Source: Pseudomonadota bacterium (lineage in GTDB: Bacteria > Bdellovibrionota_B > Oligoflexia > Oligoflexales > Bin106). From it: DNA of 24,950 nucleotides. The notes under the pieces were generated by a model. That model had not been told where the DNA came from and did no database searches. It saw only the letters and a program-made list of their open reading frames with translations. Positions 1 to 24,950 of the stretch are shown one piece after another. Position numbers and translations under genes: made by a program. How positions within the stretch are numbered: position 1 is the first letter of the stretch; each line of letters starts with the position of its first letter. The stretch spans positions 1 through 24,950 of the forward strand of contig JAPOQT010000124.1 in NCBI GenBank assembly GCA_026710525.1, written 5' to 3'.

Positions 1-2
1 CC

Positions 3-608
3 AGCCACCGAAGTGACTTGGTTATTATTAAACGTGATTTCTGATTGACTCTGTAAATAACCTTTAAATAATAACTGTTTAAGTAGTGGTTTTACCAAGG
101 CATTAGCCTGGGGAGATGCCACATAAGCATCGATGGCGTAACGTAAAATATTAGTTAAGGGAAATTGCCTGGCAGATAACTTGATTTTAGCTGGTAAGGT
201 GTTGCGACGGAAAAGATCAACCAACCGGAACTGAACCTCAAGATCCAAATAGCCCGTCTTCGTTTTCTTACTATTTTTTTTACTATACAACTGAAGTTGC
301 AGTGTGAGGCGGCCAATGAGAAGATGGCTTACTTTTAGCTTGGTGGCTATTCGATGAAAACGTAAACTCTCGCGATTTTCGCCAGTGGTTTGTTGGTGTT
401 GTTCTAGAACCACGCGACTGAGAGAAATAGTAAGTGGTAAGCCTACCGATAGTTTTTCTATTTCCACCGGTTGACCCAGTTGTTCTGAAACTTGCAAGAT
501 TAATGATTCTTTAATCAGTCCAAAGGGAAAGGTAATCAAGATAAAAAGAATCATAAACGCCACAAAAGAAGTGAGCAATGTGGCTATGAGTAAAAAGCGT
601 TTTGTCAT
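3..608 (-). CDS. gspN: Type II secretion protein GspN-like, partial (3' end beyond left edge); not in the ORF track
   Basis: Manual translation from ATG at 608 is open to the window edge: MTKRFLLIATLLTSFVAFMILFILITFPFGLIKESLILQVSEQLGQPVEIEKLSVGLPLTISL... It has an N-terminal TM ending in 'ITFPF', like the 'xTFPy' motif of delta-type GspN, and lies directly downstream of gspL-gspM. Confidence 0.75.
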   Translation of the reverse strand, partial: MTKRFLLIATLLTSFVAFMILFILITFPFGLIKESLILQVSEQLGQPVEIEKLSVGLPLTISLSRVVLEQHQQTTGENRESLRFHRIATKLKVSHLLIGRLTLQLQLYSKKNSKKTKTGYLDLEVQFRLVDLFRRNTLPAKIKLSARQFPLTNILRYAIDAYVASPQANALVKPLLKQLLFKGYLQSQSEITFNNNQVTSVA

Positions 609-646
609 GGTGCAGCAAAGTCATTCGGCAAAAGAGTTGATAAAAT

Positions 647-1303
647 TTATTTCGTTAAGTAACCACGGACAGAGACTTTGGTATCAAAGTAGAGCTTCGT
701 TTCGTAACGGGCACGAATCGATAAGTGACTCACACGCAAATATTGTTCACCTTTTTCCAGGGCTGAAAGATATTTAATCATTTTTGGTAACGAAATATTA
801 TCCATGACAACATCAACCTTCACCGTGTTTATTTCTGTATGAAAAAGATCACTATCGTTTAAAGGAACAATCTTTTCGCCGAGGCTAGCTAAACTCACAT
901 CCATTTCTTTCGATATTTTTTCAAAATAACTCTTAAAACCAGATATGTTTTTAGATTTTTTACCAACGTCTCGAAGCACGCTCTCAAACTTGCTATTTGC
1001 TACCTGATATTCGGTCATTAAGCCATTAAATTTTCGGTGCGCCTGTAAGCTGTCATATAGCTCTTGGCGTAATCCATTGACTCCTTTGATGTAAAGTAAG
1101 CTGGCAAAAACAACAAAAAATAAAATCATAAATAACCCGCCAGCAAGCATGAGCTTCTGTTCCCTAGGACGAAGTTTCTGGAAACTATCAATGAGGAAAT
1201 CAAGGCGCTCGTTGTTCATACCAAAGACAACGACACTGATTTTATCACCTATCTGATAGATACGAGACTTAAGGAAGTCAAAAGTGTTGCTTAAACTATT
1301 CAT
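647..1303 (-). CDS. gspM: GspM/PilO-like inner-membrane platform protein
   Basis: 'LRPREQKLMLAGG' before a single TM matches the GspM 'L.pREr.ll' motif, followed by a coiled region and a C-terminal ferredoxin-like segment ('KMIKYLSALEKGEQYLRVSHLSI'). It lies between gspL and gspN. Confidence 0.7.
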   Translation of the reverse strand: MNSLSNTFDFLKSRIYQIGDKISVVVFGMNNERLDFLIDSFQKLRPREQKLMLAGGLFMILFFVVFASLLYIKGVNGLRQELYDSLQAHRKFNGLMTEYQVANSKFESVLRDVGKKSKNISGFKSYFEKISKEMDVSLASLGEKIVPLNDSDLFHTEINTVKVDVVMDNISLPKMIKYLSALEKGEQYLRVSHLSIRARYETKLYFDTKVSVRGYLTK

Positions 1304-1329
1304 ACAATATTTTCTATGATGATATTAAG

Positions 1330-3003
1330 TTATAACAAAGCATCGGGAGTGAATACCGATTCGATGGCAAAGGTAATCACTTTGCCGTCAGTCCCTGGCT
1401 TTGAACCACTGTTTTTCTCTGTGACACCATTAAAATTCGGATGTTTACTGATAAGATCTCTGATTTTCACCACGGAACTATAACCATCTGTTTCACCTTG
1501 GAGGACAATCTTTCCTGTGCTATCGGATTGTATCGAAAAGTCATAGAGAATAATATCAACAGTAATGTCAGGTGGGATAATTTCTGAGAGAATCATTAAC
1601 GCTTGTAATGCAGGACTCCCTGCATTAGCATAGACAAAATTATCCACGGACGTCTGTTTTGCTGAAATCTGGAGTTGTAAATGGTTTTCAACATATTTGC
1701 GCACAGCAGGAAATGATTTCATTCTAGCTAGTTCTTTCCCTTTTGATGGTTCGATTTTGAGAAATTTTTGACGATAACTTTTTTCGAATTTGCTCACCTG
1801 ATGATGGTAAAAAATACCTTGGATAATATAGGCAAAGATCATTAAACAAGCGATGGCAGAAAACCAAAGAGTTGTTTTAGAGAACACCTTGAGAAAGGCT
1901 TCGGAATCTTGAGAATAAACAAACTCATCCCTGCGTAAATTGATCCGAGACATTTTTTTCTGCCCTGACACAACCCTTAAACCAATGGCGACTGCTTGGG
2001 GAATAATTTCACCATGTTGTTTGATGGAGTCACTAATGTGTAGGTCAGAGAAGGATATTTGACTAAATTCTAATGGTAGTAGCATCTCTCTCTGTAAGTA
2101 TTGGGCAAAACCTTTGAGCTTACTGGTACCCCCCGAAAGATAAACACGGGCGATAGGTCTTTTTTCCAGGCTTTTAAAAGCGAGAAGAGTACGAGCAAGG
2201 TCCTTAGGCAAGCCTTGGCTAGCGATACCAAAGGTGCGGGCAATGGCGAGCTCTTCCTGAGAAAGTCCTAAATCTTCGCCTCCTGTTTTACTAGCGATAC
2301 ATGAGACCTCATGCTTTATTTTTTGTGATTTTTGATATGACACTTCAAGATCTCGTGCCAGCACCTCTGTGAGATATTTTCCTCCTAAATTCAGGGTGCG
2401 AAACATTCGTAGTTTTTCACCTTCCATAATACACATGGAAGTTTTCTCATGACCAACGTCTACTAGGCCATACAACTCATCCTCGGCTACTTGAATATGA
2501 GGGGTGAGATTAAACAACGACAGTGAATCGACATCAACTACCCTAGGGTCAATATTCACCCTATTTAACTGGGATAAAAAGTTGGCCATTTTGTTTTTTT
2601 GTAGCATCACCACCAAGACCTGGGAGCCTTGACCATTCTTGCTGAGAATTTGATGATCGATGATCATCTCATCTAAACTAAAAGGCACGAGGTCTTCAAC
2701 CTGAAACCTGAGTGCAGCAGAAATTTTACGGGGATCAGAAAAAGGAAGTTGTAACATTCTTGATGAAATGTATTGACCTGGCATTGCGGTAACAATACGA
2801 TCAGCTTCGAGCTTATTTGATTCAAATAGCTCTTTCATCGTTTGAAACACTAATTCTTCTTGGGTTAAATGAGAGGCACTATCTGATGCGAGAGGCAGCA
2901 CCTCTTCATAAAAATGGTCGATTTTATAAGAGCTGAGACTACTGGTAATTTCAACAGCTTTAATCGAGTACGAGCCAATATCGAGGCCTACGACTTTGAG
3001 CAC
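1330..3003 (-). CDS. gspL: GspL of delta type: PilM-like actin-fold cytoplasmic domain, TM, PilN-like periplasmic domain
   Basis: PilM motifs 'VGLDIGSYSIK', 'VDVGHEKTS', 'VYLSGGTSKL'; 'INLRR' before a TM at about aa 378-398; C-terminal 'IVLQGET' PilN-like segment. GTG start with AAAGGAG upstream. Confidence 0.8.
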   Translation of the reverse strand: MLKVVGLDIGSYSIKAVEITSSLSSYKIDHFYEEVLPLASDSASHLTQEELVFQTMKELFESNKLEADRIVTAMPGQYISSRMLQLPFSDPRKISAALRFQVEDLVPFSLDEMIIDHQILSKNGQGSQVLVVMLQKNKMANFLSQLNRVNIDPRVVDVDSLSLFNLTPHIQVAEDELYGLVDVGHEKTSMCIMEGEKLRMFRTLNLGGKYLTEVLARDLEVSYQKSQKIKHEVSCIASKTGGEDLGLSQEELAIARTFGIASQGLPKDLARTLLAFKSLEKRPIARVYLSGGTSKLKGFAQYLQREMLLPLEFSQISFSDLHISDSIKQHGEIIPQAVAIGLRVVSGQKKMSRINLRRDEFVYSQDSEAFLKVFSKTTLWFSAIACLMIFAYIIQGIFYHHQVSKFEKSYRQKFLKIEPSKGKELARMKSFPAVRKYVENHLQLQISAKQTSVDNFVYANAGSPALQALMILSEIIPPDITVDIILYDFSIQSDSTGKIVLQGETDGYSSVVKIRDLISKHPNFNGVTEKNSGSKPGTDGKVITFAIESVFTPDALL

Positions 3004-3053
3004 GACAACTCTCCTTTAATCAACCAGACACCACTTGATCACAAGTTTTTCAA

Positions 3054-4313
3054 TTAACCAGAATGATTCTTCCAGTATAACACATCATACGCCGTCCCCC
3101 TTTTATTCGTTTTCATAAACTGGGGAGATAGACGTTGAATAACGCTTTCAATAACCTTTTGAGTATCGCCTGATTTACCAACACTCTTAATACGGAAAGT
3201 ATTCGATGCCACGCCAAACCAACGGGAGCGATCTTCATCATCTTGTTTCTCATAACAAAGAGATTCTCCTAAGAATTTTTCGACTCCGAGTTTATTTGAG
3301 GCCATAACTTTTCTCGCTTCTTGATCAGCGGTAAAAGTCCTAACAAAATTCTCATAACAGTCGGTTGTCATTTCTGGAAATAAACACTGCAAAAGTTCTC
3401 TGGAGACAGTGTTAATGTTTAAAAAAGGCTTTTTTGCCAGCTCACCACGAGTGAAATTACTATATTGGTTAGGAATAGGGAAGACGGTGATAAATGGTGA
3501 AAATACGGCGTGTATCTGGTAGTCCCAACCAGTGACTAGTCTGATTTGATCAACACTCTCAAGGGGATGATTTATTGCTTTATAAGGTGGATCATTTTTT
3601 TCATAGGGGCCGTTCTCTGAGGAAAGACCAGATTGGACACGGACTTTTTTATCAATATCAATAAAATCAAACACTCTGTAGGCCATTTCATCGGCAGAAT
3701 AACCTTTGTCTTCAAGGAAACGTTGTTCAACAGGGCAAGAAAACAATAAGTTAAGGGCACGAATAACCTCAGACCCCATGCGAGATGACTGTAACATACT
3801 GAGATTGATCCGTGAGGTCTCATCTTCTGTGTGTAAGGTAAAACTACCGCCTAAGTCTCTGAGTTTTTGAATCACGTCACGGTGATTAAAATCTGACAAA
3901 CCAAACATGTCAACGATCATAGTGAGCATATTGCTCTCTTCGCCGCCAAATGGAATCTCGTTAAGCATGGTCCAAATATCCCCGGTACTATCGGTGAGTG
4001 GTTGTTTCACAGTCTCTTTCATAGTGAGGTCAAGACCATAGTCAATGGCAAGGAGGAATGCGCCGAGATTTTGTCCGCTCTTAGCGAGCATTTCAGCTCG
4101 AGAAGAATCTTGAAAATTCATGGTGATCCGATGAGCCACATGAGATGTCACTATTAAATCAGCCACAAAAGTAATCATAAAAGCGATAATTGATAGACTG
4201 AGGATAAGGGAGATACTCTTTGATGATAGAATACCGTCGCGCAAGGATAATAGTCGAGAGCGTACTCTTATGGCAGAGTGGATGTGATGCCTGTTTTGTC
4301 GTAAGCGGAGCAT
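3054..4313 (-). CDS. gspK: Type II secretion minor pseudopilin GspK
   Basis: Hydrophobic pilin-like helix 'ISLILSLSIIAFMITFVADL' and GspK motifs 'EDETSRINL', 'VFDFIDID', 'NHPLESVDQIRLVTG', 'LNINTVSRELL'. It follows gspJ. Confidence 0.85.
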   Translation of the reverse strand: MLRLRQNRHHIHSAIRVRSRLLSLRDGILSSKSISLILSLSIIAFMITFVADLIVTSHVAHRITMNFQDSSRAEMLAKSGQNLGAFLLAIDYGLDLTMKETVKQPLTDSTGDIWTMLNEIPFGGEESNMLTMIVDMFGLSDFNHRDVIQKLRDLGGSFTLHTEDETSRINLSMLQSSRMGSEVIRALNLLFSCPVEQRFLEDKGYSADEMAYRVFDFIDIDKKVRVQSGLSSENGPYEKNDPPYKAINHPLESVDQIRLVTGWDYQIHAVFSPFITVFPIPNQYSNFTRGELAKKPFLNINTVSRELLQCLFPEMTTDCYENFVRTFTADQEARKVMASNKLGVEKFLGESLCYEKQDDEDRSRWFGVASNTFRIKSVGKSGDTQKVIESVIQRLSPQFMKTNKRGTAYDVLYWKNHSG

Positions 4314-4322
4314 GTTTTCCTA

Positions 4323-5072
4323 TTATAATCTTAGGGTCTTAGTTTTATCTTTTAACTCGATGAATCGTCGTGCCCAAGGGAGTAAAACGATGGTTCGTCT
4401 TTCAGCAAAAGCACCAGGCTCATTCACATCCATAATGCTGTTTTGAGCACTAGGATCATCACTTTCAGGGTCGGTAGGATATGCTCGCACCGCCACCCTC
4501 ACAAGACGAGGTATCGACTGTTTAAAGTCAGATTTTTCTGTATCCCAAGTACTGAGCCAACCGTCTCCGTTCCACATTTCAAATGTGAATGATTCAATAC
4601 CTTCAACCACCAGTCTGGTTGTGATTTCACCATCAAAACCCAGGGTCATTTCGCCGCGAAATAAAGCTAGTCTGCCAGGAAAACGCTCACTCTCTTTGAC
4701 CTCATACTCTACAGTAATGAGTTCACCCCTTTGGGCGTCTCCATAGTTGTTCTGGGCATTCATGGTAGTAAATGATACGGTTGTTTGGCCGCCAAAACTG
4801 GTTACTTTAAAAAACGTATTGGTCACACCATCCATGATCATATGCTTATCGTAATTCACTGACAGCATATAAGTATGTTCTAAATCTTTTTTCATCATAT
4901 GCATGGCCGTATTTAACCGAGAGATCACCTGTGTTTGTTCACTAAGGCCTAAACGCATATCAACACTCCCTCGCATCAAACTGCTAATGGCAATCACCAT
5001 AAATGCTAACAGGGAGATCGTAATGAGGACTTCCAGTAACGTAAAGCCTTGCTGCTGTTTGTGAGTTGCCAT
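4323..5072 (-). CDS. gspJ: Type II secretion minor pseudopilin GspJ
   Basis: Canonical class III signal 'QQG|FTLLEVLITISLL' and C-terminal 'W...WD...IPRLVRV' GspJ motif. Confidence 0.85.
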   Translation of the reverse strand: MATHKQQQGFTLLEVLITISLLAFMVIAISSLMRGSVDMRLGLSEQTQVISRLNTAMHMMKKDLEHTYMLSVNYDKHMIMDGVTNTFFKVTSFGGQTTVSFTTMNAQNNYGDAQRGELITVEYEVKESERFPGRLALFRGEMTLGFDGEITTRLVVEGIESFTFEMWNGDGWLSTWDTEKSDFKQSIPRLVRVAVRAYPTDPESDDPSAQNSIMDVNEPGAFAERRTIVLLPWARRFIELKDKTKTLRL

Positions 5073-5073
5073 C

Positions 5074-5787
5074 CTACTCTCCTTTAGGTAGATCAGTTAT
5101 GCCAGGCACCGGTGCTGCTTTATTACTGTTTTTGTTGTTGCCTTCGTTGTTATCTGATGGTGGTTGGTTTTTTTTGTCCGTCTTATTATCAGGTGGTATA
5201 GCTTGATCATTAGGCGATTCCGAGGTGTTACCCACTGCCGATGACTGCATAGCAAGAATTTGCATATCCAGAGCCCGTTGATTAACGAGGATCATACTGA
5301 GGGATGTGGATGATTTGCGAGCCCCTTCAGGCCATAACACTTCCACAGTGGCTATTTTAATCATATGATCATTAAAGATTTGCTTGATTTGGTCAGTGAT
5401 CAAGTTAGATACTGGTGGTCCTCCCTCTTGGTTGTTCTGTCCTTCGCCAGTTAGCATGGCAAAAATGGGCAGTTTCCATTCTTCACTGCTAATTTTATAG
5501 GAATAATCAGTAAAGATTTTGGTTGCGTCTTTGCCCCAAAAATCATCACCAATCTTTTTTTCATTAACGGTTAACTCTAGTTCACTAAAATCCCTGGTTT
5601 GCCATTCATACTCAAGTCGTGCCATAATACCCTGAGCTAGCCATATCCCTTCGGATAGACGACGACTATACTCCACCGAATACACGACTTGTCCTTGAAT
5701 ACCGGTCACTTGGAGTAACACCACAGCTAACATGCCCACGGCAATCACAGTCTCAAATAAAGAAAAACTTTTTTCTCCGTTACTCAT
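5074..5787 (-). CDS. gspI: Type II secretion minor pseudopilin GspI-like, with low-complexity C-terminal tail
   Basis: Class III signal 'EKS|FSLFETVIAVGML' with E+5, first gene before gspJ-K, and 'ATVEVLWPEG' resembling the 'v.V.W' GspI end motif. Confidence 0.72.
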   Translation of the reverse strand: MSNGEKSFSLFETVIAVGMLAVVLLQVTGIQGQVVYSVEYSRRLSEGIWLAQGIMARLEYEWQTRDFSELELTVNEKKIGDDFWGKDATKIFTDYSYKISSEEWKLPIFAMLTGEGQNNQEGGPPVSNLITDQIKQIFNDHMIKIATVEVLWPEGARKSSTSLSMILVNQRALDMQILAMQSSAVGNTSESPNDQAIPPDNKTDKKNQPPSDNNEGNNKNSNKAAPVPGITDLPKGE

Positions 5788-5979
5788 TCACAAACTCTTC
5801 ATACGGTGGAGTCATTCATATGACTTCTGTTAAGATGATGGGTAGTAGTCTTACTGCCAAAGCTTCTTATGACATTTTAGCTATCAATGGTGGTGAAAAA
5901 AATAATGTATTCATATCAATTGACGATAACCTTCATAGTTAATGTATGGCTGTTACATTCATTAGGAGCAATTTAAGCT

Positions 5980-7740
5980 ATGGTAAACTTAAAGTATTTT
6001 ACCACTGTGTTTATTATATACCCTCTTTTTATTCTTCCACTCGCATCATGTAAAAGTTTCTCCTTTAATGAGCAAAAAGGGGAAAACAATTATTCTCTCC
6101 AAGGTCTTTTCGATAGTCAGCATCTCCTCAGACTGAAACAGGTTGATGGTAGTGCTATATTGTTTCGTTTTGAAGTTTGTCCTTTTGGTGCCAGTAAGAA
6201 TCAGATTCTTGAACAGTATTGTGTTTCCGCTCTGCAAACAAATAGTGGCGATGACATTATATTTTCTGTGGAAATGATTCAAGAAATGAATTTGACGGCA
6301 AGGGAAAAGCAAGAATTGAATGACCTGCACGTCTTGTGGATGGGATATCGAGACGATATAATCGATCTCTCAGGGCGTGAGCCAAGGGAGCTAGTAGCCA
6401 TTCTTGGTGGCAGTTTTACTTTAGGCAATTTTGCCGGTTATGCCACTCATGCTGCTTCGTACAAGATGAGTTCAGATCATTATTTCAAACGGTTTGGTGT
6501 ACGAAACGTTGAACAGGCTACGAAGGAGCTTAATCAAGTCATTAAAGAGCTGAAACTCTTTGGTTTGGATGTGTCCACGGACTTAGAACCAACACTCAGC
6601 ACCCAAGAATTTTGGTACCTTAAAGAAAACAGCACGAATAAATTTTCAGTAAAATTTCACAAATCCCATTACCCTGCCATCAGTGCTCTCTCTCAAAGCG
6701 GCCTTAGTACTGATGAGCAAGTGTTGGCAGTCGTTAGAAATTTTGTCAGAAACAACTCATTTCAGGAGTTGGTTAATGCGAATATGTATGAGCGTTTTTT
6801 ATCGTACTATCAATTGAAATATTCAACTGTTTTAGTGACACCAGGCATGCCCACTTTTTGTGGTGTTAGTTGTTTAGAGCAAGCTTTCAAGCAAGATCCG
6901 AAAGGTATCCTAGATGAACTTGATCGTTTTATTATGGATCGAGGACGGGTTAAAAAATATTTCAACGAGAGAGTTTTAACCAAACTGGGTCGTATGGAAC
7001 AACTTCTGGAGGCTGTGGCAGTTAAGAGGCCAGCGAATCTCGCAGGGATGAAATTGACAACGGGGAATATGTTGAGGAGAACGCGTGCTTTTGCGATATG
7101 GAGTGGAGGTGCCGCGTTAGCTATCATGGCCCTAGAAAACAATAACTTTATGAATAAGGCAAGTAGCGCTGTTAATACGGCTTACAATAAGGTCGTCGAT
7201 CGTGTTACAGGTGGTAATACCCTCGATCCCAATTACGCCGATAACAGAGCCGCGAATAATAATACAGGGGGGGCATTTTCAACCATGTCTGACAAACTAA
7301 CAGTGATGTTAAAAACCCCTGACACCATGAATGCTCTATGGAGCAATGTTAGTGATAAGAATCAGCCAACCGAGGCGATCACATCGGTACTTAAAGCTTT
7401 TGTTCTTTATGGGGGAACTTTGTTTAGTAGTGATGCAATAAGTAATTACTGTTTACCTGAATCATCGAATCAAGTTTATTCAAAAGTTTGTTATTTTCCA
7501 GAATCAGATCAATTAGCAGCGCAGGATGATGTGGCAACAGTACCGTTTAAGCAACTCTCATCAACTCTCCTATCTAAGCCTCAACCTAGTCAACAGGATG
7601 CGACAGCCCCAGAAGGAGATCAAAAAGAAGGCATCGACAGTAGTACTCAAGTGCCAACCATAAAATCAGAATCAGATAACGAATCCACAGATATTGATTT
7701 GCCAGAATCTGAAGAGGTTTTGTTACCGATAAGCGAGTAA
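5980..7740 (+). CDS. Unrecognised lipoprotein, paralogue 1 of a tandem family
   Basis: Lipobox LAS|C (Cys24, codon 6049-6051), AGGAG upstream, and full-length similarity to 8534..10069 (HLLRLKQ, FRFEVCP, YCVxALQ, RFLxYYQ, SDKL, VLKAF, YCLPE, KVCY). Confidence 0.85.
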   Translation: MVNLKYFTTVFIIYPLFILPLASCKSFSFNEQKGENNYSLQGLFDSQHLLRLKQVDGSAILFRFEVCPFGASKNQILEQYCVSALQTNSGDDIIFSVEMIQEMNLTAREKQELNDLHVLWMGYRDDIIDLSGREPRELVAILGGSFTLGNFAGYATHAASYKMSSDHYFKRFGVRNVEQATKELNQVIKELKLFGLDVSTDLEPTLSTQEFWYLKENSTNKFSVKFHKSHYPAISALSQSGLSTDEQVLAVVRNFVRNNSFQELVNANMYERFLSYYQLKYSTVLVTPGMPTFCGVSCLEQAFKQDPKGILDELDRFIMDRGRVKKYFNERVLTKLGRMEQLLEAVAVKRPANLAGMKLTTGNMLRRTRAFAIWSGGAALAIMALENNNFMNKASSAVNTAYNKVVDRVTGGNTLDPNYADNRAANNNTGGAFSTMSDKLTVMLKTPDTMNALWSNVSDKNQPTEAITSVLKAFVLYGGTLFSSDAISNYCLPESSNQVYSKVCYFPESDQLAAQDDVATVPFKQLSSTLLSKPQPSQQDATAPEGDQKEGIDSSTQVPTIKSESDNESTDIDLPESEEVLLPISE

Positions 7741-7764
7741 CATCAGTATTTGAGAGTTCTCAGC

Positions 7765-8410
7765 TACGATCAAACGGCAGTCTATGACCTTCCAGGTCTT
7801 TGATGGTTAGCATATTTATAAGACTCAAGCAGGTTGATGATCACAAACATTGACAGAATTAAGGCAAATAAGACGGTGTGTACTGCTTAGTGCTTGTTTA
7901 TCAAAGAGCTTGGCCCAGTGTGGGAAAGTTTCAATCGTTTCTTCACCATGAGAGAAGGACTGAATACAGTGATATTCTTTGGGATCCTATGGTAGATGAT
8001 ATTTCTCCAGATAGAGCATGACAAAATAGTAAATTTTGGCACTCAAATAAATGAGGTATTTGACGAAACGAACGTTAGTGATTATCTCGATGACGACTGG
8101 TGTTATGCTAGTTTATTTCGCTCTTGAATTAATAAAGAAACCTGATATAAAGCTATCCAGAGTGGCATAACGTCACCACCAAAATTTCTTGATAAACTGA
8201 GGTGAATGCTTGATGAAGTCACGAAGGTAGTGTTGATCAACCAGCAGAGCAGGTATTTTTTGTACTCAAAGCCTTTATTTTTTATGAGTACTCTGTTTGA
8301 TAGTGACGGCTAAGTCCCTAGTTACTGTTTACCGGAAGTCTCATCTGATGGGGCGGCGGCACCATGGAAGGTAATTTCACTATCACCTATTTTTTCTGCT
8401 AGTAATCAAC
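7765..8410 (+). pseudogene. Collapsed, frameshifted third copy of the flanking lipoprotein family
   Basis: Family motifs occur in the same order as in the intact copies. 7802-7842 aligns 36/41 nt to 8651-8690, with CAG to TAG and an indel. 8060-8128 encodes LTKRTLVIISMTTGVMLVYFALE, 8191-8208 DKLR*M, 8262-8285 VLKAFIFY, 8320-8340 SYCLPEV, then AAPWKVIS. Confidence 0.85.
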
Positions 8411-8533
8411 GAGAACAACAGAAGATGGTAGCTGAAAAAAGGGTAACTAAAAAAAGTAACAGTAGCATTATGAGATGCCAATCGACTAAATTGGTATCAG
8501 AATCTTTAAAGTATAGACGAGTATAAGACTAAA

Positions 8534-10069
8534 ATGAATCCCATTACCACACGAATTACCCATATCTTATTTCTCCTATTAGTAGTTACATCATGTCGAA
8601 TGTTACCATTCGAGGATCAAGAGGATCGTTATGCTCTCCAAGCTCTTTTTGATGGTCAGCATCTTTTAAGACTGAAGCAGATTGATGATCGTGGGACGCG
8701 ATTTCGTTTTGAGGTGTGCCCACTTGCTAATAATACAACCAGGATTATTGAGGAGTATTGTGTGGCTGCTTTACAGGCTCAATCAGGAGCAGATATAAAT
8801 TTTTCCCTGGAAACAATTGAGCAAAGTCACCTGATTCAAAAGGAACAACAAAGAGCGAACATTTTTCATTCTTCATGGCTAAAATACAGACAGCAAATGG
8901 CAGAGCTCAATCCCACTGCCCTAGCCTTAACCCTTGGTGGTGGTATCGTGCTCACAGATCTTGGTATTTATGCCGCGAGATTAGCTGGGCACGAGTCCCA
9001 ATTAAATCAGTATTTTAAACAGCTTGGTGTTCGTAGCACTGATGAGGCAGCTCAAGAGCTTAACGAAATTGCGCGTCAACTTGAGTCCCTTGGTTGGAAT
9101 CCAAAGTGGATGGATTTTGGGCCAACCATAACTGAAAGGGAAATCAGGTCCTGGCAAAGTAGTCCTAACAAGAGAATGATCATTGAAAATTTATTTTCAG
9201 AGAAATTTGACCAAACATATGGTGATGATATTCGTTTGAGAAGCCTTGATGGAGCCGGTGAGTATCTCGAGGGAATTTTACCAGTAGTAAGGGATTTTGT
9301 TAGGAAAAATTCAGTTAAAAGCTTAATCAATGAAAGTTATTATAATCGCTTTTTACACTACTACCAAATGAAGTATCACCTGCCAGACTATTATCGTAGT
9401 ATTGTTGATTTTCAAGCTTACCGAGTACGTGCCTCTCATCGTTTAGAGCAAGCATTTATTAATAATCCTATGGATATATTAAGTGAATTAGAGCTGTTAG
9501 TTAAAGATAGGGGAGCTGTTAAAAGCTATTTAAGTAGCGAAATATTAGGAAAACTGAATCGATGGGAAATGCTCCGCAATGTTGTTGTGGCAAACCAACC
9601 ATCTAAGGCGAGCTGGGTAGCAGGTAAAACTGGCAGTCTTATGAAGCGAATATCTGTGGTTAGCTTGGCTACCACTGGCGCTATGCTAGCTTTCCTCGCC
9701 CTCGAAAAAAACAACGACTCCTCAGAAGAGGATGTCTTGAGTGAACAAATACCACTGCCAAGGATCTCTGACAAACTGGTGATGCTAAATAATCCTCAAC
9801 AATGGGACGCGTTATGGCGTCACGAGGCTGGTGCTAACCAATTCATAGACCAAGTAACTCCTGTATTAAAGGCTTTTGTTTATTACGGAGATTTGATGCT
9901 GGATGGTGGTGGTGATATTGCTAGTTACTGTTTGCCTGAAGTCATATCACATCAAAGCTACGCTAAAGTTTGTTATGGGGTAGTATCAGCTGTTAAAGCT
10001 CAAGGTGATAAAACAGCGGCACCATTTAAACAAATTTCATCAGTGCCTCTTTCTGCTCCTCGCGATTAA
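8534..10069 (+). CDS. Unrecognised lipoprotein, paralogue 2 of a tandem family
   Basis: Lipobox VTS|C (Cys21, codon 8594-8596) and the same conserved blocks and four non-lipobox cysteines as 5980..7740. Confidence 0.85.
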   Translation: MNPITTRITHILFLLLVVTSCRMLPFEDQEDRYALQALFDGQHLLRLKQIDDRGTRFRFEVCPLANNTTRIIEEYCVAALQAQSGADINFSLETIEQSHLIQKEQQRANIFHSSWLKYRQQMAELNPTALALTLGGGIVLTDLGIYAARLAGHESQLNQYFKQLGVRSTDEAAQELNEIARQLESLGWNPKWMDFGPTITEREIRSWQSSPNKRMIIENLFSEKFDQTYGDDIRLRSLDGAGEYLEGILPVVRDFVRKNSVKSLINESYYNRFLHYYQMKYHLPDYYRSIVDFQAYRVRASHRLEQAFINNPMDILSELELLVKDRGAVKSYLSSEILGKLNRWEMLRNVVVANQPSKASWVAGKTGSLMKRISVVSLATTGAMLAFLALEKNNDSSEEDVLSEQIPLPRISDKLVMLNNPQQWDALWRHEAGANQFIDQVTPVLKAFVYYGDLMLDGGGDIASYCLPEVISHQSYAKVCYGVVSAVKAQGDKTAAPFKQISSVPLSAPRD

Positions 10070-10086
10070 GCTGATGGCGAAGAGTA

Positions 10087-10158
10087 AAGCTAACTCAAAT
10101 CAAGAAACTCAGTGGTCACAAGAGTTATCGTAGATATAGGGTGACATTGAGTTAGCTT
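10087..10158. repeat. Perfect 12-bp inverted repeat with 48-nt spacer between convergent genes; possible terminator or structured RNA
   Basis: AAGCTAACTCAA (10087-10098) and TTGAGTTAGCTT (10147-10158), with an inner GTCAC/GTGAC pair. Confidence 0.6.
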
Positions 10159-10196
10159 ATGAGCGTTATCAAAAAAGTCACAGCAACGTTGGTCAA

Positions 10197-11174
10197 TTAA
10201 GGCCCGCTGAGTGCCCTGAGATAAGGAGAATCACTCGAGAGAATAAAGTTGGTATCCGTTTTCAAAGTGTCCTGGTAAGAATTCAAGGTTTCTTGAAAAG
10301 CGTAAAAATTAGCATCTTTTGAAAACGCATCAGCATAGGTTTTAATCGCTATAGCCTCTGCTTGACCTTTAATTTCTTGGGCTTTTCTATAGGCCTCAGA
10401 TTCAATTTCTTTGAGCTTGAGGTTTAATCGTCCAGAGATTTTCGCTGCTTCCCCTTGACCAAAAGAACGGATACGGGCAGCAATTTTTTGTCTTTCAGTA
10501 ATCATGCGCTCATAAACTTTTTGTTCCACTGATTCTTCGTATGACACCCTGCGCAGTTGCACATCGAGGAGCTCAATACCAATATCTTCTAAGGCTACCC
10601 GGGCACTGGCGATGATTTTTTTCGTTAATTCTTCGCGACCAGTGGTGATTCTTTCGATTTCACCAGTAATATCATCATGACCAAGTTCAACTTCAGTCAC
10701 TGGCAAAGGTTCCTCTGCATCCTTTGCTTTGATGATTTGATCAATTTTCTCAATAATCAGATTAGAGTTTCTCACGGTTTCAACTAGGTTGTAGCTAGAG
10801 ATCATATCCCGGGTAACTCCATCAAGAATACCATCAAGTCGGTTAGCAGCTGTTCTTTCATTTTGCACCGTTTGCGCAAAACGAATAACATCTTTAATGC
10901 GCCACCTCGCTGTGGTGTCAACCCAGATATATTTTTTATCTTTGGTGGGAATTTGTTCGGCATCCCCATCCCACTGTAATATCCGTTTATCAAAGGTTCG
11001 AACGTCCTGAATAAAAGGCATTTTAAAATGTAACCCTGATTTTGTAATCGGCTCGCCACGAATCTTACCAAACTCAGTAATAAAAGCCTGACGACCTTCT
11101 TCCACAGTAAAAACTGCACTAGAAACGGTAATGAAAACGAGGGCCAAAAGAACGGTGATGATTTGGAAATTCAC
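10197..11174 (-). CDS. hflC: FtsH protease modulator HflC (SPFH domain)
   Basis: 'GLHFKMPFIQDVRTFDKRILQWDG', 'VYERMITERQKIAARIRSFG', 'FYAFQETL'. It follows hflK. Confidence 0.95.
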   Translation of the reverse strand: MNFQIITVLLALVFITVSSAVFTVEEGRQAFITEFGKIRGEPITKSGLHFKMPFIQDVRTFDKRILQWDGDAEQIPTKDKKYIWVDTTARWRIKDVIRFAQTVQNERTAANRLDGILDGVTRDMISSYNLVETVRNSNLIIEKIDQIIKAKDAEEPLPVTEVELGHDDITGEIERITTGREELTKKIIASARVALEDIGIELLDVQLRRVSYEESVEQKVYERMITERQKIAARIRSFGQGEAAKISGRLNLKLKEIESEAYRKAQEIKGQAEAIAIKTYADAFSKDANFYAFQETLNSYQDTLKTDTNFILSSDSPYLRALSGP

Positions 11175-11204
11175 TGGTGTCTCTCCCTTAATGTGTGAAT
11201 CGAT

Positions 11205-12314
11205 TTACTCAGAATCAAGCTTTTCTTTGCTCTGACTGATAGTACCTTGGGATAAAGCTGCTGGACCATAACTGCCGTAGATAGGAAGAATTCCTTCAAG
11301 AGCTTTATCAATCACGGTGACGTTTTGATGATCTTTTAGGACCGCTCTCATAGTCTCTAAATAGAGTCGTTTTTTTGTGATATCAGGAGCTTTTGCGTAT
11401 TCAACGAGAATCTTATTAAATTTATCAGCGTCACCTAAGGAACGATTCACTAAGTTAATCGAAAAAGCTTCCGCATCTTTAATGGTTTGTTCAGCTCGAC
11501 CTCGAGCCTCAGGAATCTGACGGTTATATTCTTGTTCAGCCCTATTGATGGTTTGCTCTTGCTCTTGTTTGGCAGCATTAACTTCGTTAAAAGCACCTTT
11601 CACTGGATCAGGGGGATTAACATCTTGTAGGTTGATCCGAGCCACCACAATACCCATATCATAATGATCGAGGACCTGTTGGGTAAGTAGCTTTGCTTCG
11701 TCAGCAATAGCGACCCGACCAGTGGTGAGCACATCATTAACTAGCCTATCTCCAACAACCCGTCTCATAATCGATATCGAAACGTCCCGAATATTAGTCT
11801 CAACATCCCTCGCCTTAAATAAGTATTTCCATGGGTCTGTGATCCGATATTGCAGGATCCACTCAACATCAGCCACATTTAAATCACCAGTGAGCATCAG
11901 AGATTCAGCTTTCAGGGTTTCATTGGAATAGAGCCGGGATTTGCCGCGAGCATTAGTGGTGCGGAAACCAAACTCTTCTTGATGAACAATTTTAGTTTTT
12001 ACCCTCTCAACGGCCTCAATATTAAACGGCAGTTTCATATGAAGCCCTGGCCCCACTGTTTTAACGTAACGACCAAAACGAGTGACCACTCCGTCTTCTG
12101 AAACATCCACCATATAAAAAGACTGGAGTAGGGTAAACAGAACAGCGAGACCTAAAACCGAAAGCATAATCAATCTAAAACCCGATTTGTCTGGCTGAAA
12201 ACCTTGTCCTCCCGCTTTTCTTCTTTTCATTTGATGAGGGCCTCTCTTCCAACCAATTTTTTTCAGTAGGTTGTCAATTTCTTTCAGGATTTGATCATCA
12301 CCATGTTGGCTCAT
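11205..12314 (-). CDS. hflK: FtsH protease modulator HflK (SPFH domain)
   Basis: 'GVVTRFGRY...GPGLHMKLPF', 'MLTGDLNVADVEWILQYRI', 'AFNEVNAAKQE', 'YAKAPDITKKRLYLETM'. Confidence 0.95.
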   Translation of the reverse strand: MSQHGDDQILKEIDNLLKKIGWKRGPHQMKRRKAGGQGFQPDKSGFRLIMLSVLGLAVLFTLLQSFYMVDVSEDGVVTRFGRYVKTVGPGLHMKLPFNIEAVERVKTKIVHQEEFGFRTTNARGKSRLYSNETLKAESLMLTGDLNVADVEWILQYRITDPWKYLFKARDVETNIRDVSISIMRRVVGDRLVNDVLTTGRVAIADEAKLLTQQVLDHYDMGIVVARINLQDVNPPDPVKGAFNEVNAAKQEQEQTINRAEQEYNRQIPEARGRAEQTIKDAEAFSINLVNRSLGDADKFNKILVEYAKAPDITKKRLYLETMRAVLKDHQNVTVIDKALEGILPIYGSYGPAALSQGTISQSKEKLDSE

Positions 12315-12473
12315 GGAGTAAGTTCCTTTCTGTTAAAATGAGCACAATTACTACTATTCTACTTGAGTTGCCTATCATGAGGGCTTTAGGCAGTCTGAGA
12401 CAAGGCGTCTCGACGAGATTCATTAACGCCATCAATACTCTCAAATCACCAGGGATAAATCAAGGAGAAATGT

Positions 12474-13796
12474 TTAAGCTGTTTCCTCGTCAAAAGACTG
12501 AATAGGTGTCTCAGCATTGTTATTTTTTTCTTTTCGCTTCATATCCTCAACAGATACGCGCAGAACACGACGTTGTTCAACTTCGGTAATTTGAATTTTG
12601 AGGTGCTCATAATTCACGGCTTGGCCAATTTGTGGCATCTCTTTCGTCATATCAGTGATCCAACCAGCTAAAGTGTCGGCATCATGGTCAGAGCTGGGTA
12701 ATTCAAAAAACTCCTCAAAATCATCCAAGGACACACCACCATAAACAAGCCAAGTATGATCACGGATCTTAACAAAATAAGGGTCTTCTTCATCGTGTTC
12801 ATCTTGAATTTCACCAAAAATCTCTTCGAGAATATCTTCCATAGTGACTAGGCCCAGAGTGCCACCATATTCATCAATAATAATAGCGAGATGATTTTTT
12901 GTTCTTTGGAGATCGACAAATAAGCGCATAATAGTTTTCGACTCAGGCGCAAAGAAGGGTTTGCGCATAAAGTCCTTTACCTGCAATGTAGAACGCTTAA
13001 GAGCTTCACTAGAAGCAGTCATAATATCTTTGAGGAGGACGATGCCAACGATTTGATCAAGCTTTTCTTTATAAATAGGGATCCTGGAATAACCGGTTTC
13101 CACCATCAAGTCTAATACTTCTTGATAAGTAGAGGTATCCGGAAGACAACACATGGAGGTCCTAGGCGTAATAATCTCGGATGCTCGAATTTCATCAAAC
13201 TCAAAAGCGCCTTCAATAATATTTTTCTTCATGCCTTTAATAGCGCCAGTTCTCTGGCTCTCATTTACCATAAACTCGAGTTGTTCCTCGGTGACTTCAT
13301 AACCACTTTTAGATTGTCCGGAAAATGTGTCAATAACCAACCCGGCAAAGCCAGAGAAAAGCCTCACTACTGGTGAGGTTACTCGGTAAAGGATATTAAT
13401 GACCCACATCGCCGGAATCGCCACTTGTTCAGCGTGTGTTTTACCAAAAGATTTTGGGATAATTTCACAGAAAATCAAAATAAGAAACGTCATCACACCA
13501 GTAGCAATGGCAACAGCATTATTTTCAAAATAAGTCATAGCTATGTTGGTAGCTAATGCTGAGGCGAGGATATTCACGAGATTATTAAAAATAAGAATGG
13601 TAGCTAATACTCGATCAGGATAGTCCTTCCAGAATTGTAATGACCGTGCTCGGTCACCCTGAGAAGCTAAAATATGTCTGACTTTTAACGGGTCCAAGGT
13701 TGTGACCGAAGTTTCTGTGCAAGATAAAAATCCTGAGATAAAGAAGCAGATAATAATGGAGATGAGCTCTATGAGCTCGGACGAAACAGATTCCAT
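12474..13796 (-). CDS. CNNM (DUF21)-CBS-CorC/HlyC hemolysin-family membrane protein, probable Mg2+/Co2+ transporter
   Basis: 'FLSCTETS', 'LATILIFNNLVNI', 'IFCEIIPK', CBS pair 'GYSRIPIY' and 'IIIDEYGGTLGLVTMEDILEEIFGEIQDEHD', CorC-type C-terminus 'TLAGWI'. Confidence 0.92.
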   Translation of the reverse strand: MESVSSELIELISIIICFFISGFLSCTETSVTTLDPLKVRHILASQGDRARSLQFWKDYPDRVLATILIFNNLVNILASALATNIAMTYFENNAVAIATGVMTFLILIFCEIIPKSFGKTHAEQVAIPAMWVINILYRVTSPVVRLFSGFAGLVIDTFSGQSKSGYEVTEEQLEFMVNESQRTGAIKGMKKNIIEGAFEFDEIRASEIITPRTSMCCLPDTSTYQEVLDLMVETGYSRIPIYKEKLDQIVGIVLLKDIMTASSEALKRSTLQVKDFMRKPFFAPESKTIMRLFVDLQRTKNHLAIIIDEYGGTLGLVTMEDILEEIFGEIQDEHDEEDPYFVKIRDHTWLVYGGVSLDDFEEFFELPSSDHDADTLAGWITDMTKEMPQIGQAVNYEHLKIQITEVEQRRVLRVSVEDMKRKEKNNNAETPIQSFDEETA

Positions 13797-14698
13797 GAAA
13801 GCCTCTTAATAGCTGAAACAGCCATAGGGTGGTGAGAAATTTGCGAGATGTTTGATGGATGGTGAGTTTGATAGGGTGTCACTAAAGGCGCTTTGTGGTT
13901 CTGCCAAATAGCCAGGCATTTTTGCTCTTCTTTGGCCATGATTTTCTGGTCATCAAGGTTTTCGTGATCATAGCCAATGAGATGTAAAAAACCGTGGCTA
14001 ATAGTAAAAACAAGTTTATCAGTAACAAGGCTTACAAGGTTCCTAGAAAGTCCCTTGGGGGTATTTGCTGCTGGTGTTTGTAAAGCATATTTGCTTACTA
14101 TCTGGGGGCAGATAACAACATCACCCAGGTGTTTGTGGGTAAAGGATCTCCCTATTGATCCGTAAAAGTGGCCACTCTTTTCAACTTCTCCCGGTTTAGT
14201 AAAAGTGAGTTGTCGAAAGGATAAAACGTCAGTTGGTGTGTTTTTATTTCTGTATGAGTGATTAAGTGCTTTGATTTGCTGTGGATTAGCCAAGCTGAGA
14301 TCAATAGCAAACCGTGAAAAACCATACTCAACCCTAAGACGATGAACAAATGATTGAATCTGATGTTTTGAGATACTGAATTTTTGCTCAGCCAAGGTTC
14401 CAGACCACAAGTCAAGATCCATATGGGTCTCGATGTCAGCTTCGGCTGCTGGCAAAGATGCCACCTTGATTTCACTCTGGAAACTAACATCGTCTCTAGA
14501 GAGAGTTATGTACTTTAGCTGAAATAATTTTTGCCACAGCCATCTAGGTAGCCAGAAACAATACTGGATAAGTCGAGGGATAGCCTGTAGTAAGGGTCCT
14601 TTGAGGGTTTGCCGAAGCGTGGTAAATATTACCGAGCTACTCATCCTCTGTAAATCTGGCTCTTCTAACTGGCTAAAATGGTCTTTCGGTTTTTTCAA
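13769..14698 (-). CDS. ybeY: rRNA maturation endoribonuclease YbeY with long extensions; start codon uncertain
   Basis: 'LNHSYRNKNTPTDVLSF', 'LGDVVIC' and the metal-binding 'HGFLHLIGYDH'. It adjoins a CBS/CorC gene, as in the common ybeY-ybeX linkage. Confidence 0.9.
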   Translation of the reverse strand: MKKPKDHFSQLEEPDLQRMSSSVIFTTLRQTLKGPLLQAIPRLIQYCFWLPRWLWQKLFQLKYITLSRDDVSFQSEIKVASLPAAEADIETHMDLDLWSGTLAEQKFSISKHQIQSFVHRLRVEYGFSRFAIDLSLANPQQIKALNHSYRNKNTPTDVLSFRQLTFTKPGEVEKSGHFYGSIGRSFTHKHLGDVVICPQIVSKYALQTPAANTPKGLSRNLVSLVTDKLVFTISHGFLHLIGYDHENLDDQKIMAKEEQKCLAIWQNHKAPLVTPYQTHHPSNISQISHHPMAVSAIKRLSWNLFRPSS

Positions 14699-14819
14699 GT
14701 TTAGGTGTTTTCGCTAAGTTGTATTTAAAGTTGTTTTCTTGTAAGTGATATGCGACCCAATACCACGGTCTTATTCTAACCCTATTTAATCATAGTTTAT
14801 TATTATTTTCAAGGTTTAA

Positions 14820-15596
14820 TCATTTTATTGATTGATGGGACTTTGGAGGTGAATAAATTTTTTCGTATATTGGTTGACCAAGCTCTTGAAACCGTTGTTC
14901 AAAAAGGGAAACATATGGCTGTTTTTTTTTATGATGATGGATCTCTGCTAGCCAGCTTTGTTGTTTTGTTTGAAAACCATGGACTAACAGTAATTGATCC
15001 ACAGAGTGAAAGTAGTGTTCACAATCGGTTTTAAACCATATTTCCCCTTGGGGAGCAAGGAGAGGAGCAAGGTTTCTAATAAATCTTTCTTGTATCAAGC
15101 GATGCTTTTGCTGTTTAGTTTTTTTATGCCATGGATCAGGAAAAAAAATCACCAAGCAATCAATTTCATGACACGCAAATAGATGGGGAAGGTGATGAGC
15201 ATTAAAATAAGCGACACCAGCATTGTGCAAAGCTTGTTGTTTGATTTTTTTTGCTGATTGGTAAACTCTTTTTAAGGTAATATCAAGGCCAAGAAAATAA
15301 CAATTAGGATGGTCCGCAGCCATCTGTGTTAATACGTGACCATAGTGACAACCCACCTCCACCACCAATCGGTGATGTTGAGGCTGAGATCCCTCGTTTT
15401 GCTCTCCTTTTTTCTGAAACCAAGTTCTTAAATGACCAGCGACCTCCCGTAACTCAGATCCTAGAATGAGAAACTGATTGTTTGGATCTTCCTCTAATAT
15501 TTTCGTGTGATAAGGATTGGTGAGACCAGCTTTGTGATTTGCTTTAACGTCAGGAAGATGAGGAAATATTTCGTGGGATAGTCTTAGGGGAGGCAC
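14820..15596 (-). CDS. trmB: tRNA (guanine-N7)-methyltransferase
   Basis: 'VEVGCHYG' SAM motif, 'FLGLDI', 'IFFPDPWHKKTKQQKHRLIQ', 'FKTDCEHYF', 'FEQRF'. Confidence 0.9.
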   Translation of the reverse strand: MPPLRLSHEIFPHLPDVKANHKAGLTNPYHTKILEEDPNNQFLILGSELREVAGHLRTWFQKKGEQNEGSQPQHHRLVVEVGCHYGHVLTQMAADHPNCYFLGLDITLKRVYQSAKKIKQQALHNAGVAYFNAHHLPHLFACHEIDCLVIFFPDPWHKKTKQQKHRLIQERFIRNLAPLLAPQGEIWFKTDCEHYFHSVDQLLLVHGFQTKQQSWLAEIHHHKKKQPYVSLFEQRFQELGQPIYEKIYSPPKSHQSIK

Positions 15597-15627
15597 TTGA
15601 TATCCAAAATATTAAGGAGAACACTTG

Positions 15628-15783
15628 TTAAGTATCATCGAGTTTTTCGGTTAAGTCGAGGAACAGCCCGATATGATAAGCGATCATCAGAAAAGGCATA
15701 ATCAGCAACACAAAGGGTATGATAAAAATAAATTGCCATACGTGTTCCGTATTTTTTAAGCTAAAATCTTGCCGTGTAAACAT
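15628..15783 (-). CDS. Unannotated 51-aa single-TM small protein
   Basis: AAGGAGAAAT precedes the ATG at 15783. Manual translation: MFTRQDFSLKNTEHVWQFIFIIPFVLLIMPFLMIAYHIGLFLDLTEKLDDT*. One strongly hydrophobic stretch; same strand as both neighbours. Confidence 0.65.
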   Translation of the reverse strand: MFTRQDFSLKNTEHVWQFIFIIPFVLLIMPFLMIAYHIGLFLDLTEKLDDT

Positions 15784-15922
15784 ATTTCTCCTTATTATGG
15801 TATTTGATGTAGTTGATCTCAGTGTCTTTACATGATACCAGTGTTGTTATGATGAACCAATAGTCAGTTGTATTTCTCACGTGCTCCCGAGCAAAAACCT
15901 ATATAAAAGTCACTATTCACTA

Positions 15923-16624
15923 TTAAGGCCCTTTACTATTAGGGCTTGACTCGTGAGTTCTTTGACGGATCATATTTGTCACAATTTGTGTCGTTTGATC
16001 ATGATCTAAGGGACCAACGACTTTGGTGTAAACATGGGAATTTTCGTTAATAAAAAGAGTTTCAGGGACTCCGGTCACTCCATAATCAATCGACATTCTA
16101 TCTTGAGAGTCATAGGCAATCAAATAGGTTTTACCAGATTTTTTAGCGTGTTCCTTTGCATAGACCGGGTCATCATGAAGAACCACACCCATCACCACGA
16201 AGTTATCTTGTTTGTAGGTTTGCCAAAGACTCTCGAGTAGTGGGCTTTCCTCGGCACAAGAATCACACCAACTAGCCCAGAAATTAATCACAGTTATTTT
16301 ACCACGGAGATCCTGCAAAGAGACGTGTGGTTTTTGATCTGACAACGTTGTTGTCTTTAGATAACTCAGTTCATCGGGGGCAAAGAGAATCTCAAGACGA
16401 AAATGTTTAGCCGCTAATTTCCCAAAAGAGTCTTGCCAAGGGGCATCACTACCACCAAGGGGACCTCGACTCACTGATATCCACAAAAAGACACAGCCTA
16501 ACATGGTGGCTATGAAAAGTAGGGCAGTAGGCAAGATGATTTTGAGTTGAGAGACAAGGTTTTTTTCGACCATACATGTACTCTTAGGGATAAAAATTGA
16601 TGGCTTCACGGTGGAGAAGAACAA
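15923..16624 (-). CDS. ccmG: Membrane-anchored TlpA/CcmG-type thiol-disulfide oxidoreductase
   Basis: N-terminal TM, 'GKITVINFWASWCDSCAEE' CxxC, 'YGVTGVPETLFI' cis-Pro loop, and position downstream of ccmA-E. The ccmG name rests on context. Confidence 0.7.
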   Translation of the reverse strand: MFFSTVKPSIFIPKSTCMVEKNLVSQLKIILPTALLFIATMLGCVFLWISVSRGPLGGSDAPWQDSFGKLAAKHFRLEILFAPDELSYLKTTTLSDQKPHVSLQDLRGKITVINFWASWCDSCAEESPLLESLWQTYKQDNFVVMGVVLHDDPVYAKEHAKKSGKTYLIAYDSQDRMSIDYGVTGVPETLFINENSHVYTKVVGPLDHDQTTQIVTNMIRQRTHESSPNSKGP

Positions 16625-16880
16625 GCCTATTAAAAGACGAGACTCTTGAGTAGGTTGTTTTAGCTAAGTGTAAATAAAAAGCGTTATAGGTTCTTAAGTG
16701 CTCAATTTTCACAAGGCTATGTTACCGAGACATGCTGGTAGGACTATCTCCGTGAATGATTTATGGCGCCACTCTTCATACAAAATCAGGGTTATCACAA
16801 CCAATATGTTGGCCTATGACCACAAGAAGGACTTTTTTATCCATCAGGATACTCTCAGGGTGCGGTCAAGATTTTACGCC

Positions 16881-16917
16881 ATCATTATCGTATCTGATAT
16901 ATCAGATACGTAATGAT
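16881..16917. repeat. 22-bp perfect palindrome extended to about 37 bp with one bulge
   Basis: CGTATCTGATATATCAGATACG (16889-16910) equals its own reverse complement, flanked by ATCATTA(T) and TAATGAT. Confidence 0.9.
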
Positions 16918-17173
16918 AGTAGCATATAGTAAATGGATATTTATGCAAAACAGTATCTCAAGTGGTCAAGTAAGATCATAAGCAGGGCCAACTTTTGCCC
17001 TTGAAAATATTGGTGTCAGAATGACGATGAGTCACTCTTTCAGTAAAAATAACCCCAAGCCTCTCTTTAAAATTCTCTTACGGTGTTCGTTCGCTTTGTG
17101 ACTTGAGTAAAAACCAAAGTAATTTGATTGTGGTAGAACAGGGTAGTATGACTTGTTTGCCAGTGAGTTACTG

Positions 17174-17722
17174 TCACTGGAGGAGAGATTTTTTCAGTAG
17201 CTCTTGGTCCATAGTTTTGTGGCTGTCTGGTTTCACATACTCTTCTGAGTGTTTTACCATTAACCTAGTCGCATTAAATTCATCGCCTTGCTCACTGATT
17301 TTTCCTTCCAAGACAACCCCAGATCCCTCTTTAAACATATCAGGTAGTAGACCATGATAGTTCACATGGACCTGGGTATCTTCGAGGTTAGTGAGAACAA
17401 AAGAAACCGTGAGAGAGTCAGGAGCAGTTATTAATGAGTCCACTGCCACCATGCCACCAACTCGAATCGTTTGATTTTGTAAATCATATGCCCTCGCCTT
17501 GGCCTCAGATGGGGTGAGGAAATACACCGTGTTTTTTTGTAATTCTAATCCCATAAAAATAGCCATGATGATCCCACAGGCGACAAAAACCCAAATTACT
17601 TTATCAGGTTTTTTTGAGGCTTTTTGACTCCGAGAGCGAGGTTTTGCTTCTTGTAACGAAGGGGGCGGAGATGGATGGTTTTGATGATTATGTTGGGTCA
17701 TGATCAACCTTTTGTGTGCCAT
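17174..17722 (-). CDS. ccmE: Cytochrome c maturation heme chaperone CcmE (true start may be ATG at 17701)
   Basis: 'VYFLTPSE', 'IRVGGMV', 'YHGLLPDMFKEGSGVVLEG' and the heme-binding 'KHSEEY' (HxxxY). Confidence 0.93.
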   Translation of the reverse strand: MAHKRLIMTQHNHQNHPSPPPSLQEAKPRSRSQKASKKPDKVIWVFVACGIIMAIFMGLELQKNTVYFLTPSEAKARAYDLQNQTIRVGGMVAVDSLITAPDSLTVSFVLTNLEDTQVHVNYHGLLPDMFKEGSGVVLEGKISEQGDEFNATRLMVKHSEEYVKPDSHKTMDQELLKKSLLQ

Positions 17723-17840
17723 AACTGTTGAGTCGCTGACTTACCAGCCAACAAAAAATCATATAACCCAAAAGAGTGGCAAAAGCAATGCCATAGGCTA
17801 ACAAAATAAAGACATAAGCATTCCACTGTTCGTACATCAT
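17688..17840 (-). CDS. ccmD: Heme exporter protein CcmD-like small membrane protein; not in the ORF track
   Basis: Manual translation MMYEQWNAYVFILLAYGIAFATLLGYMIFCWLVSQRLNSYGTQKVDHDPT* (50 aa). 'YVFILLAYG' resembles the CcmD 'YVWxAYG' motif, and the ORF sits exactly between ccmC and ccmE. Confidence 0.72.
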   Translation of the reverse strand: MMYEQWNAYVFILLAYGIAFATLLGYMIFCWLVSQRLNSYGTQKVDHDPT

Positions 17841-17849
17841 GTGACCAAT

Positions 17850-18572
17850 TTACTGCGGTTGAACGTTTGGCGGGGTCTTGAAAGTATTGAAAAACAGGCG
17901 TTGTAATTCATCTTCACGATTCAATAAATAATAACGCCAGGCAACTAACCATAATGACAGGGCGATAGTAGAGATTATACAGAGATAAAGAAGTCCTGCA
18001 ATTTCCGGAGCCATAGTAGCACCATCAGAGCGAAATAAACTCGGTGGTTGATGCAGAGTTCGCCACCATGACACACTTTTATAGATGATCGGAATATCAA
18101 CGGCGATCAGTATACTGAGAGTGGCACAAACTCGTACTCGAGAATCTGTGCGTTCAAGAGAGCTCCAGATCAATAAATAAGCAACCTGAAGCAGGGCGAG
18201 GAGAAAAGTAGTGGTTAGTCTTGCATCCCAAGTCCACCAAACCCCCCAAGTTGGTCGTCCCCAAAGGGAACCTGTTAGGAGAGTGATACAAGTAAACAGG
18301 AAAGCGACCTCACAAATAGCTTTACCCAGAAAAATCAGGCTGCTTTTCGGTTGACGAATATTCCAAATACCTTGGGCCATCAGTAAGAATGACAACAAAA
18401 AAGAGGTTAAGGCACTGGAGACGTGGATGTAGAGAATACGATAAACATCTCCCTGATGCTTTTCAGAAGTAGCTCCCAGTATCCCGTAAAGCATTAAACC
18501 GACAAATAGGGTTACCACTAAGACACCTACCATCCTGTAGGATCTTAATGTTTTTGGTAATTTAGAGATCAT
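17850..18572 (-). CDS. ccmC: Heme exporter/delivery protein CcmC
   Basis: WWD motif 'WGRPTWGVWWTWDARLT' and flanking histidines 'LYIHV' and 'RTLHQ'. Confidence 0.95.
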   Translation of the reverse strand: MISKLPKTLRSYRMVGVLVVTLFVGLMLYGILGATSEKHQGDVYRILYIHVSSALTSFLLSFLLMAQGIWNIRQPKSSLIFLGKAICEVAFLFTCITLLTGSLWGRPTWGVWWTWDARLTTTFLLALLQVAYLLIWSSLERTDSRVRVCATLSILIAVDIPIIYKSVSWWRTLHQPPSLFRSDGATMAPEIAGLLYLCIISTIALSLWLVAWRYYLLNREDELQRLFFNTFKTPPNVQPQ

Positions 18573-18588
18573 AACTCATCATTAATGG

Positions 18589-19284
18589 TTAAGTATTATC
18601 CATGGTGTTAAACAACAATAAGCTGAGACAAAAAAAGAATCCAGCCATACAAGCAGGCAGAATAATAGGTGCTATCGAGTTACTCATAACGACCTCGAAG
18701 TTATGCCATATTACCTTAGAAGATTGTAAAGATACAATGGTGAGTGGGGTTGCGAGGGGGAAATAGATTAAAGGAAAGAGTAAAGAATTATCTCGATCAT
18801 ATGTGGTTAATAAACCACAGAGAATACCCAGGGGAGTGAGACCAAAGACATACACGGCTAACGACAGTCCCAGGGTGAGCATAAGTTCAAGATCTAGGGT
18901 TAAGCCGAGGAAATGACTGAGTAGCCAAGTGAGTAGTAGTGATGACGTGACAGCAAAGATCAGGATAGGGCAAGTACATGACACAAATATAAGATGATGA
19001 TTTCGCGGCAAAATCATCAGGGTTTCGAGGGTCCTGTCGATGAAAAAATTGGCAAAGATGCGCATAAAAAACCAGGAGAGAGTAATGAGAGTGATGATAA
19101 AACTCAAACCAACGTAGAGATCTCGAAGTGGGGGCCCTGAGAGATTTTCCGTAGCAAGTGCGCAGAGAATGACTAAGCTGATACCAAACATTAAAGCTGA
19201 GATAGCTTGCTCTTTTTGACCAAGGGTGCTGCTGATAAAAAAAAGGAGCAGCTGTTTTAGTTCATGTGTGAGAGGATGAGTCAT
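18589..19284 (-). CDS. ccmB: ABC transporter permease CcmB (diverged)
   Basis: About six TM segments, 'DRTLETLMI' (cf. DGtLE), 'LLFPLIYFPLATP' (cf. LLLPlL.lPL.iP). It overlaps ccmA by 4 nt and precedes ccmC. Confidence 0.75.
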   Translation of the reverse strand: MTHPLTHELKQLLLFFISSTLGQKEQAISALMFGISLVILCALATENLSGPPLRDLYVGLSFIITLITLSWFFMRIFANFFIDRTLETLMILPRNHHLIFVSCTCPILIFAVTSSLLLTWLLSHFLGLTLDLELMLTLGLSLAVYVFGLTPLGILCGLLTTYDRDNSLLFPLIYFPLATPLTIVSLQSSKVIWHNFEVVMSNSIAPIILPACMAGFFFCLSLLLFNTMDNT

Positions 19285-19907
19285 AACATTGATGGTTGAA
19301 AATCAGATAAATTGATGGTGTGGCTGGTGAGACTAGTGAAAACATTTGTGTGGGAGGTGTATAACACCATGCCACCAGAGGCTAAGTGTTTCATAATAAG
19401 TTGCTGCTGTAATGCGATGCCTTGTTGATCAAGGCCATGGGTGGGTTCATCCAGAAGCCAAAGAGCTCTTTTTTGCACTTCTAGCTTGGCACAAGCCAGC
19501 CTTTTTTTCATTCCGGTGGAAAACATCCCAACATTCAGAGTGTTTTGTAGGTAAGGATGACTGAGGCCCCACTTAGTAAGAAGATTGGCTATGTTGATCG
19601 TATCAGAATAATGAGTAAAGAACTTTAGGTTGTTCTGGGCACTGAAATGATAGAAAAATCCAGGAGACTCAGCGGGTAAGAAAGACGTGTTGGCTTGAAA
19701 ATATTTTATATCAGTCTTATGAAACAGGGAAGCTTCGGTGCATGATAAATCTAGGAGTCCCATCAAACCTCTGAGTAACGTTGTTTTGCCGACGCCGTTC
19801 TCACCCCTTAAATGACACATTTCACCAGGTTTAATTTCAAAAGAGAGGTTGGTGAATAAAGGCTGGTCTCGTTGATAACTCCAGGCAATATTGCGAGCGA
19901 TGAACAT
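19281..19907 (-). CDS. ccmA: ABC ATPase CcmA
   Basis: Walker A GENGVGKTT, signature-like FSTGMKKR, Walker B 'LWLLDEP', and 'GGMVLYTSH' end typical of CcmA. Confidence 0.87.
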   Translation of the reverse strand: MFIARNIAWSYQRDQPLFTNLSFEIKPGEMCHLRGENGVGKTTLLRGLMGLLDLSCTEASLFHKTDIKYFQANTSFLPAESPGFFYHFSAQNNLKFFTHYSDTINIANLLTKWGLSHPYLQNTLNVGMFSTGMKKRLACAKLEVQKRALWLLDEPTHGLDQQGIALQQQLIMKHLASGGMVLYTSHTNVFTSLTSHTINLSDFQPSML

Positions 19908-19910
19908 GGC

Positions 19911-21521
19911 TTAATCTCCTGATTGTGGCTGGTAGATATTGGCGGGCTGTGTTTGGGGTAATCGCCGATAGAAAGGGTAGGTCACAGTATGAGAGCTGTT
20001 AGGAGCTAAGGTGATAAAACTCACGGTTTGTTTTTTTTGCTTGAAGCGGGTGCTTGTTTTTATCGATTCATAGGAAACAAGCTGGTATTCACCTGGGAGT
20101 AACATAAGGTTACGTTCCTTGCTGTCACCAAGATGACTCGAGTTGTGAATCGAGTTAGGGAAACCTTGGCGTGTATTGTCATCTAACACTTCTAAGCGAA
20201 TGAGCTCGGTTGCTCGATTGTTTTGGAAAGTGACTTTTGGTGTTAATGTGAGTGAGCCGAGAACAACTTCTTTGTGTTGTCCTGGTCGTGCGTTAACAGC
20301 TTGCTTAATACCGTGAGCACTATGTAGTTGTACGAGAATTTTTTTGGCAAAAAATAGTATCGGAACGCCAACCGAGCCTTGAGTTGGTTCATCAGTTATT
20401 GATTCGTACAGGGTGAGTCCTATTTTAGGACACAACTGTTGTTGTTGCCAAGTGCTGGCCTCTCGGGTGCACGGGGAATGGATAGTGATCGTATTGAGAG
20501 GAATAGTCAATTGTTTACCTGCTACCACAGAGACCTGAATTGTTTGATGACCACCAGTGAGCTTAATTTCATAGGTACCTGGTAGCAGAGGATAGGTTGT
20601 ATTGAGACGGAGGGTGTGGTGTGTTTGCTCAGTAGGGGATCTTAGGGAAAAAGTCGGCGGCTCAGCATTGAAGCGGGTCACATAGTCTAGTGGTGTTTTA
20701 GCTGGTGTTGCCACCCTTAGTGCGCCAAGGGTAATTTCTTGGGGAGTTTGTGCCTCAAGAGTAACGGATTTTGTGCTGCCATTCACAGCGATCCGGTATT
20801 CACCTGGTAAGAAGTAAATCCATCGCGCTACCGGTAGTCCCGCTGTCATAGTGATACTTGCCTTGTCTTGACTGAGAAAAAACTTGGTTTTTTCGTTATT
20901 CGCTGTGTTAATTCGAAGGGCAGCTAGATCAATATGAGTGCTCCTTTCAGAGAGATCTAAGGTCACAGTGAGAGGCATCATATGGATAAAAATCTGATCA
21001 ATATTTGAGAGTAGATACAGCTTAAAAATACTAGTCAGTTTTTGGCTAAAAACAGGGCTACCAAACCTTTCACAGAGGATCTGAAACATCCCATCCTCGC
21101 CGTCATAATCAACGGGGGGTTGATGAAAAGTGAGTTGTTGTAAGGTGAGCTCTTGAGTGTGTCCTTTTTTTACGGTAACACTGGCATGTGAGCAGTCAGC
21201 TAATATGAGATATTTCCCTGGGGATACGAGTAAACCAGGAGAACCGAAGATGTCCGAGGATACTTCAATGCTCTTAAATAGCTCATGGCTACCCCTGTTA
21301 GTGGTGAGCGCCCTTAGTTTGGTAATAAAATTTTGTTCACGTTTATAAATAGAAAGACGATGATAGGACTGACGAGCCGAGCTGTTATCCGCTAATTTAA
21401 TAGAGATATAGCTCTCTCTTGTTGTGATAGAACAGCCTGGGAGTAGTGGCGCGAGGAGAGCGAGATAAATAGCTAGGCGTCTGAGCCAACTGCTGAGATG
21501 TGGTAATAAAATCTGTGTCAT
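19911..21521 (-). CDS. Unrecognised lipoprotein with repeated 'PGxY' beta-rich modules
   Basis: Lipobox LPG|C at Cys30; four motifs VSPGKY, FLPGEY, LLPGTY, LLPGEY; stop codon 3 nt before the ccmA start. Confidence 0.75.
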   Translation of the reverse strand: MTQILLPHLSSWLRRLAIYLALLAPLLPGCSITTRESYISIKLADNSSARQSYHRLSIYKREQNFITKLRALTTNRGSHELFKSIEVSSDIFGSPGLLVSPGKYLILADCSHASVTVKKGHTQELTLQQLTFHQPPVDYDGEDGMFQILCERFGSPVFSQKLTSIFKLYLLSNIDQIFIHMMPLTVTLDLSERSTHIDLAALRINTANNEKTKFFLSQDKASITMTAGLPVARWIYFLPGEYRIAVNGSTKSVTLEAQTPQEITLGALRVATPAKTPLDYVTRFNAEPPTFSLRSPTEQTHHTLRLNTTYPLLPGTYEIKLTGGHQTIQVSVVAGKQLTIPLNTITIHSPCTREASTWQQQQLCPKIGLTLYESITDEPTQGSVGVPILFFAKKILVQLHSAHGIKQAVNARPGQHKEVVLGSLTLTPKVTFQNNRATELIRLEVLDDNTRQGFPNSIHNSSHLGDSKERNLMLLPGEYQLVSYESIKTSTRFKQKKQTVSFITLAPNSSHTVTYPFYRRLPQTQPANIYQPQSGD

Positions 21522-21675
21522 TATAAGTTGTCACCACCACGGTGCAAGGGTGATATGATACACTGACAGGATCACGTTTTATAGGCACGTATCTTTGGAT
21601 AGAAGATTATCTAGTATTGAGTTAGTTTTGTTGTCACGTTAAGAAAGATCAAAAGATCAAGTAAGATAGGTCGTA

Positions 21676-22800
21676 ATGAGCCAGCCCAGTCCCCCACATA
21701 CTCCAACACAGGATAGTCAGCAAGTTGATCGAGAGCAACACATTATTGAATTGAAACAATTAGTTGATCATATTAATTCAGGGACTAAGTTCTCCCGAGA
21801 TGAACATCTAGATCATCTTAAACTACTCCATGATTTTGAATGCTGGCATCATTATTTCACCAAAGTTGACCTGTTGTTAGCAGATGTTGATCAAAGGCAA
21901 GCTAACTCTATTCTCCAAGATAGTCTATCAGTTTGTTTCAATTTTATTGAAGACAAGGCAATGGCTGAAAAGTATTTGCTCAGAGCCTTACAGCTAGTGG
22001 ATATTTCTTTTCCTGAATTTTGGCGGGTCATGATTTTGAAGCCAATGAAGATTAAAGATTTTGCCCTTGAGGCTTCTTTACTTGAGTCGATAGTTCCCCA
22101 TTCTCAGGGTGAATTCTTGGAGGAGGTCTTAGCACGACTGGCGATACTTTACGAAGAAAAACTGTATTCAGAAGACCATTTACTTAAAACCTTGTCTCGA
22201 CTCATAGAAGCGAACCCGCGTAACCATAAAGCCTTAATTTTTTATAAAAACTTTTATTCACAGCGACATCATTGGGCGAAGGTTGAAGGGTTCCTAAAGA
22301 CGTTAATTGATGAGTTGGCAGAAACATCAGAAGAGTATTTTTACCGTCTTGAATTAGCTAAGATCTATTTGCATTTTCTCGATCAACCTGAAGAAGCAAC
22401 AGAGATTATGTCAGGGGTGACGAGTGATGCTGGTTTTGAGATGATTAAAGTTAAGTTTATGTTATTTTTTCATGCGGGTGAGTTTCGACAAGGGATTGAT
22501 ACTCTGAAGGTCCTTGAACAATTAGCTACGGATGGGAAGCAACTAGCCAATGTTTATTTCCACTATGCGACATCTTATGCCAGTCTCAATAATCATGCAA
22601 AATCTTTTGCTTATTTTGAAAAGTCATTACAGAAAGATGTGAGCATGTATGTGATTCGAAAGTACTGGCGATCGTCGCTACAGTACCGTAATTTCCATGG
22701 TATTCTTTCGACACTTGAGTATATTACCAAGATCACAGAATCATCAAAGCAAAAAACCAAGGCTCTTACGTTAATCAATAAGTATCTTGGCCACCTGTAA
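21676..22800 (+). CDS. Alpha-helical TPR-like protein
   Basis: Repeating helical patterns 'LARLAILYEEK', 'RLIEANPRNHKAL', 'RLELAKIYLHFLDQPEEA', 'NVYFHYATSY...AYFEKSLQKD'. No signal peptide seen. Confidence 0.7.
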   Translation: MSQPSPPHTPTQDSQQVDREQHIIELKQLVDHINSGTKFSRDEHLDHLKLLHDFECWHHYFTKVDLLLADVDQRQANSILQDSLSVCFNFIEDKAMAEKYLLRALQLVDISFPEFWRVMILKPMKIKDFALEASLLESIVPHSQGEFLEEVLARLAILYEEKLYSEDHLLKTLSRLIEANPRNHKALIFYKNFYSQRHHWAKVEGFLKTLIDELAETSEEYFYRLELAKIYLHFLDQPEEATEIMSGVTSDAGFEMIKVKFMLFFHAGEFRQGIDTLKVLEQLATDGKQLANVYFHYATSYASLNNHAKSFAYFEKSLQKDVSMYVIRKYWRSSLQYRNFHGILSTLEYITKITESSKQKTKALTLINKYLGHL

Positions 22801-22806
22801 TGTCTG

Positions 22807-23928
22807 TTGTCGGATCAACCACGATCATCGAGTAGAGTTGTGACCTTTGTTCATATGCCCTTACCTAAAAATGTGACAGCAGTGCCAGACTTCTATGGGG
22901 CACTGAGGGCTCTTGATAATAAGATGACAGTCCTTCATCCAGAATACTCTTTTGTTTCTTGGTTAGGGCCTCATGATGAGCAGGAAGGACTTAGTTATAT
23001 TGCGGGCGACCTAGTTCATATCAACCAGCATAGGCAGAGTATGGCGATGAATGTTGTTGATGGAAGTCAGTTAGCTACCTACTCTTTTTATCAGAATTAT
23101 TTGAGGGCAACAAACAAGGTTTCCTATGGTCATCTCTATGGTGGTTATAGTGGCTCATGGGATAGCTTAGCAGAGAAGTATTACGTTCGTCTATTGCTAG
23201 CGGTTGATGCTCAACTACTCAGTCGTTACCTTGATTTTACTAGTAGTCTTCTTAGTCATGATTTGAATAGTAGTTTGTTAAGACCAAGTCAATCGGTTGC
23301 TCCTTATGTTGTTTTAAATGGTAGTGGTGAAGCTTACTTGTTTCATTCGACCGAGAGTCATATGAAGCATTGTCGGAGTAAATTGCAAGCTTTGATTCGA
23401 CAAAATCATAAGAAGAAAATCACCATCAATGCCTATATCGATAAGTTCTTTTTTCCTCAAGGGATGACTTTAGGGGGGATGCTCCCGCCATCTCTTGGGG
23501 CTAAATCCCGTCACGATTACCACGTTTTTCCCAAAAATACCAATGAAGAAACCAGGTTCCACCCCATGTCATTTCAGCAACAAATCAACTCAACATGCTG
23601 GCATAAGGTGGATCAATGGTTTGAGGCGGTGAAAAAAACTTTGGCATCTGTTCAGAGCAGAGGACAGTCGTTACCGATACAATTATTTGTTGGTACTCGT
23701 AGTTGTCTTTTAGATTATTATTATTATGAGCAACTGGGTGATATTATTGACAAGGCTAAATTTAGGCAGTGGCATCTGAAAAAGTGGTATCTTGGCTACG
23801 ATCCATGGGGTTATTTTTTCTCTTACTTGCATCATGCCTACGGGAAGACAGAACATGGTTGTGCCTATGTTAACAGCCACCTTGTTGGCACAGGAGAGAT
23901 ATTAACTTGTCATCCAAGAGAGACGTAA
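22807..23928 (+). CDS. Highly diverged thiolase-superfamily (FadA/FadI- or FabH-like) protein lacking canonical catalytic residues
   Basis: Ordered motif echoes by eye: 'VVTFVHMPLPK' ~ VVIVDGVRTPFGK; 'LYGGYSG' ~ xAC(S/A)G; 'LLLAVDAQLLSR' ~ VVVAGGxExMSR; 'LNGSGEAYLF' ~ LNDGAAAVLL; 'LGYDPWG' ~ LGHPxG; 'VGTG' ~ xGGG near the C-terminus. Confidence 0.5.
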   Translation: MSDQPRSSSRVVTFVHMPLPKNVTAVPDFYGALRALDNKMTVLHPEYSFVSWLGPHDEQEGLSYIAGDLVHINQHRQSMAMNVVDGSQLATYSFYQNYLRATNKVSYGHLYGGYSGSWDSLAEKYYVRLLLAVDAQLLSRYLDFTSSLLSHDLNSSLLRPSQSVAPYVVLNGSGEAYLFHSTESHMKHCRSKLQALIRQNHKKKITINAYIDKFFFPQGMTLGGMLPPSLGAKSRHDYHVFPKNTNEETRFHPMSFQQQINSTCWHKVDQWFEAVKKTLASVQSRGQSLPIQLFVGTRSCLLDYYYYEQLGDIIDKAKFRQWHLKKWYLGYDPWGYFFSYLHHAYGKTEHGCAYVNSHLVGTGEILTCHPRET

Positions 23929-23958
23929 CGGGGACACCATTAGCAGAAAGGTCCTCAC

Positions 23959-24950
23959 GTGGCAAAAACAACCCAAAGTAAATCAGAATGCTGGGAGCTG
24001 AACCGAGATGGTAAGCAGCATTATTATCTCGCTGTGCCAGACATGGTTTCGTTTTATCTGCCTTCTGAATCATGGCGGGTTTTTCAAACAACGGTTCGTC
24101 GTATTTTGGCTAACGACTCTCACTCCCTCAGTTTTGTCTGTTTTCAGCCAGCGAGAGATCAGCACCGACTTTTACTATCAGCCGGGTATTTACCAAGTAA
24201 GCAAGCAGCCCATTTGAGTGAGTTAAGGCATTTCTTCCGCTTTCTTTACGCGCAGAGAGATCGTTTAACATTTTGGCTAGCTTCATCGGTGACTGACTCT
24301 TTTTTTGAGTTAATGCTCTGTTGTCAGAAAATTTGGTTTTATCAACCAACTGTGTTTCTTGGTTTTCCTGAATGGGAGAGGGGTTTTCCGCCTTTAGGTG
24401 GTGTTTGTGAATTAAGCTGGCATGCAGGAGATCTGAAAAAAAGCTTTTGGCAGAAAAACAAGATATTCCGACCGTGGATGGCATCTGAATCAACAGCCCT
24501 TGGCCTTGAATGGATTGCAGAGCCCGTGTTTTATCAGTGGCTAAAAGAGCAACAGATGACCCCAGGTACTGAGGCAGGTCTTAAAACCAAGAGTCATTCG
24601 GTCGGTTACCCATTTCCTTGGATATCCTTATTATCAGGGCAGAAGGCGAATAAAGGCGGTTGTGTGGCAAAACCTGAGTGGTTAGCTGCCATCTTTAGTC
24701 AAAGTCCTAACATGAGGCCCCAGAAAAAAATAGTTCACTCATTTACGGAGGTATCATGGGATATTTTGTGGTACAGAAAAGACCAAGAGAACAGTCATAG
24801 TGATTATGATCACTGTCGTGATTTGCTCAATGTGTGGTCTGAGGTGTTACATTTGGGTGCTACCCCAAGTTCCTGTGATCAAGGAAATAGTCAGTTACTA
24901 TTCAGACACTTTGGTTCCGAGTCATCTTTGCTGTTAGATCATCAGGATCA
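23959..24950 (+). CDS. Degenerate crotonase-fold protein resembling the N-terminal enoyl-CoA hydratase domain of FadJ/FadB; partial, not in the ORF track
   Basis: GTG at 23959 with AGAAAGG upstream, open for 330 codons to the window edge. 'FFELMLCCQKIWFYQPTVFLGFPEWERGFPPLGG' matches the crotonase motif 'GLELALACxxR...LGLPEVxLGLLPGxGG'. Confidence 0.68.
   Translation, partial: MAKTTQSKSECWELNRDGKQHYYLAVPDMVSFYLPSESWRVFQTTVRRILANDSHSLSFVCFQPARDQHRLLLSAGYLPSKQAAHLSELRHFFRFLYAQRDRLTFWLASSVTDSFFELMLCCQKIWFYQPTVFLGFPEWERGFPPLGGVCELSWHAGDLKKSFWQKNKIFRPWMASESTALGLEWIAEPVFYQWLKEQQMTPGTEAGLKTKSHSVGYPFPWISLLSGQKANKGGCVAKPEWLAAIFSQSPNMRPQKKIVHSFTEVSWDILWYRKDQENSHSDYDHCRDLLNVWSEVLHLGATPSSCDQGNSQLLFRHFGSESSLLLDHQD

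Follow-up and report, generated by a model that had tools for sequence, protein, structure and literature searches.

Two predicted lipoprotein genes and a decayed third copy lie in tandem

The window analyzed here is a contig stretch of 24,950 nucleotides (JAPOQT010000124.1, assembly GCA_026710525.1) in which two plus-strand ORFs, P0001 (5980..7740, 586 aa) and P0002 (8534..10069, 511 aa), encode paralogous proteins with 37% identity across ~540 residues (E 2e-105). Each begins with a signal peptide II made up of a basic n-region, a hydrophobic h-region, and a lipobox of the [LVI][ASTVI][GAS]C type, LASC in P0001 (aa 1-24, ...LPLAS before C24-K) and VTSC in P0002 (aa 1-21, ...VVTS before C21-R), and both are predicted lipoproteins on these grounds, with the lipoboxes placed exactly where the first-pass annotation of this DNA had put them. 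In P0001, the signal peptide is followed by an N-terminal domain (~aa 36-125, Cys pair C67/C81), a first hydrophobic segment termed H1 (~aa 138-156), a central helical domain (envelope aa 159-364) with an extra C294/C298 pair, a second segment termed H2 (aa 369-385), a C-terminal domain (~aa 437-525, Cys pair C491/C504), and a polar and acidic tail (aa 533-586). P0002 has the same parts up to the C-domain: an N-domain (aa 32-124, C62/C76); H1 (ALALTLGGGIVLTDLGIYA; 8912..8977 on the plus strand, aa 127-148), a Gly-rich, weakly hydrophobic helix with an insertion energy of approximately +4.2; the central helical domain (aa 150-370); H2 (ISVVSLATTGAMLAFLAL; 9644..9703 on the plus strand, aa 371-390), a hydrophobic helix preceded by K/R with an insertion energy of approximately +2.6; and a C-domain (aa 410-511, C466/C480). 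The N- and C-terminal Cys pairs and the two Gly/Ala-rich hydrophobic segments described earlier are thus present in both proteins, and all recur across the family. Two hypervariable patches had also been proposed, and windows of low identity to P0002 do exist in P0001 (aa 282-298, 5%; aa 347-366, 15%; an indel at 397-436), but they are unremarkable for two sequences at this level of identity.

The tandem array itself is real but holds three copies rather than two, since a frame-shifted remnant of a third paralogue, most like P0002, lies between the genes on the plus strand (7768..8409) and was detected by profile matches in three plus frames and by blastn against both genes. Its pieces are collinear with P0002, with 7768-7842 corresponding to the N-domain (75% nucleotide identity by blastn), 8065-8345 to H2 and the C-domain, and 8356-8409 to the C-terminal end; the profile matches cover family positions 362-393, 427-461, and 459-484 across the three frames. 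The remnant is broken by frameshifts and stops, and its central domain is deleted. Upstream of P0001, the intergenic stretch that separates it from a minus-strand gspI-like gene (5788..5979) has no second copy in the genome according to blastn and contains an AGGAG at 5964-5968, 11 nt upstream of the P0001 ATG. No promoter-like site came up in this stretch in a consensus scan, promoter and terminator scanning returned sites no more numerous than in shuffled sequence, and an Rfam scan of 5700-10300 gave no match.

The neighboring type II secretion genes

The minus-strand genes at 3..5787, considered here as context only, comprise gspN (Leptospira type, cut by the contig end), gspM, a PilM-like gspL, gspK, gspJ, and the gspI-like gene, so that the earlier description of the array as divergent from a type II secretion system (T2SS) operon is literally true. 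The functional tie that had been read into this arrangement is not supported, as no family gene lies near the operon of the sister species and just 1 of the ~31 family loci in the present genome touches gsp genes. In the sister species (same-genus genome G001), gspD-E-F-G-H-I-J-K-L-M-N is contiguous and unbroken, and the 19 kb examined there contain no family gene; the operon of the present genome appears to be in two pieces, gspC-H being located on another contig (C233). No gene neighbor recurs among the family loci, the other ~30 of which are flanked by unrelated genes. The locus resembles those of the T2SS-dependent lipoproteins PulA and SslE in that, in a single genome, a lipoprotein gene sits next to T2SS genes, but differs in that the linkage is not conserved, the proteins show no similarity to PulA or SslE, and the family has no enzymatic domain. 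By this comparison of gene order, the adjacency is most likely a species-specific rearrangement without functional link, which removes a tempting but unsupported tie to type II secretion.

An old, strongly expanded family confined to one lineage

A profile search of the rest of the genome, which the first-pass annotation had recommended for counting paralogues, revealed a far bigger family than that annotation had seen: ~40 members in this 1.8 Mb, 86% complete metagenome-assembled genome (MAG) from a sponge-associated, Bdellovibrionota/Oligoflexia-like bacterium. The sister species has ~50 members, three genomes of one neighboring family have 6 each, and none was found in 126 other genomes of the class; a search of 1.84 billion proteins gave only 133 matches. 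Tandem arrays are among its loci, and tandem duplication would be the route by which it grew. We found the paralogues to be old (22-37% identity), and four sponge metagenome runs from 2014-2018 contain the same sequence apart from one SNP; their contigs showed no strain-level diversification when compared. The earlier label of a "diversifying" family is therefore not borne out. Together, these findings define a lineage-restricted, strongly expanded, and previously undescribed family of predicted lipoproteins.

Lineage-specific, multicopy families of paralogous lipoproteins are found in host-associated bacteria such as Borrelia, Leptospira, and Mycoplasma. The present family is like them in its dozens of divergent paralogues, tandem arrays, small genome, narrow taxonomic range, and pseudogene copies, but it has no sequence relation to them, its domain build is different, and neither a variation mechanism nor strain-level change is evident in it. 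One protein family that the libraries do not recognize takes up about 2.5% of a reduced symbiont genome. The envelope proteins that uncultured sponge symbionts use for life in the host are largely unknown, and this large, lineage-confined family, whose role is probably in shaping the envelope or surface of the symbiont cell, offers a concrete candidate.

Searches for known relatives

The family is as unfamiliar as first supposed, with Pfam, NCBIfam, PDB, AFDB, and the ESM Atlas all lacking a match. Pfam and NCBIfam searches of P0001 and P0002, and Pfam searches of 113 members, returned nothing recurrent; glycine-zipper models of Pfam gave no match at E <= 0.1 in the 113 members and none at E <= 1 in P0001 or P0002. 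When P0002 was the query of a word-indexed protein search, the sole match was P0002 itself, and the ESM Atlas, queried by features and by structure, gave no match. A PDB profile search produced helical matches below threshold only, of which YaxA (E 0.098) and XaxA (E 0.8) fell over the H2 region. Structure prediction followed by Foldseek (PDB and AFDB clusters), another check proposed earlier, and wide VIA-align searches uncovered no known fold for either model: nothing rose above noise (best Foldseek E 0.2; XaxB at rank 15, E 0.76; VIA Z <= 7), and the best alignments covered a two-helix hairpin only. None of this amounts to significant sequence or fold similarity to the alpha-pore-forming toxins ClyA, YaxA, or XaxA.

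A reading along the lines of the first-pass annotation is that the proteins are effectors, secreted or at the surface and perhaps exported by the T2SS, that would use the hydrophobic pair to enter a host or prey membrane in the manner of an alpha-pore-forming toxin. The sub-threshold hits to YaxA, XaxA, and XaxB, the host-associated lifestyle, the large family, and the GxxxG-rich helices would suit that idea. We regard it as very unlikely: no toxin match is significant, the T2SS adjacency is missing both in the sister species and at the other ~30 loci, the lipid anchor speaks against free release, and variation at the strain level was not seen.

A modular build with conserved cysteine pairs

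Across the family, the order of parts is a lipobox, a disulfide-containing N-domain, H1, an optional Cys-free helical domain of ~200 aa, H2, and a disulfide-containing C-domain, so that the proposed insert between two hydrophobic helices proves to be a real architecture that is general across short and long members. Short members have an H1-H2 linker of 4-60 residues where long members have a discrete domain; the central domain is present in 0, 1, or 2 copies per protein (doubled in one protein), and the H1-H2 loop ranges from 4 to 584 residues family-wide. The short-member profile matches the N-domain of P0002 (8543-8974, E 1.3e-28) and its C-domain (9641-9982, E 2.1e-6) separately. The N plus C unit and the central unit are two new domains for structural study.

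All 63 long members share C62 and C76 (P0002 numbering), and conservation reaches at least 90% at C21, C466, P468, and C480; the four domain cysteines are invariant in 50/50 short members, and in both sets at least 90% of members keep the lipobox Cys. Between the two pairs, by contrast with 1.29% in the ORFs of the genome, Cys makes up 0.10% of residues and is absent in 104 of 117 members, a depletion that counts as non-independent evidence among related sequences. The central domain holds 7 Cys in 10,757 residues, with 56 of 60 copies having none and 6 of the 7 sitting in CxxxC or Cx5C pairs; as controls, putative cytoplasmic proteins of this genome contain 1.38% Cys and putative exported ones 1.0%. 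Two paralogues (contigs C139 and C274) carry Cys-rich inserts that precede the hydrophobic segments, and topology is not settled by them.

Export, putative membrane helices, and topology

The genome encodes LspA (PF01252, 108 bits, contig C272) and VKOR; a search for LolA came up empty in this genome (86% complete), while the sister species has it. The lack of Asp at position +2, from which outer-membrane routing had been drawn, belongs to an Escherichia coli sorting rule that cannot be assumed for this host. In the AF2 model of P0002 (strands 43-64, helices 127-164 and 356-392, strands 464-483), each Cys pair is placed on neighboring strands. Both end domains must then be extracytoplasmic, so that the polypeptide can cross the membrane either 0 or 2 times between them.

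Gly accounts for 22% of H1, which has 1.2 GxxxG per segment, compared to 12% Gly and 0.24 GxxxG in H2, and the median approximate insertion energies are +5.6 for H1 and +2.0 for H2, set against -2.9 to +1.5 for real transmembrane helices encoded in the window. In the AF2 model, the two form long antiparallel helices (~37 residues) of low confidence between confident domains. Weak hydrophobicity of H1 and the exported-protein composition would also be in keeping with a lipoprotein that is soluble in the periplasm, with H1 and H2 packed as ordinary helices inside its core and not inserted in a membrane. Such core helices tend to be modeled with confidence, whereas AF2 confidence here is lowest exactly at H1/H2 (~50-60, compared to 85-95 in the neighboring domains), and a loop of such variable length is hard to square with a fixed core, making this possibility a rather unlikely one.

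A serious rival, although one that we consider on balance unlikely, is a lipoprotein of the inner membrane that crosses it with two genuine transmembrane helices and has periplasmic N- and C-domains and a cytoplasmic central domain, a topology like that of the lipoprotein CyoA apart from the large loop in the cytoplasm; such a protein could link a binding module in the periplasm with a module in the cytoplasm. The flank before H2 is strongly basic (3.2 K+R vs 0.4 D+E per 12 residues) and the one following it neutral or acidic, H2 reaches Kyte-Doolittle values of 2.0-2.8 in many members, both Cys pairs fall outside the H1-H2 interval, and the AF2 model is a dumbbell with the N- and C-domains at one end of the helix pair and the central domain at the other, all of which would fit two crossings. 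On the other hand, H1 is too Gly-rich and weakly hydrophobic for a stop-transfer segment (approximately +4 to +6 kcal/mol), its flanks lack charge asymmetry, P0001 has an H2 whose hydrophobic stretch is just 16 residues long, and a nearly Cys-free central domain with its few Cys in pairs would be unusual in a cytoplasm averaging 1.38% here.

Our preferred reading, to which we assign a probability of roughly 45%, is a fully exported envelope lipoprotein with H1 and H2 forming a hairpin in or against a membrane. Family members would be processed by Sec and LspA, and the whole polypeptide would be exported and lipid-anchored via its Cys, with one disulfide stapling the beta-rich domain at the N terminus and the ~100 aa C-terminal domain holding a second disulfide-stapled beta hairpin; H1 and H2 would run antiparallel to each other and form a helical hairpin that carries the variable module at its tip and lies within or against a membrane of the envelope, in all likelihood the outer membrane. 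In favor of this reading are the conserved lipobox, LspA and VKOR together with LolA in the sister species, the Cys pairs on neighboring strands of the AF2 model, the Cys depletion between the pairs and in the central domain, the GxxxG content of H1, the insertion energies, the low-confidence helix pair, the precedent of glycine-zipper lipoproteins in the outer membrane, and the size and distribution of the family. Arguing against this reading are the basic flank before H2, which fits the positive-inside rule of an inner-membrane helix, the considerable hydrophobicity of H2 in many members, the lack of a Pfam glycine-zipper match, and the LolA missing from this genome. A more specific version, in which the hairpin spans the outer membrane and displays the Cys-free domain (0, 1, or 2 copies) on the surface with the disulfide domains in the periplasm, strikes us as improbable; if true, this arrangement would be a new route of protein display, and the 40-50 paralogues would be a repertoire for host interaction.

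Comparison with known two-helix lipoproteins

CyoA-type lipoproteins have two transmembrane helices after the lipidated Cys and a C-terminal domain outside the cytoplasm. The present family is similar in its lipobox, two hydrophobic helices, and C-terminal domain outside the cytoplasm, but places a folded domain of ~100 aa before H1, has a far less hydrophobic H1 and a large inter-helix insert, and shows no sequence similarity.

Lipoproteins of the outer membrane that carry a two-helix glycine zipper have been documented (bioRxiv 10.64898/2025.12.22.696046). The family resembles SlyB, YfgH, OsmB, and YiaD (PF05433 type) in its N-terminal lipobox and, as in these proteins, would have a pair of Gly/Ala-rich, weakly hydrophobic helices arranged as a hairpin beside a folded extracytoplasmic domain; as such, it would enlarge the small set of lipoproteins with helical membrane hairpins. 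Unlike in these lipoproteins, a PF05433-type match is absent, the hairpin is flanked by two disulfide-stapled domains, its loop is 4 to 584 residues long and often holds a ~200 aa helical domain, H2 (12% Gly) is less Gly-rich than H1, and there are ~40-50 copies per genome compared to a few.

P0001 and P0002 belong to a multicopy, lineage-specific lipoprotein family

Two plus-strand ORFs in the window, P0001 (5980-7740, 586 aa) and P0002 (8534-10069, 511 aa), encode lipoprotein paralogues that share 37% identity (E 2e-105). As the first-pass annotation had described, each carries a lipobox and an N- and C-terminal Cys pair (LAS|C24-K, C67/C81 and C491/C504 in P0001; VTS|C21-R, C62/C76 and C466/C480 in P0002), and the two Gly/Ala-rich hydrophobic segments that it quoted, termed H1 and H2 here, were found in both. 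Neither protein matched Pfam or NCBIfam, and a word-indexed protein search returned only the query itself. When a family profile built from five full-length paralogues was scored against 1.84 billion representatives (E <= 0.001), 133 proteins matched, many of them arrayed on a single 2.69 Mb ENA contig, ctg6916l. This contig is a related metagenome-derived genome, apparently closed, with a VKOR-DsbA fusion gene nearby.

The window is an entire contig (24,950 bp) of a 1.82 Mb MAG in 328 contigs that is 85.8% complete. The paralogue count proposed in the first-pass annotation, for which the first 150 residues served as query in an iterative search, gave about 40 family ORFs in this genome (G000). 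A profile of the short members, which lack the domain between H1 and H2, matched 41 proteins in G000, 54 in the sister-species genome G001, and 6 in each of three genomes, all of one neighbouring family; a further 126 genomes of the same class yielded none. The tandem array noted earlier holds and recurs across the genome, often at contig ends, with six consecutive members on contig C78, and no recurrent neighbour gene of the family loci was found.

The 794 bp gap between P0001 and P0002 is itself occupied, by family profile matches in three plus-strand frames and in collinear order (family positions 362-393, 427-461, and 459-484). By blastn, 7768-7842 is 75% identical to the N-terminal domain of P0002, 8065-8345 matches its H2 and C-terminal domain, and 8356-8409 its 3' end, while the central part has shrunk from ~950 bp to ~220 bp. 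Judged by these matches, 7768-8409 (plus strand) is a decayed third paralogue, collinear with P0002 and frame-shifted, whose central domain has been lost.

The five full-length G000 paralogues are only 22-37% identical, and the duplications are therefore old. The window stretch is present in sponge metagenome runs, four of which, from 2014-2018, carry it with no difference but one SNP. The earlier suggestion that the family is diversifying thus finds no support, and the reported hypervariable patches are mere local dips in an alignment of two sequences. Among counterparts of the window's CNNM protein, the one in 'Proteobacteria bacterium bin106' shares 61% identity with it, against 44% for one from an Oligoflexales MAG and 33% for one from a Bacteriovoracaceae MAG. 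The sponge Aplysina aerophoba is the source of bin106, a 2.9 Mb genome at 39.6% GC in which just 42% of the genes carry an annotation (PMC5649159).

Family members share end domains around a modular insert

Family members have a constant layout: the lipobox Cys, a Cys pair near residues 60 and 75, H1 near residues 130-150, and H2 about 75 residues ahead of a second Cys pair that lies within the last 25 residues (YC.P...C). Differences in the H1-H2 interval, which spans 4 to 584 residues, account for protein lengths between 260 and 840 aa. The N- and C-terminal domains of P0002 match the short-member profile independently of each other, and a homologous central domain of ~200 aa is common to 60 of the 166 family proteins. 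In P0077, a 680 aa metagenomic relative, it occurs twice in tandem between H1 and H2 (aa 137-331 and 359-565). These comparisons identify the insert as a discrete module and bear out the insert-between-two-helices architecture first proposed. Two G000 members (C139:460-1989 and C274:6227-7750) carry a different, Cys-rich insert directly after the N-terminal Cys pair, with 10 extra Cys spaced ~10 residues apart.

The proposed structure prediction and Foldseek search were also run. An AF2 model of P0002 from 63 sequences (pLDDT 76.7, pTM 0.51) has a confident beta-rich N-terminal domain, a confident all-helical central domain, long low-confidence helices at 127-164 and 356-392, and C466 and C480 on adjacent strands of the C-terminal domain; a short-member model has the same end domains. 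For both models, Foldseek recognised no fold in PDB (best E 0.2) or AFDB clusters (best E 0.02-0.13), with TM below 0.25. VIA comparison reached Z of at most 7, aligning only a two-helix hairpin, and Atlas comparison gave TM of at most 0.26 and no recognised relative. Together with the Pfam and NCBIfam results, these searches agree with the initial impression of no known family. The family is real, as is its insert architecture, and neither had been described before. It would extend a known kind, lipoproteins with a helical membrane hairpin, to a multicopy, lineage-specific family; its function is inferred.

The lipoproteins may be fully exported with a membrane hairpin

Since each end domain has a disulfide-type Cys pair, both must be extracytoplasmic, and the chain that joins them can cross a membrane 0 or 2 times. 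We tentatively favour (probability about 0.45) export of the whole lipoprotein, with an H1/H2 hairpin in an envelope membrane, because Cys content, H1 composition, and insertion energies point this way and because two-helix glycine zipper lipoproteins of the outer membrane are documented (SlyB, YfgH, OsmB, and YiaD; bioRxiv 10.64898/2025.12.22.696046). The interval between the Cys pairs contains 0.10% Cys versus 1.29% genome-wide. Only 7 of 10,757 central-domain residues are Cys, 6 of the 7 paired as CxxxC or Cx5C, whereas Cys makes up 1.38% of putative cytoplasmic and 1.0% of exported control proteins. Gly accounts for 22% of H1, which has 1.2 GxxxG motifs per segment and no charge asymmetry. 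Approximate median insertion energies, on a scale without position weighting, were +5.6 for H1 and +2.0 for H2, compared to -2.9 to +1.5 for TM helices encoded in the window.

An inner-membrane lipoprotein crossing twice ranks second, as a less likely but serious rival. In its favour, the 12-residue flank ahead of H2 contains 3.2 K+R and 0.4 D+E (compared with 1.35 and 1.6 behind it), many members have a fairly hydrophobic H2, and the predicted model is dumbbell-like; the near-absence of Cys, the Gly-rich and charge-symmetric H1, and the high insertion energies count against it. We consider it quite improbable that H1 and H2 are buried in the core of a soluble protein, and a membrane-inserting effector less probable still. 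For the favoured full export, LspA and VKOR were both found in G000; LolA was not found in this 85.8% complete genome and was found in G001.

Adjacency to the T2SS operon is species-specific

Upstream of P0001, minus-strand T2SS genes (3-5787) comprise a gspI-like gene followed by gspJ, gspK, gspL (a PilM-like fusion, PilM_2 plus T2SSL), gspM, and a Leptospira-type gspN. In G001, the operon is uninterrupted (D-E-F-G-H-I-J-K-L-M-N; G001:C145:30000-49000), gspH overlaps the gspI-like gene, and neither the 19 kb examined across the T2SS genes nor 18 kb surrounding the SPFH genes contained a family member. The G000 operon is split after gspH, with gspC to gspH on contig C233, whose end is a repeat common to contig C196 (99.6% over 227 bp). 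Since the G001 operon is contiguous without a family gene and that of G000 is split, gene order marks the adjacency as a species-specific rearrangement that lends no support to the earlier idea of P0001 and P0002 as T2SS substrates.

Downstream of P0002 lie two SPFH genes, a CNNM/CorC gene, ybeY, trmB, a thioredoxin gene, and ccm genes. A minus-strand ORF of 536 aa (19911-21521) without a Pfam or NCBIfam match adjoins ccmA/B/C/E, and 21676-24950 holds three plus-strand ORFs of 374, 373, and >330 aa, the first with only a weak TPR match and the other two without a Pfam match. In G001, an SPFH/Band 7 fragment with three internal stops (C82:53125-53388), 3.5 kb downstream of the intact orthologue, is probably a pseudogene.

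Follow-up and report, generated by a model that had tools for sequence, protein, structure and literature searches.

The window analysed here is a whole contig of 24,950 bases (C124) from a metagenome-assembled genome of 1.82 Mb (328 contigs, 86% complete, 41% G+C), and the public sequencing runs that hold its sequence are sponge metagenomes. Its left part carries two intact genes of one predicted lipoprotein family, gene 1 and gene 2, placed between a type II secretion operon and the pair hflC and hflK (Table 1). The HflC protein has its nearest named relatives, 53-58% identical, in genomes of Oligoflexales, Bacteriovoracaceae and Bdellovibrionota, so that the bacterium is probably Bdellovibrionota-like. 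The lipoprotein array, with its edges at 5788-5979 and 10070-10196, coincides with a break of synteny relative to the same-genus genome, in which the type II secretion pseudopilin genes and hflKC lie on separate contigs and no family member adjoins either. About 3.5 kb downstream of its intact hflC, that genome also has an hflC fragment (C82:53125-53388; residues 166-253 at 72% identity) that is interrupted by three in-frame stops and is a pseudogene. The proteins of genes 1 and 2 are 37% identical over 543 columns (E 1.6e-105). The 793 bases between their genes, at 7741-8533, form the largest gap in the window. The second-largest stretch of this kind lies at 16625-17173, between a redoxin-like gene and ccmE, and spans about 550 nt with no open reading frame (ORF) of 110 aa or more.

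Table 1. Positions of the features discussed, in window coordinates unless another sequence is named.
Feature	Position	Strand	Description
Type II secretion operon	up to 5787	minus	GspJ, GspK, PilM/GspL-like
Gene 1	5980-7740	+	ORF, intact family paralogue of 586 aa; lipobox LASC; long polar tail ending LPISE
Stretch after gene 1	7741-7752	+	12 nt from the gene 1 stop to the first recognisable relic codon
N-terminal block of relic	7753-7841	+	equivalent to gene 2 residues 22-52 (RMLPFEDQEDRYALQALFDGQHLLRLKQIDD); 16/29 aligned residues identical
Middle of relic	7842-8036		195 nt without assignable origin, in place of about 310 codons (gene 2 residues 53-360)
C-terminal block of relic	8037-8391 (robust from 8060)	+	equivalent to gene 2 residues 361-506 (369-506 from 8060)
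Probable relic of a long C-terminal tail (tentative)	8392-8489	+	CAA at 8407-8409 aligns with the gene 2 TAA stop
Short spacer	8490-8533	+	precedes the gene 2 ATG
Gene 2	8534-10069	+	ORF, intact family paralogue of 511 aa; lipobox VTSC
hflC and hflK	right of gene 2		converging on the lipoprotein pair
Ends of long-tailed paralogues	7723-7737; L003:2490-2504; L008:1312-1326	minus for L008	polar tail ends in the three long-tailed paralogues
Broken copy between two paralogues	C125:5619-6300 (region 5397-6596)		3 frameshifts, 2 stops
Broken short-form copy	C267:1569-2077		frameshifts, stops; residues 40-125 and 237-281 about 100 nt apart
Broken short-form copy	C259:6702-7470		frameshifts, stops, collapsed middle

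The family to which the two genes belong is expanded in this genome and narrowly distributed elsewhere. The host genome encodes at least 24 members of the superfamily, several of them in tandem arrays of up to five copies (contig C78), and arrays or members are located at 5980-10069 of the window and on contigs C78, C83, C125 and C270. They fall into long forms of 458-629 aa and natural short forms, which measure about 290-360 aa and are missing the central helical insert. The lipobox cysteine, Cys21, is nearly invariant, and the cysteines C62, C76, C466 and C480 are invariant or nearly so; C62 and C76 do not vary in 39 sequences. Three long-tailed paralogues share an ending, (L/M)P(I/L)(S/L)E followed by the stop, after a polar low-complexity tail. 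A profile search gave 12 matches in the same-genus genome and one marginal match (E 8e-4) in 39 other genomes of the order. Among 1.84 billion proteins there are about 170 cluster representatives of the family, many of which come from one other contig, of 2.69 Mb, where copies are adjacent too. No name is carried by the family homologues, no Pfam family is matched by the proteins of genes 1 and 2, and no significant fold match was found in the PDB or in AlphaFold clusters (mean pLDDT of the model 74.8), the ESM Atlas giving nothing usable. A word search of 5.8 billion proteins returned only gene 2's own protein, an exact look-up of the gene 1 protein gave no match, and neither did pattern scans of metagenome and genome contigs.

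We confirmed that the gap between the two genes holds a collinear, same-strand relic of their family. At the nucleotide level (blastn), 7768-7842 aligns with 8615-8690 of gene 2 (75% over 77 nt, E 1.8e-10), 8065-8345 with 9643-9948 (60% over 307 columns, E 8.8e-15) and 8356-8409 with the last 54 bases of gene 2 (10016-10069; 67%, E 0.004). The best of these scores, 66.8 bits, was reached in none of 300 dinucleotide shuffles, which gave 21.2 +/- 2.5 bits and a maximum of 32.6. With the gene 2 protein as query, tblastn found three collinear plus-strand segments in three different frames (sum E 3e-8): the LTKRTLVIISMTTGVMLVYFALE helix, the VLKAFIFY block and the piece running from SYCLPEV to AAPWKVIS. 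The gene 1 protein gave weaker matches, and a profile of six paralogues recovered the identical three pieces with their order kept. When the gap was compared with all ORFs of the genome (tblastn and blastx), genes 1 and 2 were the only significant matches and gene 2 was the best. That the relic matches these two genes only, among all family members, fits a local tandem origin. These results bear out the central proposal of an earlier, sequence-only reading of the window, namely that a third paralogue, decayed and miniaturised, lies in the gap, and the significant collinear tblastn segments in 7741-8533, whose absence it had named as refuting it, are there with the gene 2 protein. Its manual alignment of 36 out of 41 nt between 7802-7842 and gene 2 is reproduced as 88.6% over 44 nt (7799-7842 against 8648-8690), which is the core of the N-terminal match. 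The family resemblances that it had listed for the helix at 8060-8128, VLKAFIFY, SYCLPEV and AAPWKVIS are all recovered, in order, by tblastn and by the profile. It had also put the ancestor at about 1.5 kb, and we measure the shrunken remnant at about 0.65-0.74 kb.

The anatomy of the relic was drawn from a frameshift-aware alignment and a three-frame translation. The recognisable sequence begins at the equivalent of gene 2 residue 22, directly after the lipobox cysteine Cys21. A signal peptide needs at least 63 nt and only 12 nt are present before this point, so the signal peptide has been lost; the third copy's promoter, ribosome-binding site, start codon and lipobox cysteine are equally absent from 7741-7752, and no lipobox appears in any frame of the relic in the three-frame translation. 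The N-terminal block retains the family motif Y-x-LQ-x-(F/Y)D-x-Q-H-x-LRLKQ, which stands right behind the lipobox. It is broken by frameshifts near 7792 and 7817 and by a TAG stop at 7808-7810 in place of the CAG of gene 2, a nonsense change that had been read, together with an indel, from the letters alone; the alignment shows it as well, with indels next to it. In the C-terminal block 51 of 116 residues are identical (12 of 23 in the helix at 8060-8128), and it comprises the second hydrophobic helix, VLKAFIFY, SYCLPEV and AAPWKVIS, together with a linker that is poorly conserved and of matching length. Its lesions are five frameshifts (8058, 8129, 8203, 8219 and 8286), three stops (TGA at 8052-8054, TGA at 8143-8145 and TAA at 8311-8313) and two deletions, one of 7 codons and one of 19, the longer of which takes the last conserved cysteine (KVCY, C480). 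Of the family's C-terminal module, the hydrophobic Gly/Ala-rich helix, VLKAF-x-x-Y and YCLP are thus kept and the second cysteine of the pair is deleted. The damage totals seven frameshifts and four in-frame stops, and no open frame runs across the homologous blocks. Hence, the frameshifts of the sequence-only reading stand and its several large internal deletions do not, for what we find is a single large loss, a truncation of the 5' end and two small deletions. It had also held that the surviving pieces are mostly the conserved blocks. This is mainly a detection bias: with paralogues only about 37% identical, nothing but conserved blocks is recognisable, and in fact one contiguous piece, non-conserved linker included, is retained of the C-terminal third.

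Downstream of the C-terminal block the relic probably continues into what was a long tail, and this part of the reading is tentative. At 8469-8489, in the third frame, 'YEMPID-stop' resembles the MPILE, MPLLE and LPISE ends of the three long-tailed paralogues. The genome contains the corresponding motif, [LM]P[IL]x?[ED]-stop, 31 times among 3.6 million codon positions in six frames, which leads to an expectation of 0.001 in the tail segment. Of the 147 other family representatives that the profile search yielded, not one has this end motif. The nucleotide similarity of 8392-8489 to the tails of the paralogues is not significant. If the tail reading is right, the relic extends to within 44 bases of the start of gene 2.

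Between the two blocks, at 7842-8036, every family-like signal is at chance level. A tatggtagatgatatt echo of YGDDI at 7988-8003 had been proposed from the sequence; the match is real (15 of 16 nt), but its score of 12 compares with a shuffle mean of 11.7 and was reached by 160 of 300 shuffles. Translated pairwise comparison on the plus strand gave a family similarity that 52 of 200 shuffles reached, two family profiles stayed at chance level on both strands, and blastx of this segment against every ORF of the genome returned no match. The first cysteine pair of the family (FEVC...YCV; C62 and C76) left no profile or pairwise signal in the segment. 'VYCLVLVYQ' at 7878-7904, considered as a remnant of this pair, is at chance level. 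We also rejected as chance an inverted fragment, minus-strand 7990-8106 against gene 2 residues 248-284 (tblastn E 0.017): one of 200 shuffles reached this match in pairwise comparison, but 38 of 300 and 55 of 300 did so with profiles, and the match overlaps the significant plus-strand match of the helix.

The identities between the relic and its neighbours bear on what sort of copy this is. In the N-terminal block the relic shares 80% of its nucleotides with gene 2 and 72% with gene 1, and the two genes share 81%; in the C-terminal block the corresponding values are 68%, 74% and 74%. Over the shared blocks the ranges are 62-80% for the relic and gene 2, 65-74% for the relic and gene 1, and 65-81% for the two genes. 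The relic is therefore roughly as distant from each neighbour as the neighbours are from each other, and is an old, separate third paralogue, neither a recent partial copy nor a chimera of its neighbours.

One might still suspect an artefact in which the flanking paralogues were fused or collapsed during assembly, since the metagenome-assembled genome is fragmented and incomplete, and the public contigs have a depth of only 2-5 and leave two parts of the gap uncovered. Yet the identity of the relic to either flank is only 60-80%, and words shared by the gap do not exceed 16 nt with the rest of the genome and 13 nt with the flanks. This makes a misassembly driven by repeats implausible, and with no common word above 13 nt, the assembler could not have made the relic from reads of the flanks. 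Contigs of three sponge-metagenome runs are moreover 100% identical to the window over 7491-7816, 7961-8261 and 8215-8405, the contigs listed leaving 7817-7960 and 8406-8592 uncovered and the runs possibly including the data from which the genome itself was assembled. These contigs span the junction of gene 1 and the relic and the boundary at about 8060; they take in every lesion except one and show neither joints nor loose ends, and the segment 7961-8405, lesions included, is reproduced at 100% identity in contigs of two runs. The chimera of flanking genes that the sequence-only reading had named as the finding that would overturn it is contradicted by these contigs, which repeat the junction and most lesions exactly outside the two uncovered stretches, and an assembly artefact is extremely unlikely. 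The type of ancestor is a separate matter. The relic could descend from a natural short form (N domain and C domain without the central helical insert, about 290-360 aa), in which case no large deletion would be needed, and the genome does have many intact short forms that match the profile at positions 6-187 and 368-468 only, among them those at C125:508-1533 (342 aa) and on C83 (320 aa). But no short form matches the relic, whose only significant relatives are its two long-form neighbours. Ahead of the hydrophobic helix the relic has about 95 codons' worth of DNA against about 190-230 in short forms, and the cysteine-pair part of the N domain is undetectable in it, so that a deletion is required with either ancestor. 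A short-form ancestor is accordingly unlikely, and a long-form one that lost a large internal part is to be preferred, given that the sole relatives are the long-form neighbours.

Could the relic nonetheless be of use to the cell? It might be a silent donor cassette, kept because its conserved blocks would permit gene conversion of either neighbouring gene, which would vary a surface lipoprotein in the manner of vls, msp2 or pilS: the family consists of lineage-specific, expanded predicted lipoproteins in tandem arrays, and the promoterless relic adjoins two copies that look expressed. RecA-dependent exchange requires roughly 20-30 identical bases. Exact matches of the relic reach at most 12 nt with gene 1 and 13 nt with gene 2, at a block identity of 62-80%, which falls well short of this need and makes a recombination substrate, as the sequence-only reading had suggested, unlikely. 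Furthermore, the locus has a single relic and no array of cassettes, frameshifts and stops fall inside the very blocks that would be donated, and no variation was seen among four runs in the covered parts, the only variant in those of genes 1 and 2 being one A>G at a very low depth (2-5). We thus regard a donor cassette as very unlikely. The broader idea that this relic and similar collapsed ones form a reservoir for occasional short-patch conversion into live lipoprotein genes seems to us just as improbable; were it true, a sponge-associated, probably Bdellovibrionota-like bacterium would gain a way to vary its surface proteins. A non-coding or minor coding role acquired after decay, as promoter, long 5' leader of gene 2, small RNA or small peptide, would be in keeping with the relic occupying nearly all the space upstream of gene 2 and with the lack of a terminator-like site between the two genes. 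Against such a role, the plus strand of the gap has no sigma-70-like promoter site and a comparison of the gap with Rfam gave nothing at E up to 1 (nor does it contain a tRNA). Two small ORFs in the relic (7878-8021, 47 aa; 7996-8127, 43 aa) might be expressed. We hold an exapted role to be quite unlikely, although it would be compatible with the relic being a pseudogene and not opposed to it.

Taken together, the gap holds the remains of a tandemly duplicated third member of the lineage-specific family of genes 1 and 2, very probably a non-functional pseudogene. It combines significant homology to functional genes with disabling lesions, and nothing in its sequence indicates a present function. 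Tandem duplication would have given rise to an ancestral array with at least three copies on one strand, which diverged to roughly 65-80% nucleotide identity in their conserved blocks. The middle copy would then have been inactivated and worn down by the deletion-biased mutation that is typical of bacteria, losing the whole 5' end, from regulatory region and start codon to signal peptide and lipobox, together with about 0.9 kb of central sequence, and gaining small deletions, frameshifts and stops. Such a relic would encode no protein and would at most be a passive part of a transcript that extends from gene 1 into gene 2, a read-through that the lack of a terminator-like site on the plus strand of the gap suggests.

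The decay of this copy has parallels elsewhere in the same genome (Table 1). One broken copy lies between two paralogues on C125 and is a younger pseudogene: it aligns as four collinear pieces in three frames with residues 45-272 of its upstream neighbour (54-73% identity, E 1e-55), and the cysteine of its FEVC motif has become glycine. Collapsed middles are found in two of the three other broken copies (C267 and C259), about 110 codons being reduced to about 100 nt in the former. With these three further broken copies in one genome, birth-and-death turnover accompanied by deletional decay is supported as general to the family here. The turnover that the sequence-only reading had claimed for the array fits, at least three other broken copies adjoining intact ones or lying near them. 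The intact third copy that this reading proposed to seek in related genomes was not found with protein queries in 40 of them, and the family profile detected only distant members, mostly of the N domain, in the same-genus genome. The relic accounts for the largest 'intergenic' gap of the window, whose annotation changes from an empty spacer to a pseudogene, and an uncharacterised, lineage-restricted lipoprotein family both gains and loses copies in this genome. This bears on gene turnover in sponge-associated bacteria and provides background for studies of the family.

Comparison with known systems places the relic among decaying genes. With Borrelia vls, Anaplasma msp2 and Neisseria pilS it has in common that a truncated surface lipoprotein gene lacking a promoter lies beside full-length copies; it differs from them in an identity that is far too low, in its single copy and in lesions that fall within the shared blocks. 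The likeness to tandem multigene families under birth-and-death evolution is closer: same-strand paralogues at about 37% protein identity, a dead copy among live ones, and several arrays and several relics in one genome. The difference is that no orthologous arrays, from which turnover rates could be estimated, were found in other genomes. The closest parallel is with deletion-eroded bacterial pseudogenes. In 2001 Mira, Ochman and Moran reportedly described how duplicated, non-processed pseudogenes of bacteria are eroded by a deletional bias, in host-associated and reduced genomes. From such pseudogenes the relic shows no essential difference; its parent family is uncharacterised and confined to a narrow lineage. 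It shares with them functional homologues next door, frameshifts and stops, the loss of start codon and regulatory region, shrinkage and an oversized spacer. By itself, the relic is an ordinary decaying pseudogene.

Follow-up and report, generated by a model that had tools for sequence, protein, structure and literature searches.

A conserved, unannotated and probably pseudo-enzymatic derivative of the trifunctional beta-oxidation enzyme in the Oligoflexales

Three adjacent genes of a sponge-associated Oligoflexales bacterium, co-directional on the plus strand and separated by gaps of 6 and 30 nt, represent not a case of gene decay but an ancient pseudo-enzyme, maintained by selection and so far without annotation, that derives from the trifunctional enzyme of beta-oxidation and whose function and assembly are inferred. 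In the interpretation that we favour, and which we consider probable if far from assured, the trio is a conserved operon-like module that joins a TPR-type protein to an ancient, highly diverged paralogous copy of both trifunctional-enzyme subunits, and that no longer carries out beta-oxidation; the complex, its ligand and its function are inferences. Neither their assembly into a complex, inferred from ancestry and the close coupling of the genes alone, nor a complete lack of catalysis is proven.

The locus and its conservation

The window, by which we mean the whole stretch of 24,950 nt that was analysed, is an entire contig (C124) of a genome assembled from sponge metagenomes (1.8 Mb, 86% complete). 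The three frames, whose common strand and close spacing had been noticed in an earlier sequence-only reading, were located exactly at the positions given there (Table 1); their uninterrupted length, together with the existence of orthologues, places the trio far beyond chance. Public gene calls begin gene 2 at the GTG at 22840, a possible alternative start. Since the window is an entire contig, gene 3 is cut by the assembly and not by a mutation: it represents the first 330 residues of a protein of ~600-690 aa (relatives have 552-683 aa), whose missing 3' half was not found when sought on the other contigs of the same genome. A promoter and terminator scan of 21400-24950 gave no internal excess over shuffles. 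The sequencing runs that were matched are DNA-type sponge metagenomes only, with no RNA runs, and thus provide no evidence of expression.

Table 1. Coordinates of the features of the locus, counted from the first nucleotide of the window.
Feature	Position	Strand	Description
Conserved divergent neighbour	19911..21521	-	536 aa, no Pfam match, function unknown
Divergent intergenic region upstream of gene 1	21522..21675	.	154 nt; no TetR gene, unlike other families
Gene 1 (P0001)	21676-22800	+	374 aa, ATG start; TPR-like helical protein
Gene 2 (P0002)	22807-23928	+	373 aa, TTG start; thiolase-fold protein (predicted model)
G330-Y-D-P333 codons of gene 2	23794..23805	+	best conserved family motif, G-W-[H/N/S/Q]-P
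Gene 3 (P0003)	23959-24950	+	GTG start; FadB/FadJ-like; 330 codons (23959-24948), frame still open where the contig ends
Crotonase (enoyl-CoA hydratase-like) core of gene 3	24034..24477	+	matches residues 15-160 of P0005; inside the hhalign match to FadB
D113-S-F-F-E117 codons of gene 3	24295..24309	+	counterpart of crotonase G-G-G-x-E; hhalign register GGGlE vs GSxFE
G135-F-P-E138 codons of gene 3	24361..24372	+	counterpart of crotonase G-x-P-E, second catalytic Glu

Genes 2 and 3 have no match in Pfam or NCBIfam, the families are annotated in RefSeq as 'hypothetical protein', and a word-index homologue search with the gene 2 protein returned only the protein itself. A search for the family of gene 2 (P2; we refer to that of gene 3 as P3) succeeded in 60 of 94 further Oligoflexales genomes and in none of the 36 genomes that lie outside the order, and the trio, too, was not found outside it. 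Among 1.84 billion representatives the P2 family amounts to a mere 146 clusters. Within the order the eroded genes are common to most families. Every locus inspected in the Oligoflexales has the order TPR-P2-P3 (TPR, thiolase-like, alpha-like), usually as TetR-TPR-P2-P3-pyrF, and this order is the same in a genome of the same genus (G001) and in every other family inspected; orthologues without synteny, which would have told against a module, were not encountered. The spacing between the P2 and P3 genes varies from -82 to +11 nt in 26 relatives, eight of which have a 4-nt overlap; in the window it is 30 nt. A thiolase gene immediately upstream of an alpha gene and tightly coupled to it is the arrangement of fadIJ, and the trio conforms to it. 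The equivalence with fadI-fadJ proposed from the sequence can also be recognized within the window's own genome, which contains, as separate canonical copies, a thiolase followed by a FadJ-like protein (contig C185), in the same order as the trio, and a FadB-like protein followed by a thiolase (contig C171).

The 536-aa protein encoded divergently from the trio shares 27-28% identity (E 2e-37 and 2e-38) with the trio-divergent proteins of genomes G036 (533 aa) and G001 (558 aa), and is found at the equivalent place in 10 more loci. A TetR homologue was sought in the window's genome and in G001, both of them incomplete (86% and 82%), and none was found; an OMP-like gene and a gene for a 251-aa neighbour, like TetR, are missing in the window's lineage. 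Of pyrF, only a fragment at the end of contig C218 was found in the window's genome.

Predicted folds and active-site residues

The matches of gene 1 to TPR_8, TPR_12 and TPR_2 are all sub-threshold (for TPR_8, 21.5 bits against a cut-off of 25.7), with similar results for its orthologues. The one in Oligoflexus tunisiensis is publicly named 'tetratricopeptide repeat protein'. Gene 1 is 37% identical to the syntenic protein of G001 and 30% identical (E 5e-25) to a protein of G036, and tblastn places a homologue directly upstream of the thiolase-like gene in 12 of 12 inspected loci.

The AF2 model of gene 2 (pLDDT 71.7, pTM 0.77) has 80 residues below pLDDT 50. When this model was compared by VIA-align with 48,161 chains, the first rank was taken by E. 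coli FadI (8bnr_A, Z 12.0, 285 residues aligned across 9-371), and ranks 1-19 were all thiolases or thiolase-like proteins (Z 8.3-11.6 for the 18 chains after FadI) covering residues 9-373. The best 50 Foldseek matches also belong without exception to the thiolase superfamily, with weak E-values (5e-3) and a TM of 0.36. As far as can be judged from a predicted model, gene 2 is thus a member of the superfamily at the level of fold (five-layered alpha-beta-alpha-beta-alpha with two similar halves, ~350-400 aa), its own family ranging from 300 to 370 aa. A search of AFDB clusters brought up no annotated cluster that is close, its thiolase-like and DUF2875 matches all being weak. None of 110 family members has a match in Pfam, Thiolase_N and Thiolase_C included, and nothing was found either by a profile search of the family against PDB sequences or by hhalign against the thiolases of the order (0.4%). 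In the absence of a profile-profile match, the only grounds for deriving gene 2 from a thiolase are its fold, its size and the order of the genes. An ESM Atlas feature search returned MACPF for gene 2 (0.95, 171 features) and BREX BrxC domains for a member of its family; these matches are mutually inconsistent and neither suits the fold, and they were discarded as noise.

In the alignment of the 110 sequences Cys reaches 20% in no column, and there is hence no thiolase nucleophile in this family; the loop in which the nucleophile is expected, after the third strand of the N-half (positions 113-120), is hypervariable (GYSGSWDS in the window). Also His reaches at most 29% in any column. The G-W-x-P motif (G in 104 of 109 sequences, W in 76, P in 93) has His in only 32 of 109, and Asp at that position in the window; from its position in the fold, and not from a superposition, we infer that it may be a relic of the Gly-His-Pro motif that carries the catalytic His of thiolases. 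No Cys occurs near the C-terminal hairpin, and the acid/base Cys of C-x-G-G-G is missing, with the proviso that we only infer how these positions correspond to the thiolase motifs. Overall, conservation is only of the Gly/Pro/Trp type: two glycines are the only residues conserved in at least 90% of the sequences, and no polar residue exceeds ~80%.

The relationship of gene 3 to beta-oxidation proteins can be recognized from profiles as well as from fold. The profile of its family matches enoyl-CoA hydratase 2pbp (E 7e-8) and FadJ 8bnu (E 2e-5) among PDB sequences, and hhalign aligns the family with the canonical FadB proteins of the order over 188 columns (98.5%, E 3e-15), while the ECH_1 matches of single members remain below the gathering score. 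Gene 3 shares 33% identity with the N-terminal end of P0005, the 683-aa G001 orthologue, whose model matches trifunctional-enzyme alpha chains over its full length, with Foldseek E-values down to 5e-13. Its best 50 matches comprise nothing but alpha chains of the trifunctional enzyme and MFE1 chains, with ~770 columns aligned (~750-800 for 6dv2, 6ysv, 1wdk and 4b3h). The five-domain, ~700-aa architecture of FadB/FadJ can be recognized by fold in this full-length orthologue of gene 3. The resemblance of genes 2 and 3 to a thiolase and a hydratase, first suggested from sequence, is in this way borne out by model fold for the former and by profile and fold for the family of the latter, and structure searches returned the folds that had been predicted for both rather than unrelated ones.

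Both hydratase glutamates, E117 and E138, are present in the gene 3 of the window, in register with GGGxE and GxPE. The first is retained with the loss of the oxyanion-hole glycines, as GGG is replaced by DSF in the window and by G/D-S-x in the family (the first Glu column has E in 22 and D in 5 of 27 members, the first Gly column G in 21 and D in 6). At the second motif the family has G in 27/27, F/Y in 27/27 and P in 24/27 members, and the residues tallied in the column of the second Glu are E 19, A 4, D 2 and Q 1 (27-member family). In place of the AGADI-type loop there is an unconserved D...W stretch, and the requirement for an oxyanion hole is not met. Because E117 and E138 are kept in the window and the first position is acidic in all members, some crotonase-type chemistry is not excluded. 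In the dehydrogenase part, the relatives of gene 3 have no 3HCDH_N or 3HCDH match, though the corresponding fold is present in the full-length orthologue. Their C-terminal halves align with FadB in a colinear but weak manner, with GxGxxG opposite Pro-Pro, and this Pro-Pro is conserved in 25 of 26 members. The suggestion that sequence past 24950 be read for the NAD-binding GxGxxG could accordingly be followed only in relatives, where the motif is absent; since the corresponding half of the gene 3 in the window falls in an assembly gap and was not retrieved, the loss is not established for the window itself.

Known systems and competing explanations

The trio was compared with the trifunctional enzymes of E. 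coli (FadI/FadJ; 8bnr, 6ysv), Pseudomonas fragi (FadBA; 1wdk), M. tuberculosis (TFE; 4b3h) and human (HADHA/HADHB; 6dv2). It has the same two folds and the same thiolase-then-alpha gene order, FadI being the best structural match of gene 2, and FadJ and HADHA chains the best whole-length matches of the gene 3 family. Unlike FadI/FadJ, the thiolase-like protein is devoid of the nucleophilic Cys, the His and the second Cys, the alpha-like family has lost the oxyanion GGG and has a conserved PP for GxGxxG, all trio-family proteins fall below every Pfam and NCBIfam threshold, a TPR gene is obligatory upstream, and canonical FadI/J-like and FadB/A-like pairs coexist in the same genome; family-specific conserved tryptophans are a further difference from all these enzymes. 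Other structural matches of gene 2 (Z 9.2-9.6) are SCP2-thiolase-like proteins (5ab4, 4egv) and the Ltp2-ChsH2(DUF35) and Sal-Shy aldolases (6ok1, 9myr). SCP2-thiolase-like proteins and the Ltp2 and Sal aldolases are without the canonical thiolase cysteines and yet are maintained; with the two aldolases, cysteine-less thiolase-fold enzymes do exist among the matches. These proteins, however, retain conserved polar catalytic or ligand-binding residues, which the P2 family does not, and the aldolases pair with DUF35 or MaoC-type hydratases, whereas P2 is paired with a trifunctional-enzyme-alpha-like protein and a TPR protein. The type VI secretion lipase adaptor Tla3/DUF2875 (8yz3, Z 8.2; AFDB ranks 1 and 14) offers a precedent for a thiolase-like layered fold that serves as a non-catalytic, protein-binding adaptor, but its match to gene 2 is weaker and partial, and no T6SS genes or lipase effector are present in the neighbourhood of the trio.

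These observations have to be weighed against other readings of the locus. If the genes were remnants of a dying beta-oxidation operon in a genome-reduced, host-associated bacterium, subject to neutral decay or extreme drift, one could account for the small size of the sponge-metagenome assembly, for the missing TetR and two neighbouring genes, and for the fact that the trio orthologues of the window's genome and G001 are only 23-37% identical, as against about 60% for two housekeeping proteins. However, the adjacent pyrF is equally diverged between the two genomes (31-36% identity), so that the trio is unexceptional in this respect, and all its frames are intact in both despite saturation-level divergence. 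This saturated pair was left out of the dN/dS estimates, which are 0.08-0.12 at dS of about 0.2-0.25 (two pairs) and 0.03-0.07 in Oligoflexus (0.031 for the gene 1 family), that is, nowhere near neutral and equal to or lower than the value for the neighbouring essential pyrF. Together with conservation across the Oligoflexales, these values uphold the original inference that intact frames with eroded active sites are not a decaying pseudogene pair. Drift in a host-associated lineage, offered at that time as an alternative, is not the explanation, because the free-living O. tunisiensis carries the same eroded genes. At the level of the family, decay is already contradicted, and as a reading of the locus we hold it to be highly improbable.

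Purifying selection of this strength is equally compatible with an enzyme, and the pair may be repurposed but still catalytic, with the crotonase of gene 3 hydrating or activating a CoA thioester, gene 2 performing a different C-C cleavage, such as the retro-aldol reaction of the Ltp2-ChsH2 steroid side-chain aldolase, and the dead dehydrogenase bypassed. The first catalytic acid of gene 3, which is universal in the family, the second Glu, found in 19 of 27 members, and the aldolases without canonical cysteines among the matches of gene 2 (9myr, Z 9.6; 6ok1, Z 9.2) are all in keeping with such chemistry; a P2 family with so few invariant positions and no well conserved polar residue would be unusual for an enzyme, the oxyanion-hole glycines have been replaced, the second Glu is Ala in four members, and the cluster contains no DUF35-type partner. 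We therefore regard a catalytic pair as unlikely, without dismissing it. More improbable, in our opinion, is that gene 2 is an unrelated alpha/beta protein whose model has converged on a thiolase-like layered fold, only gene 3 being derived from the beta-oxidation machinery. The absence of any sequence or profile similarity to thiolases, the weak Foldseek statistics and the poorly predicted residues of the model would all agree with this, but a search that does not depend on alignment put nothing outside the thiolase superfamily in its top 19 ranks, with matches spanning practically the whole protein, and the size of gene 2 and its place immediately upstream of an alpha-like gene mirror the canonical pair of the same genome.

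Proposed role and significance

Conservation across the order and strong purifying selection suggest that the trio probably has a new, unknown job. Under the pseudo-enzyme interpretation, the module would have given up beta-oxidation, retaining from the trifunctional-enzyme architecture an alpha/beta assembly that has no catalytic activity or, at most, that of a hydratase; this assembly might bind an acyl-CoA-like ligand or serve as a scaffold, and the TPR protein could be its protein-protein adaptor, there being no binding data for either proposal. In most lineages a conserved TetR repressor would control the module, which would share a transcript with pyrF, and the window would hold a fast-evolving copy from a sponge-associated lineage, with its 3' half in an assembly gap. 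A more specific scenario can be put forward only tentatively, as we think it possible rather than probable: the two subunits underwent a joint duplication, lost their thiolase and dehydrogenase chemistry and became linked to a TPR adaptor, to form a housekeeping sensor or scaffold that is co-transcribed with pyrF and governed by a highly conserved TetR; it might, for instance, regulate envelope or nucleotide metabolism in response to acyl-CoA or lipids. A complex prediction for the P3 and P2 proteins of O. tunisiensis gave a median score of 0.01; of its three runs, one reached 0.69. It speaks neither for nor against binding.

Pseudo-enzymes are usually found singly. In the present case it is the two subunits of a well-studied metabolic complex that appear to have been recruited jointly, alongside a dedicated TPR protein. 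The order has retained them throughout its history, and the selection acting on them matches in strength that on an essential biosynthetic gene. We found nothing relevant in the literature on beta-oxidation in Oligoflexia or on thiolase/hydratase pseudo-enzymes; if the more specific scenario is correct, this would be the first whole multi-enzyme beta-oxidation complex to survive as a pseudo-enzyme complex, a previously undescribed machine of the Oligoflexales. That these families are invisible to Pfam and NCBIfam shows how conserved biology can be hidden behind extreme sequence divergence, and for annotation pipelines the trio is a clean example of the rescue of orphan genes at the level of fold. 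The role of a trifunctional-enzyme shell without its chemistry is directly testable in a cultured host, O. tunisiensis, where the trio proteins of strain Shr3 are WP_141736594.1, WP_141736593.1 and WP_141736592.1.

Gene order and neighbourhood of the trio

The three genes lie in a MAG of 1.82 Mb that is 86% complete (G000), on a contig (C124) that the window covers in its entirety. The ORFs are co-directional and separated by gaps of 6 and 30 nt. Pfam and NCBIfam recognize only sub-threshold TPR repeats in the first product (P0001), and neither collection gives a match for the second and third (P0002 and P0003); when 5.8 billion proteins are searched with a word index, P0002 retrieves itself alone. 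The DNA sequencing runs that contain positions 21676-24950 of the window come from three studies (52%, 34% and 15% of the sampled words), all of them sponge metagenomes, which points to a recurrent sponge-associated Oligoflexales lineage.

Coordinates of the trio and of associated features
Feature	Location	Strand	Description
Gene 1, P0001	21676-22800	+	374 aa ORF
Gene 2, P0002	22807-23928	+	373 aa ORF; GTG at 22840 is the start in public gene calls
Gene 3, P0003	23959-24948	+	330 aa ORF, continues past the contig end
Cytochrome c maturation genes	15923-19907	-	ABC ATPase CcmA-like, CcmB, CcmC-like, CcmE, thioredoxin-like CcmG
TetR	L043:9984-10658 and equivalents	-	upstream of the TPR gene
FadJ-like alpha subunit	G000:C185:1907-4375 (L051)	-	822 aa
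C218 pyrF end region	G000:C218:10024-10422 (L106:1432-1902)	-	pyrF C-terminal part

A genome of the same genus (G001) has the three genes in the same order, with 37%, 23% and 33% identity to window genes 1, 2 and 3; its gene 3 is complete (P0005, 683 aa), and downstream of it lie pyrF, an exonuclease-like gene and ftsK. Across the order the P0003 homologue (550-690 aa) invariably has an ORF of 300-370 aa immediately before it, and the order TetR, TPR, P2, P3, pyrF, where P2 and P3 denote the families of genes 2 and 3, recurs in 12 loci from many families. Oligoflexus tunisiensis Shr3 is among the genomes with a P0003 homologue, which identifies the order as Oligoflexales; its three proteins are WP_141736594.1, WP_141736593.1 and WP_141736592.1. 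This synteny of the orthologues agrees with the sequence-only reading, which had taken the three genes for a single module. The spacing between P2 and P3 ranges from -82 to +11 nt (26 loci) and in 8 of the 26 is a 4-nt overlap, an arrangement typical of translational coupling; the operon also frequently overlaps pyrF.

The TetR gene is by far the best conserved of the cluster, with 62-88% identity between families; its top NCBIfam models are BetI and the Bacillus-type FadR, at scores far below the cut-offs. No TetR homologue was found in G000 or G001, both of which are incomplete. Three genes are transcribed away from the trio in the 12 loci: one is OMP-like and the other two encode 251 and 533 aa. 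Of these, the window lineage has kept next to the trio only a homologue of the 533-aa gene (536 aa, 19911-21521, minus strand). In most Oligoflexales a conserved divergent cluster adjoins the trio (L043:10778-14315 in genome G036, with equivalents in loci L044-L052): it encodes a 383-aa outer-membrane beta-barrel with weak PorV/PorQ and FadL-like matches and two further proteins, of 251 aa and of 533 aa, the latter with no family match. Directly past the 536-aa gene of the window there is a cytochrome c maturation system I row.

Thiolase-like and alpha-subunit-like products

A profile search with the P2 family in 1.84 billion representatives yields only 146 clusters, none longer than 401 aa and most of 300-370, with the small ones apparently being fragments. 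Among 110 members there is no Pfam match of note. The AlphaFold model of P0002, built with the alignment from this search, has a pTM of 0.77 and a pLDDT of 71.7. Its top 50 Foldseek matches in the PDB are all thiolase-superfamily chains, at weak scores (best E 5e-3); an independent and exhaustive VIA-align run against 48,161 chains puts E. coli FadI, a subunit of the anaerobic trifunctional enzyme, first (8bnr_A, Z 12.0, 285 residues over 9-371), and every chain at ranks 2-19 is a thiolase or thiolase-like protein (Z 8.3-11.6). In the alignment of the 110 sequences Cys reaches 20% in no column, His reaches 29% at most, and the sequence is hypervariable in the loop that follows the third strand, the site of the nucleophile in thiolases. 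The view of the second protein as a dead thiolase fold is supported, as far as thiolase chemistry goes, by this combination of a thiolase-like model with unconserved catalytic Cys and His. The best-conserved motif is G-W-[H/N/S/Q]-P, which reads GYDP in the window; it resembles a relic of the thiolase Gly-His-Pro motif, in a register that is inferred. Since a profile-profile comparison of the P2 family with the real thiolases of the order gives no match (0.4%), the case for a thiolase descent of P2 depends on its fold, its size and the gene order.

For gene 3, a profile of 8 P3 members matches the solved structures of enoyl-CoA hydratase (2pbp, E 7e-8) and FadJ (8bnu, E 2e-5) at positions 83-190, and hhalign aligns 27 P3 members with 11 canonical FadB/FadJ of the order over 188 crotonase-domain columns (98.5% probability, E 3e-15). 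The C-terminal halves of P3 and FadB are colinear in a weak alignment (20.6%, E 1e-3, 360 columns), in which a P3 motif with Pro-Pro at its end faces the Rossmann GxGxxG, and the G-F-P...G-P motif near the C-terminus of P3 faces its FadB counterpart. The best 50 Foldseek matches of the P0005 model (pLDDT 70.8) are all full-length chains of MFE1 or of the alpha subunit of the trifunctional enzyme of fatty-acid beta-oxidation (TFE), over about 750-800 columns with E down to 5e-13; among them are human HADHA 6dv2, E. coli FadJ 6ysv, P. fragi FadB 1wdk and M. tuberculosis FadB.

The first catalytic acid is present in all 27 P3 members (Glu in 22, Asp in 5) and the second catalytic Glu is retained in 19, while column counts show the glycines preceding the first Glu to be substituted; several new tryptophans are invariant. 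P0003 reads D-S-F-F-E117 and G-F-P-E138 and, judged from these residues, has the hydratase acids and lacks the oxyanion hole. Past the window end, where a GxGxxG dehydrogenase motif had been proposed as a check, relatives have PP instead (25 of 26 P3 members); the dehydrogenase part of P3 is thus predicted to be unable to bind NAD canonically, a point shown in relatives only, as the 3' half is missing from the window. Of the degenerate FadJ/FadB-like protein first described, the kinship stands, on the P3 profile and the P0005 fold, and so does the erosion at the oxyanion hole, but both hydratase acids remain. Some P3 members are named 'enoyl-CoA hydratase/carnithine racemase' by IMG. One member (P0179), which shares 39% identity with the protein of O. 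tunisiensis, is filed under a 'Chitinophagaceae bacterium' MAG; it is probably a mis-binned contig and not a true occurrence outside the Oligoflexales.

Canonical pairs are found separately in the same genome, where the sequence-only reading had proposed to look for them. Contig C185 has a thiolase fragment and, after 36 nt, an 822-aa protein with strong ECH_1, 3HCDH_N and 3HCDH matches and FadJ as best NCBIfam model (722 bits); contig C171 has a FadB-type gene and, after it, a thiolase of 409 aa. Canonical thiolases occur in 16 of 16 related genomes searched, and canonical dehydrogenase domains in 15. The FadJ-like protein of C185 is unusually long, with an insert of ~200 residues between its crotonase (14-210) and dehydrogenase (422-600) domains; frames of similar length, 810-830 aa, recur in relatives.

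Selection, interpretation and assembly gap

In two independent pairs of close genomes (dS about 0.2-0.25) dN/dS is 0.08-0.11 for P2, 0.11-0.12 for P3 and 0.14-0.26 for pyrF; in the closest Oligoflexus pair (dS 1.0-1.5) it is 0.031 for TPR, 0.050 for P2, 0.066 for P3 and 0.041 for pyrF. With trio values of 0.03-0.12, far from 1, these sequence comparisons indicate a module under selection and favour the repurposing first suggested over decay. Of the 94 other Oligoflexales genomes, 60 were found to carry the P2 family, always as a single copy, and it was not found in any of 36 genomes from other families of the class/phylum; roughly 60 genomes have the complete trio. Between G000 and G001 the trio orthologues are 23-37% identical, versus about 60% for two housekeeping proteins; a pyrF fragment at the end of contig C218 is 31-36% identical to G001 pyrF, and because pyrF is as diverged as the trio, the latter is not unusually relaxed in the sponge-associated lineage.

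It is well supported that a gene pair in the thiolase-then-alpha order underwent duplication before the Oligoflexales radiated, lost thiolase and dehydrogenase chemistry together with the hydratase oxyanion hole, gained new conserved residues, and has since been retained with the TPR gene under strong constraint. By inference, the P2 and P3 products may still assemble in a TFE-like manner, the assembly may act as a ligand-binding or scaffolding unit, and the TPR protein would be its adaptor; the BetI/FadR models of TetR and the frequent pyrF overlap are weak context for such a function. The main rival, a repurposed enzyme pair, is not excluded: it would consist of a hydratase and a cysteine-less thiolase-fold lyase, the composition of the steroid side-chain aldolases, which are among the VIA-align matches of P0002. 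The lack of conserved polar residues in P2 speaks against this rival. We class the module as a pseudo-enzyme version of both TFE subunits. In RefSeq, P2 and P3 of O. tunisiensis carry the name 'hypothetical protein', no member has a precomputed Pfam domain, and full-text literature searches returned no description of such a module.

Six P2 matches in other genomes contain one in-frame stop each within the matching region (G053:C6:3734-4738, G054:C706:17999-19027, G057:C42:3978-5030, G058:C505:5467-6489, G038:C45:59063-59923, G033:C204:89-961); these could be read-through into the overlapping end of the upstream TPR gene, sequencing errors or real disruptions. Contig C218 breaks off within the C-terminal part of pyrF, and after this fragment, as in G001, comes an ORF of 356 aa. 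To judge from the pyrF fragment, a single assembly gap of ~1.5 kb probably separates the end of C124 from that of C218; the missing 3' half of gene 3 would lie in this gap, together with the 5' part of pyrF.
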